Positions 1 to 64,000 of a stretch of DNA of 64,000 nucleotides are shown piece by piece. Under the pieces are notes generated by a model. The model ran no database searches. It had not been told where the DNA came from and worked only from the letters and a program-made list of their open reading frames with translations. The position numbers and the translations under genes were made by a program. How positions within the stretch are numbered: position 1 is the stretch's first letter; every line of letters begins with the position of its first letter. Source of the DNA: Escherichia coli (GTDB taxonomy: Bacteria > Pseudomonadota > Gammaproteobacteria > Enterobacterales > Enterobacteriaceae); assembly GCF_003334785.1 (NCBI RefSeq), contig NZ_QOWV01000001.1; one strand, given 5' to 3'.

Positions 1-644
1 AGGTTGTGCTCCGTCTGGAAAGCCCTGGTGGCATGGTGCATGGTTACGGGCTGGCGGCTTCGCAACTGCAGCGTCTGCGCGATAAAAACATTCCTTTAAC
101 TGTTACGGTAGACAAAGTCGCTGCCAGCGGCGGTTACATGATGGCCTGTGTGGCGGACAAAATTGTTTCCGCACCGTTTGCTATTGTGGGTTCCATTGGC
201 GTGGTGGCGCAAATGCCCAACTTTAACCGCTTCCTGAAAAGCAAAGATATTGATATCGAACTGCACACTGCCGGGCAGTATAAGCGCACGCTGACGTTGC
301 TGGGTGAAAATACCGAAGAAGGGCGGGAGAAATTCCGCGAAGAGTTGAACGAAACGCATCAGTTGTTTAAAGATTTTGTGAAGCGTATGCGTCCTTCTCT
401 GGATATTGAACAGGTGGCAACGGGTGAACACTGGTACGGACAACAGGCGGTAGAGAAAGGCCTGGTTGATGAAATCAACACCAGTGATGAAGTTATTCTT
501 AGCCTGATGGAAGGCCGTGAAGTGGTCAATGTACGCTATATGCAGCGTAAACGACTCATTGACCGATTCACCGGCAGCGCGGCAGAGAGCGCCGATCGAT
601 TGTTGCTACGCTGGTGGCAGCGGGGTCAAAAGCCATTGATGTAA
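1..644 (+). CDS. sohB: S49-family periplasmic protease SohB, 3' portion (gene begins upstream of window)
   Basis: Track ORF 6..644 in frame from the window edge; translation has the SppA/S49 peptidase core (VAASGGYMMACVADKIVSAPFAIVGSIGVV); position upstream of yciN-topA matches K-12 synteny. Confidence 0.8.
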   Translation, partial: VVLRLESPGGMVHGYGLAASQLQRLRDKNIPLTVTVDKVAASGGYMMACVADKIVSAPFAIVGSIGVVAQMPNFNRFLKSKDIDIELHTAGQYKRTLTLLGENTEEGREKFREELNETHQLFKDFVKRMRPSLDIEQVATGEHWYGQQAVEKGLVDEINTSDEVILSLMEGREVVNVRYMQRKRLIDRFTGSAAESADRLLLRWWQRGQKPLM

Positions 645-648
645 AAGA

Positions 649-680
649 CAAACGCGAGGCTAAGACCTCGCGTTTTGCTT
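649..680. terminator. Bidirectional intrinsic terminator between convergent sohB and yciN
   Basis: Perfect hairpin aaacgcgagg-ctaaga-cctcgcgttt followed by a T-rich tract (ttgcttt). Confidence 0.6.
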
Positions 681-931
681 TAATCAACCAGATGATATTT
701 TTCTGAAAGCACATGGGCCAGGTGTTTGAACATATTAAACACCGCGGTGCTTTTGGCTGTTGGCAATCCTTGTTCATCTAAAAAGTAGTCGCCGGTAAAT
801 ACCAGCACGCCATTACGCTGCGTGACGCCGGTGGCTTCAATCCCTGCGAGCGTATCCTCATGCTCACGAATGATTTTGTTGGCCTCTTTCAACAGCGTTT
901 CGCGGTCGATGGGTTGTGTCTCTTTGTTCAT
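680..931 (-). CDS. yciN: DUF2498 small protein YciN
   Basis: 83-aa [33 protein letters not shown]... recognised as YciN; divergent from topA. Confidence 0.85.
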
Positions 932-1310
932 TATTTACTCCTTAAACAAGGACATTAGTCTACGCCAGGCATGGCTTGCAGACAAATATACCACGCTGGT
1001 GGCAAGAGCGCCTTACTGGCAACTTTGGATTTTGCATGCTAATAAAGTTGCGTATCGGATTTTATCAGGTACAGTGTGACGCTTTCGTCAATCTGGCAAT
1101 AGATTTGCTTGACATTCGACCAAAATTCCGTCGTGCTATAGCGCCTGTAGGCCAAGACCTGTTAACTCAGTCACCTGAATTTTCGTGAACAGAGTCACGA
1201 CAAGGGGTTGATATCCGCAGAGAGCGAGTCCATATCGGTAACTCGTTGCCAGTGGAAGGTTTATCAACGTGCGACGCATTCCTGGAAGAATCAAATTAGG
1301 TAAGGTGAAT

Positions 1311-3908
1311 ATGGGTAAAGCTCTTGTCATCGTTGAGTCCCCGGCAAAAGCCAAAACGATCAACAAGTATCTGGGTAGTGACTACGTGGTGAAATCCAGC
1401 GTCGGTCACATCCGCGATTTGCCGACCAGTGGCTCAGCTGCCAAAAAGAGTGCCGACTCTACCTCCACCAAGACGGCTAAAAAGCCTAAAAAGGATGAAC
1501 GTGGCGCTCTCGTCAACCGTATGGGGGTTGACCCGTGGCACAATTGGGAGGCGCACTATGAAGTGTTGCCTGGTAAAGAGAAGGTCGTCTCTGAACTGAA
1601 ACAACTGGCTGAAAAAGCCGACCACATCTATCTCGCAACCGACCTTGACCGCGAAGGGGAAGCCATTGCATGGCACCTGCGGGAAGTGATTGGGGGTGAT
1701 GATGCGCGCTATAGCCGAGTGGTGTTTAACGAAATTACTAAAAACGCGATCCGCCAGGCATTTAACAAACCGGGTGAGCTGAATATTGATCGTGTTAATG
1801 CCCAGCAGGCGCGTCGCTTTATGGACCGCGTGGTGGGGTATATGGTTTCGCCGCTGCTATGGAAAAAGATCGCTCGTGGTCTGTCTGCCGGTCGTGTGCA
1901 GTCGGTGGCGGTTCGCCTGGTGGTCGAGCGTGAGCGTGAAATTAAAGCGTTCGTGCCGGAAGAGTTCTGGGAAGTCGATGCCAGCACGACCACGCCATCT
2001 GGTGAAGCGTTGGCGTTACAGGTGACTCATCAGAACGACAAACCGTTCCGTCCGGTCAACAAAGAACAAACTCAGGCTGCGGTAAGTCTGCTGGAAAAAG
2101 CGCGCTACAGCGTGCTGGAACGTGAAGACAAACCGACAACCAGTAAACCTGGCGCTCCTTTTATTACCTCTACGCTGCAACAAGCTGCCAGCACCCGTCT
2201 TGGATTTGGCGTGAAAAAAACCATGATGATGGCGCAGCGTTTGTATGAAGCAGGCTATATCACTTACATGCGTACCGACTCCACTAACCTGAGTCAGGAC
2301 GCGGTAAATATGGTTCGCGGTTATATCAGCGATAATTTTGGTAAGAAATATCTGCCGGAAAGTCCGAATCAGTACGCCAGCAAAGAAAACTCACAGGAAG
2401 CGCACGAAGCGATTCGTCCTTCTGACGTCAATGTGATGGCGGAATCGCTGAAGGATATGGAAGCAGATGCGCAGAAACTGTACCAGTTAATCTGGCGTCA
2501 GTTCGTTGCCTGCCAGATGACCCCAGCGAAATATGACTCCACGACGCTGACCGTTGGTGCGGGCGATTTCCGCCTGAAAGCACGCGGTCGTATTTTGCGT
2601 TTTGATGGCTGGACAAAAGTGATGCCTGCGTTGCGTAAAGGCGATGAAGATCGCATCTTACCAGCAGTTAATAAAGGCGATGCTCTGACGCTCGTTGAAC
2701 TTACACCAGCCCAGCACTTTACCAAGCCGCCAGCCCGTTTCAGTGAAGCATCGCTGGTTAAAGAGCTGGAAAAACGCGGTATCGGTCGTCCGTCTACCTA
2801 TGCGTCGATCATTTCGACCATTCAGGATCGTGGCTACGTGCGAGTAGAAAATCGTCGTTTCTATGCGGAAAAAATGGGCGAAATCGTCACCGATCGCCTT
2901 GAAGAAAATTTCCGCGAGTTAATGAACTACGACTTTACCGCGCAGATGGAAAACAGCCTCGACCAGGTGGCAAATCACGAAGCAGAGTGGAAAGCTGTAC
3001 TGGATCACTTCTTCTCGGATTTCACCCAGCAGTTAGATAAAGCTGAAAAAGATCCGGAAGAGGGTGGTATGCGCCCGAACCAGATGGTTCTGACCAGCAT
3101 TGACTGCCCGACTTGTGGTCGCAAAATGGGGATTCGCACAGCGAGCACCGGGGTATTCCTTGGCTGTTCTGGCTATGCGCTGCCGCCGAAAGAGCGTTGC
3201 AAAACCACCATTAACCTGGTGCCGGAAAACGAAGTGCTGAACGTGCTGGAAGGCGAAGATGCTGAAACCAACGCGCTGCGCGCAAAACGTCGTTGCCCGA
3301 AATGCGGCACGGCGATGGACAGCTATCTCATCGATCCGAAACGTAAGTTGCATGTCTGTGGTAATAACCCAACCTGCGACGGTTACGAGATCGAAGAGGG
3401 CGAATTCCGCATTAAAGGTTATGACGGCCCGATCGTTGAGTGTGAAAAATGTGGCTCTGAAATGCACCTGAAAATGGGGCGTTTCGGTAAATACATGGCC
3501 TGCACCAACGAAGAGTGTAAAAACACACGTAAGATTTTACGTAACGGCGAAGTGGCACCACCGAAAGAAGATCCGGTGCCATTACCTGAGCTGCCGTGCG
3601 AAAAATCAGATGCTTATTTCGTGCTGCGTGACGGTGCTGCCGGTGTGTTCCTGGCTGCCAACACTTTCCCGAAATCGCGTGAAACGCGTGCGCCACTGGT
3701 GGAAGAGCTTTATCGCTTCCGCGACCGTCTGCCGGAAAAACTGCGTTATCTGGCCGATGCGCCACAGCAGGATCCGGAAGGTAATAAGACCATGGTTCGC
3801 TTTAGCCGTAAAACCAAACAGCAATATGTCTCTTCGGAAAAAGACGGAAAGGCGACTGGCTGGTCAGCATTTTATGTTGATGGCAAATGGGTTGAAGGAA
3901 AAAAATAA
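1311..3908 (+). CDS. topA: DNA topoisomerase I
   Basis: 865-aa protein starting [22 protein letters not shown] (track ORF from 1269 is a 14-codon upstream extension); TOPRIM domain and C-terminal tetracysteine zinc ribbons (CPTCGRK..., CPKCGTAM..., CEKCGSEM...). Confidence 0.97.
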
Positions 3909-3937
3909 CCTTTAATTCTGTCAGGTTTTTATAAACA

Positions 3938-3966
3938 AAGGGTCGCGAAAGCGGCCCTTTTTTATT
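3938..3966 (+). terminator. Intrinsic terminator downstream of topA
   Basis: aagggtcgc-gaaa-gcggccctt hairpin (1 mismatch) followed by tttttt. Confidence 0.7.
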
Positions 3967-4093
3967 GCATATTATTTTTTCTTCACACCTATACACTAAG
4001 GCTATAAATGATATAGTGGTTATAGTTAGCACCTTTTTTATTATTAAATCGTATTAGTCACCCGCCAGGTGTGACGAAAAAACGATGTTCTGA

Positions 4094-5092
<999 letters not shown>

Positions 5093-5422
5093 TTTCTTGC
5101 GTTATTTTCGGCACCTTTTATGTAGCGAAGGTGCCGGAATATATTCTCTTTTGTTACTTATTTCTATACCGTGCACAATATTTTTATCCCTCATATTTAT
5201 AGGGTAAATTACCTGTAAAGTAGTGTCTAATTACCCGCCTCGCAAACTCCAGTTTTCAAATATCTATTTCAGGTCAAAAGATTGAATTATTCACTGGAGA
5301 CGATTCGTAAATTCGCTGGATTTTTGACTAAAGTTTCTTTAGGATTTGTCTCATCGTATGATTAATTACACCAATCGTTCAACGTCTTGCTGATAAGTGA
5401 TGGCGATTATATGAGGTTAGCA

Positions 5423-5551
5423 ATGCCTTCTGGAAATCAGGAACCCCGCCGCGATCCTGAATTAAAACGTAAAGCCTGGCTGGCGGTTTTTCTTGGTTCT
5501 GCACTTTTCTGGGTGGTTGTCGCACTGCTGATTTGGAAAGTGTGGGGATAA
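5423..5551 (+). CDS. ymiA: Small membrane protein YmiA (alternative in-frame start at 5411)
   Basis: Not in track (<60 aa). ATG at 5423 has a GAGG Shine-Dalgarno 6 nt upstream; encodes MPSGNQEPRRDPELKRKAWLAVFLGSALFWVVVALLIWKVWG with one predicted TM helix; stop at 5549-5551. Confidence 0.6.
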   Translation: MPSGNQEPRRDPELKRKAWLAVFLGSALFWVVVALLIWKVWG

Positions 5552-5553
5552 CT

Positions 5554-5721
5554 ATGGTCGGTCAGGAGCAACTGGAGTCGTCACCATTATGCCAGCATAG
5601 TGACAATGAAACAGAAACGAAACGGGAATGTTCCGTCGTTATTCCAGACGACTGGCAACTAACATCGCAGCAGCAAGCCTTTATAGAACTGTTTGCTGAA
5701 GATGATCAGCCGAAACAATAA
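5554..5721 (+). CDS. yciX: Small protein YciX
   Basis: 55-codon ORF MVGQEQLESSPLCQHSDNETETKRECSVVIPDDWQLTSQQQAFIELFAEDDQPKQ; GGGGA SD just upstream; start lies 2 nt after the ymiA stop, consistent with translational coupling. Confidence 0.6.
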   Translation: MVGQEQLESSPLCQHSDNETETKRECSVVIPDDWQLTSQQQAFIELFAEDDQPKQ

Positions 5722-5834
5722 TTATCATCATTCTTATTACCCATTTTTAATGAATTAAAGGGCTTTTAATACACCGCAGCAATAACAGCTTGAGTTATCT
5801 CAACACAAAATAATAACCGTTAAGGGTGTAGCCT

Positions 5835-5930
5835 ATGATCAACACAAATATGAAATATTGGTCCTGGATGGGCGCGTTTTCTCTGTCGATGCTCTTCTGG
5901 GCCGAACTCCTCTGGATCATTACTCACTGA
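5835..5930 (+). CDS. 31-aa hydrophobic small protein (possibly the annotated small protein ymiC; unverified)
   Basis: ATG at 5835 preceded by AAGGGTG; encodes MINTNMKYWSWMGAFSLSMLFWAELLWIITH; stop TGA 5928-5930; followed immediately by a terminator hairpin. Track shows only an out-of-frame ORF at 5858..6040. Confidence 0.45.
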   Translation: MINTNMKYWSWMGAFSLSMLFWAELLWIITH

Positions 5931-5936
5931 TCCTTG

Positions 5937-5966
5937 ACCCCGCTGCGGCGGGGTTGTCATTTGCTT
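5937..5966 (+). terminator. Intrinsic terminator after the 31-aa ORF, upstream of acnA
   Basis: accccgc-tgcg-gcggggt hairpin followed by tgtcatttgcttt. Confidence 0.55.
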
Positions 5967-6093
5967 TGCCACAAGGTTTCTCCTCTTTTATCAATTTGGG
6001 TTGTTATCAAATCGTTACGCGATGTTTGTGTTATCTTTAATATTCACCCTGAAGAGAATCAGGGCTTCGCAACCCTGTCATTAAGGAGGAGCT

Positions 6094-8769
6094 ATGTCGT
6101 CAACCCTACGAGAAGCCAGTAAGGACACGTTGCAGGCCAAAGATAAAACTTACCACTACTACAGCCTGCCGCTTGCTGCTAAATCACTGGGCGATATCAC
6201 CCGTCTACCCAAGTCACTCAAAGTTTTGCTCGAAAACCTGCTGCGCTGGCAGGATGGTAACTCGGTTACCGAAGAGGATATCCACGCGCTGGCAGGATGG
6301 CTGAAAAATGCCCATGCTGACCGTGAAATTGCCTACCGCCCGGCAAGGGTGCTGATGCAGGACTTTACCGGCGTACCTGCCGTTGTTGATCTGGCGGCAA
6401 TGCGCGAAGCGGTTAAACGCCTCGGCGGCGATACTGCAAAGGTTAACCCGCTCTCACCGGTCGACCTGGTCATTGACCACTCGGTGACCGTCGATCGTTT
6501 TGGTGATGATGAGGCATTTGAAGAAAACGTACGCCTGGAAATGGAGCGCAACCACGAACGTTATGTGTTCCTGAAATGGGGAAAGCAAGCGTTCAGTCGG
6601 TTTAGCGTCGTGCCGCCAGGCACAGGCATTTGCCATCAGGTTAACCTCGAATATCTCGGCAAAGCAGTGTGGAGTGAATTGCAGGACGGTGAATGGATTG
6701 CTTATCCGGATACACTCGTTGGTACTGACTCGCACACCACCATGATCAACGGCCTTGGCGTGCTGGGGTGGGGCGTTGGTGGGATCGAAGCAGAAGCCGC
6801 AATGTTAGGCCAGCCGGTTTCCATGCTTATCCCGGATGTAGTGGGCTTCAAACTTACCGGAAAATTACGTGAAGGTATTACCGCCACAGACCTGGTTCTC
6901 ACTGTTACCCAAATGCTGCGCAAACATGGCGTGGTGGGGAAATTCGTCGAATTTTATGGTGATGGTCTGGATTCACTACCGTTGGCGGATCGCGCCACCA
7001 TTGCCAATATGTCGCCAGAATATGGTGCCACCTGTGGCTTCTTCCCAATCGATGCTGTAACCCTCGATTACATGCGTTTAAGCGGGCGCAGCGAAGATCA
7101 GGTCGAGTTGGTCGAAAAATATGCCAAAGCGCAGGGCATGTGGCGTAACCCGGGCGATGAACCAATTTTTACCAGTACGTTAGAACTGGATATGAATGAC
7201 GTTGAAGCGAGCCTGGCAGGGCCTAAACGCCCACAGGATCGCGTTGCACTGCCCGATGTACCAAAAGCATTTGCCGCCAGTAACGAACTGGAAGTGAATG
7301 CCACGCATAAAGATCGCCAGCCGGTCGATTATGTTATGAACGGACATCAGTATCAGTTACCTGATGGCGCTGTGGTCATTGCTGCGATAACCTCGTGCAC
7401 CAACACCTCTAACCCAAGTGTGCTGATGGCCGCAGGCTTGCTGGCGAAAAAAGCCGTAACTCTGGGCCTCAAGCGGCAACCATGGGTCAAAGCGTCGCTG
7501 GCACCGGGTTCGAAAGTCGTTTCTGATTATCTGGCAAAAGCGAAACTGACACCGTATCTCGACGAACTGGGGTTTAACCTTGTGGGATACGGTTGTACCA
7601 CCTGTATTGGTAACTCTGGGCCGCTGCCCGATCCTATCGAAACGGCAATCAAAAAAGGCGATTTAACCGTCGGTGCGGTGCTGTCCGGCAACCGTAACTT
7701 TGAAGGCCGTATCCATCCGCTGGTTAAAACTAACTGGCTGGCCTCGCCGCCGCTGGTGGTTGCCTATGCGCTGGCGGGAAATATGAATATCAACCTGGCT
7801 TCTGAGCCTATCGGCCATGATCGCAAAGGCGATCCGGTTTATCTGAAAGATATCTGGCCATCGGCACAAGAAATTGCCCGTGCGGTAGAACAAGTCTCCA
7901 CAGAAATGTTCCGCAAAGAGTACGCAGAAGTTTTTGAAGGCACAGCAGAGTGGAAGGGAATTAACGTCACACGATCCGATACCTACGGTTGGCAGGAGGA
8001 CTCAACCTATATTCGCTTATCGCCTTTCTTTGATGAAATGCAGGCAACACCAGCACCAGTGGAAGATATTCACGGTGCGCGGATCCTCGCAATGCTGGGG
8101 GATTCAGTCACCACTGACCATATCTCTCCGGCGGGCAGTATTAAGCCCGACAGCCCAGCGGGTCGATATCTACAAGGTCGGGGTGTTGAGCGAAAAGACT
8201 TTAACTCCTACGGTTCGCGGCGTGGTAACCATGAAGTGATGATGCGCGGCACCTTCGCCAATATTCGCATCCGTAATGAAATGGTGCCTGGCGTTGAAGG
8301 GGGGATGACGCGGCATTTACCTGACAGCGACGTAGTCTCTATTTATGATGCTGCGATGCGCTATAAGCAGGAGCAAACGCCGCTGGCGGTGATTGCCGGG
8401 AAAGAGTATGGATCAGGCTCCAGTCGTGACTGGGCGGCAAAAGGTCCGCGTCTGCTTGGTATTCGTGTGGTGATTGCCGAATCGTTTGAACGAATTCACC
8501 GTTCGAATTTAATTGGCATGGGCATCCTGCCGCTGGAATTTCCGCAAGGCGTAACGCGTAAAACGTTAGGGCTAACCGGGGAAGAGAAGATTGATATTGG
8601 CGATCTGCAAAACCTACAACCCGGCGCGACGGTTCCGGTGACGCTTACGCGCGCGGATGGTAGCCAGGAAGTCGTACCCTGCCGTTGTCGTATCGACACC
8701 GCGACGGAGTTGACCTACTACCAGAACGACGGCATTTTGCATTATGTCATTCGTAATATGTTGAAGTAA
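6094..8769 (+). CDS. acnA: Aconitate hydratase A
   Basis: 891-aa [33 protein letters not shown]...; strong SD (taaggagg) upstream; aconitase Fe-S cluster cysteines present. Confidence 0.97.
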
Positions 8770-8774
8770 CAACT

Positions 8775-8811
8775 ATTTGCTTGCCGGTTATTTTGCTTCC
8801 GGCAAGCAAAT
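8775..8811. terminator. Bidirectional terminator between convergent acnA and ribA
   Basis: 13-bp perfect inverted repeat atttgcttgccgg ... ccggcaagcaaat. Confidence 0.6.
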
Positions 8812-8832
8812 GAATTACACAATGCAAGAGGG

Positions 8833-9423
8833 TTATTTGTTCAGCAAATGGCCCATTTTCTCGGCTTTGGTATCGAGATAATGTTCGTTATTGGGGTTAC
8901 GACCTACAATCAATGGTACGCGTTCAACAATATTAATCCCTGCTTCGGTCAGAATTTCGACTTTTTTCGGGTTATTGGTTAACAAGCGGACTTCATTGAC
9001 GCCAAGGAGTTTGAACATATCAGCGCAAAGAGTGAAGTCGCGCTCATCAGCGGCGAAGCCTAACTGGTGGTTAGCCTCTACGGTATCGTAACCTTGATCC
9101 TGCAGTGCGTAAGCGCGGATTTTATTCAGCAGACCAATGTTACGACCTTCCTGACGGTGATACAGCAAAATACCACGGCCTTCCTCGGCAATTTGCGTCA
9201 ATGCCGCTTCGAGCTGGAAGCCACAATCGCAGCGCAAGCTGAACAGGGCGTCACCGGTCAGACATTCGGAATGGACGCGCGCAAGTACCGGGGTATGCCC
9301 GGAAATATCGCCATAGACTAGCGCGACATGATCGTGTCCGGTTGCCAGTTCTTCAAATCCCACCATCAGGAAATCGCCCCATGGGGTTGGCAGTTTGGCT
9401 TCTGCCACACGTTTAAGCTGCAT
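8833..9423 (-). CDS. ribA: GTP cyclohydrolase II
   Basis: 196-aa protein starting [18 protein letters not shown] (track ORF extended 21 codons upstream); zinc-binding CxGxC...C motif region present. Confidence 0.95.
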
Positions 9424-9592
9424 GAAATTCTCCAGATAATGCTGGTTCTGTATTGGCTTATTTTGCCATAACGAGAAGGGGTTCACCTAATCACGACGCG
9501 TCGATCGTTCACGGAATGGCACAAATCTGTCAATTTTTCCTGGAACTGGCGTTTTCAGTTATGATTGTGGGACTTATCAAAAAGGAGAGGCC

Positions 9593-10357
9593 ATGCGTTC
9601 GATTGCCAGACGTACCGCAGTGGGAGCTGCACTATTGCTTGTCATGCCAGTAGCCGTATGGATTTCTGGCTGGCGTTGGCAACCTGGAGAACAAAGTTGG
9701 CTACTAAAAGCGGCTTTTTGGGTTACTGAAACTGTCACCCAGCCCTGGGGCGTCATTACACATTTGATTTTATTCGGCTGGTTTCTCTGGTGTCTGCGTT
9801 TTCGCATTAAGGCTGCCTTTGTATTATTTGCCATTCTGGCGGCCGCAATCCTTGTGGGACAAGGCGTTAAATCCTGGATCAAAGACAAAGTCCAGGAACC
9901 ACGACCTTTTGTTATCTGGCTGGAAAAAACACATCATATTCCGGTTGATGAGTTCTACACTTTAAAGCGAGCAGAACGCGGAAATCTAGTGAAAGAACAG
10001 TTGGCTGAAGAGAAAAATATCCCACAATATTTGCGTTCACACTGGCAGAAAGAGACGGGGTTTGCCTTTCCTTCCGGTCACACGATGTTTGCTGCCAGTT
10101 GGGCACTGCTGGCCGTTGGTTTGCTGTGGCCGCGTCGGCGAACGTTAACCATTGCTATCTTGCTGGTCTGGGCAACGGGAGTCATGGGAAGCCGCCTGCT
10201 GCTCGGGATGCATTGGCCACGCGATCTGGTAGTAGCTACGTTGATTTCGTGGGCGCTGGTGGCGGTGGCAACGTGGCTTGCGCAACGAATTTGTGGGCCA
10301 TTAACACCACCTGCGGAAGAAAATCGCGAAATAGCGCAACGAGAACAAGAAAGTTAA
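9593..10357 (+). CDS. pgpB: Phosphatidylglycerophosphatase B (PAP2 family)
   Basis: 254-aa ORF MRSIARRTAVGAALLLVMPVAVWISGWRWQPGEQ...; PAP2 motifs (PSGHT). Confidence 0.95.
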   Translation: MRSIARRTAVGAALLLVMPVAVWISGWRWQPGEQSWLLKAAFWVTETVTQPWGVITHLILFGWFLWCLRFRIKAAFVLFAILAAAILVGQGVKSWIKDKVQEPRPFVIWLEKTHHIPVDEFYTLKRAERGNLVKEQLAEEKNIPQYLRSHWQKETGFAFPSGHTMFAASWALLAVGLLWPRRRTLTIAILLVWATGVMGSRLLLGMHWPRDLVVATLISWALVAVATWLAQRICGPLTPPAEENREIAQREQES

Positions 10358-10505
10358 CGCTGGTTGATTTTCCGAATTTAGCCCTTAAATCATCAACAAT
10401 GCGTGTGGATGCCATTTCGCAGACGGCGCGAAAATGGTACTTTAAAGGGCTATTGCGGTAAGTTGACCATAATTTATTCGCTCTAACCACATAACGGGAA
10501 GTAAT

Positions 10506-10814
10506 GTGAAATATTTACTCATTTTCTTACTGGTGTTAGCGATCTTCGTGATTTCGGTCACGTTGGGTGCGCAGAACGATCAACAGGTGACGTTTAATTA
10601 TCTGTTAGCGCAAGGGGAGTACCGTATTTCCACATTGCTGGCGGTATTGTTTGCTGCGGGGTTTGCTATCGGTTGGTTGATTTGTGGCCTGTTCTGGCTG
10701 CGAGTTCGTGTTTCCCTGGCGCGCGCTGAACGTAAAATAAAGCGACTGGAAAACCAGCTTTCACCCGCGACTGACGTGGCTGTAGTGCCGCACTCGTCAG
10801 CGGCGAAGGAATAA
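10506..10814 (+). CDS. lapA: LPS assembly protein LapA (YciS)
   Basis: 102-aa ORF with GTG start, MKYLLIFLLVLAIFVISVTLGAQNDQQVTFNYLLAQGEY...; two TM helices. Confidence 0.9.
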   Translation: MKYLLIFLLVLAIFVISVTLGAQNDQQVTFNYLLAQGEYRISTLLAVLFAAGFAIGWLICGLFWLRVRVSLARAERKIKRLENQLSPATDVAVVPHSSAAKE

Positions 10815-10820
10815 CTTTCT

Positions 10821-11990
10821 ATGCTGGAGTTGTTGTTTCTGCTTTTGCCTGTAGCCGCTGCCTATGGCTGGTATATGGGCCGCAGAAGTGCGCAACAAAA
10901 CAAGCAAGATGAAGCCAACCGCTTGTCGCGTGATTACGTAGCGGGGGTTAACTTCCTGCTTAGTAATCAACAGGATAAAGCGGTAGACCTGTTTCTCGAT
11001 ATGCTTAAAGAGGATACAGGCACCGTTGAAGCCCACCTTACGCTCGGAAACCTGTTCCGTTCGCGTGGCGAAGTTGATCGCGCTATTCGCATCCATCAGA
11101 CCCTAATGGAAAGCGCCTCGCTGACCTATGAACAGCGTCTGTTGGCGATTCAACAACTGGGGCGTGATTACATGGCCGCCGGGTTATATGACCGCGCGGA
11201 AGACATGTTCAATCAGCTGACCGATGAAACTGACTTCCGCATTGGCGCGCTGCAACAGTTGCTACAAATCTACCAGGCTACCAGTGAGTGGCAGAAAGCA
11301 ATTGATGTTGCCGAACGCCTGGTGAAGCTGGGTAAAGATAAACAGCGCGTCGAAATTGCCCATTTCTACTGTGAGTTAGCCCTGCAGCATATGGCCAGCG
11401 ACGATCTCGATCGTGCCATGACCTTGCTAAAAAAAGGGGCGGCGGCAGATAAAAACAGCGCCCGCGTATCCATAATGATGGGACGCGTGTTTATGGCGAA
11501 AGGAGAATACGCCAAAGCCGTCGAAAGTCTGCAACGCGTGATATCCCAGGACAGAGAACTGGTCAGCGAAACGCTGGAAATGTTGCAAACCTGCTATCAG
11601 CAGTTGGGTAAAACTGCCGAATGGGCAGAATTCCTGCAGCGTGCGGTGGAAGAGAACACCGGTGCCGATGCTGAATTGATGCTTGCTGATATCATCGAAG
11701 CGCGCGACGGTAGTGAGGCCGCACAGGTCTATATTACGCGCCAGCTTCAGCGTCATCCGACCATGCGTGTGTTCCATAAGTTAATGGATTACCACTTAAA
11801 TGAAGCGGAAGAAGGGCGTGCCAAAGAGAGCCTGATGGTGCTGCGTGACATGGTTGGCGAGAAGGTACGTAGTAAGCCTCGTTATCGTTGCCAGAAATGT
11901 GGTTTTACCGCATACACCCTCTACTGGCATTGTCCGTCTTGTCGGGCCTGGTCAACCATTAAACCGATTCGCGGTCTTGATGGCCTGTAA
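10821..11990 (+). CDS. lapB: LPS assembly protein LapB (YciM), TPR protein with C-terminal rubredoxin-like zinc finger
   Basis: 389-aa ORF MLELLFLLLPVAAAYGWYMGRRS...; C-terminal CQKCGF...CPSC metal-binding motif. Confidence 0.95.
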   Translation: MLELLFLLLPVAAAYGWYMGRRSAQQNKQDEANRLSRDYVAGVNFLLSNQQDKAVDLFLDMLKEDTGTVEAHLTLGNLFRSRGEVDRAIRIHQTLMESASLTYEQRLLAIQQLGRDYMAAGLYDRAEDMFNQLTDETDFRIGALQQLLQIYQATSEWQKAIDVAERLVKLGKDKQRVEIAHFYCELALQHMASDDLDRAMTLLKKGAAADKNSARVSIMMGRVFMAKGEYAKAVESLQRVISQDRELVSETLEMLQTCYQQLGKTAEWAEFLQRAVEENTGADAELMLADIIEARDGSEAAQVYITRQLQRHPTMRVFHKLMDYHLNEAEEGRAKESLMVLRDMVGEKVRSKPRYRCQKCGFTAYTLYWHCPSCRAWSTIKPIRGLDGL

Positions 11991-12183
11991 TTTTTAAAAA
12001 AAATCCGACTTTAGTTACAACATACTAATTATTAATGTTCCATTGTGCTCCGGCAACGACGGCGCAGAAAAAGCCTACCAGGGGAGAAATCGCAACTGTT
12101 AATTTTTTATTTCCACGGGTAGAATGCTCGCCGTTTACCTGTTTCGCGCCACTTCCGGTGCCCATCATCAAGAAGGTCTGGTC

Positions 12184-22898: not shown

Positions 22899-23891
22899 TC
22901 ACTCTTTCTCCATGTTCAGCGGGAAATGACAGGCATAGAGATGATTTTTCGCCCCCGTCAAACGTGGCGTCACAATGCATTCTCGTTGTGCATACGGGCA
23001 ACGTGGCCCCAGACGACAACCAATCGGTAACTGTTCCAGCAGTGGGATAGCGCCGGGCAGCGTATTGAGGCGACTTTTATGCGGCATCGCGCTGCCGAAG
23101 TCTGGTATCGCGCGGATCAGCGCCTGGGTATAAGGATGATGTGGCATCGTCACCAACTCCTTACTCGGCGCGGTTTCCACTGTTTGACCGCAGTAAAGCA
23201 CGTTAATTTTATCCGCCCATTGGCTAAGCATTTGTAAGTCATGGCTGATAAGCAAAATAGTGGTATTGCTGTTTTGGTTGAGACGCGTCAGCAGGCGAAA
23301 GATTTGCGCCTGGGTTGTTGGCTCCATTGAGTTGGTCGGTTCGTCAGCAATCAGCAGACGCGGTTGATTCGCCAGTGCAATGGCTATCATCACTTTCTGA
23401 CATTCACCTTCGGTCAACTCATAGGGAAAACTGCGCATCGCATCTTTGTGATCTTTAATCCCCACGCGGTGCAGCAGTTCAATGGCACGGCGTTTGCGCC
23501 AGCCAAAACGCTGCCACCAACGGCCTTTATAGGTCCAGGCTGGGATGTTTTGCATCAACTGGCGGCCCACACGTTCTGAAGGGTCAAGACACGACTGCGG
23601 TTCCTGGAAAATCATCGACACGTTATGGCCAACCAGTTTGCGCCGTTCGCGTGCGGAGAGACGCAGCAAATCGATATCATCAAAACGCATACGGTCAGCA
23701 GTAACACGCCAGTTATCTTTATTCACCCCACAAATCGCTTTCGCAATCAAACTCTTGCCGGAACCGGATTCACCAACAAGACCGCGGATTTCACCTTCGG
23801 TTAAGGTCATACTTACCCGGTCGACGGCTTTAACCCACTCATCACCGGTTTTAAATTCAATGGTCAGGTTACGAATATCGAGTAATGGCAT
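22899..23891 (-). CDS. sapD: ABC transporter ATPase SapD
   Basis: 330-aa [50 protein letters not shown]... Confidence 0.95.
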
Positions 23892-24781
23892 TATTCCACC
23901 CCCGCAATAATCGCACGACGAACGCCATCGCCAAGGAGGTTAACCAACAACACGCTAATCATAATTGCCGCACCTGGCAGCATGACAGTCCACGGGGCGA
24001 CATAAATCAGTTCCAGCGCATCACCGAGCATCGCTCCCCATTCAGGCGAGGGGAGTTGTGCGCCGAGATCGAGAAAGCCCAGCGCGGCGATATCGAGAAT
24101 TGCCATCGACAGTGCGCGGGTGATCTCGGTGACCAGCCCGGCGGTGATGTTTGGCATCACAGCAAACCAGAGAATATTCAGCGTTGATGCGCCATCCAGA
24201 CGGGCGGCGATAACGTACTCTTTTTCCAGTTCGTCATGCACCATGCTGTAAATCGAACGTACCATACGCGGCAGCAATGCCAGCCAGACAGCAAACATAG
24301 CGTGGGACAAACTCGGTCCGGCAAACGCTACAACGATAATTGCCAACAGCAACGAAGGGATCGCCAGTAAGGTATCCAGAATATGGTTAAGCACCGCTGA
24401 GCGGAGGCCGTGTGTCGCCCCGGCGAAGGTGCCCAGTACCAGGCCACAGATCGTCGCGGCAAGCGTCACCACAAATGCGCCACCCACGGTTGGCGCAGCT
24501 CCGCTCAGTAAACGGCTTAAAACATCGCGTCCGAGGTCGTCAGTCCCCAGGAAGAAAGAAACTTCGCCATAGCGCGACCATGACGGCGGCAATAATTGAT
24601 AACCGAGAAATTGCTGGTCGATGCCGTAAGGCGCAAACCAGCCGCCAAAAATACACAGTACAGCCAGCCCCGCGCAGCCGTACAGGCCGACCATCGCAGA
24701 GGCGTCACTATAAAATTTGCGCCAGGCGGTACGCAGCGTGCCCGGCGGGCGCTTTTCGCTGTATACGCTATCGTAAGGCAT
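23891..24781 (-). CDS. sapC: ABC transporter permease SapC
   Basis: 296-aa polytopic membrane ORF; overlaps sapD by 1 nt. Confidence 0.95.
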
Positions 24782-25733
24782 ACCATTCCTTATGTTTCAG
24801 AGGGTTAGCCATGGCACCCAAAATATCAGAAATCACGTTAACAATAATGACCAGTGAGCCACACACCATCACTCCGGCGGAAATGGCTGCGTAATCCTGC
24901 TGGCGGATGGCGTTAATTAACCAGCGCCCTAAACCCGGCCAGCTAAAAACCATTTCGGTGATCATCGCCAGCGTCAGCATGGTGGAAAACTGTAAGCCCA
25001 GGCGAGGAATAACCGGCGGTAACGCGTTATGCAGAACGTGGCGACGCAAAATAGTAAAGCGCGACAAACCGCGGGTCGCCGCCGCTTTTACATAGTTCTG
25101 GTCATACACTTCGATAGTGCTGATACGCATCAGGCGGATCACTTCAGTTGTTGGCGCAACCGACAGGGTGATCACGGGCAATATCATATGGCGGATTGCG
25201 CTCATGATCATTTCATCCCGCCATGGTGAGTCCGAAAGCCAGGCATCAATCAACGCAAAACCGGTAATCGGTTTCACTTCGTAGAGCAGATCGAAACGCC
25301 CTGAAACGGGCAACCAACCTAGCGTGAGTGAACAAAACAGCGTCAACAGAAGCGCCAGCCAGAACACCGGGATTGAAAAGCCCAGTAAGGCGATGGCGTT
25401 GATCAAGTTATCCTGCCACTTATGGCGCGTAATCCCGGCAATCATCCCCACGGGGATGCCAACAATCAGCGCAAAACCGAAGGCGAGGATGCACAGTTCC
25501 ATCGTCGCCGGGAAGACCTCTTTTAACTGTTCGGCAATCGGTTGACCGTTAATGCTGGAAACACCAAAATCCCAGTGGATCAGGCCGTTAAACCAGAACA
25601 CCCAGGCATTCCACAGTGACGCGCCTTGTAACGGCGCATGAGGGGTGAAATAGCTCAAGCTGAAGCCAACGAAGGTCAGCAGGAACAAGGTGACAATCAA
25701 TAACAAAATGCGGCGTAAGGTGAAGATAATCAT
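24768..25733 (-). CDS. sapB: ABC transporter permease SapB
   Basis: 321-aa polytopic membrane ORF; overlaps sapC. Confidence 0.95.
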
Positions 25734-27373
25734 GGTTTTTTCACCTCATCCTGTTTCTCGCGATACACCCCAGCAAAGGAGGCGTTACCAAACGGGCTAA
25801 GTACCAGACCTTTGATATCGTACCGATAGGCCTGCAAACGCAATGACGACGCCAGCGGCAAAATGGGCAATTCCTGCGCCAGAATACTCTGCGCTTCGTC
25901 ATAGGCTTCAATACGCGCCGCCAGCTGCTGCGAAGAGAGCGCCTTACGCAATACGCTGTCGAATTTCGGATCGCACCAGTGGGCGAGGTTGGTCTGCGAA
26001 TGAATTGCCGCGCAGCTCAGTAACGGACGGAAGAAACTGTCCGGGTCGTTACTGTCCGTCGCCCAACCGGATAACGTCAGATCATGGCTCATATCCATCA
26101 ACCGCGCCTCCTGAAAGCGACCTTCTACCGGCACAATCACCACTTTTACGCCAACCTGCGCCATATCCGCCTGAATCAGTTCGGCAGTTTTCAGTGGACT
26201 GGGGTTCCACGCCTGCGAACGTGTGGGCACCCACAGTTTCAGCGTTAAATTTTCCAGCCCCAACGACTTCAACTGTTCGCGCGATTTCGCCGGATTGTAT
26301 TCAGTAATTTTAGCCTCGTTGTCATAGGCCCACGAGGCGCGCGGTAAAATAGAGGCCGCCGTTTCAGCCGTACCATAATAGATGGATTGCATCAGGCGCT
26401 GGTTATTAATCGCCAGTGCCAGCGCATGGCGGACAGCGGGATTATTTAGCGGCGGTTTGGCGGTGTTAAATGCCAGATAGGCGACGTTCATCCCAGGACG
26501 CAGCGTTAAACGCAAGCGCGGGTCGTCACGCAAAATGGATAGCTGGCTGGCAGCAGGCCAGGCCAGAACGTCGCATTCCCCGGTCAGGAGTTTCGACAGA
26601 CGTCCGGTGCCGCCGGAGCCTAAATCCACCACTACCTGCGGCATTAACGGTTTACCGCGCCAGAAGTCATCATGACGTTGTAGGCGAATAAATTGCCCGG
26701 CGCGGTATTCCGACAACTGATACGGACCGGTGCCGACCGGTTGACGGTCGAGTTGCTCCTGGCGATCTTCTTTCTCTAACTTCCGGGCATATTCTGCCGA
26801 CATGACCGAAGCATAATGGGTTGCGAGGTGCCACAAAAAAGAAGCATCCGGCTGGGCGAGTCGGAACTCAACGGTATGATTATCCAGTTTGCGGACGCTT
26901 TTCACGTTATCGGCAAATTGCAGGCTGTCGAAGTAGGGGAAGTTGCTGCCGTTGACGTTATGCCACGGGTTGTTGCGGTCAAAAATTCGCTGGAAGGTAA
27001 ACACCACATCGTCGGCATTCATTTTACGAGTGGGAGTAAACCAGTCGGTTTTTTGAAACGGAACATCGCGACGCAGGTGGAAGCGATAGGTCGCGCCGTT
27101 GTCGAGTACTTCCCAGCTTTCGGCAAGTTCCGGCATCAGGCGATAGGTATAGGGATCGACATCCAGCAGTCGATCATAAAACTGGGCGGCAAGGGTATCG
27201 ACAATTAACCCACTGCTCGCTTTGGATGGGTTAAAGGTGTTGACTTGCCCGCTGACGCAATAGACAAAACCGCTGTCGCGGATATCAGCATGCGGGGGAG
27301 ATTCAGGCGCGGCGATTGCCTGACCACTCACAAGTCCAGCAATCACCAAAAGAGACGATAATACCTGGCGCAT
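25730..27373 (-). CDS. sapA: Periplasmic substrate-binding protein SapA (family 5 SBP)
   Basis: 547-aa ORF with signal peptide [21 protein letters not shown]; ATGA overlap with sapB. Confidence 0.95.
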
Positions 27374-27620
27374 AATATTAAGGGATTTTATGTAAAGAGG
27401 CTATCTTACTAATATTTAATGACATTTGCCATTACCGTTTGTGTTCAGGGGTCGTAATGAGGGCCGTGTGGTTGGTCGTTGAACAGGTGACGTCGCCATC
27501 TGTTCAACATTCGTACCCGTGATTTCTCTATAACTATAACTCACAGAACAACTTAGCGAGGAGCAGAGCGGTACGATCGTGAGAAACCCATTAAAGCACG
27601 CTGCAGTGCGTGTCATTGTT

Positions 27621-27650
27621 AGCCAGATGCGGCGTGAACGCTTTATCCGG
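27621..27650. repeat. REP (repetitive extragenic palindrome) element
   Basis: gccagatgcggcgtgaacgctttatccgg matches the E. coli REP consensus; lies between sapA and ymjA. Confidence 0.7.
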
Positions 27651-27685
27651 ACAACGATACTGACCGATCGTCTGCAATTAAATCA

Positions 27686-27931
27686 TTACTCATTACCCCA
27701 TTGATTCAAAAACTCTGCGATCTCATCAATGCGTACGGGATTAATCCCCGCTTCAGCAGCCATTTCATGTTGGGCTTCTTCGCTGATCTCTTCATTGTTC
27801 ATCAAACGGGTGAGCAGTAACTGGAAGTAGTGGGCCAGCGGTGTGCGTTCAGCCTCTGCGACAGGCTCTGCGCATTCGGTCGCGTACTCATCGGCAATAT
27901 CAAAATATTTTAGCGGGATATCGTGGTTCAT
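27686..27931 (-). CDS. ymjA: DUF2543 protein YmjA
   Basis: 81-aa acidic [43 protein letters not shown]... Confidence 0.85.
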
Positions 27932-28064
27932 TATTTGCCCCTGGGGTTAATGCGCTAAGCATAAGGGCGGATGATAGCACTCGTGATCCGGGTCATACAT
28001 CTTTTTATAGTTAATGGCGCGGCGCGTTACCCTCAGGCAGGATAATGCGCCGCGCATCCGACTA

Positions 28065-29450
28065 TTACGTTTCACTCACCGGCGTTCTGTCACCATCATA
28101 CAACGGCACTTTGCGATAGCGGCGGATCAGATACCATAAATATGCGCCGCCTAACGAAGCCCATACCAGACCGAGTGTCAGTGACGTTGACTCGAGGTTA
28201 ACCCACAGCACACCCACCGTCAGCGCGCCAACCAGCGGCATCAGCAAATAGTGGAAGTGATCCTTCCAGCTTTTATTCATTCCTTTACGCCGCCAGAAAT
28301 GATTAAACACCGACAGATTCACGAAGGTAAACGCCACCAGAGCACCGAAGTTAATTAACGCTGTGGCGGTAACTAAATCGAAGAACAGCGCCGACAACGC
28401 GACAATCCCGACCATAATGACGTTGAGTGCCGGAGTCCGCCATTTTGGGTGCACATAGCCAAACACGCGCTCCGGAAACACATTGTCACGCCCCATCACA
28501 TACAGCAGACGCGACACGCTGGCATGTGAAGCCAGGCCAGAGGCTAACGTGTTCACAAACGTGGTGCAGAGGAAAATCGACTGGAAGAGCTTGCCGCCGA
28601 CGTACAGCGCAATTTCAGGCAGTGCGGCATCCGGATCTTTAAAGCGGCTGATATCGGGAAAGAACAGCTGCATAAAGAACGACGCCGCGATAAAGATAAC
28701 GCCACCGTAGACCGCCGTCAGGAAGATGGCTTTCGGGATCACGCGTGCGGCGTCCGGCGTCTCTTCCGAAAGCGTGGTCACCGCATCGAAACCGAGGAAG
28801 GAGAAACAGACAATCGTCGCCCCGGTAATAATCGGGATCAGGTGCGCGTTCTCGCTGATAAACGGCTGAAGTGACCAGACGGTGCCAACGCCTTCTCCTT
28901 TATGCAGTCCCTGAACTACCAGGAAGATAAACACCACCATGATGGAGATTTGCACCAGTACAAACAGGGTATTGAAGTTAGCGACCAGGTTGACGCTCTT
29001 CAGATTCGCGGCGGTTAAAATGGCGACGAAGGTTACCACCCACACCCACGGCGGCACTTCCGGGAAGAGGGCGGAGAGATAGATTTTCGCCAACAAGACG
29101 TTAATCATCGGCAAAAAGAGATAATCCAGCAGCGATGACCAGCCGACCATAAATCCGACGTGCGGGTTAATCGACTTTTGCGCGTAGGTATAGGCCGAAC
29201 CGGCCTCCGGAAACTGGCGAACCAGTTTGCCGTAGCTGATAGCGGTAAACAGCACACCCGCCAGCGCCAGCAAATAGGACGCCGGAACGTGACCGTCGCT
29301 AATGCCGGAGACAATACCAAAAGTATCAAATACGGTCATCGGCGTGAGATAGGCCAGACCCATCATCACCACCTGCCACAATTTCAGTGATTTTCGCAGA
29401 CGGGTTTTGCCGGGTTGCGCAGCAATATTCAGTGGTGAATTAATAGCCAT
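28065..29450 (-). CDS. puuP: Putrescine importer PuuP (APC family)
   Basis: 461-aa protein starting [35 protein letters not shown] (track ORF extended 18 codons). Confidence 0.95.
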
Positions 29451-29752
29451 AATTGCTGCCTCCCCTGCGTAATAAGGTTTGCGGTCGTGTCGACCTGAAA
29501 TCAAACCTGTTTAGCAAGGGAAGCAAAGGGGGCGGAGTCCAGTCAGTAGCAGGAGGGGCGCATACGCAGCCTCCCTCGCCATGCGGGGATTTAATCATCG
29601 GCATCATCTCATTTCCTCGTCACAGTCTTAATCGTTAACGGAAGCCCGTTGCCGCCCGCGCTCCATAACGCGACATCCGGGAAATGTCTGGATTACCAGC
29701 AAATGTCAGGCCTGGCTCCGCTCAGGCCGATGAAACAACCCCGCAAGGGGTA

Positions 29753-31171
29753 TTACGCGTTTTTCAACATCCACTCAATTTCTGTTTCTGTGATGAGGCG
29801 CTCAAACTGCAACAGCTCATCATTTTTACAGGCGTGATAGACATGGCAGAAGCGTTCGCCTAAATAGCGGCGCAGGTGATCATTCTCGATAAACTCACCC
29901 AGGGCATCGCTCTGGCGAATCGGAAAGGGTAAGCCTTCCTGTTCCAGCCCGTTGCCTTCGACTTCTTCCTGCAACGGCAGCTCGTTATCAAGGCCATGCA
30001 AAATACCGGCAAAAATCGCTGCCATCACCAGATATGGGTTGGCATCGGCACCCGCCACGCGATATTCCACGCGGTGATTATGACGGTCGCCGCACGGAAT
30101 ACGCAGGGCGACGGTGCGGTTGTTATGGCCCCACGACGCCTGCGTCGGCACATACATTCCCGGCTGGAAGCGGCGATACGAGTTCACGTTTGGTGCCAGC
30201 AACGCCATCGACGACGGCATCAGGTCAATCATCCCGGCGAGCATCTTTTTCAGCAGCGGCGAATCTTCGCCTTCCGCGTCAGAAAGCACGTTCTCGCCAC
30301 GATTATTTTGCATACTGATATGGATATGCATTCCGCTGCCCGCGTGCTCTTCATACGGCTTCGCCATAAAAGTGGCGTGCATCTTATGCTTTTCTGCCAT
30401 CAGACGCACCAGGCGTTTTAGTGCCAGCGCATCATCGCAGGCTTCCAGCACGTTATCAGTATGGTAAAGGTTGATTTCAAACTGACCCGGCGAGGCCTCA
30501 GCGACCGCGCCATCTGCCGGAATCAGCTGTAACTGCGCCAGTTCATCAATATCATTGAGCACGTCGGCGAAGTGGTTGAGGTTATCAACGGAGTAAACCT
30601 GGCTTTGTGTATTGCGGTCATCGGTGCCAGGCGCGCAGGGCGGTTGCAGATACCCTTCAGCGTCGCGCTGGCGATCCAGTAAATAGAACTCCAGCTCTAC
30701 CGCTACGACCGGGAACAATCCGCGCTGGCGCAGCTGCTGCCACAGGCGGTTAAGAACGTTCCGCGGCTCAACGTCAAAGGGAGCGCCATCTTCATCGACC
30801 ATGGTCAGGAGCATCTGACCGATAAACTCTGGATCGGCGGCAGAAGGAGTTAAGGAACCGAGAACAGGAACACAGGTACGATCCGGCTCGCCCATTTCCT
30901 GACCCAGACCTGCTTCTTCTACTACGTTGCCCAGAATATCCATTGCAAATACCGAGGCCGGGAAATAACACCCTTTCTCGAGCTTCTTCAGGCTTGAAAC
31001 AGGAATACGCTTTCCACGGAAGCAACCATTTAAATCGGTAAGTAAAACATCAACATATTGCGTATTCGGGTAGCGCTCCAGGTAGCGTTTCACTTCCTGC
31101 GTAAAGGCGCTACCCCGCCTCTCTTCTGACTGCTGAACAAAGTTCTCTACTTCAACGATATTGGTTTCCAT
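29753..31171 (-). CDS. puuA: Gamma-glutamylputrescine synthetase
   Basis: 472-aa glutamine-synthetase-family protein starting METNIVEVENFVQQSEERRG (track ORF extended 26 codons). Confidence 0.95.
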   Translation of the reverse strand: METNIVEVENFVQQSEERRGSAFTQEVKRYLERYPNTQYVDVLLTDLNGCFRGKRIPVSSLKKLEKGCYFPASVFAMDILGNVVEEAGLGQEMGEPDRTCVPVLGSLTPSAADPEFIGQMLLTMVDEDGAPFDVEPRNVLNRLWQQLRQRGLFPVVAVELEFYLLDRQRDAEGYLQPPCAPGTDDRNTQSQVYSVDNLNHFADVLNDIDELAQLQLIPADGAVAEASPGQFEINLYHTDNVLEACDDALALKRLVRLMAEKHKMHATFMAKPYEEHAGSGMHIHISMQNNRGENVLSDAEGEDSPLLKKMLAGMIDLMPSSMALLAPNVNSYRRFQPGMYVPTQASWGHNNRTVALRIPCGDRHNHRVEYRVAGADANPYLVMAAIFAGILHGLDNELPLQEEVEGNGLEQEGLPFPIRQSDALGEFIENDHLRRYLGERFCHVYHACKNDELLQFERLITETEIEWMLKNA

Positions 31172-31214
31172 GATTCTTCGCCTTTGGTTTGTTTTCCGCT
31201 CGTTATCAAAGCGT

Positions 31215-31326
31215 AAAATATAATGACCACCATTCGAATCTGTATGCAAACTAAATGTTTGTCAAATGTTAAATTGAGTTTGCAAAAATGAAAACCCACT
31301 GCTAGATTGAAAAAATATTGAACATA
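31215..31326. promoter_or_regulatory. puuA-puuD divergent control region with two candidate PuuR boxes
   Basis: aaaatataatgacca (31215-31229) and aaaatattgaacata (31312-31326) are near-repeats of one another; the PuuR-box interpretation is from memory of the published motif. Confidence 0.4.
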
Positions 31327-31382
31327 AAGGTCATTTAAAGCGCAGTAATGGCGATAATTTAGTCCACTTTGTGAGATTGAGC

Positions 31383-32147
31383 ATGGAAAATATAATGAAC
31401 AATCCGGTTATCGGTGTCGTAATGTGCAGGAACAGGCTTAAGGGTCATGCGACCCAGACTCTGCAAGAAAAGTACCTGAATGCCATCATCCATGCAGGCG
31501 GCTTGCCTATTGCGCTACCACATGCGCTGGCGGAACCGTCATTACTTGAACAACTTTTGCCGAAACTCGATGGCATTTATCTTCCTGGTAGTCCCAGCAA
31601 TGTGCAGCCGCACCTATATGGTGAAAACGGCGATGAGCCTGACGCCGATCCCGGGCGTGATCTTCTGAGCATGGCGATAATTAATGCCGCACTCGAAAGG
31701 CGCATCCCCATTTTCGCCATCTGCCGGGGTTTACAAGAACTGGTGGTGGCAACCGGTGGTTCGTTGCATCGCAAGCTGTGCGAACAGCCTGAATTGCTGG
31801 AACATCGGGAAGATCCCGAACTGCCGGTGGAACAGCAATATGCACCGTCGCATGAAGTTCAGGTTGAAGAGGGGGGATTACTGTCTGCGTTGTTACCTGA
31901 ATGTAGCAACTTTTGGGTAAACTCTCTACATGGACAAGGGGCGAAGGTCGTTAGCCCACGGTTGCGTGTTGAAGCTCGCTCGCCGGATGGCTTAGTTGAG
32001 GCGGTTAGCGTCATCAATCATCCTTTTGCGCTGGGCGTACAGTGGCACCCGGAATGGAACAGTAGCGAGTACGCGCTTTCGCGTATATTGTTCGAGGGCT
32101 TTATCACCGCTTGTCAGCACCATATCGCTGAAAAACAGCGACTCTGA
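31383..32147 (+). CDS. puuD: Gamma-glutamyl-GABA hydrolase (class I glutamine amidotransferase-like)
   Basis: 254-aa protein starting MENIMNNPVIGVVMCRNRLKGH; catalytic Cys in AICRGLQE. Confidence 0.93.
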   Translation: MENIMNNPVIGVVMCRNRLKGHATQTLQEKYLNAIIHAGGLPIALPHALAEPSLLEQLLPKLDGIYLPGSPSNVQPHLYGENGDEPDADPGRDLLSMAIINAALERRIPIFAICRGLQELVVATGGSLHRKLCEQPELLEHREDPELPVEQQYAPSHEVQVEEGGLLSALLPECSNFWVNSLHGQGAKVVSPRLRVEARSPDGLVEAVSVINHPFALGVQWHPEWNSSEYALSRILFEGFITACQHHIAEKQRL

Positions 32148-32173
32148 CCACTACAGTTTAAGGAAATGCAAAT

Positions 32174-32731
32174 ATGAGTGATGAGGGACTGGCGCCAGGA
32201 AAACGCTTGTCGGAAATCCGCCAGCAGCAGGGGCTTTCACAACGTCGTGCCGCCGAACTCTCCGGGCTGACTCACAGTGCTATCAGTACGATAGAACAAG
32301 ATAAAGTCAGCCCTGCCATCAGTACGCTGCAAAAGCTGCTGAAGGTGTATGGTCTGTCACTCTCGGAATTCTTTTCCGAGCCGGAAAAACCTGATGAGCC
32401 GCAGGTCGTCATTAATCAGGACGACTTAATTGAGATGGGTAGTCAGGGTGTGTCAATGAAGCTGGTTCATAACGGTAACCCGAATCGCACGCTGGCGATG
32501 ATCTTTGAAACGTACCAGCCGGGCACAACCACTGGGGAAAGAATTAAGCATCAGGGTGAGGAAATAGGCACTGTACTGGAAGGTGAAATTGTTCTGACGA
32601 TTAATGGTCAGGATTACCACCTCGTCGCGGGGCAAAGTTATGCCATTAATACCGGCATCCCGCACAGTTTCAGTAATACGTCGGCAGGTATTTGCCGAAT
32701 TATCAGCGCCCATACGCCCACCACGTTTTAA
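32174..32731 (+). CDS. puuR: Repressor PuuR (XRE HTH plus cupin)
   Basis: 185-aa ORF MSDEGLAPGKRLSEIRQQQGLSQRRAAELSGLTHSAISTIEQDK... Confidence 0.95.
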   Translation: MSDEGLAPGKRLSEIRQQQGLSQRRAAELSGLTHSAISTIEQDKVSPAISTLQKLLKVYGLSLSEFFSEPEKPDEPQVVINQDDLIEMGSQGVSMKLVHNGNPNRTLAMIFETYQPGTTTGERIKHQGEEIGTVLEGEIVLTINGQDYHLVAGQSYAINTGIPHSFSNTSAGICRIISAHTPTTF

Positions 32732-32775
32732 TCTTTTTGTTCTGTAAGCCGGGTAAGCGCAATGCGCCCGGCAAT

Positions 32776-32905
32776 CTATACACAAAATCATTCAAGTTGC
32801 ATCAAGGCGGCAAGTGAGCGAATCCCGATGAGCTTACTCAGGTAAGTGATTCGGGGGAGCGAACGCAGCCAAGGCAGAGGCGGCTTGAAGGATGAAGTGT
32901 ATATA
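32776..32905. repeat. ERIC/IRU enterobacterial repetitive intergenic consensus element
   Basis: Imperfect ~127-bp palindrome with the core gtgagcgaatcccgatgagcttac...gtaagtgattcgggggagcgaacgcag, resembling the ERIC1R/ERIC2 primer regions; between puuR and puuC. Confidence 0.75.
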
Positions 32906-33005
32906 AAGAATGTCGCCAGAAATAAACGGGCATACGGCCCGGGGATCTCTGCGCCCTGACGTTCACAAACTGCATATATCTGATAGACGTGAAACAGGAG
33001 TCATA

Positions 33006-34493
33006 ATGAATTTTCATCATCTGGCTTACTGGCAGGATAAAGCGTTAAGTCTCGCCATTGAAAACCGCTTATTTATTAACGGTGAATATACTGCTGCGGC
33101 GGAAAATGAAACCTTTGAAACCGTTGATCCGGTCACCCAGGCACCGCTGGCGAAAATTGCCCGCGGCAAGAGCGTCGATATCGACCGTGCGATGAGCGCA
33201 GCACGCGGCGTATTTGAACGCGGCGACTGGTCACTCTCTTCTCCGGCTAAACGTAAAGCGGTACTGAATAAACTCGCCGATTTAATGGAAGCCCACGCCG
33301 AAGAGCTGGCACTGCTGGAAACTCTCGACACCGGCAAACCGATTCGTCACAGTCTGCGTGATGATATTCCCGGCGCGGCGCGCGCCATTCGCTGGTACGC
33401 CGAAGCGATCGACAAAGTGTATGGCGAAGTGGCGACCACCAGTAGCCATGAGCTGGCGATGATCGTGCGTGAACCGGTCGGCGTGATTGCCGCCATCGTG
33501 CCGTGGAACTTCCCGCTGTTGCTGACTTGCTGGAAACTCGGCCCGGCGCTGGCGGCGGGAAACAGCGTGATTCTAAAACCGTCTGAAAAATCACCGCTCA
33601 GTGCGATTCGTCTCGCGGGGCTGGCGAAAGAAGCAGGCTTGCCGGATGGTGTGTTGAACGTGGTGACGGGTTTTGGTCATGAAGCCGGGCAGGCGCTGTC
33701 GCGTCATAACGATATCGACGCCATTGCCTTTACCGGTTCAACCCGTACCGGGAAACAGCTGCTGAAAGATGCGGGCGACAGCAACATGAAACGCGTCTGG
33801 CTGGAAGCGGGCGGCAAAAGCGCCAACATCGTTTTCGCTGACTGCCCGGATTTGCAACAGGCGGCAAGCGCCACCGCAGCAGGCATTTTCTACAACCAGG
33901 GACAGGTGTGCATCGCCGGAACGCGCCTGTTGCTGGAAGAGAGCATCGCCGATGAATTCTTAGCCCTGTTAAAACAGCAGGCGCAAAACTGGCAGCCGGG
34001 CCATCCACTTGATCCCGCAACCACCATGGGCACCTTAATCGACTGCGCCCACGCCGACTCGGTCCATAGCTTTATTCGGGAAGGCGAAAGCAAAGGGCAA
34101 CTGTTGTTGGATGGCCGTAACGCCGGGCTGGCTGCCGCCATCGGCCCGACCATCTTTGTGGATGTGGACCCGAATGCGTCCTTAAGTCGCGAAGAGATTT
34201 TCGGTCCGGTGCTGGTGGTCACGCGTTTCACATCAGAAGAACAGGCGCTACAGCTTGCCAACGACAGCCAGTACGGCCTTGGCGCGGCGGTATGGACGCG
34301 CGACCTCTCCCGCGCGCACCGCATGAGCCGACGCCTGAAAGCCGGTTCCGTCTTCGTCAATAACTACAACGACGGCGATATGACCGTGCCGTTTGGCGGC
34401 TATAAGCAGAGCGGCAACGGTCGCGACAAATCCCTGCATGCCCTTGAAAAATTCACTGAACTGAAAACCATCTGGATAAGCCTGGAGGCCTGA
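33006..34493 (+). CDS. puuC: Gamma-glutamyl-gamma-aminobutyraldehyde dehydrogenase (NAD(P)+ aldehyde dehydrogenase)
   Basis: 495-aa protein starting MNFHHLAYWQDKALSLAIENRLFINGEY (track ORF extended 32 codons across the ERIC element); catalytic Cys in GQVCIAG. Confidence 0.95.
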   Translation: MNFHHLAYWQDKALSLAIENRLFINGEYTAAAENETFETVDPVTQAPLAKIARGKSVDIDRAMSAARGVFERGDWSLSSPAKRKAVLNKLADLMEAHAEELALLETLDTGKPIRHSLRDDIPGAARAIRWYAEAIDKVYGEVATTSSHELAMIVREPVGVIAAIVPWNFPLLLTCWKLGPALAAGNSVILKPSEKSPLSAIRLAGLAKEAGLPDGVLNVVTGFGHEAGQALSRHNDIDAIAFTGSTRTGKQLLKDAGDSNMKRVWLEAGGKSANIVFADCPDLQQAASATAAGIFYNQGQVCIAGTRLLLEESIADEFLALLKQQAQNWQPGHPLDPATTMGTLIDCAHADSVHSFIREGESKGQLLLDGRNAGLAAAIGPTIFVDVDPNASLSREEIFGPVLVVTRFTSEEQALQLANDSQYGLGAAVWTRDLSRAHRMSRRLKAGSVFVNNYNDGDMTVPFGGYKQSGNGRDKSLHALEKFTELKTIWISLEA

Positions 34494-34494
34494 A

Positions 34495-35775
34495 ATGACC
34501 GAACATACCAGCAGTTACTACGCCGCCAGTGCGAATAAATATGCACCATTCGACACGCTGAATGAGTCAATCACCTGCGACGTTTGCGTGGTTGGCGGCG
34601 GCTATACCGGGCTCTCCTCCGCGCTGCATCTGGCGGAAGCGGGCTTTGACGTAGTGGTTCTCGAAGCCTCACGCATCGGCTTTGGCGCAAGCGGGCGCAA
34701 TGGCGGACAGCTTGTGAACTCCTACAGCCGCGACATCGACGTGATCGAAAAAAGCTACGGCATGGACACCGCCCGTATGCTCGGCAGCATGATGTTCGAA
34801 GGTGGTGAGATCATCCGCGAACGTATCAAACGTTATCAGATTGACTGCGACTACCGCCCCGGCGGCCTGTTTGTGGCGATGAATGATAAACAGCTCGCCA
34901 CACTTGAAGAGCAGAAAGAGAACTGGGAACGCTACGGCAATAAACAGCTGGAATTGCTGGACGCCAACGCCATTCGCCGTGAAGTAGCCAGCGATCGCTA
35001 TACCGGTGCGCTGCTTGATCACAGCGGTGGGCATATTCATCCGCTAAACCTTGCCATTGGCGAAGCGGACGCCATCCGCCTCAACGGCGGGCGCGTGTAT
35101 GAACTTTCTGCCGTGACGCAGATCCAGCACACCACGCCAGCCGTTGTGCGAACTGCCAAAGGTCAGGTGACGGCGAAGTATGTGATTGTCGCCGGGAATG
35201 CGTATCTGGGCGATAAAGTAGAGCCGGAACTGGCGAAACGCAGCATGCCGTGCGGCACGCAGGTGATCACCACCGAACGGCTGTCGGAAGATTTAGCCCG
35301 TTCGCTGATCCCGAAAAACTACTGTGTGGAAGACTGTAACTATCTGCTTGATTACTACCGTCTTACCGCCGACAACCGCCTGCTGTACGGCGGCGGCGTG
35401 GTCTACGGCGCGCGCGACCCGGATGACGTTGAGCGCCTTGTGGTGCCGAAACTGCTGAAAACCTTCCCGCAGCTGAAGGGCGTGAAAATTGATTACCGCT
35501 GGACGGGCAACTTCCTGCTGACCCTGTCGCGTATGCCGCAGTTTGGTCGCCTCGATACCAACATCTATTACATGCAGGGCTACAGCGGCCACGGCGTGAC
35601 CTGTACTCATCTAGCCGGACGTTTGATTGCCGAACTGCTGCGCGGCGACGCCGAACGTTTCGATGCCTTCGCCAATCTGCCGCATTACCCGTTCCCCGGC
35701 GGGCGCACGCTGCGTGTGCCGTTTACCGCGATGGGCGCGGCGTATTACAGCCTGCGCGATCGTCTGGGCGTTTAA
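34495..35775 (+). CDS. puuB: Gamma-glutamylputrescine oxidoreductase (FAD-dependent)
   Basis: 426-aa ORF with FAD-binding GxGxxG (VVGGGYTGLSSA). Confidence 0.95.
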   Translation: MTEHTSSYYAASANKYAPFDTLNESITCDVCVVGGGYTGLSSALHLAEAGFDVVVLEASRIGFGASGRNGGQLVNSYSRDIDVIEKSYGMDTARMLGSMMFEGGEIIRERIKRYQIDCDYRPGGLFVAMNDKQLATLEEQKENWERYGNKQLELLDANAIRREVASDRYTGALLDHSGGHIHPLNLAIGEADAIRLNGGRVYELSAVTQIQHTTPAVVRTAKGQVTAKYVIVAGNAYLGDKVEPELAKRSMPCGTQVITTERLSEDLARSLIPKNYCVEDCNYLLDYYRLTADNRLLYGGGVVYGARDPDDVERLVVPKLLKTFPQLKGVKIDYRWTGNFLLTLSRMPQFGRLDTNIYYMQGYSGHGVTCTHLAGRLIAELLRGDAERFDAFANLPHYPFPGGRTLRVPFTAMGAAYYSLRDRLGV

Positions 35776-35812
35776 TTTCCGATTAACCGTGAAGAGTCAA
35801 AAGGTGTGAAAC

Positions 35813-37078
35813 ATGAGCAACAATGAATTCCATCAGCGTCGTCTTTCTGCCACTCCGCGCGGGGTTGGCGTGATGTGTAACTTCTTCGCCCAGTCGGCTG
35901 AAAACGCCACGCTGAAGGATGTTGAGGGCAACGAGTACATCGATTTCGCCGCAGGCATTGCGGTGCTGAATACCGGACATCGCCACCCTGATCTGGTCGC
36001 GGCGGTGGAGCAGCAACTGCAACAGTTTACCCACACCGCGTATCAGATTGTGCCGTATGAAAGCTACGTCACCCTGGCGGAGAAAATCAACGCCCTTGCC
36101 CCGGTGAGCGGGCAGGCCAAAACCGCGTTCTTCACCACCGGTGCGGAAGCGGTGGAAAACGCGGTGAAAATTGCTCGCGCCCATACCGGACGCCCTGGCG
36201 TGATTGCGTTTAGCGGCGGCTTTCACGGTCGTACGTATATGACCATGGCGCTGACCGGAAAAGTTGCGCCGTACAAAATCGGCTTCGGCCCGTTCCCTGG
36301 TTCGGTGTATCACGTACCTTATCCGTCAGATTTACACGGCATTTCAACACAGGACTCCCTCGACGCCATCGAACGCTTGTTTAAATCAGACATCGAAGCG
36401 AAGCAGGTGGCGGCGATTATTTTCGAACCGGTGCAGGGCGAGGGCGGTTTCAACGTTGCGCCAAAAGAGCTGGTTGCCGCTATTCGCCGCCTGTGCGACG
36501 AGCACGGTATTGTGATGATTGCTGATGAAGTGCAAAGCGGCTTTGCGCGTACCGGTAAGCTGTTTGCCATGGATCATTACGCCGATAAGCCGGATTTAAT
36601 GACGATGGCGAAAAGCCTCGCGGGCGGGATGCCGCTTTCGGGCGTGGTCGGTAACGCGAATATTATGGACGCACCCGCGCCGGGCGGGCTTGGCGGCACC
36701 TACGCCGGTAACCCGCTGGCGGTGGCTGCCGCGCACGCGGTGCTCAACATTATCGACAAAGAATCACTCTGCGAACGCGCGAATCAACTGGGCCAGCGTC
36801 TCAAAAACACGTTGATTGATGCCAAAGAAAGCGTTCCGGCCATTGCTGCGGTACGCGGCCTGGGGTCGATGATTGCGGTAGAGTTTAACGATCCGCAAAC
36901 GGGCGAGCCGTCAGCGGCGATTGCACAGAAAATCCAGCAACGCGCGCTGGCGCAGGGGCTGCTCCTGCTGACCTGTGGCGCATACGGCAACGTGATTCGC
37001 TTCCTGTATCCGCTGACCATCCCGGATGCGCAATTCGATGCGGCAATGAAAATTTTGCAGGATGCGCTGAGCGATTAA
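35813..37078 (+). CDS. puuE: 4-aminobutyrate aminotransferase (PLP-dependent)
   Basis: 421-aa class-III aminotransferase ORF MSNNEFHQRRLSATPRGVGVMCNFFAQSAEN... Confidence 0.95.
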   Translation: MSNNEFHQRRLSATPRGVGVMCNFFAQSAENATLKDVEGNEYIDFAAGIAVLNTGHRHPDLVAAVEQQLQQFTHTAYQIVPYESYVTLAEKINALAPVSGQAKTAFFTTGAEAVENAVKIARAHTGRPGVIAFSGGFHGRTYMTMALTGKVAPYKIGFGPFPGSVYHVPYPSDLHGISTQDSLDAIERLFKSDIEAKQVAAIIFEPVQGEGGFNVAPKELVAAIRRLCDEHGIVMIADEVQSGFARTGKLFAMDHYADKPDLMTMAKSLAGGMPLSGVVGNANIMDAPAPGGLGGTYAGNPLAVAAAHAVLNIIDKESLCERANQLGQRLKNTLIDAKESVPAIAAVRGLGSMIAVEFNDPQTGEPSAAIAQKIQQRALAQGLLLLTCGAYGNVIRFLYPLTIPDAQFDAAMKILQDALSD

Positions 37079-37093
37079 TAGCCCAAGGCAATA

Positions 37094-37182
37094 ATGTCTG
37101 ATGCGCTGCGCTTATCAGGCCTGCAAACGACGTATTGATTATGTATGCCGAATAAAGCATTCACGCCGCATCCGGCAAGTTG
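37094..37182. repeat. BIME: pair of inverted REP elements between puuE and pspF
   Basis: gtctgatgcgctgcgcttatcaggcctgc and gccgaataaagcattcacgccgcatccggcaag in opposite orientations. Confidence 0.75.
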
Positions 37183-37197
37183 TATTGCTCAACTTCG

Positions 37198-38175
37198 CTA
37201 AATCTGGTGCTTTTTCAACAACGCGCGGAACTGATGATAAGTTAACCCCAGTAATTCAGCCGCGCGCTTCTGGTTATATTTCCCTTGTTGCAAACTGAGT
37301 TGCAGCAACTCTTTTTCCTGCTGCATCTGAAACTCACGTAAATCCAGCGGCAGTGTTGGAAGCGAGGTGGTTTCTGAAACGGCGATAGCGTCTTCAGGCG
37401 GACGCCGTTTAAAGGGATCAATAATGATGTCATCAAGCGGATAATCGCTGGTGCCGTGGCGATACACTGAACGTTCCACCACGTTTTTCAATTCACGAAT
37501 ATTTCCCGGCCAACGATAATTCAGCAATGTTTCTCTGGCGCGCTCCGTAAACCCCGGGAACAGAGGCAGCTTGATTTCCCGACACATCTGGATGGCAAAG
37601 TATTCTGCCATCAACATTATGTCGCTTTCGCGCTCGCGCAGTGGTGGCAGTTGTACAACATCAAAAGCCAGTCGGTCGAGCAGGTCAGCGCGAAAAGTGC
37701 CTTCATTGACCATCGCCGGGAGATCGGCATTCGTCGCGCATACCAACCGCACATTCACCTGCAATGGCTGGCTGCCGCCAACGCGCTCCAGTTCACCGTA
37801 CTCAATCACGCGCAATAATTTCTCCTGCACCATCATCGGTGCCGTAGCGAGTTCATCAAGAAATAGCGTACCGCCGTCGGCACGTTCAAATCTCCCTGGA
37901 TGACGTTTTTGCGCACCGGTAAACGCCCCCGCTTCGTGACCAAACAGTTCGGAATCCAGCAGATTTTCATTTAACGCCGCGCAGTTAAGGGAAATAAACG
38001 GCCCTTGCCAACGGGAGGAGAGATAATGCAGGCGGCTGGCAATCAGCTCTTTACCGGTGCCGCGTTCGCCGATGATGAGCACCGGTTTGTCCAGCGGTGC
38101 GAGATGCGAAACCTGTTCCAGCACTTCGAGAAAGCTGTTCGCCTCACCAAGTAAATTATCTTTGTATTCTGCCAT
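37198..38175 (-). CDS. pspF: sigma54-dependent activator PspF (AAA+ bEBP lacking a regulatory domain)
   Basis: 325-aa protein starting MAEYKDNLLGEANSFLEVLEQVSHLAPLDKPVLIIGERGTGKE; GAFTGA loop; C-terminal HTH. Confidence 0.96.
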   Translation of the reverse strand: MAEYKDNLLGEANSFLEVLEQVSHLAPLDKPVLIIGERGTGKELIASRLHYLSSRWQGPFISLNCAALNENLLDSELFGHEAGAFTGAQKRHPGRFERADGGTLFLDELATAPMMVQEKLLRVIEYGELERVGGSQPLQVNVRLVCATNADLPAMVNEGTFRADLLDRLAFDVVQLPPLRERESDIMLMAEYFAIQMCREIKLPLFPGFTERARETLLNYRWPGNIRELKNVVERSVYRHGTSDYPLDDIIIDPFKRRPPEDAIAVSETTSLPTLPLDLREFQMQQEKELLQLSLQQGKYNQKRAAELLGLTYHQFRALLKKHQI

Positions 38176-38269
38176 GATGAAATTCGCCACTTGTTAGTGT
38201 AATTCGCTAACTCATCCTGGCATGTTGCTGTTGATTCTTCAATCAGATCTTTATAAATCAAAAAGATAA

Positions 38270-39010
<741 letters not shown>

Positions 39011-39063
39011 TAACATCCAGGCGGCGTCCGAACGCGCCGCCGCTCATCGTCTAAGGAGTACTT

Positions 39064-39288
39064 ATGAGCGCGCTATTTCTGGCTATTCCGTTAACCATTT
39101 TTGTGCTGTTTGTTTTACCGATCTGGTTATGGCTGCATTACAGCAATCGTTCTGGTCGCAGTGAATTGTCGCAAAGTGAGCAGCAGCGATTAGCGCAACT
39201 GGCTGATGAAGCAAAACGGATGCGCGAACGTATTCAGGCGCTGGAATCTATTCTTGATGCAGAACATCCGAACTGGAGGGATCGCTAA
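39064..39288 (+). CDS. pspB: Phage shock protein B
   Basis: 74-aa single-TM ORF MSALFLAIPLTIFVLFVLPIWLWLHYSNRSGRSELSQSEQQRL... Confidence 0.95.
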   Translation: MSALFLAIPLTIFVLFVLPIWLWLHYSNRSGRSELSQSEQQRLAQLADEAKRMRERIQALESILDAEHPNWRDR

Positions 39289-39647
39289 TGGCGGGCATTA
39301 ATCTCAATAAAAAATTATGGCGTATTCCACAGCAGGGCATGGTCCGCGGCGTCTGCGCCGGGATTGCCAACTATTTTGATGTACCGGTAAAACTGGTGCG
39401 TATCCTGGTGGTGCTGTCGATTTTCTTCGGTCTGGCGCTGTTTACCCTGGTTGCTTACATCATTTTGTCATTTGCGCTTGATCCAATGCCGGACAACATG
39501 GCCTTTGGTGAGCAGCTACCTTCCAGCAGCGAATTGCTGGATGAAGTCGACCGTGAACTGGCGGCAAGTGAAACGCGTTTACGCGAGATGGAACGTTATG
39601 TCACTTCCGATACTTTCACGTTACGTAGCCGTTTCCGTCAACTGTGA
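39288..39647 (+). CDS. pspC: Phage shock protein C
   Basis: 119-aa ORF; start overlaps the pspB stop (TAATG). Confidence 0.95.
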
Positions 39648-39655
39648 GGAAAGTT

Positions 39656-39877
39656 ATGAATACTCGCTGGCAACAGGCCGGGCAAAAGGTAAAGCCTGGT
39701 TTCAAATTAGCAGGCAAGCTGGTACTTCTTACCGCACTGCGCTATGGCCCGGCGGGTGTGGCGGGCTGGGCGATAAAATCAGTTGCTCGCCGACCGCTGA
39801 AAATGTTGCTGGCTGTGGCGCTGGAACCGCTGTTAAGTCGGGCTGCTAATAAACTGGCACAGCGTTATAAAAGGTGA
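39656..39877 (+). CDS. pspD: Phage shock protein D
   Basis: 73-aa protein starting [20 protein letters not shown] (track ORF extended 4 codons). Confidence 0.9.
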
Positions 39878-39951
39878 GGGGAGTTTCGCAAAAATTGTTA
39901 AATCTCAGGCGTATAATGGATGGCAATTTTCATCCATAGAAGGACGCTTAC

Positions 39952-40266
39952 ATGTTTAAAAAAGGCTTACTTGCTCTGGCACTGGTGTTTTCACTGCCCG
40001 TTTTCGCCGCTGAACACTGGATCGATGTTCGTGTTCCAGAGCAGTATCAGCAAGAGCACGTTCAGGGGGCCATCAATATTCCCCTGAAGGAAGTGAAAGA
40101 GCGCATTGCCACCGCCGTTCCGGATAAAAACGACACCGTGAAAGTGTATTGCAATGCCGGACGCCAGTCAGGGCAAGCAAAAGAGATCCTTAGCGAGATG
40201 GGATATACCCACGTTGAGAACGCCGGTGGCCTGAAAGACATCGCAATGCCGAAGGTCAAAGGTTAA
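39952..40266 (+). CDS. pspE: Periplasmic rhodanese (thiosulfate sulfurtransferase) PspE
   Basis: 104-aa ORF with signal peptide and rhodanese active-site Cys (VYCNAGRQS). Confidence 0.95.
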   Translation: MFKKGLLALALVFSLPVFAAEHWIDVRVPEQYQQEHVQGAINIPLKEVKERIATAVPDKNDTVKVYCNAGRQSGQAKEILSEMGYTHVENAGGLKDIAMPKVKG

Positions 40267-40280
40267 AAGAATTCACCATG

Positions 40281-40307
40281 AGCGGCGCTTATGCGCCGTT
40301 TTTTTTT
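40281..40307 (+). terminator. Intrinsic terminator of the psp operon
   Basis: agcggcgc-ttat-gcgccg hairpin followed by ttttttttt. Confidence 0.75.
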
Positions 40308-40478
40308 CTGTCACACCTTATTTACATCCCCATAGATTATTTGCGTCAGCTCACAAATACGCTTTTTCCCTGGTAAAAAATGATTTCCTGCGTGACTAAA
40401 ACCCTTGTGCTCAATTGACAGTTTATTTTCTGCGGAGTAGTCTCTCGTTTCATGGGACCGCTACCACGGAAAGGCAAC

Positions 40479-42158
40479 ATGAAACAGAAAATTACGGATT
40501 ACCTGGACGAAATCTACGGTGGAACATTTACCGCAACTCATTTACAGAAACTTGTAACGCGTCTTGAGAGTGCGAAACGATTAATTACACAGCGACGTAA
40601 AAAACACTGGGATGAAAGTGATGTCGTGTTAATTACCTATGCCGATCAATTTCACAGCAATGATTTAAAACCATTACCCACATTTAATCAGTTTTACCAT
40701 CAATGGCTGCAAAGCATTTTTTCACATGTTCATTTGTTGCCGTTTTATCCATGGTCATCTGATGATGGCTTTTCGGTAATTGATTATCATCAGGTCGCCA
40801 GTGAAGCGGGGGAGTGGCAGGATATTCAGCAACTCGGTGAATGCAGTCATTTAATGTTTGATTTTGTCTGCAACCATATGTCGGCAAAAAGTGAATGGTT
40901 TAAAAACTATTTACAACAGCATCCAGGTTTTGAAGATTTTTTTATTGCCGTTGACCCGCAAACCGATCTCAGCGCCGTCACTCGCCCGCGTGCGTTACCG
41001 TTATTAACGCCATTCCAGATGCGCGATCATTCAACGCGCCATTTATGGACCACCTTTAGTGACGATCAAATTGACCTGAATTACCGTAGCCCTGAAGTGT
41101 TGCTGGCGATGGTGGATGTTTTACTCTGTTACCTTGCGAAAGGTGCTGAGTATGTCCGCCTGGATGCCGTTGGCTTTATGTGGAAAGAGCCGGGAACAAG
41201 CTGCATCCATCTGGAAAAAACACATCTGATTATCAAACTGTTACGGTCGATTATTGATAACGTTGCGCCAGGTACAGTGATCATTACCGAGACCAATGTT
41301 CCGCATAAAGACAACATTGCTTACTTTGGCGCAGGCGATGACGAAGCACATATGGTGTACCAGTTCTCGCTGCCGCCACTGGTGCTGCATGCGGTGCAAA
41401 AACAGAACGTTGAGGCGCTTTGTGCGTGGGCGCAAAACCTGACACTACCTTCCAGCAACACCACCTGGTTTAACTTCCTCGCCTCTCACGATGGCATCGG
41501 GCTAAACCCGCTACGGGGCTTGTTGCCTGAAAGCGAAATATTAGAGCTGGTCGAGGCGTTACAGCAGGAAGGTGCATTAGTAAACTGGAAAAATAATCCC
41601 GACGGTACACGCAGTCCGTATGAAATAAATGTGACCTATATGGATGCGTTAAGCCGCCGTGAGAGTAGCGATGAAGAACGTTGCGCCAGGTTTATCCTTG
41701 CCCATGCGATTTTGTTAAGTTTCCCCGGTGTGCCAGCGATATATATTCAAAGTATTCTTGGCTCGCGTAATGATTACGCAGGTGTCGAAAAAATCGGATA
41801 TAACCGTGCGATTAACCGTAAAAAATATCACAGTAAAGAGATAACCCGAGAACTGAACGATGAAGCTACATTAAGGCATGCGGTATATCATGAGTTGTCG
41901 CGTTTAATTACACTTCGTCGCAGCCATAACGAGTTTCATCCGGATAATAATTTTACCATTGATACGATTAATTCATCCGTAATGCGTATTCAAAGAAGTA
42001 ACGCTGATGGTAATTGTCTGACTGGATTGTTTAATGTCAGTAAAAATATTCAGCATGTAAATATTACTAATCTGCATGGTCGGGATCTGATTAGTGAAGT
42101 TGATATATTGGGTAATGAAATAACGCTGCGCCCCTGGCAGGTTATGTGGATTAAATAA
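40479..42158 (+). CDS. ycjM: GH13 sucrose-phosphorylase-like enzyme (glucosylglycerate phosphorylase)
   Basis: 559-aa protein starting MKQKITDYLDEIYGGTFTATHLQKL (track ORF extended 9 codons). Confidence 0.9.
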   Translation: MKQKITDYLDEIYGGTFTATHLQKLVTRLESAKRLITQRRKKHWDESDVVLITYADQFHSNDLKPLPTFNQFYHQWLQSIFSHVHLLPFYPWSSDDGFSVIDYHQVASEAGEWQDIQQLGECSHLMFDFVCNHMSAKSEWFKNYLQQHPGFEDFFIAVDPQTDLSAVTRPRALPLLTPFQMRDHSTRHLWTTFSDDQIDLNYRSPEVLLAMVDVLLCYLAKGAEYVRLDAVGFMWKEPGTSCIHLEKTHLIIKLLRSIIDNVAPGTVIITETNVPHKDNIAYFGAGDDEAHMVYQFSLPPLVLHAVQKQNVEALCAWAQNLTLPSSNTTWFNFLASHDGIGLNPLRGLLPESEILELVEALQQEGALVNWKNNPDGTRSPYEINVTYMDALSRRESSDEERCARFILAHAILLSFPGVPAIYIQSILGSRNDYAGVEKIGYNRAINRKKYHSKEITRELNDEATLRHAVYHELSRLITLRRSHNEFHPDNNFTIDTINSSVMRIQRSNADGNCLTGLFNVSKNIQHVNITNLHGRDLISEVDILGNEITLRPWQVMWIK

Positions 42159-42171
42159 AAAGGAACATCTC

Positions 42172-43464
42172 ATGATTAAATCAAAAATCGTGCTGTTATC
42201 AGCACTGGTTTCATGCGCCCTGATTTCAGGCTGTAAAGAAGAAAATAAAACGAATGTATCCATCGAATTTATGCATTCTTCGGTGGAGCAGGAGCGCCAG
42301 GCCGTTATCAGTAAATTGATTGCCCGTTTTGAAAAAGAAAACCCTGGCATCACCGTTAAGCAAGTGCCCGTGGAAGAAGATGCCTATAACACTAAAGTCA
42401 TTACTCTTTCACGTAGCGGTTCGCTGCCGGAAGTGATCGAAACCAGCCATGACTACGCCAAAGTGATGGACAAAGAGCAGCTTATCGATCGCAAAGCGGT
42501 TGCCACAGTCATCAGCAACGTTGGTGAAGGCGCGTTTTACGATGGCGTACTGCGTATTGTGCGTACCGAAGATGGTAGCGCATGGACCGGTGTTCCTGTC
42601 AGCGCCTGGATTGGCGGTATCTGGTATCGCAAAGATGTGCTGGCAAAAGCGGGGCTTGAGGAGCCGAAAAACTGGCAACAGCTGCTGGACGTTGCACAGA
42701 AACTGAATGACCCGGCGAATAAAAAATACGGCATTGCGCTGCCTACAGCAGAAAGCGTGTTGACGGAACAATCCTTCTCCCAGTTTGCGTTATCCAACCA
42801 GGCTAACGTCTTTAACGCCGAAGGCAAAATCACCCTTGATACACCAGAGATGATGCAGGCACTGACCTATTACCGCGACCTTGCTGCCAACACTATGCCG
42901 GGTTCTAACGACATCATGGAAGTGAAAGACGCCTTTATGAACGGCACCGCGCCGATGGCGATTTACTCCACCTATATCCTTCCGGCTGTGATTAAAGAAG
43001 GCGACCCGAAAAACGTCGGTTTCGTGGTGCCAACCGAGAAAAACTCTGCGGTCTACGGCATGTTGACCTCGCTGACCATTACCGCCGGGCAAAAGACCGA
43101 AGAGACGGAAGCAGCAGAAAAATTTGTCACCTTTATGGAGCAGGCAGACAACATTGCCGACTGGGTGATGATGTCGCCAGGTGCTGCGCTGCCGGTGAAT
43201 AAAGCGGTGGTGACTACCGCCACCTGGAAAGACAACGACGTTATTAAGGCGCTGGGTGAACTACCGAATCAGCTAATCGGTGAACTGCCAAATATTCAGG
43301 TTTTTGGCGCAGTAGGGGATAAAAACTTTACCCGCATGGGTGATGTGACGGGTTCTGGCGTGGTGAGTTCAATGGTGCATAACGTCACCGTGGGTAAAGC
43401 CGATCTCTCTACTACGCTGCAAGCGAGCCAGAAAAAACTGGATGAACTGATCGAACAGCACTAA
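42172..43464 (+). CDS. ycjN: Sugar ABC transporter periplasmic substrate-binding protein
   Basis: 430-aa ORF with lipoprotein-type signal (LISGC). Confidence 0.9.
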   Translation: MIKSKIVLLSALVSCALISGCKEENKTNVSIEFMHSSVEQERQAVISKLIARFEKENPGITVKQVPVEEDAYNTKVITLSRSGSLPEVIETSHDYAKVMDKEQLIDRKAVATVISNVGEGAFYDGVLRIVRTEDGSAWTGVPVSAWIGGIWYRKDVLAKAGLEEPKNWQQLLDVAQKLNDPANKKYGIALPTAESVLTEQSFSQFALSNQANVFNAEGKITLDTPEMMQALTYYRDLAANTMPGSNDIMEVKDAFMNGTAPMAIYSTYILPAVIKEGDPKNVGFVVPTEKNSAVYGMLTSLTITAGQKTEETEAAEKFVTFMEQADNIADWVMMSPGAALPVNKAVVTTATWKDNDVIKALGELPNQLIGELPNIQVFGAVGDKNFTRMGDVTGSGVVSSMVHNVTVGKADLSTTLQASQKKLDELIEQH

Positions 43465-43484
43465 ACCCAGGACAGGAATCCGCA

Positions 43485-44366
43485 ATGAACAGGCTTTTTT
43501 CAGGTCGTTCCGATATGCCCTTTGCGCTGCTGCTTCTCGCGCCCAGCTTATTACTGCTGGGCGGTCTGGTGGCGTGGCCGATGGTGTCGAATATCGAAAT
43601 CAGTTTTTTACGTCTGCCGCTCAATCCCAACATCGAGTCAACGTTTGTTGGGGTGAGCAACTATGTGCGTATCCTCTCCGATCCCGGCTTCTGGCATTCG
43701 CTGTGGATGACGGTCTGGTATACCGCGCTGGTGGTGGCGGGCAGCACCGTGCTCGGGCTGGCGGTGGCGATGTTTTTCAACCGCGAGTTCCGCCTGCGCA
43801 AAACCGCGCGTTCGCTGGTGATCCTCTCCTACGTAACGCCGTCCATTTCGCTGGTGTTCGCCTGGAAATACATGTTCAACAACGGCTACGGCATTGTTAA
43901 CTACCTCGGCGTCGATCTTCTGCATCTCTATGAGCAGGCACCGCTGTGGTTCGATAATCCGGGCAGTAGCTTTGTGCTGGTGGTGCTGTTCGCCATCTGG
44001 CGCTACTTCCCGTATGCCTTTATCTCGTTTCTGGCGATTTTGCAGACCATCGACAAATCGCTGTACGAAGCGGCAGAGATGGATGGCGCTAATGCCTGGC
44101 AACGGTTTCGTATCGTCACGCTGCCCGCAATTATGCCGGTCCTGGCGACGGTGGTGACACTGCGCACCATCTGGATGTTCTACATGTTCGCGGATGTTTA
44201 TTTGCTGACGACCAAGGTCGATATTCTCGGTGTATATCTCTACAAAACCGCCTTTGCCTTTAATGATTTAGGAAAAGCGGCGGCGATCTCGGTGGTGCTC
44301 TTCATCATTATTTTCGCTGTCATTCTGCTGACCAGGAAACGGGTGAACCTCAATGGCAACAAATAA
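43485..44366 (+). CDS. ycjO: Sugar ABC transporter permease
   Basis: 293-aa MalF-like permease ORF. Confidence 0.9.
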   Translation: MNRLFSGRSDMPFALLLLAPSLLLLGGLVAWPMVSNIEISFLRLPLNPNIESTFVGVSNYVRILSDPGFWHSLWMTVWYTALVVAGSTVLGLAVAMFFNREFRLRKTARSLVILSYVTPSISLVFAWKYMFNNGYGIVNYLGVDLLHLYEQAPLWFDNPGSSFVLVVLFAIWRYFPYAFISFLAILQTIDKSLYEAAEMDGANAWQRFRIVTLPAIMPVLATVVTLRTIWMFYMFADVYLLTTKVDILGVYLYKTAFAFNDLGKAAAISVVLFIIIFAVILLTRKRVNLNGNK

Positions 44367-45195
44367 ACGCACACTCAGTCGCATCGGTTTTTACTGCGAG
44401 CTGGCGCTGTTTCTCATCATCACGCTGTTTCCATTTTTTGTGATGCTGATGACCTCGTTCAAGGGCGCGAAAGAGGCGATCTCACTGCATCCTACGCTGC
44501 TGCCGCAGCAGTGGACGCTGGAGCATTACGTCGACATTTTTAACCCGATGATTTTCCCGTTTGTCGACTACTTCCGTAACAGTCTGGTGGTGTCTGTGGT
44601 TTCATCCGTGGTGGCGGTATTCCTCGGCATTCTTGGGGCTTACGCGCTTTCCCGCCTGCGCTTTAAAGGTCGGATGACCATCAACGCCAGCTTTTACACG
44701 GTGTATATGTTCTCTGGCATTTTGCTGGTGGTGCCGCTTTTCAAAATCATCACCGCGCTTGGCATTTACGACACTGAGATGGCGCTGATCATCACCATGG
44801 TGACGCAAACTCTGCCCACCGCCGTGTTTATGCTGAAAAGCTACTTCGACACCATCCCCGATGAGATCGAAGAAGCGGCGATGATGGATGGCCTCAACCG
44901 TCTGCAAATTATCTTCCGCATCACCGTGCCGTTGGCGATGTCCGGGCTGATATCCGTGTTCGTCTACTGCTTTATGGTGGCGTGGAACGACTATCTGTTT
45001 GCGTCGATTTTCCTCTCCAGCGCCAGCAATTTCACCTTACCGGTGGGCCTGAACGCGCTGTTCAGTACGCCAGATTACATCTGGGGACGGATGATGGCGG
45101 CCTCACTGGTGACCGCATTGCCGGTGGTGATTATGTATGCGCTTTCGGAACGTTTTATTAAGAGTGGTTTGACCGCCGGTGGCGTGAAGGGCTAA
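44353..45195 (+). CDS. ycjP: Sugar ABC transporter permease
   Basis: 280-aa MalG-like permease ORF; overlaps ycjO by 14 nt. Confidence 0.9.
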   Translation: MATNKRTLSRIGFYCELALFLIITLFPFFVMLMTSFKGAKEAISLHPTLLPQQWTLEHYVDIFNPMIFPFVDYFRNSLVVSVVSSVVAVFLGILGAYALSRLRFKGRMTINASFYTVYMFSGILLVVPLFKIITALGIYDTEMALIITMVTQTLPTAVFMLKSYFDTIPDEIEEAAMMDGLNRLQIIFRITVPLAMSGLISVFVYCFMVAWNDYLFASIFLSSASNFTLPVGLNALFSTPDYIWGRMMAASLVTALPVVIMYALSERFIKSGLTAGGVKG

Positions 45196-45225
45196 AGCGG
45201 CCAGTTTCTTTACAAGGAGTTTTAA

Positions 45226-46278
45226 ATGAAAAAGTTAGTAGCCACAGCACCGCGTGTTGCTGCGCTGGTTGAGTATGAAGATCGGGCGATTTTAGCTAAT
45301 GAAGTGAAGATCCGCGTGCGTTTCGGCGCACCGAAACACGGAACGGAAGTGGTCGACTTCCGCGCCGCCAGCCCGTTTATTGATGAAGACTTTAACGGCG
45401 AATGGCAGATGTTCACTCCGCGTCCGGCAGATGCGCCGCGCGGCATTGAGTTTGGCAAATTCCAGCTTGGCAACATGGTGGTTGGCGACATTATCGAGTG
45501 CGGCAGCGACGTTACCGACTACGCGGTGGGCGACAGCGTATGCGGCTACGGCCCGCTCTCCGAGACGGTCATCATTAACGCAGTGAATAACTACAAGCTG
45601 CGCAAAATGCCGCAAGGCAGCTCCTGGAAAAACGCCGTCTGCTACGACCCGGCGCAGTTTGCCATGAGCGGCGTGCGCGATGCCAACGTGCGCGTAGGGG
45701 ATTTTGTGGTGGTGGTAGGGCTTGGCGCAATCGGTCAAATTGCCATCCAACTGGCTAAACGCGCTGGCGCTTCTGTGGTGATTGGCGTCGATCCTATCGC
45801 CCATCGCTGTGATATTGCCCGTCGCCACGGCGCGGATTTCTGCCTTAACCCCATCGGCACTGATGTAGGTAAAGAGATCAAAACGCTGACCGGCAAGCAG
45901 GGTGCCGATGTGATTATCGAAACCAGCGGCTACGCCGACGCGCTGCAATCGGCGCTCCGCGGTCTGGCTTATGGCGGCACCATCTCCTATGTCGCGTTTG
46001 CCAAGCCGTTTGCCGAAGGTTTTAACCTCGGACGCGAAGCGCATTTCAATAACGCCAAAATTGTCTTCTCTCGCGCGTGCAGCGAACCGAACCCGGATTA
46101 TCCGCGCTGGAGCCGCAAGCGTATTGAAGAAACCTGTTGGGAACTGCTGATGAACGGTTATCTCAATTGCGAAGATTTAATCGACCCGGTGGTGACCTTT
46201 GCCAATAGCCCGGAAAGCTATATGCAGTATGTCGACCAGCATCCGGAACAGAGCATCAAAATGGGCGTTACGTTTTAA
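45226..46278 (+). CDS. ycjQ: Zn-dependent MDR-family dehydrogenase (D-guloside 3-dehydrogenase)
   Basis: 350-aa ORF MKKLVATAPRVAALVEYEDRAILANEVKIRVRFGAPKHGTEV... Confidence 0.9.
   Translation: MKKLVATAPRVAALVEYEDRAILANEVKIRVRFGAPKHGTEVVDFRAASPFIDEDFNGEWQMFTPRPADAPRGIEFGKFQLGNMVVGDIIECGSDVTDYAVGDSVCGYGPLSETVIINAVNNYKLRKMPQGSSWKNAVCYDPAQFAMSGVRDANVRVGDFVVVVGLGAIGQIAIQLAKRAGASVVIGVDPIAHRCDIARRHGADFCLNPIGTDVGKEIKTLTGKQGADVIIETSGYADALQSALRGLAYGGTISYVAFAKPFAEGFNLGREAHFNNAKIVFSRACSEPNPDYPRWSRKRIEETCWELLMNGYLNCEDLIDPVVTFANSPESYMQYVDQHPEQSIKMGVTF

Positions 46279-64000: not shown

Follow-up and report, generated by a model that had tools for sequence, protein, structure and literature searches.

Joint conservation of the small genes ymiA and yciX, located between cysB and acnA, in Escherichia coli and related enteric bacteria

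Small genes between cysB and acnA

The window analyzed here, a stretch of 64,000 nucleotides, is E. coli K-12-like DNA, and RefSeq annotation places the small genes ymiA, yciX and ymiC within it between cysB and acnA (Table 1). An earlier note on this DNA had named ymiA-yciX as a pair at this site and had proposed a comparison with the annotated genes; the coordinates of both proved identical to those in RefSeq. The yciX of the window also agrees in coordinates and sequence with WP_001297116.1, the gene is annotated in 30 of 30 sampled genomes, and the ymiA-yciX region was found in 5422 of 5426 complete E. coli genomes. As read from the sequence, the frame of ymiA has three in-frame candidate starts, ATG 5411 (46 codons), ATG 5423 (42 codons) and TTG 5387 (54 codons), and ends with the TAA at 5549-5551, while that of yciX runs from the ATG at 5554, preceded by CT at 5552-5553, to the TAA at 5719-5721, for a total of 55 codons. 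The TTG at 5387, giving 54 residues, corresponds to an old annotation of ymiA. Both ORFs had been described as under-length or mis-started in the mechanical ORF list, and the entries there are indeed TTG-initiated forms of 54 aa (5387-5551) and 62 aa (5533-5721).

Table 1. Coordinates of the genes and sequence elements discussed in the text (positions are those of the window).
Feature	Position	Strand	Basis or remark
Strongly conserved non-coding sequence before ymiA, comprising the promoter/regulatory region and the 5' leader	5217-5410	+	Alignment of loci
ymiA CDS	5411-5551	+	RefSeq; 46 aa (MRLAMPSG...KVWG)
GAGG Shine-Dalgarno element for ATG 5423	5413-5416	+	6-nt spacer; shares bases with codons 1-2 of the longer (46-aa) form
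GGGGA Shine-Dalgarno-like element for yciX	5544-5548	+	Within codons 45-46 of ymiA (TGG GGA); 6-nt spacer
yciX CDS	5554-5721	+	RefSeq; 55 aa, WP_001297116.1, annotated in BW2952
YciX C-terminal core, residues 31-50	5644-5703	+	K-12 sequence: PDDWQLTSQQQAFIELFAED
ymiC, 31-aa small membrane protein	5835-5930	+	RefSeq; third gene of the ymiA-yciX-ymiC transcription unit
Intrinsic-terminator-like hairpin and T-rich tract	5935-5956	+	Consensus scan

The description of a transmembrane peptide followed at a distance of 2 nt by a 55-codon ORF is borne out by the sequence and by the properties of the two proteins. YmiA is a member of the YmiA family of putative membrane proteins: it matches NCBIfam NF000536 with 96.8 bits (cut-off 30), residues 5-46 aligning with model positions 1-42, and Pfam PF22868 is recorded on its homologues. 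The YmiA of the window shares with this family the single hydrophobic helix and the position between cysB and acnA, and differs from NF000536 in that the K-12 protein carries four additional N-terminal residues (MRLA) outside the 42-position model. A single stretch of the protein is strongly hydrophobic (Kyte-Doolittle 19-residue maximum of 2.54, from residue 24), the net charge is +4, and residues K19, R20, K21 and W23 are invariant. YmiA is an inner-membrane protein with one transmembrane helix, a basic N-terminal tail and N-in topology, and a GFP-YmiA fusion has been localized to the membrane at the cell periphery (PMC11429745). YciX is not hydrophobic, with a Kyte-Doolittle 19-residue maximum of 0.13 and a net charge of -9. 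The earlier description of its product as acidic holds for Escherichia only and does not extend to the family as a whole, for which the median net charge is +2.

The third gene, ymiC, encodes a protein matching NCBIfam NF041484 with 66.3 bits (cut-off 42) and lies within a match to the Rfam family STnc180 (RF02079; 5762-5964, 198 bits), besides which a scan of positions 5000-6200 against Rfam returned nothing significant. It has been described as situated in the 3'UTR of yciX and as having no promoter of its own. No terminator-like site was found on the + strand from ymiA to ymiC in our consensus scan, and the STnc180 match has its 3' end at the hairpin of 5935-5956. The transcript of ymiA, yciX and ymiC probably ends at this hairpin, and ymiA and yciX would be its first two cistrons.

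The pair is thus made up of known, annotated E. coli small genes, and the observation from which this work began is correct but ordinary. Its discovery value is small, given that the genes are annotated, the expression and regulation of YmiA are published, and the start site has been addressed experimentally. What is new, on the evidence of comparative sequence analysis, is the joint conservation of ymiA and yciX across enteric bacteria.

Conservation of yciX alongside ymiA

An HMM search of the 82 fetched loci placed a YciX-like ORF after ymiA in 80; among the 80 loci drawn from other Enterobacteriaceae and from Pantoea-like genomes, 79 have it. The ymiA match has cysB and acnA on either side in 73 of the 82. 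One Salmonella arizonae locus retains ymiA and is missing yciX, and the pairing is therefore not absolute. Estimates of pN/pS from protein-guided alignments, which can be read only qualitatively since synonymous sites are saturated and pairs are not independent, were 0.20 in frame against 1.5-1.6 out of frame for ymiA, and 0.49 overall in frame against 1.1-1.2 out of frame for yciX; for the latter, the N-terminal half gave 0.70 and the C-terminal half 0.32, against 1.3-1.9 out of frame, and within Escherichia alone the values were 0.08 for ymiA and 0.41 for yciX. Identity at the three codon positions was 0.85/0.89/0.58 in ymiA and 0.75/0.81/0.50 in the C-terminal half of yciX, the third position being the lowest. 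Judged from these alignments, purifying selection acts on ymiA and yciX in the annotated frame and in no other, and both are real genes. The conservation analysis suggested beforehand has in this manner found the gene pair kept, with the same junction, in approximately 80 species of Enterobacteriaceae, and the arrangement is more than a chance one.

These observations bear directly on whether yciX might be a spurious or very young ORF restricted to Escherichia, with ymiA the only real gene of the two. Such a reading is not without apparent grounds: a word-indexed protein search recovered relatives of YciX in Escherichia and Shigella only, no Pfam or NCBIfam model describes the protein, its N-terminal half is weakly conserved, and we found no published direct detection of YciX in the literature searched. 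Against this, tblastn and HMM searches place a yciX ORF at the same site in the 80 loci noted above, out to Pantoea-like genomes, and an exhaustive profile search recovered 71 cluster representatives, nearly all of them 50-60 aa in length. The signature of purifying selection is confined to the annotated frame, six C-terminal residues are invariant, and the ORF is kept open in lineages that differ in its frame with respect to ymiA. Databases name YciX only in Escherichia and Shigella; of the cluster representatives looked up, those that carry a name, from Enterobacter, Cronobacter, Mangrovibacter, Pantoea and Izhakiella, are listed as 'hypothetical protein'. The tblastn and HMM work on syntenic loci and the exhaustive profile search rule out YciX as an orphan of Escherichia, and the broader notion of a spurious or young yciX is largely refuted; we regard it as very improbable.

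The conserved part of YciX is its C-terminal core, with a family consensus of P-x-S-W-K-L-T-P-Q-Q-Q-A-F-I-D-x-F-A-E-D and, among 40 diverse sequences, invariant P31, W34, L36, Q40, F43 and I44. The YciX of the window fits the motif P-x-x-W-x-L-x(3)-Q-x(2)-F-I-x(2)-F and is encoded directly after ymiA. AlphaFold2 assigns pLDDT values of 92 to residues 31-40 and 86 to residues 41-50 and places a helix at 38-48, such that the N-terminal half of the protein is predicted to be disordered and the C-terminal half to contain a single conserved helix. It is reasonable to picture YciX as a separate cytoplasmic protein of 55 residues whose N-terminal half is disordered and fast-evolving and whose functional part would be the C-terminal helix (SW-L-QQ-AFI-F). 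Comparison of YciX with Pfam and NCBIfam gave no match, and no family profile exists for it; a PDB profile search returned nothing significant (best E = 2), PADLOC gave no match, and PHROG gave nothing significant (E >= 0.11). Constantly encoded just after ymiA in Enterobacteriaceae and in some Pantoea-like genomes, and with a sharply defined C-terminal motif, YciX would justify a family model of its own, which would improve the annotation of these 'hypothetical proteins'.

The ymiA start and the region upstream

A Shine-Dalgarno sequence had been claimed before each ORF. Such elements are present and are moderate only, with anti-Shine-Dalgarno duplex energies of -4.6 kcal/mol for the 5411 start of ymiA, -6.3 kcal/mol for the 5423 start and -5.5 kcal/mol for the GGGGA preceding yciX, as compared to a window background of -2.2 +/- 2.4 kcal/mol. 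The choice between 5411 and 5423, which had been left open, has been settled for K-12 in favor of 5411 by published data, while 5423 is the sole start common to the family. The start-site profiling that had been called for exists in the literature: initiation profiling in K-12 with tetracycline (TetRP) and Onc112 places the main signal at MRLAMP, that is, at 5411. Furthermore, the tryptic peptide LAMPSGNQEPR has been published for YmiA, and a 5423 start is excluded as its source, which argues for 5411. A study that detected YmiA by PRM mass spectrometry, at about 1000-3000 copies per cell, likewise treated the protein as 46 aa (PMC12529367).

Across species the picture is reversed. About a third of the loci lack an ATG at the place of 5411, 20 of them having ACG, AAG, GCG or GAG there and 6 having GTG, whereas 72 of 73 loci have both the ATG at 5423 and its GAGG, and the GAGG columns are invariant in the locus alignment. 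These facts, along with the more favorable duplex energy at 5423, an NCBIfam model that begins at YmiA residue 5, and the want of coding-type conservation upstream of 5423, could be taken to mean that the main product of ymiA is the 42-aa form. Given that the K-12 profiling signal, the published peptide and the PRM study all favor the longer form, we consider this unlikely. Both starts may be used. In any case, a start that is lineage-variable at 5411 and universal at 5423 matters for tagging experiments and for comparison of the protein between species.

The sequence upstream of ymiA is itself strongly conserved. Measured per column over 66 distinct loci, conservation between 5217 and 5410 lacks a 3-nt periodicity, and the 36 nt immediately before 5423 are approximately 90% conserved, with a pN/pS of 0.85 and identities of 0.88/0.90/0.91 by codon position. 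We considered the 11-12 codons before 5423 (MISDVDCMRLA in other genera) as an N-terminal extension of YmiA and rejected this on the basis of the uniform conservation and the same pN/pS. The flat identity across codon positions indicates that the segment is not conserved as coding sequence; from the alignment, it looks like an element acting at the nucleotide level.

With respect to regulation, the ymiA-yciX-ymiC operon has been reported to be induced by low Mg2+ in a PhoQ-dependent manner, and a reporter carrying the sequence that precedes ymiA likewise depends on PhoQ (PMC11429745); a 'promoter island' cysB/ymiA has been described (PMC3661553), and a Salmonella report points to involvement of Cpx. 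Our consensus scan found no sigma-70-like promoter on the + strand upstream of ymiA, an absence that fits an activator-dependent promoter and proves nothing. The best candidate resembling a PhoP box, (T/G)GTTTA-N5-(T/G)GTTTA, is the direct repeat AGTTTC-TTTAG-GATTTG at 5332-5348, a weak match with 4 mismatches. The site is highly conserved and reads AGTTTA-TTTAG-GATTTA in other genera, with 2 mismatches. Over the window, the pattern at <=3 mismatches was found 164 times against 126 expected; it is barely enriched, and it is neither significant nor discriminating in E. coli. YmiA shares its low-Mg2+, PhoQ-dependent induction and its membrane localization with MgrB and MgtS (PMC11429745). It differs from MgrB, an inhibitor of PhoQ, in having no known target (PMC11429745), and the products of ymiA-yciX show no sequence similarity to MgrB or MgtS. 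The pairs mgtS-mgtT and yriA-yriB of the same stimulon are small ORFs that overlap out of frame within one operon (PMC11429745); ymiA and yciX are likewise adjacent but stand 2 nt apart.

The ymiA-yciX junction and joint action of the products

The boundary between the two genes is kept within narrow limits. In all 76 junctions compared, the stop codon of ymiA is retained and is followed by ATG or GTG, and in 75 of them the distance is a gap of 0-4 nt or an overlap of 1-4 nt: a gap of 2 nt, as in the window, in 47, of 1 nt in 15, of 0 nt in 4 and of 3-4 nt in 4, and an overlap of 1-4 nt in 5. The spacer between yciX and ymiC, by contrast, varies by tens of nucleotides between loci. A TGGGG (TGGAG in Cedecea-like loci) precedes the ymiA stop in 75 of the 76 junctions, the exception being a frameshifted locus (L082). 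In the Cedecea-like loci the last residue of YmiA is changed from G to S, with codons TGGAGC, and the Shine-Dalgarno sequence is kept or improved.

These junctions also speak to a reading of the locus, suggested by its older naming, in which ymiA and yciX would be halves of a single frameshifted gene, whether through pseudogenization, a programmed frameshift or readthrough. The TetRP paper does refer to the ymiA ORF as 'yciX (ymiA)', ECK1270 (ECK4433), a matter of older naming, and fused YmiA-YciX ORFs of 91-97 aa occur in public protein sets. The retention of stop and start in every junction runs counter to this, as do the in-frame junctions (gap of 0 nt), which still contain the TAA. Furthermore, the frame offset depends on lineage (gaps of 0, 1, 2, 3 and 4 nt), which is incompatible with a single ancestral ORF or frameshift site. 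The commonest fused form (P0004) is accounted for by the loss of 17 nt between TTTTCT repeats, which takes away the transmembrane segment, and this fusion is accordingly a derived mutation or an assembly error. We judge the single-gene reading to be exceedingly improbable.

Given the conserved junction and the Shine-Dalgarno sequence in the 3' end of ymiA, we infer from sequence that translation of the two cistrons is coupled. A ribosome terminating ymiA at the TAA would stand on the GGGGA element with the ATG of yciX 2 nt away, and yciX might thus be translated by re-initiation or by a local hand-off that would keep YmiA and YciX co-produced. In its gap of 0-4 nt or ATGA-type overlap and its Shine-Dalgarno sequence inside the upstream coding region, ymiA-yciX resembles classical translationally coupled cistrons, and it differs from them in that no sequestering hairpin was found: the predicted RNA fold over the yciX start was no more stable than that of shuffled sequences (z-score of 0.12), and no consensus base pairs were detected at the junction in 21 species. 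Masking of a downstream start by structure is not obligatory for coupling via re-initiation.

An alternative, which we hold to be possible though doubtful, is that the cistrons are co-transcribed and translated independently, their tight spacing being a product of genome compaction that requires no joint action. In keeping with this, yciX has its own Shine-Dalgarno sequence and ATG and could initiate independently, its start lacks a conserved occluding structure, a co-fold of the two proteins was negative (see below), and one lineage has ymiA and lacks yciX. It is less easily reconciled with a junction held to a short gap or overlap in 75 of 76 cases while the N-terminal coding sequence of yciX and the yciX-ymiC spacer drift freely, nor with preservation of the Shine-Dalgarno sequence in Cedecea-like loci despite the G to S change in YmiA. 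The explanation we prefer, with a probability of roughly 0.85, is the known ymiA-yciX pair together with ymiC on one transcript, to which coupling and joint action would be putative additions.

As regards the latter, a pair kept fused across Enterobacteriaceae suggests that YmiA and YciX probably act together, and it is conceivable that the YciX helix would bind YmiA or a membrane target shared with it. A co-fold of YciX-(G4S)4-YmiA with a paired alignment of 40 species gave a pTM of 0.26 and no support for a complex, and the pLDDT of the YciX core fell from about 90 to 74; this co-fold is a crude one, not from a multimer model and with contacts that could not be inspected. Overexpression of YmiA results in a lag of 8-10 h and elongated cells, a toxicity that is independent of PhoQ, while deletion of ymiA has been reported to be without phenotype (PMC11429745). 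The growth defect and the tight two-gene arrangement raise the question of a toxin-antidote-like pair composed of a small membrane toxin and a neutralizing partner. That study saw comparable defects on overexpression of five other membrane small proteins (PMC11429745), and the effect of YmiA accordingly appears generic; in addition, no PADLOC or PHROG family was matched, and the locus lies on the chromosome, in a syntenic position between cysB and acnA, and is inherited vertically. A toxin-antidote function is, in light of this, highly improbable.

A joint role of another kind may be put forward tentatively. YmiA and YciX could form an obligate two-part module of Enterobacteriaceae, comprising an anchor in the membrane and a soluble protein whose conserved C-terminal helix would be the active element, made in fixed proportion by way of the 0-4 nt junction and deployed in the PhoQ/PhoP (and Cpx) envelope-stress response, to which the conserved 5' leader of approximately 36 nt might add translational control. 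The strict conservation of the junction argues for studying YmiA together with YciX, and since the pair is conserved as a unit, the published deletion and overexpression of ymiA as a single gene may have missed a phenotype.

The small genes between cysB and acnA

A gap of approximately 320 nt separates cysB from two abutting small ORFs, which are followed by a third small ORF and then by acnA. The three ORFs coincide exactly with ymiA, yciX and ymiC in the RefSeq features of K-12 BW2952, and the earlier note was therefore correct in identifying the first two as ymiA-yciX; the gene layout of an ST131 genome is identical. Since the genes themselves and their regulation, the expression of YmiA, and the K-12 start site are all known already, these are annotated genes correctly recognised and not a novel feature. 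By megablast, the region 5093-6093 was found at an identity of at least 95% in 5,422 of 5,426 complete E. coli genomes, with at least 80% query coverage in 5,383.

Coordinates of the genes and candidate elements of the cysB-acnA interval
Feature	Position	Strand	Remarks
cysB	4118-5092		5' neighbour of the small-ORF cluster
Conserved non-coding region	5217-5410	+	~190 nt, 5' of ymiA
TTCAA-N21-TTGAA	5257-5287		Conserved block upstream of ymiA
GTAAATTCGCTGGATTTTTGACTAAAGTTTCTTTAGGATTTGTCTCA	5308-5354		Conserved block upstream of ymiA
Direct repeat	5332-5348		Conserved
ymiA	5411-5551	+	46 aa, 'YmiA family putative membrane protein'
yciX	5554-5721	+	55 aa, 'protein YciX'
Hairpin and T-run	5616-5637	-	Terminator-like, within yciX
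STnc180 (Rfam RF02079)	5762-5964	+	Enterobacterial sRNA family; 198 bits, gathering score 50
ymiC	5835-5930		31 aa
Hairpin then T-rich tract	5935-5956	+	3' of ymiC; coincides with the STnc180 3' end
acnA	6094-8769		3' neighbour of the small-ORF cluster

The ymiA frame offers TTG 5387, ATG 5411 and ATG 5423 and closes with TAA 5549-5551; the yciX ORF opens at ATG 5554, two bases (CT) past that stop, and runs for 55 codons to TAA 5719-5721, as had been described from the sequence. The mechanical ORF list carries 5387-5551 (54 aa) and, with a TTG further upstream as its start, 5533-5721 (62 aa), which bears out the remark that such genes are too short for, or mis-started in, that track. YmiA matches NCBIfam NF000536 (YmiA; 96.8 bits, cut-off 30) and YmiC matches NF041484, while YciX has no NCBIfam match and no significant match in Pfam, PDB, PADLOC or PHROGs. 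YmiA comprises a short basic tail (RRDPELKRK) and one hydrophobic helix ending W-x-x-W-G, in agreement with the transmembrane peptide first proposed.

YmiA and YmiC are among 17 small proteins induced by Mg2+ starvation in Ribo-RET experiments, whose authors treated ymiA-yciX-ymiC as an operon, obtained a PhoQ-dependent reporter from the region upstream of ymiA and located GFP-YmiA to the membrane; deletion of ymiA was without phenotype, and overexpression of YmiA caused a long lag and elongated cells independently of PhoQ (PMC11429745). Targeted mass spectrometry places the 46-aa YmiA at ~1,000-3,000 copies per cell (PMC12529367), and one Salmonella transcriptome paper assigns yciX to the Cpx regulon (PMC6374596). 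Our literature search found no published detection or characterisation of the YciX protein.

Comparative evidence for yciX

A word-indexed protein search returned YciX relatives from Escherichia and Shigella only, and YmiA relatives from many genera, which suggested that yciX is a young orphan; this reading was overturned by tblastn, HMM and exhaustive profile searches. Using YmiA as the anchor, 80 loci were retrieved, one per species, and tblastn at permissive settings revealed a YciX-like reading frame directly 3' of ymiA in nearly every one. An HMM trained on 40 diverse YciX sequences matched in 80 of 82 loci, three Pantoea-like genomes included, the exceptions being Salmonella enterica subsp. 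arizonae, where the spacer is shorter, and a Sodalis locus. The exhaustive profile search, which covered 1.84 billion representatives, gave 71 clusters, nearly all of 50-60 aa, and the named clusters among those looked up (Enterobacter, Cronobacter, Mangrovibacter, Pantoea, Izhakiella) bore only the name 'hypothetical protein'. YciX homologues outside Escherichia thus go unrecognised in annotation.

The N-terminal half of the YciX alignment is variable and its C-terminal core, a block without gaps, is sharply conserved, with the consensus (I/V)P-x-SWKLT-x-QQQAFID-x-FAEDE-x-KKQ and invariant residues P31, W34, L36, Q40, F43 and I44. As a measure of selection, pN/pS was calculated for 74 distinct loci from codon alignments guided by the protein sequences. 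The frames differ clearly: 0.20 in the annotated frame of ymiA against 1.5-1.6 in the shifted frames, 0.49 against 1.1-1.2 for the whole of yciX, and 0.32 against 1.3-1.9 for its C-terminal half, values that are qualitative only, as the pairs are non-independent and the alignments were constructed in frame. Among five Escherichia lineages, in which synonymous sites are unsaturated, the in-frame values were 0.08 (ymiA) and 0.41 (yciX), and the third codon position is the least conserved in both genes. Conservation of the frames, which the earlier note had put forward as a check, is borne out by the HMM matches and by low pN/pS in the annotated frames alone. The comparative evidence supports yciX as a real gene under selection, whose product has a defined C-terminal helix motif.

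In an AlphaFold2 model based on the alignment of 40 sequences, the N-terminal half of YciX is predicted to be disordered and the only helix to span residues 38-48 (mean pLDDT 92 for residues 31-40 and 86 for 41-50). The acidic character first ascribed to the product holds for Escherichia (net charge -9 in K-12) but not for the family, in which the median charge is +2 and the N-terminal part is basic. Co-folding of a YciX-YmiA linker fusion with paired sequences, itself a weak test, left a direct complex unsupported (pTM 0.26, with lowered confidence in the YciX core). As a working model, the envelope-stress response may include YmiA and YciX as a co-produced pair, a membrane anchor and a soluble helix protein; their co-production is reasonably supported, and a functional partnership is speculative.

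The ymiA start codon and the ymiA-yciX junction

Two starts, 5411 and 5423, had been offered for ymiA. Tetracycline-inhibited ribosome profiling showed initiation on 'yciX (ymiA)' mainly at the MRLAMP start, and the authors noted that the proteomic peptide LAMPSGNQEPR is incompatible with an MPSG start (PMC4909307); Onc112 profiling led to the same conclusion (bioRxiv 10.1101/511675). We accept 5411 as the K-12 start on this experimental evidence, which also answers the suggestion that start-site profiling be consulted. Across species, 72 of 73 loci have both ATG 5423 and the GAGG 6 nt before it; at the position of 5411, 47 loci have ATG, 6 have GTG and 20 have a non-start codon (ACG, AAG, GCG or GAG). 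A further ATG lies 33 nt upstream of 5423 in 63 loci (Escherichia has CTG there), and no locus in the comparison lacked both upstream ATGs. The 36 nt before 5423 are ~90% conserved, evenly over the three codon positions, with a pN/pS of 0.85, which argues for a nucleotide-level element rather than coding sequence. Family-wide, the conserved core of YmiA starts at 5423, as does the NCBIfam YmiA model.

Of 76 junctions scored, 47 have 2 nt between the ymiA stop and the yciX start, 15 have 1 nt, 4 have 0 nt and 4 have 3-4 nt; five have an ATGA-type or 1-nt overlap, and the one outlier reflects what looks like an assembly frameshift. The Shine-Dalgarno elements claimed for both ORFs are present at moderate strength, that of yciX as a GGGG run 6 nt 5' of its ATG, supplied by the last two ymiA sense codons (TGG GGN); in Cedecea-like loci the terminal Gly of YmiA is Ser, and the codons TGGAGC provide a better one. 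Unlike this junction, the spacer between yciX and ymiC differs in length among loci by tens of nucleotides. Conservation of the junction across Enterobacteriaceae is consistent with co-translation. No RNA structure able to gate yciX initiation was found (z-score 0.12; no consensus pairs), and coupling, if real, would operate via proximity and re-initiation.

Between lineages the two ORFs differ in frame relative to each other, which rules out both their origin from one recently frameshifted gene and a conserved frameshift site. Fused 'YmiA-YciX' proteins of 91-97 aa do occur in public sets, and these are derived. The commonest form (P0004; 97 aa, 37 member sequences from public metagenome protein sets) can be recreated by deleting 17 nt between TTTTCT repeats in ymiA (~5488-5510), which removes the transmembrane segment and shifts the ymiA frame into that of yciX; either this deletion allele exists in nature or the same assembly error recurs.

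Flanking elements and lineage variants

The non-coding region 5' of ymiA is more conserved across genera than the synonymous and third positions of ymiA, shows no 3-nt periodicity in that conservation, and matches no Rfam family; the 36 nt before ATG 5423 are also among the conserved blocks. The direct repeat is PhoP-box-like in other genera (AGTTTA-N5-GATTTA) and has four mismatches to the PhoP box in E. coli, the pattern not being discriminating in the window. The region has been flagged previously as a 'promoter island' (PMC3661553).

No plus-strand terminator-like site was found between ymiA, yciX and ymiC. The minus-strand hairpin within yciX is probably a chance match, as no minus-strand gene lies nearby. 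Because the STnc180 match covers the entire ymiC CDS, this 'sRNA' is either an mRNA segment encoding a 31-aa membrane protein or dual-function. With a mapped position ~400 nt 5' of the acnA start codon, the distal acnA promoter P1 would fall at ~5687, in the 3' end of yciX, so that ymiC/STnc180 would lie inside a long acnA leader.

In 6 of 30 sampled E. coli rows an IS1 element lies at the ymiC 3' end, in the ymiC-acnA interval (in E. coli EC931, L083 1135-1832, equivalent to ~5927-5935 of the window); it alters the ymiC C-terminus (CDS of 99 nt, not 96 nt) and parts the operon terminator region from acnA. The S. enterica subsp. arizonae CCUG 6322T locus (L040, 2629-2815) keeps ymiA and ymiC with a shortened spacer and no detectable YciX-like ORF between them, an apparent lineage-specific loss of yciX; in subsp. 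diarizonae (L036) yciX is retained and begins with GTG immediately past the TAA. A cysB-ymiA-yciX-ymiC-acnA locus of the usual Enterobacteriaceae type, with a CysB 94% identical to that of E. coli, lies on a record labelled Chryseobacterium sp. 18061 (L034), an assembly that is probably contaminated or wrongly labelled.

What the first reader, a model, noticed from the sequence alone, without database searches (positions are those of the whole stretch)
5835..5966. Small hydrophobic ORF (31 aa) with its own SD and terminator upstream of acnA, missed by the ORF track
ATG 5835 to TGA 5930 encodes MINTNMKYWSWMGAFSLSMLFWAELLWIITH, a single predicted TM helix, preceded by AAGGGTG and followed within 7 nt by a GC hairpin plus T tract. 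That is the architecture of a stand-alone small-protein gene. It may correspond to a small protein already catalogued in K-12 (I think ymiC) but I cannot confirm this.
Basis: partly seen in the sequence, partly recalled or inferred. Interest (0 to 1): 0.45.

Follow-up and report, generated by a model that had tools for sequence, protein, structure and literature searches.

The report
Known small membrane protein gene ymiC
The 31-codon reading frame upstream of the aconitase gene is the already catalogued E. coli gene ymiC, a real, conserved, translated single-helix membrane protein of still unknown function, so the finding is correct but not new.

Summary
ATG 5835 to TGA 5930 encodes MINTNMKYWSWMGAFSLSMLFWAELLWIITH. 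AAGGGTG lies 6 nt upstream, and a 9-bp GC-rich hairpin starts 4 nt after the stop, followed by an imperfect T tract.

RefSeq annotates it at exactly these coordinates. It is present in 5422 of 5426 complete E. coli genomes and matches NCBIfam NF041484 and Pfam PF23694. Published work reports detection of the chromosomally tagged protein, start-site ribosome profiling signal, induction at low magnesium that depends on PhoQ, membrane localisation, and no deletion or overexpression phenotype.

The frame is open in 24 of 24 enterobacterial species compared, with no indels in the core. Pooled dN/dS is about 0.11, against 0.8 to 2.0 in the other two frames.

The ORF length and the ribosome-binding site are not above chance on their own. 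The gene is the last cistron of ymiA-yciX-ymiC rather than an independent transcription unit.

Side results:
- The Rfam "sRNA" family STnc180 is this mRNA.
- YmiC and YmiA share a conserved transmembrane motif and are probably paralogues.
- The terminator is deleted in at least 677 E. coli genomes.

Verdict: already known, low interest.

The parts
5411..5551 (+). ymiA, first cistron of the reported ymiA-yciX-ymiC operon; 46-aa small membrane protein that shares the K..W...F..S.LFW motif with YmiC
   Evidence: RefSeq annotation mapped through L001. The operon is reported in PMC11429745. Similarity to YmiC.
5554..5721 (+). yciX, second cistron (55 aa)
   Evidence: RefSeq annotation. Synteny is conserved in the related loci.
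5762..5964 (+). Match to Rfam RF02079 'STnc180', filed as an enterobacterial sRNA; it covers the ymiC 5' UTR, the whole coding sequence and the terminator
   Evidence: cmscan gives 198 bits against a gathering score of 50, E = 7e-43, over the full model. Sittka 2008 found 500-2000 nt northern signals for STnc180 and judged it a processed mRNA species.
5770..5785 (+). Conserved 5' UTR block TACACCGCAGCAATAA. ACACC (5771-5775) can pair with the SD GGUGU (5825-5829). AGC-AAU-AAC-AGC reads as four A-R-N triplets; a role as an Hfq site is my inference only
   Evidence: The block is nearly invariant across about 20 species. The ACACC:GGUGU helix is 84% paired but shows no covariation. It is present in the MFE fold but not in the centroid.
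5790..5803 (+). Conserved 5' UTR hairpin TTGAG-TTAT-CTCAA
   Evidence: All 5 pairs show compensatory changes on both sides, and 92% of cells are paired. For the whole two-helix structure tested, 0 of 500 shuffles reached the observed covariation score. The hairpin is in both the MFE and centroid folds.
5822..5828 (+). Shine-Dalgarno-like AAGGGTG, 6 nt before the ATG; the GGTGT core is conserved across genera
5835..5930 (+). ymiC coding sequence, 31 aa, single transmembrane helix
   Evidence: dN/dS. The frame is open in 24 of 24 species. AlphaFold2 predicts a helix over residues 3-30 with pLDDT 88. Literature.
5935..5968 (+). Intrinsic-terminator-like hairpin (5935-5956) plus interrupted T tract (5957-5968)
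   Evidence: A hairpin plus T tract follows the stop in 19 of 26 related loci, with different stem sequences. The 3' arm is deleted in at least 677 E. coli genomes.
6030..6037 (+). -10 element (GTTATCTT) of acnA promoter P2, transcription start about 6044; acnA has its own promoter downstream of the ymiC terminator
   Evidence: Mendoza-Vargas 2009, PMC2760140, main text and supplement.
6094..8769 (+). acnA (aconitate hydratase A), the downstream gene

Best explanation
The ORF is ymiC, a bona fide protein-coding gene for a 31-residue, single-pass inner-membrane protein. It is translated from its own modest Shine-Dalgarno site. It is the third cistron of the ymiA-yciX-ymiC transcript, which is induced at low Mg2+ through PhoQ/PhoP. 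In K-12 that transcript ends at the hairpin directly after the ymiC stop codon, and acnA is transcribed mainly from its own P2 promoter further downstream.

The protein is one alpha-helix. The N-terminal side, with the invariant K7, is probably cytoplasmic. Invariant aromatic and small residues (Y8, W9, W11, F15, S18, W22) and a buried E/Q24 are maintained by purifying selection.

Inferred, not shown: YmiC acts like other PhoP-induced small membrane proteins (MgrB, MgtS, PmrR) by docking its helix onto a larger membrane protein or onto its likely paralogue YmiA. This would tune that partner under Mg2+ or envelope stress. The partner and the effect are unknown.
For: Identity:
- The coordinates match the RefSeq ymiC annotation exactly.
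- NCBIfam NF041484 scores 66.3 bits against a cutoff of 42.
- Pfam PF23694 matches at E = 4.8e-25, and all 21 aligned homologues match it.
- The sequence is present in 5422 of 5426 complete E. coli genomes and labelled ymiC in every listed row.

Coding constraint, computed here:
- The cysB-ymiA-yciX-ymiC-acnA order is conserved in Escherichia, Citrobacter, Salmonella, Enterobacter, Lelliottia, Leclercia, Kosakonia, Yokenella, Dryocola, Franconibacter and Scandinavium.
- Of 11 loci found through YmiA, independently of ymiC, 10 carry the ORF.
- The core from K7 to the stop is 25 codons in every species except Salmonella, where it is 24; there are no internal indels.
- Pooled dN/dS is 0.11, against 0.84 and 2.0 in the other forward frames. 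It is 0.18 after removing the codons used to find the loci.
- Only this frame is open in 24 of 24 species; the other five frames are open in 2 to 11.
- Among four aligned E. coli alleles (K-12, LR-28, O157:H7 TW14359, isolate 31B22CPO057), every substitution in the ORF is synonymous and the protein accession is the same.

Structure:
- AlphaFold2 gives a single helix over residues 3-30, pLDDT 88.
- The hydrophobic stretch covers residues 11-30.

Published experiments:
- The identical peptide is listed among the small proteins identified by chromosomal SPA tagging and immunoblot, and it was positive in tetracycline ribosome profiling (PMC6001520).
- It was selected as low-Mg2+-induced by Ribo-RET. 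Reporter activity depends on PhoQ and comes from the region upstream of ymiA, not from the region immediately upstream of ymiC. GFP-YmiC sits at the cell periphery (PMC11429745).
- The RNA segment is listed as TEX-sensitive (PMC7213987).

Terminator: a hairpin plus T tract recurs after the stop in 19 of 26 loci, with unrelated stem sequences.

Relation to YmiA:
- hhalign gives probability 84%, E = 7.6e-6, score 26.3. In 200 column shuffles the mean was 10.3 and the maximum 20.7.
- The conserved YmiC residues K7, W11, F15, S18, L20, F21 and W22 align with YmiA K19, W23, F27, S30, L32, F33 and W34, which are invariant or, for L32, nearly invariant in the YmiA alignment.
Against: - No function is known. 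Deletion and overexpression gave no growth or morphology phenotype at low Mg2+.
- The partner-binding mechanism is an analogy, not a result.
- The helical periodicity of conservation is not significant (p about 0.19), so a single interaction face is not demonstrated.
- The gene is dispensable in some lineages. It is absent from the Citrobacter freundii-complex locus. E. whittamii has lost the SD block. One E. coli strain carries IS1 inside it.
- The terminator was not seen as a 3' end in the Term-seq tables I could search.
- Its 3' arm is deleted in at least 677 E. coli genomes, so ending the operon at this point is not obligatory.
- The operon structure and the PhoQP dependence come from a preprint. 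I found no canonical PhoP box within 2 mismatches upstream of ymiA.
Confidence: 0.95

Rival explanations
1. The locus is primarily a non-coding or dual-function Hfq-associated RNA, STnc180 (also described as a 'yciX 3' UTR-derived sRNA'). On this reading the ORF is secondary, and the RNA acts by base-pairing with other mRNAs such as nadA.
For: - Rfam RF02079 'STnc180', typed as an sRNA gene, matches 5762-5964 at 198 bits.
- STnc180 cDNAs were recovered in the Salmonella Hfq co-immunoprecipitation sequencing study.
- E. coli Hfq-CLASH lists this segment as a putative 3' UTR-derived sRNA. It reports 7 chimeras joining ymiC 5850-5878 to the nadA coding sequence, predicted at -24.3 kcal/mol.
- The 5' UTR carries a strongly conserved A-R-N-rich block and a hairpin with covariation.
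Against: - Sittka 2008 saw only 500-2000 nt species on northern blots and called STnc180 a processed mRNA.
- Purifying selection is specific to one reading frame, and synonymous sites are near saturation (pS about 0.70). This argues against strong RNA-level constraint in the ORF.
- The protein has been detected and localised.
- Seven chimeras is a low count, and the segment is not in the RIL-seq chimera set.
Confidence: 0.08
2. ymiC is a regulatory upstream ORF (leader peptide) whose translation controls read-through of the hairpin into acnA. The peptide itself would be irrelevant.
For: - Adams et al. 2021 listed ymiC-acnA among candidate uORF-regulated pairs.
- The stop codon is only 4-6 nt from the hairpin, so a terminating ribosome would cover the 5' arm (sequence).
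- The K-12 T tract is weak, which would allow leakage.
- From memory and not verified here: Cunningham et al. 1997 placed a distal acnA promoter, P1, about 407 nt upstream. That would put ymiC in its leader.
Against: - The 3' end that led Adams et al. to list the pair is at window 6098, just inside acnA. It is not at the ymiC hairpin, and none is listed at 5663-6062.
- No alternative antiterminator pairing with the terminator 5' arm is predicted.
- The whole helix is under purifying selection, not only a few codons.
- The distance from stop to hairpin varies from 1 to 55 nt in the detected hairpins, and in several Citrobacter loci extra, partly repeat-like sequence lies between them.
- acnA has its own P2 promoter downstream of the hairpin.
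- The hairpin is deleted in at least 677 E. coli genomes while the protein sequence is kept.
- The protein accumulates and localises to the membrane.
Confidence: 0.07
3. The ORF is a chance reading frame in an AT-rich intergenic region, and the hairpin simply terminates yciX transcription.
For: An ATG ORF of at least 31 codons occurs in 46% of shuffles of this intergenic region, and the SD is only -5.9 kcal/mol.
Against: - The frame is open in 24 of 24 species, against 2 to 11 for the other five frames.
- dN/dS is about 0.11 in this frame only.
- Curated NCBIfam and Pfam families exist for it.
- The protein has been detected.
Confidence: 0.01

Closest known systems
YmiC (NCBIfam NF041484 'small membrane protein YmiC'; Pfam PF23694 'YmiC-like'; RefSeq WP_001310756.1)
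   Same: Identical sequence, coordinates, length, gene neighbourhood (yciX / acnA) and membrane-helix character. It is this gene.
   Different: Nothing.
YmiA (Pfam PF22868 'YmiA-like'), first gene of the same operon
   Same: Small single-pass membrane protein, induced at low Mg2+ like YmiC and reported in the same operon. It shares the motif K-x3-W-x3-F-x2-S-x-L-F-W in register (hhalign E = 7.6e-6, above all 200 shuffles).
   Different: YmiA is 46 aa with a charged N-terminal extension (PRRDPELKRK) and a different C-terminal half (VVVALLIWKVWG, against AELLWIITH in YmiC). Its overexpression delays growth, whereas YmiC overexpression does not. They are filed as separate Pfam families.
PhoP/PhoQ-induced small membrane regulators MgrB, MgtS and PmrR
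   Same: Proteins of 50 aa or fewer, membrane-associated (shown for E. coli MgrB and MgtS and for Salmonella PmrR), and induced at low Mg2+. They are the likely model for how YmiC works.
   Different: No sequence relationship was tested or claimed. Those proteins have known targets (the preprint describes MgrB as an inhibitor of PhoQ and PmrR as an inhibitor of LpxT; MgtS acting on MgtA is from my own knowledge). YmiC has no known partner or phenotype.
Rfam RF02079 STnc180 (enterobacterial 'sRNA')
   Same: The same piece of DNA: the model aligns end to end with the ymiC 5' UTR, coding sequence and terminator.
   Different: The family is typed as a non-coding sRNA gene. The evidence here shows a protein-coding mRNA segment. 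Only the short 5' UTR hairpin has covariation support among the elements I tested.

Membership tests
YmiC (NCBIfam NF041484 / Pfam PF23694) | Score above the curated family threshold | tested here: met
   NF041484 scores 66.3 bits against a cutoff of 42, E = 1.2e-18. PF23694 matches at E = 4.8e-25 over residues 1-31.
YmiC (NCBIfam NF041484 / Pfam PF23694) | Peptide of about 30-33 residues forming one hydrophobic helix | tested here: met
   The peptide is 31 aa. AlphaFold2 predicts a helix over residues 3-30 with pLDDT 88. The hydropathy maximum covers residues 11-30.
YmiC (NCBIfam NF041484 / Pfam PF23694) | Location between yciX and acnA, downstream of cysB and ymiA | tested here: met
   The same order holds in the related loci that extend far enough.
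YmiC (NCBIfam NF041484 / Pfam PF23694) | The reading frame is maintained by selection on the protein | tested here: met
   dN/dS is 0.11, or 0.18 without the codons used to find the loci, against 0.7-2.5 in the other frames. The frame is open in 24 of 24 species.
YmiC (NCBIfam NF041484 / Pfam PF23694) | The protein is actually made and sits in the membrane | not testable with these tools
   Literature only: SPA tagging and immunoblot (PMC6001520); Ribo-RET and GFP-YmiC at the cell periphery (PMC11429745).
Rfam RF02079 STnc180 sRNA | Covariance-model score above the gathering threshold | tested here: met
   198 bits against 50, over the full-length model.
Rfam RF02079 STnc180 sRNA | A discrete, non-coding small RNA | tested here: not met
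   The match contains a conserved, translated ORF. The original study saw only 500-2000 nt species and called it a processed mRNA.
Leader-peptide / uORF transcription attenuator | Alternative antiterminator structure competing with the terminator and controlled by ribosome position | tested here: not met
   No pairing to the terminator 5' arm appears in folds of 5762-5970 or 5890-5947. This rests on thermodynamic prediction for a single sequence.
Leader-peptide / uORF transcription attenuator | Fixed spatial coupling between the ORF stop and the terminator, and the terminator indispensable | tested here: not met
   The gap from stop to hairpin ranges from 1 to 55 nt across species. The 3' arm is deleted in at least 677 E. 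coli genomes.
Leader-peptide / uORF transcription attenuator | Expression of the downstream gene depends on translation of the uORF | not testable with these tools
   This needs acnA reporter fusions with ymiC start and stop mutants.
PhoP-induced small membrane-protein regulators (functional class, e.g. MgrB, MgtS, PmrR) | PhoQ/PhoP-dependent induction at low Mg2+ | tested here: inconclusive
   Reported in the preprint. No PhoP box within 2 mismatches lies upstream of ymiA. There is only a conserved degenerate repeat, AGTTTC-N5-GATTTG, at 5332-5348.
PhoP-induced small membrane-protein regulators (functional class, e.g. MgrB, MgtS, PmrR) | Binds and modulates a defined larger membrane protein | not tested
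   No partner is known, and deletion and overexpression give no phenotype.

The most novel reading that the evidence does not exclude
The processed, Hfq-associated ymiC transcript (Rfam STnc180) could be a dual-function RNA. It would encode YmiC and also base-pair with other mRNAs, with nadA as the candidate from the CLASH chimeras. Its conserved 5' UTR (ACACC pairing with the SD, an A-R-N-rich block and a covarying hairpin) would gate translation. In parallel, YmiC and its probable paralogue YmiA could form a two-component small-protein module acting on one membrane target.
Probability: 0.1. Interest if true: 0.45.

Novelty: already known. Interest (0 to 1): 0.1.

Why it matters
As a finding it only shows that a sequence-only reader can recover a genuine 31-codon gene that length-filtered ORF lists drop. 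That gene was named, annotated and detected as a protein in 2018.

The remaining value lies in curation and leads:
- An Rfam "sRNA" family and a "3' UTR-derived sRNA" candidate are in fact this coding mRNA.
- YmiC and YmiA look like paralogues, which suggests testing them together. Single deletions gave no phenotype, and redundancy could explain that.
- Natural E. coli alleles with and without the ymiC terminator offer a ready-made test of whether low-Mg2+ induction of the operon spills into acnA.

Tried and rejected
I used the representative-library phmmer search instead, which gave 10 hits.
- The genome-collection scan used a single peptide pattern and returned only 16 loci, biased towards the KYWSW motif. 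I corrected for this with 11 loci found through YmiA, and by recomputing dN/dS without the motif codons.
- A search for a PhoP-box consensus with up to 2 mismatches found nothing upstream of ymiA, and the window-wide count was at chance level.
- I looked for a Term-seq 3' end at the ymiC terminator in the Adams 2021 supplements. None is listed there. Their ymiC-acnA entry refers to a 3' end at window 6098.
- I could not retrieve Cunningham 1997 to verify acnA promoter P1. One search returned nothing and another failed for lack of capacity. Only P2 at -50 was confirmed.
- The supplements of the 2016 RIL-seq paper are not held.
- Conserved residues W11, F15, S18, W22 and L25 looked as if they line one helical face, but the permutation test is not significant (p about 0.19). 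I dropped this as evidence.
- A sigma-70-like promoter immediately upstream of ymiC (TTATCA-N18-TTTAAT, 5722-5751, found by eye) is not conserved across genera. It is also contradicted by the reporter result and the TEX data.
- The profile search against solved structures gave no match.
- The reverse-strand ORFs (5820-5972 and 5795-5920) are not preserved in other species.

Full report
**1. What is in the sequence**

The window is E. coli K-12-like chromosome. It carries cysB (4118-5092), ymiA (5411-5551), yciX (5554-5721), the ORF in question (5835-5930) and acnA (6094-8769), all on the + strand.

The ORF runs from ATG 5835 to TGA 5928-5930 and encodes exactly the quoted 31-residue peptide. 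AAGGGTG lies at 5822-5828, 6 nt before the ATG. The hairpin TGACCCCGC-TGCG-GCGGGGTTG occupies 5935-5956 and starts 4 nt after the stop. It is followed by TCATTTGCTTTG, and it folds at -18 kcal/mol, z = -2.3.

- An ATG ORF of at least 31 codons arises in 46% of shuffles of the 372-nt intergenic region.
- The SD duplex is only -5.9 kcal/mol.
- The T tract is interrupted.

**2. Identity**

A megablast of 5300-6300 against 5,426 complete E. coli genomes hits 5,422 of them. In every listed row with the region intact, the annotation under the match includes "ymiC: small membrane protein YmiC". The exceptions among listed rows are one strain with an IS1 insertion and one partial hit.

In strain HE_50 the ymiC CDS (WP_001310756.1) maps exactly to window 5835-5930. 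The peptide scores 66.3 bits against NCBIfam equivalog NF041484, whose cutoff is 42. It scores E = 4.8e-25 against Pfam PF23694 "YmiC-like".

**3. Published evidence**

- VanOrsdel et al. 2018 (PMC6001520) list ymiC between yciX and acnA, at K-12 coordinates 1335572-1335667, with the identical peptide. It is among the small proteins they identified by chromosomal SPA tagging and immunoblot. They note it was also an unidentified positive in tetracycline-inhibited ribosome profiling. These K-12 coordinates fix the offset: window coordinate + 1,329,737.
- A preprint from the Yadavalli laboratory (the laboratory named by the paper's code repository; PMC11429745) used Ribo-RET and found YmiC among 17 small proteins induced at low Mg2+.
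- In that study, reporter activity was PhoQ-dependent and came from the region upstream of ymiA. The region immediately upstream of ymiC had negligible activity, so the authors assign an operon ymiA-yciX-ymiC.
- In the same study, GFP-YmiC, tagged at the N-terminus that was predicted to be cytoplasmic, localised to the cell periphery. Deletion and overexpression had no effect on growth.
- Adams et al. 2021 (PMC7815308) mention ymiC-acnA as a possible uORF pair. The 3' end behind that entry is at K-12 1335835, which is window 6098. It lies just inside acnA, after a different hairpin at 6060-6077. No 3' end is listed between K-12 1335400 and 1335799.

**4.

I collected 16 loci with a YmiC peptide pattern. 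Because that selection is biased towards the motif, I also collected 11 loci through the neighbouring protein YmiA.

- The gene order cysB-ymiA-yciX-ymiC-acnA is conserved.
- Of the 11 YmiA-ascertained loci, 10 carry a YmiC-like ORF. These include Salmonella, E. fergusonii, Enterobacter hormaechei, Citrobacter koseri and C. rodentium, Leclercia, Scandinavium and a locus whose YmiA is labelled Franconibacter. The Citrobacter freundii-complex locus has none.
- The core from K7 to the stop is 25 codons everywhere except Salmonella, where it is 24. There are no internal indels.
- Pooled Nei-Gojobori dN/dS is 0.11 in the ymiC frame, against 0.84 and 2.0 in the other two forward frames for the unbiased set. 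It is 0.18 after removing the KYWSWxG codons.
- Only the ymiC frame is free of stops in all 24 species. The five other frames are open in 2 to 11 species.
- Among four aligned E. coli alleles, all ORF differences are synonymous and the protein accession is identical.

The codon pattern is clearly that of a protein under purifying selection. In the 24-species set the invariant residues are K7, Y8, W9, W11, F15, S18 and W22, and position 24 is E or Q in all but one sequence. The second Met (M6) is not conserved, so the annotated ATG, or its equivalent in other species, is the start. AlphaFold2 with the 21-sequence alignment gives one helix over residues 3-30, mean pLDDT 88.

**5. Transcript anatomy**

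Rfam RF02079 "STnc180", filed as an enterobacterial sRNA gene, matches 5762-5964 at 198 bits over the full model. That span is the ymiC 5' UTR, coding sequence and terminator.

The discovery paper (Sittka 2008, PMC2515195) reported that STnc180 gave only 500-2000 nt northern signals and was probably a processed mRNA. E. coli Hfq-CLASH (Iosub 2020, PMC7213987) lists the same segment as a putative "yciX 3' UTR" sRNA. It is recorded there as TEX-sensitive, meaning processed rather than a primary transcript. Seven chimeras join ymiC 5850-5878 to nadA. The coding gene has therefore been filed twice as a non-coding RNA.

The 5' UTR contains a nearly invariant block, TACACCGCAGCAATAA (5770-5785), and a hairpin at 5790-5803. 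All five pairs of that hairpin show compensatory changes, and 92% of cells are paired. The Rfam-proposed pairing of ACACC with the SD GGUGU is compatible with the alignment (84% paired) but shows no covariation. It appears in the MFE fold but not in the centroid.

A hairpin plus T tract follows the stop in 19 of 26 loci, with unrelated stem sequences. That argues for a selected terminator. Within E. coli, however, it is decaying:
- The K-12 U tract (TTGTCATTT) is degenerate relative to TTTTCTTTT in sister Escherichia species.
- A 14-nt deletion removes the 3' arm in at least 677 genomes, while at least 3,326 keep the K-12-type hairpin.

acnA promoter P2 (-10 element GTTATCTT at 6030-6037, transcription start at -50) lies downstream of the hairpin.

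**6. Mechanism**

Shown by published experiments: the protein is translated, it is membrane-localised, and it is induced at low Mg2+ in a PhoQ-dependent way as part of the ymiA operon. Shown here by comparison of species: it is a conserved single helix under purifying selection.

Inferred: it works as a helix that docks onto a larger membrane protein, as MgrB, MgtS and PmrR do.

One new lead supports a protein-interaction role. YmiC and YmiA align in register over the conserved motif K-x3-W-x3-F-x2-S-x-L-F-W.
- BLASTP gives E = 3e-4 for the pair.
- hhalign gives probability 84%, E = 7.6e-6, score 26.3. In 200 column shuffles the mean was 10.3, the standard deviation 2.6 and the maximum 20.7. 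The reversed profile scored 9.1.
- They are probably paralogues within one operon. They may be redundant or may act together, which could explain the lack of single-mutant phenotypes.

I could not show that the conserved residues form a single helical face (p about 0.19).

**7. Rivals**

- A pure sRNA reading is excluded by the coding evidence. A dual-function RNA remains possible but is thinly supported: seven chimeras and Hfq association.
- A leader-peptide or attenuator role for acnA is unlikely. No antiterminator is predicted. Stop-to-hairpin spacing varies from 1 to 55 nt. The hairpin is dispensable in many strains. Selection acts on the whole peptide. acnA has its own promoter.
- The existence of a distal acnA promoter P1 at about -407, which would place ymiC in an acnA leader, rests only on my memory of Cunningham et al. 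1997. I could not check it.
- Chance is excluded.

**8. Verdict**

Novelty: already known. Interest: low.

The side observations are modest curation points and leads, not discoveries:
- The Rfam family STnc180 is the ymiC mRNA.
- YmiA and YmiC are probably paralogues.
- The 5' UTR elements are conserved.
- The terminator is polymorphic within E. coli.

Noticed in passing
window 5762-5964: Rfam family RF02079 'STnc180', typed as an sRNA gene, is co-extensive with the ymiC 5' UTR, coding sequence and terminator. The same segment is listed as a putative 'yciX 3' UTR-derived sRNA' in E. coli Hfq-CLASH, with 7 chimeras to nadA. Both look like non-coding labels placed on a coding mRNA.
   Followed up: yes
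window 5411-5551 (ymiA) and 5835-5930 (ymiC): YmiA and YmiC share an in-register conserved transmembrane motif, K-x3-W-x3-F-x2-S-x-LFW. The hhalign score of 26.3 exceeds all 200 column-shuffled controls (maximum 20.7). They are probably paralogues in one operon. I did not see this stated in the papers I read.
   Followed up: yes
window 5946-5959; L029 531/532: A 14-nt deletion removes the 3' arm of the ymiC terminator hairpin in at least 677 of 5,426 complete E. coli genomes, including strains labelled ExPEC or UPEC. At least 3,326 genomes keep the K-12-type hairpin. The YmiC protein is unchanged in the deletion-allele strain examined, LR-28.
   Followed up: yes
window 5954-5968: The K-12 T tract after the hairpin (TTGTCATTTGC) is degenerate compared with TTTTCTTTT in Escherichia sp. 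E1V33 and E. whittamii. A third E. coli allele has TTTTCATTT.
   Followed up: partly
window 5770-5803: The ymiC 5' UTR has conserved elements: an invariant-like block TACACC.CAGCAATAA, and a hairpin TTGAG-N4-CTCAA with compensatory changes at all five pairs. ACACC can pair with the SD GGUGU, as in the Rfam structure, but without covariation.
   Followed up: partly
window 5328-5366: The region upstream of ymiA is very strongly conserved across genera. It contains the palindrome CTAAAG-TTT-CTTTAG and the direct repeat AGTTTC-N5-GATTTG, 12 nt before ATTAAT. This could be a degenerate PhoP box. No canonical box within 2 mismatches was found.
   Followed up: partly
L025 2815-3122 (Citrobacter freundii complex): ymiA, yciX and acnA are present, but there is no YmiC-like ORF in the 308-nt spacer. 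This looks like lineage-specific loss of the gene.
   Followed up: yes
L006 about 2985-3000 (Escherichia whittamii): A deletion removes the SD block upstream of an otherwise intact ymiC ORF, so translation may be impaired in this species.
   Followed up: no
NZ_CP049118.1 45476-47252 (hits H1 / H42): In E. coli strain EC931 an IS1A element interrupts the locus. The ymiC match stops at query position 97, which is window 5911, inside the ORF.
   Followed up: no
L002 (NZ_JAHZMP010000227.1): A 454-bp contig at 1.3x coverage, filed under Terrisporobacter mayombei DSM 6539 (a Firmicute), encodes YciX, YmiC and the C-terminal 18 residues of YmiA, each 100% identical to the E. coli proteins. This is almost certainly contamination of that assembly.
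   Followed up: partly
protein P0106: A 34-aa protein from one NCBI contig is a chimera of YmiC residues 1-11 and YmiA residues 24-46, and it is hit by both Pfam families. This is compatible with a tandem-duplication junction or with an assembly artefact.
   Followed up: no
window 6060-6098: The hairpin CAGGGCTTCGCAACCCTG lies just before the acnA SD. The Term-seq 3' end reported by Adams 2021 at K-12 1335835 maps to window 6098, 4 nt into acnA, and is scored there as not Rho-dependent. This, not the ymiC terminator, is the 3' end behind their 'ymiC-acnA uORF' entry.
   Followed up: partly
L004 3097-3173 (Escherichia sp. MOD1-EC7003): This ymiC has a GTG start and E24K/L25R substitutions. The sequence after the stop diverges from other Escherichia and runs to the contig end, so there may be a rearrangement or insertion next to the gene.
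   Followed up: no

Follow-up and report, generated by a model that had tools for sequence, protein, structure and literature searches.

A lineage-specific 31-bp quasi-palindrome between two sapA promoters of Escherichia coli

The sequence analysed here (the window) is a 64,000-nucleotide stretch of an Escherichia coli genome (assembly GCF_003334785.1, contig NZ_QOWV01000001.1) in which sapA and ymjA are both encoded on the minus strand, separated by a spacer of 312 bp (27374–27685) that has the length given in the initial annotation and is identical to K-12 MG1655 1357111–1357422. SapBCDF is annotated as a putrescine exporter, and no record examined carries an annotated feature inside the spacer. 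The initial annotation also placed a REP element here, which corresponds to a REP-like segment at approximately 27620–27655 whose sole Rfam signal is a sub-threshold naRNA4 match (27585–27652), and described a perfect 9-bp stem about 100 bp from the sapA start as a candidate leader structure of the sap operon. The inverted repeat is indeed present, at 27478–27508, 2 nt to the right of the 27476–27506 first reported, and lies 105–135 nt upstream of the sapA ATG. The features of the locus are as follows.

25730–27373, minus strand: sapA coding sequence.
27396, minus strand: P1, the proximal sapA start (K-12 1357133), giving a 23-nt leader without the hairpin (PMC6131387).
27403–27408, minus strand: likely −10 of P1, sense TAAGAT, assigned as lying 7 nt upstream of the start mapped at 27396.
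27417–27434, no strand assigned: imperfect inverted repeat TAATGGCAAATGTCATTA over the −35 region of P1, separate from the hairpin.
27478–27508, minus strand: 31-bp quasi-palindrome or hairpin, 15-1-15, with 13/15 positions complementary in K-12.
27478–27486, minus strand: 3' arm, sense CTGTTCAAC, which together with the 3' half of the loop holds nearly all of the variation.
27500–27508, minus strand: 5' arm, sense GTTGAACAG, nearly invariant in Escherichia.
27521–27526, minus strand: P2, the distal sapA start or starts; the G at 27526 is K-12 1357263 (PMC6131387).
27521, minus strand: alternative P2 start, a C, at K-12 version-2 coordinate 1355282, with 2 reads (PMC3415461, supplementary file 2).
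27533–27538, minus strand: likely −10 of P2, sense TATAGT, assigned from the sequence and the alignment, 7 nt upstream of 27526.
27686–27931, minus strand: ymjA coding sequence, whose transcripts (starts 27962/27964) read through into sapA across the hairpin.

The arrangement GTTGAACAG-(13 nt)-CTGTTCAAC has a single occurrence in the 64-kb window (27478–27486 and 27500–27508), and the repeat is more extensive than the initial annotation described, with 15-nt arms at 27478–27492 and 27494–27508 around one central base. On the sapA-sense (minus) strand the RNA forms 9 bp, an A.C mismatch, and a further 4 bp (one of them G.U) closed by a GAC loop, with a fold energy of −15.9 kcal/mol and z = −2.96; one of 200 shuffled sequences is as stable. 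The hairpin persists when the whole P2 leader is folded, with no pairing between it and the sapA translation start region in that fold, and the leader as a whole folds no better than its shuffles (z = −0.6).

The bare 9-bp perfect stem is not unusual against chance, as perfect stems of at least 9 bp with loops of 3–20 nt occur nine times in the window, compared to 4.3 ± 2.2 in dinucleotide shuffles. The extended form is unusual: repeats with at least 13 of 15 positions complementary and a spacer of at most 7 are found at seven loci, compared to 0.42 ± 0.65 in the shuffles, such that they are about 17 times commoner in the window. The six others are at 58529–58565, 22024–22060, 8775–8811, 13250–13281, 645–680, and 28018–28054. 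Those at 645–680 and 13250–13281 finish in T runs, like intrinsic terminators, that at 58530–58564 is a perfect 15-bp inverted repeat, and that at 28018–28054 sits between ymjA and puuP.

Two published data sets locate the transcription starts. SMRT-Cappable-seq (Supplementary Data 2) reports sap operon starts at K-12 1357133 and 1357263, together with ymjA-sapA read-through transcripts from 1357699/1357701 (PMC6131387), and modified 5'-RACE places a single sapA start, supported by 2 reads, 148 nt upstream of the ATG and gives a ymjA start with 94 reads (PMC3415461). After coordinate conversion both studies agree on the ymjA starts, and the coordinate mapping is thereby validated. The two P2 calls are 5 nt apart and give a leader of about 150 nt, in which the hairpin occupies +14/+19 to +44/+49 (for starts 27521/27526) and is centred at +34; relative to P1 it extends from −82 to −112, with its centre at −97. 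Transcripts from P2 (27526/27521) thus include the hairpin and those from P1 (27396) leave it out. P2 is the only start in one data set (2 reads) and both are present in the other, the counts not being comparable. No sapA start of K. pneumoniae is found in the available part of PMC3415461.

A consensus promoter and terminator scan of 27300–28000 returned no sites, the −10 of P2 included, and the promoters were therefore assigned via the published starts. The P1 promoter is the best-conserved part of the spacer in an alignment of 28 sequences (Escherichia, Citrobacter, Klebsiella, and Raoultella), with one substitution in its TAAGAT hexamer, and the −10 of P2 has the counterparts TATATT in Citrobacter and TATACT in Klebsiella. 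The TAATGGCAAATGTCATTA repeat over the −35 region of P1 is the spacer's best-conserved element, almost invariant in these four genera, yields the only consensus helix reported by RNAalifold, and matches the PuuR box only loosely (10–11 of 15 positions by hand); it is a better candidate for a sapA operator than the hairpin. A further sapA promoter, ATGACA-15-TTTAAT, was predicted by Shimada et al. 2014 (PMC3946193) at 27616–27590 in the window. Transcription from it would likewise include the hairpin in a leader, but both start-site data sets lack a start at that position. The segment 27590–27616 overlaps a 5-bp G+C hairpin followed by CTTTAATGGGTTTCTC, which looks more like a weak ymjA terminator located just past the REP-like unit.

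A scan for sapA in one genome per species gave 80 loci (L003–L082; E. albertii and E. fergusonii are not among them), which over the 330 nt upstream of sapA fall into two unrelated architectures. Type A is found in Escherichia, many Citrobacter, the Klebsiella oxytoca group, Raoultella, and some Lelliottia and Enterobacter; its P1 core, GGTAATGGCAAATGTCATTAAATATTAGTAAGATAG, with TAAGAT as the −10, is almost invariant, and a P2-like −10 and the block GGTAYGAAYGTTGAYCAG are discernible. Type B, with a different upstream region, is found in Salmonella, most Enterobacter, Kluyvera, and others, and carries GTGCGATACAC. In Salmonella, Enterobacter, and several other genera the C-terminal part of a coding sequence (...LLKKHQ-stop) ends within about 120 nt of sapA, and this gene upstream of Type B sapA is taken to be pspF. 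Citrobacter species are divided between the two types. YmjA is encoded upstream of sapA in the Escherichia loci only.

The 5' arm lies in block GGTAYGAAYGTTGAYCAG, which is partly common to Citrobacter. The palindrome itself is restricted to E. coli and Escherichia sp. E1V33, plus a version with one mismatch in Escherichia sp. MOD1-EC7003. No homologous hairpin is present in Citrobacter, Klebsiella, or Raoultella, and RNAalifold reports no consensus helix at the hairpin site over the 28 sequences. Although 64% of cells in the alignment pair at this site, that figure is due to the nine Escherichia rows; the remaining sequences form 5–10 of the 13 pairs, discontinuously, and the other genera fold different small hairpins (z from +0.7 to −1.8). 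Clearly significant hairpins (z = −3.8 to −7.5) are confined to E1V33 and to E. coli other than the B2-type alleles (L085/L089) and the rare L086; the B2-type, L086, and MOD1 alleles give weaker ones (z = −1.5 to −2.4), and E. whittamii and locus L024 have lost the hairpin (z = −0.6 and −0.3), their 3' arms each carrying two or three substitutions that are not compensated. One column varies in the 5' arm, compared to most of those in the 3' arm and the 3' half of the loop. Compensatory, two-sided changes within Escherichia number 0 of 13 pairs, with a covariation score not above that of shuffles, and six of the 13 depart through broken pairs only.

A different structure is seen in Type A Citrobacter leaders, where a small hairpin, CGCGA-N8-TCGCG (A1 columns 44–61; L015, L016, L012, and L022), lies around locus positions 1385–1410. 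One of its pairs is G-C in L015, G.U in L022, and A-U in L012, which hints at real covariation, in a structure different from that of E. coli. A short ORF starting MN(V/F/I)DQV and ranging in length from 7 to 28 codons overlaps it.

Allele-specific searches spanning 61 nt were used to count the alleles among 5423 E. coli records, and the four commoner ones are as follows.

K-12 allele: 1655 records, 30.5%, −15.9 kcal/mol.
Loop T>C allele (G.U to G-C): 1653 records, 30.5%, −18.6 kcal/mol.
Allele with an additional C>T (A.C to A-U; L084/L088): 732 records, 13.5%, −23.3 kcal/mol.
B2-type allele (A>T giving a U.U mismatch, and C>T giving G.U): 1045 records, 19.3%, −12.0 kcal/mol.

The L084/L088 allele, which includes O157:H7, is a perfect 15-1-15 palindrome with a 14-bp stem, and the three alleles with intact stems (at least 9 bp) together account for about 75% of E. 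coli genomes. A rare allele, L086 (E. coli N96), has a fold energy of −9.0 kcal/mol, such that stability spans −9 to −23.3 kcal/mol inside one species. The 3' arm of L086 has TGAACA, the reverse complement of the TGTTCA of other strains, in the same place (equivalent to 27480–27485 of the window), beside a CG>AA change, and together these look like the footprint of a template switch. Changes that lower complementarity also occur, namely a C>T in the inner stem of K-12 and the A>T and C>T of the B2 type; as several natural changes have this effect, drift acts as well.

The proposal that the hairpin is a candidate leader structure of the sap operon thus stands in part. It is transcribed within a real sapA leader and in the ymjA read-through RNAs, but a second start lies downstream of it, and the covariation expected of a conserved structure is absent, with neither an RNAalifold helix nor a compensatory pair; both are grounds on which the initial annotation itself would count its proposal as refuted. 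The hairpin belongs to the leader of a subset of transcripts, and a regulatory role in the sap operon receives no support.

Like intrinsic terminators and attenuators, the hairpin is stable and lies early in a long 5' leader with an ABC-transporter operon downstream; unlike them it has no U-tract, anti-terminator pairing, mapped 3' end, Rho region, or conservation. The sequence past the stem is CGACCAACCACACGG, with no U-tract or terminator-like site in the scan of 27300–28000, and the supplements of PMC7815308 (Term-seq 3' ends and Rho regions) have no entry for sapA, for ymjA, or anywhere in 1355–1357 kb, a negative result whose power is limited by the low expression of both genes. A cmscan search of 27200–28100 with Rfam 15 (E ≤ 10) gave no match over 27478–27508. 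Like REP and BIME elements, of which there is a REP-like unit about 110 nt upstream in the same spacer, the element is palindromic, but it is single-copy, does not resemble the REP consensus, and is without an Rfam naRNA/REP signal; across 5422 E. coli genomes the median is one occurrence each, with no second genomic copy, unlike a dispersed repeat. Stabilisers of the ompA type, which are 5'-terminal, have a hairpin within a few nucleotides of the 5' end; the sapA hairpin is likewise near an mRNA 5' end but begins 13–18 nt from it.

We lean towards the view that the element is a young, lineage-specific quasi-palindrome shaped by template-switch mutation and drift, with no dedicated function, a reading to which we give slightly better than even weight and in which we infer both the template-switch origin and the absence of function. 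Under this reading the element, confined to E. coli and its closest relatives and situated between two sapA promoters, would be young. The 5' arm would have stayed constant as part of an older conserved block, and the 3' arm would have gained its complementarity to the 5' arm in the E. coli lineage, probably by template-switch mutation. In some lineages template switching probably then perfected the palindrome, and in others drift has eroded the pairing. It is transcribed only in the long-leader sapA mRNAs from P2 and in the ymjA read-through RNAs, the short P1 mRNA being free of it.

The site has the form of a quasi-palindrome, an imperfect repeat with a short spacer (15-nt arms, 1-nt spacer) and with variants that raise complementarity at the mismatches. 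The C>T change that converts A.C to A-U and makes the palindrome perfect, and the TGAACA swap of L086, both fit templated mutation. Template switching in E. coli preferentially turns imperfect inverted repeats into perfect ones (PMC5941160, PMC7202029), and the approximately 17-fold excess of extended repeats over shuffles fits that published view; a related known phenomenon is that E. coli has too many perfect inverted repeats genome-wide for chance (PMC5941160). The sapA site resembles the template-switching quasi-palindromes of the thyA hotspot and lacZ reporters (PMC7202029): these too are imperfect repeats with a short spacer (the sapA example being non-coding), and the sapA alleles differ exactly at the mismatches, one of them perfecting the palindrome and a rare one having a hexamer reverse-complemented in place, with one arm stable and the other changing. 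The sapA site differs in that its templated origin is only probable and that several of its changes reduce complementarity.

Some observations sit less well with the reading as a quasi-palindrome without a dedicated function. The stem is intact in about 75% of genomes and perfected in 13%, and lineage-specific selection would give the same distribution; and YmjA lies upstream of sapA only in Escherichia loci, so the hairpin could have a job in ymjA read-through. As to its direction of change, E1V33, which has the palindrome, is closer in sapA distances to E. whittamii than to K-12, and the palindrome may therefore be ancestral and decaying; on these comparisons, an old palindrome that has since decayed is just as possible as a newly built one. 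Whichever the direction of change, the substitution patterns indicate that its pairing is not kept up by compensation.

Of the competing explanations, the one that survives best, which we think unlikely though it retains some weight, is an Escherichia-specific functional RNA hairpin acting on the long transcripts (the P2 leader and the ymjA read-through), where it could be a processing or stability element, provide insulation from the much stronger ymjA promoter, or hide an AUG at its base. It lies inside mapped transcripts, is stable, persists in the whole-leader fold, and shares its restriction to Escherichia with the ymjA-upstream-of-sapA arrangement; the 94 reads of the ymjA start, compared to the 2 of P2, in PMC3415461 mean that read-through could matter, and the predominance of the three intact alleles is as this explanation would have it. 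It is weakened by the lack of covariation and by uncompensated substitutions in E. whittamii, L024, MOD1, the B2 type (about 19%), and L086, as well as by the missing U-tract, 3' end, and Rho region. From general knowledge, a start 13–18 nt from the 5' end is also too far for an ompA-type stabiliser. The whole leader is no more stable than its shuffles (z = −0.6), and the hairpin forms no pairs with the region of the sapA translation start.

Pure coincidence, a chance inverted repeat with neither mutational bias nor function behind it, is improbable. About four perfect 9-bp short-loop stems are expected per 64 kb, but a 13/15 repeat is expected only 0.42 times per 64 kb, or about 0.002 times per 312-bp spacer, and a fully perfect 15-1-15 version is present in 13% of genomes.

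Less probable again is that a dimeric transcription factor, perhaps a polyamine-responsive one such as PuuR, recognises the element as its DNA operator. The element is a 31-bp near-perfect dyad, centred where an upstream activator or looping site (−97 from P1) or a roadblock (+34 from P2) might be, and the exporter downstream is annotated for putrescine. The PuuR box consensus is reportedly AAAATATAATGAACA (Nemoto et al. 2012), and the TGAACA of the arms also ends that box. The box is found with 0–2 mismatches at 31215–31229, 31310–31324, and 31387–31401 in the divergent puuA-puuD spacer, against 2.1 matches expected in the whole window; this clustering fits the known PuuR operators. The hairpin is absent from the box matches at up to 3 mismatches, agreeing at about 9 of 15 positions by hand, and was rejected as a PuuR operator. 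More generally, conservation is limited to one half-site, the other being hypervariable even among Escherichia sequences, a pattern in which dimer operators do not evolve, and there is no second similar genomic site at BLAST sensitivity. A literature search for transcription-factor binding at sapA found nothing relevant, and PMC5934670 makes no mention of PuuR or sapA.

The remaining ideas concern translation within the long leader. At the base of the stem, the AUG at 27510–27508 begins a 21-codon ORF, MLNRWRRHLFNDQPHGPHYDP (27448–27510), followed by a C-rich, G-poor tract. From this one may sketch a recent regulatory innovation peculiar to Escherichia, which would be linked to ymjA and the puu cluster having arrived upstream of sapA. 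In it the hidden uORF AUG and the C-rich tract would together act as a Rho-dependent gate, coupled to translation and possibly sensitive to polyamines, on the long leader and the read-through RNA, the alleles setting putrescine export; we regard this as highly improbable.

The weakest proposal, to which we attach next to no credence, is a leader-peptide attenuator in which Rho-dependent termination within the long leader would be controlled by translating the upstream ORF: the 21 codons are open in K-12, E1V33, E. whittamii, and L024, by hand count C makes up about 44% and G about 12% of the 41 nt past the stem, and other polyamine operons use such leaders (e.g. mdtU-mdtJI, the mdtU leader being discussed in PMC7815308, and speFL-speF), but the ORF is cut to three codons (MLN) in the B2 type (about 19% of E. 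coli) and MOD1, its residues vary freely between species, its Shine-Dalgarno match is weak and its start codon occluded, and no Rho region or 3' end is reported at the locus (PMC7815308). A 66-codon ORF that also overlaps the hairpin (27416–27616) is not a gene, being interrupted in the B2 type and shortened in MOD1 and L024.

The consequences differ among these readings. Were one of the competing explanations right, strain-specific hairpin strength would be a simple natural switch on a putrescine exporter, and were the translation-coupled gate real, the perfect O157-type and the weakened B2-type alleles would set different levels of putrescine export. If the element is, as we favour, a young quasi-palindrome without a dedicated function, there would be little consequence for the biology of the sap operon: one candidate leader structure would be removed, and the search for sapA regulation would shift to the conserved P1 promoter and the repeat at 27417–27434. 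The series of alleles within one species, graded from −9 to −23 kcal/mol, would then have modest value as a natural case of palindrome turnover: it contains a perfect 31-bp palindrome (about 13% of genomes) as well as a local inversion carried by a rare lineage, and it could serve to calibrate models of template switching against drift.

Follow-up and report, generated by a model that had tools for sequence, protein, structure and literature searches.

How is puuP, which encodes the main high-affinity putrescine importer of Escherichia coli, controlled by the spacer that separates it from puuA? The spacer was studied in a stretch of 64,000 nucleotides of E. coli DNA (the window; NCBI RefSeq assembly GCF_003334785.1, contig NZ_QOWV01000001.1), in which both genes lie on the minus strand. 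The sequence and the RefSeq annotation mapped onto the window place the puuA stop codon TAA at 29753-29755 and the puuP start codon ATG at 29448-29450, the latter also from tblastn of PuuP against related loci. Consequently, the gap spans exactly 29451-29752, which agrees with the 302 bp proposed in a sequence-only reading of this DNA. That reading described two GC hairpins immediately after the puuA stop codon, followed by a long untranslated leader for puuP, and took this arrangement to be consistent with partial termination and an internal puuP promoter or attenuator. In the literature found, control of the puu genes is placed at the level of transcription and sigma factors (PuuR, ArcA, FNR, and sigma-S), and none of these studies gives the ymjE-puuP leader the regulatory role considered here. 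The spacer was compared across 80 loci encoding PuuA relatives, taking one genome per species; a PuuP-family gene is found downstream of puuA in nearly all of them. The anatomy that emerges from these sequences suggests translational control through Shine-Dalgarno (SD) sequestration and coupling to an upstream open reading frame (uORF), rather than partial termination combined with a promoter. We regard it as somewhat probable that the spacer is a composite translational control leader in which puuP is coupled to the small gene ymjE, and in which initiation at ymjE is set by a folded leader RNA.

Both of the predicted hairpins are present on the minus strand where they had been placed, and the first of them is weak. 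Hairpin 1 (29738-29751, minus strand), examined by terminator scan, folding, and recurrence, begins one base past the puuA stop codon and has the sequence ACCCC-UUGC-GGGGU, followed by UGUUUCAU. Similar to an intrinsic terminator, it is a GC stem with a tetraloop located right after a stop codon and followed by a U-rich stretch. In contrast to an intrinsic terminator, it contains only five base pairs, with a free energy of -7.9 kcal/mol that 16 of 200 shuffles match (z = -1.6), its U-run is interrupted, and it does not rise above chance. A terminator scan at lax settings flags the hairpin with the tail TGTTTCATCG, as one of two such sites in the region compared with 1.3 expected. Taken alone, hairpin 1 is a weak terminator-like stem that is no better than chance. 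A point in its favor is that a GC hairpin of unrelated sequence is found directly after the puuA stop codon in most other genera. Hairpin 1 may contribute some termination, or it may protect a processed 3' end of puuA. The Term-seq files of Adams et al. (PMC7815308) that were searched list no 3' end within the spacer; for this locus they report only an antisense one, inside puuA.

These properties bear on the explanation closest to the initial description, in which both GC hairpins act in tandem to terminate part of the puuA transcripts, with puuP expressed by read-through and from an internal promoter, behind a passive untranslated leader. The scan result and the recurrence of a hairpin after puuA in other genera speak for this explanation. 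Hairpin 2 speaks against it, as this hairpin lacks any U-tract, its stem covaries around a conserved loop, and it is part of a larger fold. Hairpin 2 (29709-29728, minus strand; GGCCUG-AGCGGAGC-CAGGCC) folds with -13.1 kcal/mol (z = -2.2; 4 of 200 shuffles are equally good). Its arms covary between genera and its loop, UGAGCGGAGCC, which contains GGA, is kept. Rather than a terminator, hairpin 2 is stem P1 of an approximately 130-nt, three-stem RNA that is conserved in Enterobacteriaceae and Erwiniaceae.

The best-conserved part of the spacer is the approximately 130 nt extending from hairpin 1 to the ymjE start, and RNAalifold applied to the alignment of this leader returns three stems, P1, P2, and P3. 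P2 (29687-29700, minus strand) has the sequence GCUGG-UAAU-CCAGA, with a middle pair that alternates between A-U (15 sequences) and U-A (13 sequences). P3 (29645-29681, minus strand), defined by RNAalifold and covariation, combines CCCG/CGGG with GUCGC/GCGGC and carries the loop GUUAUGGAGCGCGG, which is of the A-N-GGA type. A covariance model (R1) was built from 20 sequences and searched with cmsearch. The model matches the window once, at 29733-29590 (152 bits), which defines a structured leader RNA at 29590-29733 (minus strand) that includes the three stems, a linker, and the ribosome binding site and start of ymjE. The model scores 125-172 bits in 37 other loci and recovers all of the Enterobacteriaceae loci; it also detects Franconibacter (38 bits, E = 2e-7), Pantoea (31 bits, E = 1.5e-5), and, weakly, Erwinia. 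In the R1 alignment 96% of the cells are paired and 12 of the 22 pairs show compensatory changes. None of 500 shuffled alignments reaches any of these measures, and slid controls yield only 2-6 compensatory pairs. An independent MAFFT alignment concurs, with three compensatory pairs in P1. In terms of folding energy, the complete leader does not stand out (z = -1.6). A REP element was ruled out, as the 502-nt region examined occurs only once in an E. coli genome (median) and R1 matches the 64-kb window a single time.

Searches against Rfam 15 of the window (with the spacer at a permissive E-value) and of eight puuA-puuP loci from other species returned no family at the gathering threshold; the best score was 19.6 bits for RAGATH-36, compared with a gathering score of 70. 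The leader is therefore a conserved structured RNA that is now defined and is absent from Rfam. In Pantoea and Erwinia the spacer is short and contains no uORF, and the leader lies directly before the puuP SD and ATG. Consequently, the leader appears to act on whichever start codon comes next. Across the loci compared, the uORF appears to be a module that is present in some lineages and missing from others, and its absence from Pantoea, Erwinia, and some Serratia loci indicates that it is dispensable in some lineages. The possibility that the spacer RNA is a small RNA derived from the 3' untranslated region of puuA was set aside, since there is no terminator after P3 and the Pantoea leader abuts the puuP start.

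The description of the region as a long untranslated leader does not hold, as more than half of it is ymjE, an annotated and translated gene whose protein has been detected and which overlaps puuP by 11 nt. The gene (29440-29607, minus strand; RefSeq; Pfam PF23692; K-12 identifier b4742; "YmjE family protein") has an annotated start at 29604, giving 54 amino acids, and an in-frame ATG at 29607, giving 55. Its stop codon, TAA, lies 11 nt inside puuP. The ymjE SD, GAGGAAA (29612-29618, minus strand), lies upstream of the tandem start codons, 4 nt from the ATG at 29607 and 7 nt from the annotated one at 29604, and ACGAGG is invariant in alignments A1, A2, and A5. YmjE matches PF23692 over residues 1-54 (hmmscan, E = 1e-43), and a scan of YmjE against NCBIfam returned no family. 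Immunoblots have revealed the tagged protein, and a ribosome-profiling screen also scored ymjE as positive (PMC6001520); Weaver et al. place YmjE among the least abundant small proteins in LB. That the leader is translated is a further argument against tandem terminators followed by a passive leader.

The reading frame is conserved well beyond Escherichia. An ATG-started ORF of 55-78 codons that ends approximately 10 nt into the transporter gene is found in the spacer of approximately 65 of the 80 loci, in at least 14 genera. These ORFs occur in Escherichia, Klebsiella, Raoultella, Enterobacter, Citrobacter, Cedecea, Buttiauxella, and Pluralibacter, as well as in Trabulsiella, Franconibacter, Hafnia, Serratia, Rouxiella, Rahnella, and Ewingella. 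Upstream of puuP, every locus with a long spacer keeps the ymjE frame open over 57-110 codons, compared with 1-69 codons in the other two frames. The first 13 or so codons of the uORF follow the pattern MMQMFKYPHGEGG (MMPMIKSPHGEGG in E. coli). Variation in these codons falls mainly on the third position (entropy 4.9, 6.6, and 11.8 from the first to the third), and the share of synonymous changes is 32%, versus 8% and 26% in the shifted frames. Approximately 12 N-terminal residues are conserved at the level of the peptide; the PPP of E. coli YmjE is lineage-specific. The middle of the uORF varies in length and sequence, and its 3' half has almost no codon periodicity (entropy 28.0, 27.0, and 30.6), which suggests that most of the YmjE peptide is probably unimportant.

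Two additional pairings may connect the three-stem RNA to the start of ymjE. The segment CAUUUCC (29680-29686, minus strand), which lies between P2 and P3, is a candidate anti-SD strand for the ymjE SD region GGAAAUG; this pairing appears in the minimum free energy (MFE) folds of most species, with 93% of cells paired across 28 species and only one compensatory change. Similarly, the segment GCAUCAU located 5' of P1 (UCAUC in Escherichia, where only 5 bp can form) is complementary to the tandem start codons AUGAUGC. This pairing, termed P0, is also found in the MFE folds of most species and is 93% paired across 28 species, with no compensatory pairs. Compensatory changes are few in both cases because both pairings are so strongly conserved, and from the folds both are plausible. 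Since CAUUUCC shares two bases with the base of P3, the P3 stem and the anti-SD helix could form as alternative structures.

A switch of this kind raises the question of whether the three-stem RNA is a riboswitch that binds putrescine, gamma-glutamyl-putrescine, or GABA and chooses between P3 and the CAUUUCC:GGAAAUG helix. The leader does have a multi-stem fold with covariation and highly conserved unpaired loops and junctions, as is typical of riboswitches, and the 2-nt overlap between the base of P3 and the anti-SD strand would permit switching. Furthermore, it is always tied to one transporter gene and lies directly before a ribosome binding site, including in Pantoea, where there is no uORF. 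These features are weighed against a narrow distribution (Enterobacteriaceae and Erwiniaceae, with different leaders in Serratia, Hafnia, and Rahnella), modest thermodynamic support, and repeated GGA loops that are more like sites for a protein or the ribosome. In addition, Rfam 15 places neither the window nor the loci from other species in a described riboswitch class. We consider a riboswitch to be highly improbable, the least likely of the explanations discussed here.

GGA is present in the P1 loop of 42 of 43 aligned leaders, in the P3 loop of all 43, and in the SD region of 41, where the ymjE SD is GAGGAAA. The flanks of GGA in the loops are variable and of the A-N-GGA type. Leaders of the puuP type in Serratia, which are otherwise different, contain the hairpin GGCG-UACAGGA-CGCC right before the SD GAGGAAA. 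The GGA loops thus have the look of CsrA binding sites or of SD mimics. Leaders under CsrA control are recognized by at least two GGA motifs that lie in hairpin loops and overlap the SD, and that is the arrangement found here. As in such leaders (e.g. glgC; PMC7652899), several GGA motifs are present, one of them within the SD and two exposed by hairpin loops; in contrast to them, the start codon concerned at ymjE belongs to the uORF and not to the main gene.

It is therefore conceivable that the three-stem leader is a CsrA operator, in which CsrA dimers would bind GGA in the P1 and P3 loops and in the SD and so repress or activate translation of ymjE and thus of puuP. The near-invariant loop motifs with their A-N-GGA flanks, the additional motif in the SD, and the Serratia hairpin directly before the SD all point in this direction. 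In the portion of PMC5694010 and its supplement drawn on here, the values for puuA in a csrA mutant are somewhat higher both for ribosome footprints (log2 0.84) and for RNA (log2 0.59). The CLIP-seq data in the same portion of that study list no peak for puuA, which counts against CsrA; the operon is barely expressed under the CLIP conditions. Moreover, the P1 loop is conserved over 11 nt, which is beyond what CsrA needs, and the GGAG loops could equally well be SD mimics. Control by CsrA is a credible but somewhat unlikely possibility. It is compatible with the coupling of puuP to ymjE, as it names only the input. Pairings between the GGAG loops, or between these loops and the uORF, were dropped, as by eye they are not conserved.

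A very stable structure is found at the other end of the spacer. The puuP SD, GGGGAGG (29459-29465, minus strand), identified from the sequence and from a G-run that is conserved 6-9 nt before the ATG, is contained in a stem-loop (29458-29524, minus strand; folding, covariation) with an inner helix AGGUUUG/CAAACCU. The C-rich 5' arm, GCUUCCCUUGC (29524-29514), corresponds to the ymjE codons for LLPLL, and it pairs with GCAGGGGAGGC (29468-29458), which holds the SD. This stem-loop folds with -35.3 kcal/mol (z = -5.3), and none of 200 shuffles is equally good. When 31 species of Enterobacteriaceae were folded, every one of them had an equivalent stem as its MFE structure. The 89-nt region of the SD stem aligns without gaps, and six of its 12 consensus pairs are compensatory, as in CCUCCC/GGGAGG versus CCCCC/GGGGG. 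Analogous stems occur in Serratia, Rahnella, Rouxiella, Hafnia, and Franconibacter, where GUUUCCCC or UUUUCCCU is paired with GGGGGGG or GGGAGGG. What looks like peptide conservation toward the C-terminus of YmjE (TPLLSRF, RPQT, and GG) is that of these RNA strands and the SD.

This overlap of peptide and RNA conservation bears on whether YmjE instead works in trans, e.g. as a partner or regulator of PuuP, with the gene overlap serving co-expression and the RNA structures serving mRNA stability. The protein is detectable, its N-terminal region of approximately 12 residues is conserved as a peptide, and a Pfam family exists; VanOrsdel et al. (PMC6001520) also raised a function possibly related to the adjacent genes. 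Past residue 13 or so, however, both sequence and length drift (55-78 amino acids, and 20 in YoeI, discussed below) with weak codon periodicity, and the blocks that are conserved in the 3' half fall on RNA stems and on the puuP SD. A hydrophobic segment is absent from YmjE, and Pantoea and Erwinia retain the leader and PuuP without ymjE. A function in trans is consequently very unlikely.

Several features of a coupled uORF are present at ymjE, in that it is translated according to the literature, the overlap of its stop codon with the puuP start is conserved, and the puuP SD pairs with a strand inside the uORF. These features suggest the following sequence of events. The short and weak hairpin 1 would end or protect the puuA part of the message. 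The P1-P3 RNA, together with segments complementary to the ymjE SD, would set the frequency of initiation at ymjE, and in most genera GCAUCAU may also pair with the ymjE start codons AUGAUGC. The puuP SD would be held in a stable stem by a strand from within ymjE. Ribosomes that translate ymjE would melt this stem and terminate atop the puuP start, so that puuP would be translated mainly by coupling. The sequences show that the structures are conserved and covary and that the reading frame and its overlap with puuP are retained; from this we infer the coupling itself, the direction of control, and an input signal. Candidates for the signal include CsrA bound to the GGA loops, polyamine-dependent stalling on the N-terminal peptide, and a small ligand.

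Several known systems offer precedents. In ermCL-ermC and secM-secA, the downstream SD is held in a stem with a strand of the upstream ORF, and ribosomes translating that ORF open the stem. The SD of puuP is likewise paired with a strand inside the upstream ORF. In contrast to ymjE-puuP, these two systems need a defined arrest sequence and a signal (a macrolide or secretion). Due to the overlap of the ymjE stop with the puuP start, plain termination-reinitiation coupling may suffice at this locus. Translated uORFs are also found before other E. coli genes for polyamine transport or synthesis, namely mdtU-mdtJI and speFL-speF-potE. Adams et al. (PMC7815308) reported that the mdtU uORF is required for induction of mdtJI by spermidine, and predicted, in analogy with speFL, that part of mdtU pairs with the mdtJ ribosome binding site. 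A distinction is that mdtU stops 106 nt before mdtJ, acts with Rho, and is conserved at its C-terminus, whereas ymjE overlaps puuP, has its conserved part at the N-terminus, and follows a distinct RNA of three stems.

How the leader is transcribed is relevant to the promoter that had been proposed within the spacer. In Escherichia only about 20 nt separate the puuA stop codon from the structured leader, so that read-through from the puuA promoter is the simplest way for it to be transcribed, which fits the view of puuAP as an operon. A scan of the gene strand between 29000 and 30200 found no sigma-70 promoter site, which speaks against an internal promoter of that type. RegulonDB does list a sigma-54 promoter, puuPp, with the sequence TGGAGC-N5-CGGCA; its position, deduced from the cloning primers in the supplement of PMC7045595, is 29650-29665 (minus strand), within the loop and 3' arm of P3. 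The GG/GC spacing is present, with four mismatches to TGGCAC-N5-TTGCW. The authors who tested puuPp reported 1-3 mismatches per element and built a puuPp-gfp fusion that gave some signal; fluorescence from the tested promoters was 17-56-fold below that of argTp, with the exception of argTp itself and glnAp2.

The inclusion of puuP in the sigma-54 list, the signal from the fusion, and a reported ChIP site for AtoC, an activator of sigma-54 promoters, support the existence of an internal promoter. The AtoC site, GCCATGCGGGGATTTAATCA (29578-29597, plus strand), was taken from Table 5 of PMC3118216, located in the window sequence, and lies in ymjE codons 3-9. Further support comes from loci of the PlaP type in Serratia and Rahnella, where a strong terminator precedes the leader, so that a separate promoter must exist there. 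Against these observations, the match at puuPp is poor, and matches with three mismatches to the sigma-54 consensus are not enriched across the whole window (310 versus 342 expected). The -12 GC of puuPp is AC in 10 of 28 species, a change that gives U-A in place of U-G in P3. A sigma-54 promoter was consequently rejected as the cause of the conservation of this block. A promoter inside a conserved stem-loop would also cut the structure off the message: should puuPp fire, as it may in E. coli itself, the resulting mRNA would lack P1-P3 and the anti-SD strand. Of the original proposal, the spacer as a regulatory leader of puuP and a weak terminator-like hairpin after puuA both stand, and the internal promoter is backed by its RegulonDB entry and weakened by its poor and variable match. 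As a whole, tandem partial termination with a passive leader is clearly unlikely, and composite translational control of puuP through ymjE remains the preferred explanation.

A related arrangement is found at a second putrescine importer gene of E. coli. The plaP gene is 63% identical to puuP, and yoeI, which encodes 20 amino acids (MGQFFAYATVITVKENDHVA), lies upstream with its stop codon 11 nt inside plaP. Similar to ymjE-puuP, therefore, a small translated ORF ends 11 nt into a paralogous importer gene, and the N-terminus of YoeI, MGQFF, is related to MMQMF/MMPMI. In contrast to ymjE-puuP, the uORF is a mere 20 codons long, the leader RNA before it (AGAGGCCGG...CCGGAUAGAUA) bears no relation to P1-P3, and the SD of E. 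coli plaP is not strongly sequestered. A second set of loci, from Serratia, Rahnella, Rouxiella, Ewingella, and Chimaeribacter, has the plaP-type leader AGAGGCCGG...CCGGAUAGAUA. Their uORFs, of 63-78 codons, start with MGQ(F/Y)FKPVPVPAG, compared with MMQMFKYP in the puuP type, which gives the shared pattern M-x-Q-x-F-K-(x)-P. The PlaP-type loci of Serratia and Rahnella have long uORFs with stems that sequester the SD.

It is tempting to view ymjE-puuP and yoeI-plaP as a family that senses intracellular putrescine or polyamine, by stalling of the nascent peptide at M-x-Q-x-F-K-x-P or by a leader that binds a metabolite, although this is speculative and rather unlikely. If it were so, synthesis of the importers would be tuned to the polyamine load of the cell, and these leaders would be the third and fourth polyamine-responsive leaders of E. 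coli after speFL and mdtU, or the first putrescine-responsive RNA. More broadly, the comparison suggests that enterobacterial polyamine transporters are generally under the control of translated leaders, alongside speFL and mdtU. The gene ymjE and the type of mechanism were already known; as far as found, the role proposed for ymjE, the three-stem RNA, the SD stem, and the kinship with yoeI-plaP have not been described. YmjE and YoeI, which have been orphan small proteins, gain a concrete and testable role as coupling uORFs.

Studies of the two importers in another context also bear on these uORFs. One class of CDI toxins uses PuuP and PlaP as receptors for entry (PMC11630599). Halvorsen et al., in that work, reported full recovery of PlaP-dependent toxin sensitivity with a plasmid carrying yoeI-plaP but not with plaP alone, which suggests that yoeI affects the expression of PlaP. 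The uORFs are cut in plasmid or chromosomal constructs that begin with the ATG of puuP, as well as in Keio-type deletions of either importer gene, and such strains may consequently misreport expression.

Two comparison loci (numbered in their own coordinates) carry an insert of approximately 1.7-2.0 kb between puuA and the uORF-transporter unit, L037 from Hafnia paralvei (4420-6446) and L076 from Ewingella americana. In both loci the transporter still has its uORF, the overlap, and a leader-like RNA beside it, which shows that these elements move together with puuP/plaP rather than with puuA. Insertions are also found in several Enterobacter-like species, where long REP-like palindromes (L023:4420-4519, L025:4420-4516, L026:4420-4518, and L071:4420-4497; -36 to -55 kcal/mol) separate the conserved leader from the puuA stop, replacing the short hairpin 1. 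The three-stem leader and the uORF are both absent from loci with short puuA-puuP spacers of 108-153 nt, found in Serratia (L043, L046, L048-L050, L058) and Erwinia (L040). Several Serratia species possess a short-spacer locus plus a second locus with a long MGQFF uORF.

The paralogous yoeI-plaP locus of E. coli has an overlap geometry identical to that of ymjE-puuP. The 20-amino acid gene yoeI (L083:4053-4115, equivalent to NC_000913.3 2087052-2087114, minus strand) lies 5' of plaP and its stop is located 11 nt within plaP, while the N-termini of the two small proteins are related (MGQFF in YoeI). Previous work demonstrated that plaP alone complements less well than a yoeI-plaP construct (PMC11630599). 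A match to the Rfam sRNA family STnc240 (L083:4210-4284, minus strand; 68 bits versus a gathering score of 55) corresponds to the yeeY terminator region, directly upstream of the yoeI-plaP leader.

E. coli YmjE contains a Pro-Pro-Pro motif (CCG CCC CCU; window 29527-29535, minus strand) just 5' of the anti-SD arm, the C-rich strand that pairs with the puuP SD. An EF-P-dependent pause at this motif would keep the puuP SD stem open. The motif is limited to Escherichia, with LTPLLS found in other genera. Additionally, a two-codon mini-ORF, AUG AGA UGA (window 29605-29611, minus strand), overlaps the tandem ymjE start codons, and PlaP-type leaders have a start-stop AUG UAA at the equivalent position. 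The GAGG core of the ymjE SD lies 3 nt upstream of the mini-ORF start. The published ChIP-positive site of AtoC at puuP, GCCATGCGGGGATTTAATCA (window 29578-29597, plus strand; PMC3118216), falls within ymjE codons 3-9 and is downstream, not upstream, of the RegulonDB sigma-54 promoter.

A search of 5,426 complete E. coli genomes using window 29351-29852 as the query identified the puuA-ymjE-puuP junction in 4,375 (81%), with the junction absent from about a fifth. Six further matching places are on plasmids.

Follow-up and report, generated by a model that had tools for sequence, protein, structure and literature searches.

The analyzed window, i.e., the whole stretch of Escherichia coli DNA considered here (64,000 nucleotides), carries a puu locus, whose part between positions 30900 and 31700 shows 100% DNA identity to many E. 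coli chromosomes annotated with puuA next to puuD-puuR-puuC-puuB-puuE. Within the 12.8-kb annotated stretch, the genes sapA, ymjA, puuP, ymjE, and puuA are encoded on one strand, and puuD, puuR, puuC, puuB, and puuE on the opposite one. The features that delimit the region under study are as follows:

29753–31171, minus strand: puuA, coding sequence of glutamate-putrescine ligase (100% identity to the RefSeq-annotated puuA)
31172–31382, no strand assigned: divergent puuA/puuD control region of 211 bp, between the puuA start codon and the puuD ATG
31383–32147, plus strand: puuD, coding sequence of gamma-glutamyl-GABA hydrolase (RefSeq annotation and NCBIfam equivalog)
32174–32731, plus strand: puuR, encoding an XRE-type helix-turn-helix repressor (NCBIfam NF007408 equivalog, in agreement with the RefSeq annotation)

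The puuA translation comprises 472 aa (N-terminus METNIVEV), and puuA is the first gene of puuA-ymjE-puuP. PuuD matches its NCBIfam equivalog with 574 bits (cutoff 266), and PuuR matches NF007408 with 385 bits (cutoff 211). The coordinates that the initial annotation gave for the spacer between these divergent genes are exact, since the start codon of puuA, on the minus strand, reaches to 31171 and the ATG of puuD begins at 31383. The G+C content of the spacer is 34%, against 51% in the window.

Several observations concern the surroundings and the distribution of this region. Between puuR and the annotated start of puuC there is a 274-bp gap (32732–33005), in which no PuuR-like site with up to 3 mismatches was found; the puuC promoter was reported to be sigma-S dependent. 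Among 5426 complete E. coli genomes, 1054 gave no megablast match to 30900–31700, i.e., about a fifth of E. coli strains lack the puu control region and perhaps the whole cluster. Six of the megablast matches are located on plasmids. In the wastewater strains SW0716xx, the 801-base query matches as two pieces over 835 bases with 100% identity, which indicates approximately 34 additional bases somewhere in their puuA-puuD region.

The initial annotation pointed to two near-identical AT-rich 15-mers in the spacer, separated by 97 bp, as expected binding places of the PuuR repressor. Both strings are indeed present at this distance (AAAATATAATGACCA at 31215–31229 and AAAATATTGAACATA at 31312–31326), but they can hardly be called near-identical, since they agree, ungapped, at just 8 of 15 positions. 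The reason lies in the register, as the second string was quoted 2 nt off: the repeat finder and the consensus scan both placed the second copy at 31310–31324 (AAAAAATATTGAACA), with a spacing of 95 bp and 12/15 identity to the first one. The cross-species conservation also backs this register, because the TG..CA bases are then aligned, whereas in the quoted register of the second motif they are misaligned. Furthermore, two sites had been overlooked, i.e., a third copy of the repeat within the start of puuD (31387–31401) and a candidate fourth site at 31349–31366. The third copy, AAAATATAATGAACA, covers puuD codons 2–7 and shows 14/15 and 13/15 identity to the other two, which gives a family (D1) of three direct copies with spacings of 95 and 77 bp.

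The window was also scanned with AAAATATAATGAACA, a 15-bp word that we take to be the PuuR consensus of Nemoto et al. (2012). The scan gave 0 mismatches at 31387, 1 at 31215, and 2 at 31310, and no further place in the 64-kb window lies within 2 mismatches of this word. A full-text literature search with this word and with the site sequences returned no relevant paper.

Of 1000 shuffles that preserved the dinucleotides, 332 contained a 15-mer pair at least as good as the best one of the spacer alone (12/15), so the observation of two motifs is, by itself, not above chance. When the first 38 nt of puuD were included, the best pair (14/15) was reached in 5 of 1000 shuffles and the triple in none of 1000; the family of three repeats is therefore above chance. 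The significance of the repeats thus depends on the third copy, which lies outside the spacer, and on the cross-species conservation, and the lesson is that two motifs in AT-rich DNA lack significance until such an outside copy and conservation are added.

Extended by three bases on the left side, the copies are designated here S1, S2, and S3, and the candidate fourth site S4:

31212–31229, plus strand: putative PuuR operator S1, CGTAAAATATAATGACCA (1 mismatch to AAAATATAATGAACA; the first motif of the initial annotation is its 3′ 15 nt, 31215–31229)
31307–31324, plus strand: putative PuuR operator S2, TTGAAAAAATATTGAACA (family D1 member, 2 mismatches to AAAATATAATGAACA)
31384–31401, plus strand: putative PuuR operator S3, TGGAAAATATAATGAACA (from the TG of the puuD ATG through codon 7; its 15-mer 31387–31401 is a perfect AAAATATAATGAACA)
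31349–31366, plus strand: candidate PuuR operator S4, TGGCGATAATTTAGTCCA (puuD leader)

Two further elements, for which published data are available, lie in the spacer:

31244–31286, plus strand: ArcA-P site with four direct repeats (identical to ATGCAAACTAAATGTTTGTCAAATGTTAAATTGAGTTTGCAAA, the puuD entry in Table S4 of Park et al. 2013)
31280–31308, plus strand: puuD promoter, with hexamers read from the sequence (-35 TTGCAA at 31280–31285, 17-nt spacer, -10 TAGATT at 31303–31308)

The most conserved part of the spacer is not formed by the motifs of the initial annotation but by the 43-bp block 31244–31286. It contains TGTTA-like repeats, 11 bp apart, and is identical to the listed puuD site, for which binding in vivo was demonstrated. 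Park et al. (2013) listed atgtttgtcaaatgttaa as the ArcA box at puuD, with a score of 14 bits, and found a ChIP peak at puuD/puuA; in their study, deletion of arcA increased the expression of puuA 15.3-fold and of puuDR 10.6-fold. An inverted repeat (31245–31256/31273–31284) lies within the block, and its arms carry two divergent -35-like TTTGCA elements. Table S6 of Park et al. (2013) places the ArcA site between -70 and -28 with respect to the mapped start of puuDR, from which the puuD start point falls at position 31314.

The -10 hexamer of the puuD promoter is preceded by C, which gives the sigma-S-like CTAGATT, and the block CTGCTAGATTGA hardly varies from genus to genus. This reading of the promoter explains the conserved block and fits the rpoS dependence of puuA and puuD, described previously (PMC3141248). 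By symmetry with puuD, we infer the puuA promoter to be TTGCAT (31249–31244), an 18-nt spacer, and CATTAT (31225–31220), with S1 lying over its -10 hexamer. With the start point at 31314, GATAAT (31352–31357) was rejected as the -10 element of puuD, because TAGATT (31303–31308) takes this role and 31349–31366 belongs to the leader. The consensus promoter scan gave one match, TTGTGA-16-TATAAT at 31369–31396, inside S3 and the coding sequence, and as 1.1 such matches are expected in shuffles, it is no more than chance. A match to the Rfam family CRISPR-DR57 (31356–31403) was sub-threshold (17.5 bits, E = 0.72) and was likewise taken as chance. Inspection of the spacer by eye for FNR, CRP, and sigma-54 consensus matches revealed none that was convincing; the region is under control of ArcA and reportedly also of FNR.

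Relative to the puuD start point (derived from Park et al. 2013), S1 occupies positions -102 to -85 (44–58 nt upstream of the puuA start codon), S2 covers -7 to +11, S4 lies at +36 to +53, and S3 spans +71 to +88, within the coding sequence.

The conservation of the sites was analyzed by scanning one genome per species with PuuR, which gave 80 loci with PuuR identities from 100% down to 76%. The genera represented were Escherichia, Klebsiella, Citrobacter, Enterobacter, Raoultella, Buttiauxella, Cedecea, Pluralibacter, Franconibacter, Hafnia, Erwinia, Pantoea, Serratia, and Rahnella. The divergent arrangement of puuA and puuD is kept, and the spacer measures 210–215 bp in nearly all Enterobacteriaceae examined. 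In an alignment of 24 genera, S1, S2, and S3 stand out as conserved blocks, each at a constant distance from the ATG of puuD, while the neighbouring spacer sequence is variable; the conserved blocks are S1, the 43-bp central block, CTGCTAGATTGA abutting S2, the S2 core AAATATTGAAC, (A)TAATTTAGTCCA, and S3. The same offsets were found in approximately 60 loci from about 20 enterobacterial genera retaining PuuR. A lack of conservation in other puu loci had been named in advance as a ground for abandoning the assignment to PuuR, and it turned out that the positions are kept in every genus examined that has PuuR and divergent puuA/puuD.

At the level of single positions, none of the 30 distinct site sequences deviates at A4, A6, T7, A8, T10, or C14 (in the register of the 31310–31324 copy). 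In S1, ATATAAT and CA are invariant in 24 genera, the G at 31213 is invariant, and the S2 core is invariant or nearly so. S3 overlaps codons: the third positions of puuD codon 3 (AAT/GAT) and codon 4 (ATA, a rare Ile codon) are invariant in 24 of 24 genera, and codon 6 always contains the bases AC, whichever residue (N, Y, or D) it encodes. Unlike codon 4, Ile codon 10 is written only as ATC or ATT, and synonymous sites further downstream in puuD vary freely. The frozen synonymous sites under S3 point to a constraint acting on DNA and not on protein, and the operator overlapping the puuD start appears to fix the codon choice of the first residues (31389–31400, codons 3–6).

A matrix built from the sites, applied with a threshold of at least 13 bits, matched 207 times within the control regions (14.6 kb) and 4 times within the flanking DNA (487 kb), a comparison that is partly circular, as the matrix was derived from 24 of these loci. 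All recovered loci contain the motif together with puuR, among them the second copies of Serratia that have lost puuD; the sites are also present in Rahnella. In the second puu locus of Serratia, all that is left of puuD is a 42-codon remnant ORF (e.g., 3876–4004 in locus L058 of Serratia marcescens MSU97, and likewise in L059, L062, L064–L066, L068, and L070–L075), which keeps the MGNIF start together with the operator in the form of a near-perfect palindrome, TGGGCAATATATTTTCCA. The stop codon of this remnant overlaps the puuR start (ATGA), which suggests translational coupling of the remnant to puuR. The operator of the Serratia second locus descends from S3, and these loci were therefore discarded as a fully independent test of the site, being valid as such only in part; the sites of Serratia and Rahnella share a common descent and are not independent.

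The comparison of the sites from different taxa also bears on the shape of the operator. In several taxa the matrix matches on both strands, 3 nt apart, which suggests an 18-bp inverted repeat. It is clearest in the sequence TGGGCAATATATTTTCCA, found in the Serratia second puu loci, where the site is freed of most of the coding constraint, and in Rahnella. The extended profiles of the individual sites are YGTTAAATATAATGTCCA for S1, TTGAnAAAATATTGAACg for S2, and TGGgcAATATATTtnACA for S3. The pooled 18-bp matrix is self-complementary (r = 0.92, a value reached in 0 of 5000 column permutations), and it stays so after removal of S3, whose TGG is confounded by the ATG start codon (r = 0.83, 0 of 5000). 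S2 alone is not significantly self-complementary (r = 0.30, 851 of 5000 permutations), and its left side, with TTG in place of TGG, fits the palindrome poorly. The single E. coli sites are just half-symmetric. Taken together, this suggests that each site is an imperfect 18-bp inverted repeat approximating TGGnnAATATATTnnCCA, to which S1 and S2 (from 31307) show 3 mismatches in 14 positions and S3 (from 31384) shows 2 in 14. Imperfect inverted repeats of 18 bp are the type of site bound by dimeric helix-turn-helix proteins.

A search of the region with TGGnnAATATATTnnCCA gave S4 as the fourth-best match, with 4 mismatches in 14 positions and perfect outer TGG/CCA. By itself the match is weak, as background sequence contains about 0.3 such matches per kb, but its position and its TGG/CCA ends are kept in most Enterobacteriaceae, where it forms a conserved block with variable flanks. 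A conserved RNA hairpin in the puuD leader was considered as the cause of the conserved block 31353–31366 and rejected, since the consensus fold had only -1.05 kcal/mol and zero compensatory pairs. S4 is retained as a candidate operator, and the published fourth PuuR motif may be a different one. The centre of S2 is separated by 9.05 helical turns from that of S1 and by 4.0 from that of S4, while S3 is out of phase; cooperativity among the in-phase sites S1, S2, and S4 would be speculation.

Elsewhere in the window, the matrix or the palindrome gave weak matches in the cysB-ymiA spacer (TAAAAATATTGTGCA, 14.4 bits, 5172–5186, minus strand), inside sapA of the putrescine-export sap operon (AGGCGAATAAATTGCCCG, 26682–26699), and inside ycjM (CGGATAATAATTTTACCA, 41941–41958). 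These matches, as well as one at 925, were not accepted as further PuuR sites, being weak and at the level expected by chance.

Concerning the protein that recognizes the motifs, they are, very probably, operators of PuuR, the putrescine-responsive repressor encoded in the same locus. The initial annotation had named PuuR as the expected binder, and this assignment is supported by the identity of the gene, by the conservation of the sites, and by the literature on PuuR binding to this spacer. The sites match the 15-bp word, and they are located in the puuA-puuD control region, where S2 lies over the puuD start point and S1 is predicted to overlap the puuA promoter, with the gene of the cognate regulator present in the same locus. 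It should be stressed that PuuR control of the puuA-puuD spacer is already known, from literature since 2012 and from RegulonDB. According to PMC9951944, which cites Nemoto et al. [quoted passage not shown] Footprint protection or gel shifts of this spacer by purified PuuR, relieved by putrescine, are thus known from secondary sources. What the present analysis itself provides are the sites with their register, the statistics, the conservation, and the co-occurrence with puuR.

Three other explanations of the motifs have to be weighed against this assignment. That the repeats are functionless chance similarities in AT-rich intergenic DNA could be argued from the low G+C content of the spacer (34%), from the agreement of the two quoted strings at only 8/15 positions, and from the 332 of 1000 shuffles that matched the best pair of the spacer; but with the third copy included, the shuffles reached the triple in no case and the 14/15 pair in 5, all copies are kept in position over about 20 genera while the neighbouring spacer varies, and the synonymous sites beneath S3 are frozen. 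This makes chance scarcely credible, and, as far as sequence analysis allows, it may be regarded as already refuted.

It is also improbable, though not quite to the same degree, that the motifs belong to the core promoter, as TATAAT-like -10 hexamers and A-tracts, and are conserved for promoter function. S1 and S3 do contain a perfect TATAAT, the scan calls the element TTGTGA-16-TATAAT, and S1 probably overlaps the -10 of puuA on the opposite strand; however, the puuD start at 31314 uses TAGATT (31303–31308), which is not a motif, S3 is situated downstream of that start in the coding sequence, and the single promoter-like match does not exceed the 1.1 expected. In addition, the flanking G..CA, which a -10 hexamer does not need, is conserved as well, and the same 15–18-bp word recurs three to four times. 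Equally unlikely is recognition mainly by another AT-preferring regulator (ArcA, FNR, Nac, IHF, or H-NS) in place of PuuR. ArcA and reportedly FNR act on this region and nucleoid proteins are drawn to AT-rich sequence, but the ArcA site (31244–31286) is situated between the motifs without overlapping any of them, no other place in 64 kb carries the motif with up to 2 mismatches, which sets it apart from the sites of global regulators, and it accompanies puuR in every recovered locus, including the Serratia second copies devoid of puuD.

With PuuR as the binding protein, the arrangement of the sites is compatible with the following mode of control. At low putrescine, PuuR would occupy the sites and block RNA polymerase at both divergent promoters, occluding the puuD start via S2 and probably the puuA -10 via S1, with further sites in the leader and in the first codons. 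Since puuR is co-transcribed with puuD, it would be autoregulated, i.e., PuuR would limit its own synthesis. Putrescine would lower the affinity of PuuR to DNA, which would lead to expression of the puuAP and puuDRCBE operons, and ArcA-P, binding independently to the 43-bp block between the promoters, would turn both off in the absence of oxygen. In this scheme, the binding of PuuR, the response to putrescine, the ArcA site, and the puuD start point come from the literature, and the dimer reading of the palindrome, S4, the position of the puuA promoter, and the cooperativity are what we infer.

A more specific proposal is that the element recognized by PuuR is the 18-bp inverted repeat TGGnnAATATATTnnCCA bound by a dimer, and not the asymmetric 15-mer presently used, and that four such operators stand at fixed spacing across Enterobacteriaceae, with S1, S2, and S4 on one helix face and one operator starting in the puuD start codon. 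We lean towards this proposal, albeit by a narrow measure. In a recent report, the PuuR site was described as non-palindromic and a PuuR dimer as having no supporting evidence (PMC12645834, 2025); the symmetry of the pooled matrix contradicts this statement on the site, and a true dimer reading would contradict the statement on both the site and the known state of PuuR. No solved structure of PuuR or of a close relative exists.

As a discovery, the assignment carries little weight, given that PuuR is already used in putrescine biosensors. The gain is a full map of a dense 230-bp control region, on which the sites of PuuR and ArcA, the promoter, and the start point are placed, and the palindromic reading of the operator, together with the candidate fourth site, appears to be the only mildly new element, i.e., a modest refinement. 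If the 18-bp operator, including the site that overlaps the start codon, were confirmed, it would sharpen motif scans for PuuR and help sensor engineering, and if the dimer reading is true, matrix-based predictions of the PuuR regulon and the design of PuuR-based putrescine biosensors could be improved.

The closest known system is that of the PuuR operators in the puuA-puuD region of E. coli K-12 (Nemoto et al. 2012, J Bacteriol 194:3437; RegulonDB), which represents the same organism, regulator, and locus at 100% DNA identity. Both have four motifs in or at the spacer, repression of both divergent promoters, and putrescine as the inducer; nothing of substance differs, and the present reading adds the three left bases that turn the site into an 18-bp pseudo-palindrome. 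The central block 31244–31286 is the same as the ArcA multi-repeat operator of Park et al. (2013), a separate element between the motifs, which accounts for the highest conservation within the spacer but leaves the motifs unexplained. The XRE-cupin repressors PsdR and PauR of Pseudomonas share with PuuR an N-terminal XRE helix-turn-helix and a C-terminal sensor domain, as well as the repression of adjacent divergent metabolic genes with release by a small molecule. Dimer binding is documented only for the relative PsdR, on the palindrome TTAAG-N5-CTTAA, whereas the PuuR operator differs in sequence and length (18 bp, with an AT-rich centre), and the puu control region is distinguished by several operators, of which one lies within the initial codons of a gene under its control.

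Follow-up and report, generated by a model that had tools for sequence, protein, structure and literature searches.

The puuR-puuC spacer of Escherichia coli contains an imperfect palindrome of about 127 bp, and the locus raises the question of whether this palindrome is a true ERIC/IRU element and, if so, how it came to lie within an operon and what it may do to the mRNA that carries it. The window analyzed here is a 64,000-nt stretch of E. coli DNA that is collinear with E. coli K-12 MG1655 (window coordinate + 1,329,737 = NC_000913.3 coordinate). At this locus, the K-12 RefSeq record annotates puuD, puuR, puuC, puuB, and puuE, with no repeat feature. A 274-nt spacer separates the puuR stop codon (32729-32731) from the puuC ATG (33006), and the element lies between the two, where the original prediction had placed it. 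The spacer and its borders are laid out as follows, in window coordinates:

32174-32731, + strand: puuR coding sequence, the upstream gene, with its stop 45 nt 5′ of the ERIC (ORF list, K-12 RefSeq)
32748-32772, + strand: small GC-rich hairpin just 3′ of puuR, outside the ERIC (folds of filled and empty spacers)
32777-32903, + strand: full-length ERIC/IRU, 127 bp counting both end TAs (paralogue alignment, leave-one-out nhmmer)
32777-32778, unstranded: left copy of the duplicated target TA (filled versus empty alleles)
32777-32803, + strand: left terminal inverted repeat arm (27-nt inverted repeat, paired in the MFE fold)
32818-32861, + strand: central core, formed by the ERIC1R (reverse complement) and ERIC2 primer sites (primer matches)
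32877-32903, + strand: right terminal inverted repeat arm (27-nt inverted repeat, paired in the MFE fold)
32902-32903, unstranded: right copy of the duplicated target TA (filled versus empty alleles)
32908-32964, + strand: second spacer hairpin, 3′ of the ERIC and not part of it (folds of both alleles)
32910-33005, + strand: spurious 32-codon extension of the puuC ORF (ORF 32910-34493)
32996-33000, + strand: Shine-Dalgarno AGGAG of the true puuC start (read from the sequence, conserved)
33006-34493, + strand: puuC coding sequence, the downstream gene, 495 aa (RefSeq, tblastn in other genera)

ERICs are 127-bp MITEs with terminal inverted repeats, TA termini, and a target duplication, and their transcripts form a long stem-loop (PMC2229807; PMC3184786). 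A profile HMM for nhmmer was built in a leave-one-out manner from five other E. coli copies, with the puu copy excluded, and returned a single match in the 64 kb, in which model positions 1-127 corresponded to 32777-32903 (121.7 bits, E = 9.3e-37). The five copies, from a T6SS cluster (DUF4123/DUF3304 genes), hsdR-hsdM, queA-acpH, rhlB-gppA, and panC-rpnC, are all intergenic or abut gene ends. The puu copy is 80-86% identical to each of them and 114/127 (90%) identical to their consensus, well clear of the 60% line drawn in the original prediction, the consensus used here being our own five-copy build and not the published one of Hulton et al. Similarity in the alignment runs from TATAC to GTATA, which is 32777-32903 (127 bp), and identity falls to 0-40% in the flanks; the TATAC start and GTATA end recur in four of the five other copies. 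These homology bounds lie within 1-2 nt of those proposed beforehand for an imperfect palindrome of about 127 bp. Using the 130-nt query, blastn found full-length matches in all of the 5,426 complete E. coli genomes, at 47,674 places and with a median of 10 per genome.

The core of the element was also compared with the ERIC-PCR primers, the sequences of which were confirmed from published literature. The leave-one-out consensus holds an exact ERIC1R site (reverse complement), and the six-copy consensus reads GTGAATCCCCAGGAGCTTACAT/AAGTAAGTGACTGGGGTGAGCG, which are both primer sites. The puu copy itself matches ERIC1R and ERIC2 at 17/22 and 18/22 positions, respectively; its core carries the variant CCCGAT...ATTCGGG, with compensatory changes, and as a result it has 4-5 mismatches to each primer. 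A primer search allowing at most three mismatches recovered only the ERIC1R site, and not ERIC2 (4 mismatches). The stretch 32777-32903 is a genuine full-length ERIC/IRU copy: it combines the 127-bp length, the similarity to the consensus and its core, and an imperfect palindrome with terminal inverted repeats with TA termini and a TA duplication, multi-copy intergenic dispersal, and presence or absence at an orthologous site. The orientation of the ERIC consensus in the puu copy is the direction of puu transcription.

The two arms (32777-32803 and 32877-32903) are 74% complementary across 27 nt, and the + strand RNA (130 nt) folds into one long imperfect stem-loop of 43 pairs at -52.5 kcal/mol (z -6.1), a stability that 0/200 shuffles attained. 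The inverted-repeat arms and the comparison of folding with shuffles therefore indicate that the imperfect palindrome is real and not a chance occurrence. Its outermost 7 pairs are contiguous and Watson-Crick, and they are the 7-bp TIR given in PMC2229807. The − strand RNA folds at -37.1 kcal/mol (z -4.3), and the asymmetry of 15 kcal/mol between strands arises because the G·U pairs of the + strand fold, four in number, are A-C mismatches on the − strand. When the full spacer is folded, the ERIC forms an independent module between the hairpins at 32748-32772 and 32908-32964; both of these are found in filled and empty alleles, the first is kept in outgroups, and the second is found in outgroups as well.

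Across the six copies, 11/42 consensus pairs are compensatory, for example the change from CCCCAG/CTGGGG to CCCGAT/ATTCGGG in the puu and rhlB-gppA copies (columns 51/77 and 52/76). In a DNA palindrome, such changes can have DNA-level hairpins or transposition constraints as their cause, and not only RNA function. As a separate observation, the pairing core variant CCCGAT...ATTCGGG/ATTCAGG, which replaces CCCCAG...CTGGGG, is common to the puu and rhlB-gppA copies, and this sequence likeness suggests either an ERIC subfamily or that one of the two copies gave rise to the other.

Wilson and Sharp (2006), as cited in PMC10969869, reported ERIC loci that vary among E. coli strains. For the puu locus, filled sites were counted with a 381-bp query centered on the ERIC, for which full coverage was required, in 5,426 complete E. 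coli genomes, and 2,794 of these have an ERIC-filled puuR-puuC spacer. The puuR-puuC junction itself, detected with a 619-bp query, is present in 4,342/5,426 genomes, which places the ERIC in about two thirds of the genomes with the locus; by difference of the two counts, ~1,548 genomes have a spacer that is exactly 125 bp shorter. Empty sites were identified directly by allele-specific 44-nt junction queries in ~1,500 genomes, 972 with a C-type and 527 with a T-type site, and the C-type empties include O157:H7, EDL933, and O145:H28. Filled carriers among the named strains in the matches listed are K-12, BL21, HS, O104:H4, and O111:H8. Spacer length is thus not uniform in the species, and the strain variability that had been predicted is amply confirmed by the filled and empty counts.

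The alleles also record how the element arrived. The filled K-12 allele reads GGCAATC-TA[TACAC...GTGTA]TA-TAAAG, and the empty alleles read GGCAATC-TA-TAAAG in strain 746 and GGCAATC-CA-TAAAG in O157:H7; filled and empty alleles differ by a clean 125 bp, and their flanks are otherwise identical. Since the gain of 125 bp amounts to 123 bp plus an extra TA, the alleles point to insertion at a TA with duplication of that TA. Identity of at least 99% was found in 2,791/2,794 filled copies, and this near-identity fits one insertion event. Outgroup loci were collected with a degenerate puuR 3′-end pattern in species-representative genomes (35 loci, 34 of them informative), and an ERIC between puuR and puuC was absent in 34/34 informative loci. 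A 149-nt C-type spacer occurs in E. albertii, E. whittamii, Escherichia sp. E1V33, and the divergent ‘E. coli’ E69. With all outgroups empty and the Escherichia relatives of C-type, the empty C-type site is ancestral and the ERIC is derived within E. coli. Judged from these sequence comparisons, the pattern would fit a single insertion event in an ancestor shared by some E. coli lineages, and the 527 T-type empties could predate the insertion or could have arisen by precise excision.

Other variants of the spacer were observed in the course of these searches. The puuR-puuC junction is missing in ~1,036/5,426 complete E. coli genomes, and in strain ST2747 only the puuC 5′ end matches, adjoining a helix-turn-helix gene. 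An entire lineage, suspected to be phylogroup B2, may lack the puu cluster or carry it in rearranged form. E. coli 94EC (NZ_CP047576.1, locus 382-547) has an ERIC-less spacer that exceeds the common empty allele by 15 bp, with a tandem-like duplication (GGCTAGCTATAAAG / GGCAATCTATAAAG) and changed hairpin loops. This spacer closely matches those of Pseudocitrobacter faecalis and P. vendiensis, in which the N-terminus of PuuC is 92-93% identical to that of K-12, and the likeness hints at a possible inter-genus exchange of the puu cluster. Spacers of ~285-305 nt, compared with the usual ~140-160 nt, are found in Enterobacter sp. 10-1, Raoultella terrigena, and Enterobacteriaceae RIT693. An ERIC in these three spacers was rejected, as the profile search was negative and the extra DNA is GC-rich and palindromic; the spacer seems to have been struck independently by other repeats in these three genomes. 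In one E. coli strain (NZ_AP027829.1), an IS1 (777 bp including the 9-bp duplication ATAGACGTG) is located at window 32983-32991, 15 nt upstream of the puuC ATG and between the ERIC and the Shine-Dalgarno sequence, where it probably disconnects puuCBE from the operon promoter.

The 3′ border of the spacer depends on where puuC begins. The longest puuC ORF (32910-34493) would encode 527 aa, and RefSeq gives puuC as 495 aa from 33006; the original prediction had explained the 32 additional codons as an artefact of reading through the ERIC. An in-frame TAA at 32904-32906 follows the ERIC end (32903) and precedes the start of the extension (32910), and because the extension begins past both the ERIC end and this stop, there is no reading through the ERIC. 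The extension is also open in ERIC-less loci, namely those of E. albertii, E69, E1V33, and Pseudocitrobacter. The frame is interrupted by stops 3-19 codons 5′ of the conserved ATG in Citrobacter, Enterobacter, Cedecea, Lelliottia, Pluralibacter, and Raoultella, and spacer lengths across loci differ by non-multiples of three. The sequence AGGAG stands 5 nt ahead of the ATG at 33006, a GGAG-type motif is located 5-6 nt before the ATG in 21/22 enterobacterial loci, and tblastn alignments of PuuC in other genera begin at residue 1. The true puuC start is 33006 and the upstream extension is spurious. The extension is therefore an artefact, as had been proposed, in light of the AGGAG, the 495-aa RefSeq protein, and the stops in other genera, but its attribution to the ERIC does not hold, given the start at 32910.

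Any influence of the element on gene expression would depend on its being transcribed. Published work regards puuDRCBE as a single operon repressed by PuuR (PMC9397018; PMC10100675). On the + strand, a scan of 32600-33100 for intrinsic terminators, defined by a GC-rich hairpin with a U-tract directly behind it, found no terminator-like site, and the ERIC hairpin is followed by GUGUAUAUAAAG, with no U-tract. A crude consensus scan for sigma-70 promoters only found none in the element on either strand, and the sole promoter-like match in the scan of the spacer overlaps the puuC start. With an operon described in the literature and neither terminator nor promoter in the spacer, the ERIC is most likely transcribed as part of the puu polycistronic mRNA. 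Separately, the only match of the terminator scan is on the − strand, a terminator-like hairpin and T-run (CGGGCCGTATGCCCG TTTATTTCTG) at 32941-32927, within the second spacer hairpin and outside the ERIC, a type of site that is within chance expectation at 0.5 per shuffle. We know of no antisense gene at 32927-32941.

Taken together, the reading that we favor, with a probability of roughly 93%, is that the spacer holds one ERIC copy that entered by a single TA-duplicating insertion, is probably co-transcribed, and is either neutral or mild in its effect on the mRNA. The ERIC entered a TA in the single-stranded linker between two older small spacer hairpins, duplicating that TA. Its RNA is predicted by computed folding to form, by itself, an imperfect hairpin of about -52 kcal/mol, and the puu mRNA, if transcribed through it, would carry the ERIC in the more stable orientation, with the G·U pairs and without an RNase E-type RNWUU motif. 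The mRNA strand of the ERIC has 0 RNWUU motifs and the antisense strand has 3, two of them in its 3′ arm; the motif is a weak one, with ~2 expected by chance per 127 nt, and the orientation argument from these counts is only suggestive. As the ERIC is 45 nt from the puuR stop, ribosomes should not melt the hairpin. The operon can work without the element, which is missing from ~1,500 E. coli genomes and from every related species, and the consequence of carrying it would be neutral or a mild change in segmental mRNA stability or processing. Possible routes to such a mild change would be a barrier to 3′-exonucleases that protects the puuDR segment, or a site for a double-strand RNase between puuDR and puuCBE. 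In Yersinia, ERICs that are co-transcribed next to stop codons lower the upstream transcript in an orientation-dependent manner, and this effect has been attributed to 3′ arms that expose an RNase E site (De Gregorio et al. 2005, as summarized in PMC2229807 and PMC10969869). By analogy, an effect of the ERIC on the stability or processing of puu mRNA is plausible.

A stronger claim would be that the ERIC is a functional cis-regulatory RNA, either a stabilizer or a site where RNase E or RNase III processes the mRNA or brings about its decay, and that it thereby sets puuDR levels relative to puuCBE; carriers would then gain a selectable difference in putrescine catabolism. We regard this as unlikely, although it has several points in its favor: a long stable hairpin sits exactly between two operon segments, identity of at least 99% has been retained in 2,791 genomes, pairing within the family is kept by compensatory changes, and Yersinia ERICs shift the levels of co-transcribed genes depending on orientation (PMC2229807; PMC10969869). 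However, the same operon runs without an ERIC, and with identical flanks, in ~1,500 E. coli genomes and in every related species, and high identity would be expected anyway from a recent insertion inherited by descent. The puu copy is also unlike the Yersinia elements, being 45 nt from the stop, behind a hairpin, and without RNWUU in its 3′ arm. Less probable still is that the ERIC represents an adaptive, lineage-specific change that uncouples the mRNA stability of the repressor and hydrolase from that of the downstream catabolic genes; if it were, carriers (K-12, BL21, and many commensal/B1-type strains) and non-carriers such as O157:H7 would regulate putrescine catabolism differently. It is very improbable that the hairpin partially terminates or attenuates transcription between puuR and puuCBE, or that the element supplies an internal puuCBE promoter. 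RNA polymerase can stall at, or be released by, a hairpin as stable as this one (about -52 kcal/mol), and MITEs of other bacteria sometimes carry promoters (PMC3184786), but no U-tract follows this hairpin (GUGUAUAUAAAGAAUGUCG), the crude, sigma-70-only consensus scans and the terminator scan found neither a + strand terminator nor a sigma-70-like promoter in the element, and puuDRCBE is treated as one unit (PMC9397018; PMC10100675).

Slightly more remote is the idea that the element encodes a discrete small or antisense RNA comparable to V_AS5 of Vibrio. The only meaningful Rfam match is indeed RF02818 V_AS5, over the full model (1-129) at window 32776-32899 with an E-value of 4.5e-8, but its score of 44.8 bits falls far under the gathering score of 96, which places the element outside that family, and the sigma-70 scan found no promoter on either strand of the element. 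Rfam contains no ERIC family, and its four other matches (E > 3) are noise. The resemblance can be accounted for by the occurrence of ERIC-type repeats in Vibrionaceae as well (PMC10969869), and V_AS5 itself probably represents the transcript of an ERIC-type repeat in Vibrio. Finally, there is next to no chance that the sequence is a fortuitous palindrome or a REP/BIME in place of an ERIC. The region is rich in hairpins and REP112 has been linked to puuDRCBE transcripts (PMC10100675), but the profile match (E = 9e-37) and the 90% identity to the ERIC family consensus, together with the paralogue alignment, refute both readings. A REP is a GC-rich palindrome of ~35 bp with its own consensus, frequently arranged in inverted pairs, and the 127-bp unit is unrelated to it in sequence; the canonical REP pair of this region lies in the puuE-pspF gap.

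That pair, which is unannotated in RefSeq, consists of inverted canonical REPs (TGATGCGCTGCGCTTATCAGGCCTGC ... GCCGCATCCGGCA) 3′ of puuE at ~37095-37180. It is most likely the REP112a-b that was linked to puuDRCBE transcripts (PMC10100675). The alternative that REP112a-b corresponds to the two small hairpins of the puuR-puuC spacer was rejected, given the canonical pair in the puuE-pspF gap.

The inserted, probably co-transcribed ERIC departs in nothing from the known behavior of its family, so that the finding is correct and ordinary: the puu copy is a usual member of a family already known since 1990-91, in the most studied bacterial genome. A literature search for ERIC together with puuC (aldH/ycjC) returned nothing relevant. 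Labeling 32777-32903 as an ERIC is useful, as the K-12 RefSeq record has no repeat there, and the label guards against calling a 527-aa PuuC and against misreading the hairpin as a terminator or sRNA; beyond such annotation housekeeping, the puu ERIC matters little. With 4-5 primer mismatches and absence from many strains, it is a minor source of differences in ERIC-PCR patterns. The allele split (2,794 filled; 972 + 527 empty) does offer an isogenic-like natural experiment on a within-operon ERIC and segmental mRNA stability. To our knowledge, an effect of this kind has been shown only in Yersinia.

Compared with known systems, the puu copy differs in nothing essential from the ERIC/IRU family and is a member of it. 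ERIC/IRU/RU-1 elements were reportedly described by Sharples and Lloyd in 1990 and by Hulton et al. in 1991. The puu copy shares with the family its intergenic position, its location within an operon, its dispersal in several copies through each E. coli genome, and its strain-variable presence. V_AS5 resembles the puu ERIC in sequence and structure over its full length and differs in host clade (Vibrio). REP/BIME and the Correia elements of Neisseria are likewise short intergenic palindromes that are transcribed within operons and able to influence mRNA stability. Correia elements are, in addition, MITEs that duplicate a TA and are cleaved by RNase III, and REPs are ~35 bp long, but both belong to sequence families unrelated to ERIC. 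The closest functional comparison is with the Yersinia ERICs, which are of the same family, are co-transcribed between genes, and form an RNA hairpin, as would be expected for the puu copy. However, the destabilizing Yersinia elements directly adjoin stop codons and carry their RNase E site in the 3′ arm, whereas 45 nt that include another hairpin separate the puu copy from the stop, and the 3′ arm on its mRNA strand has no RNWUU.
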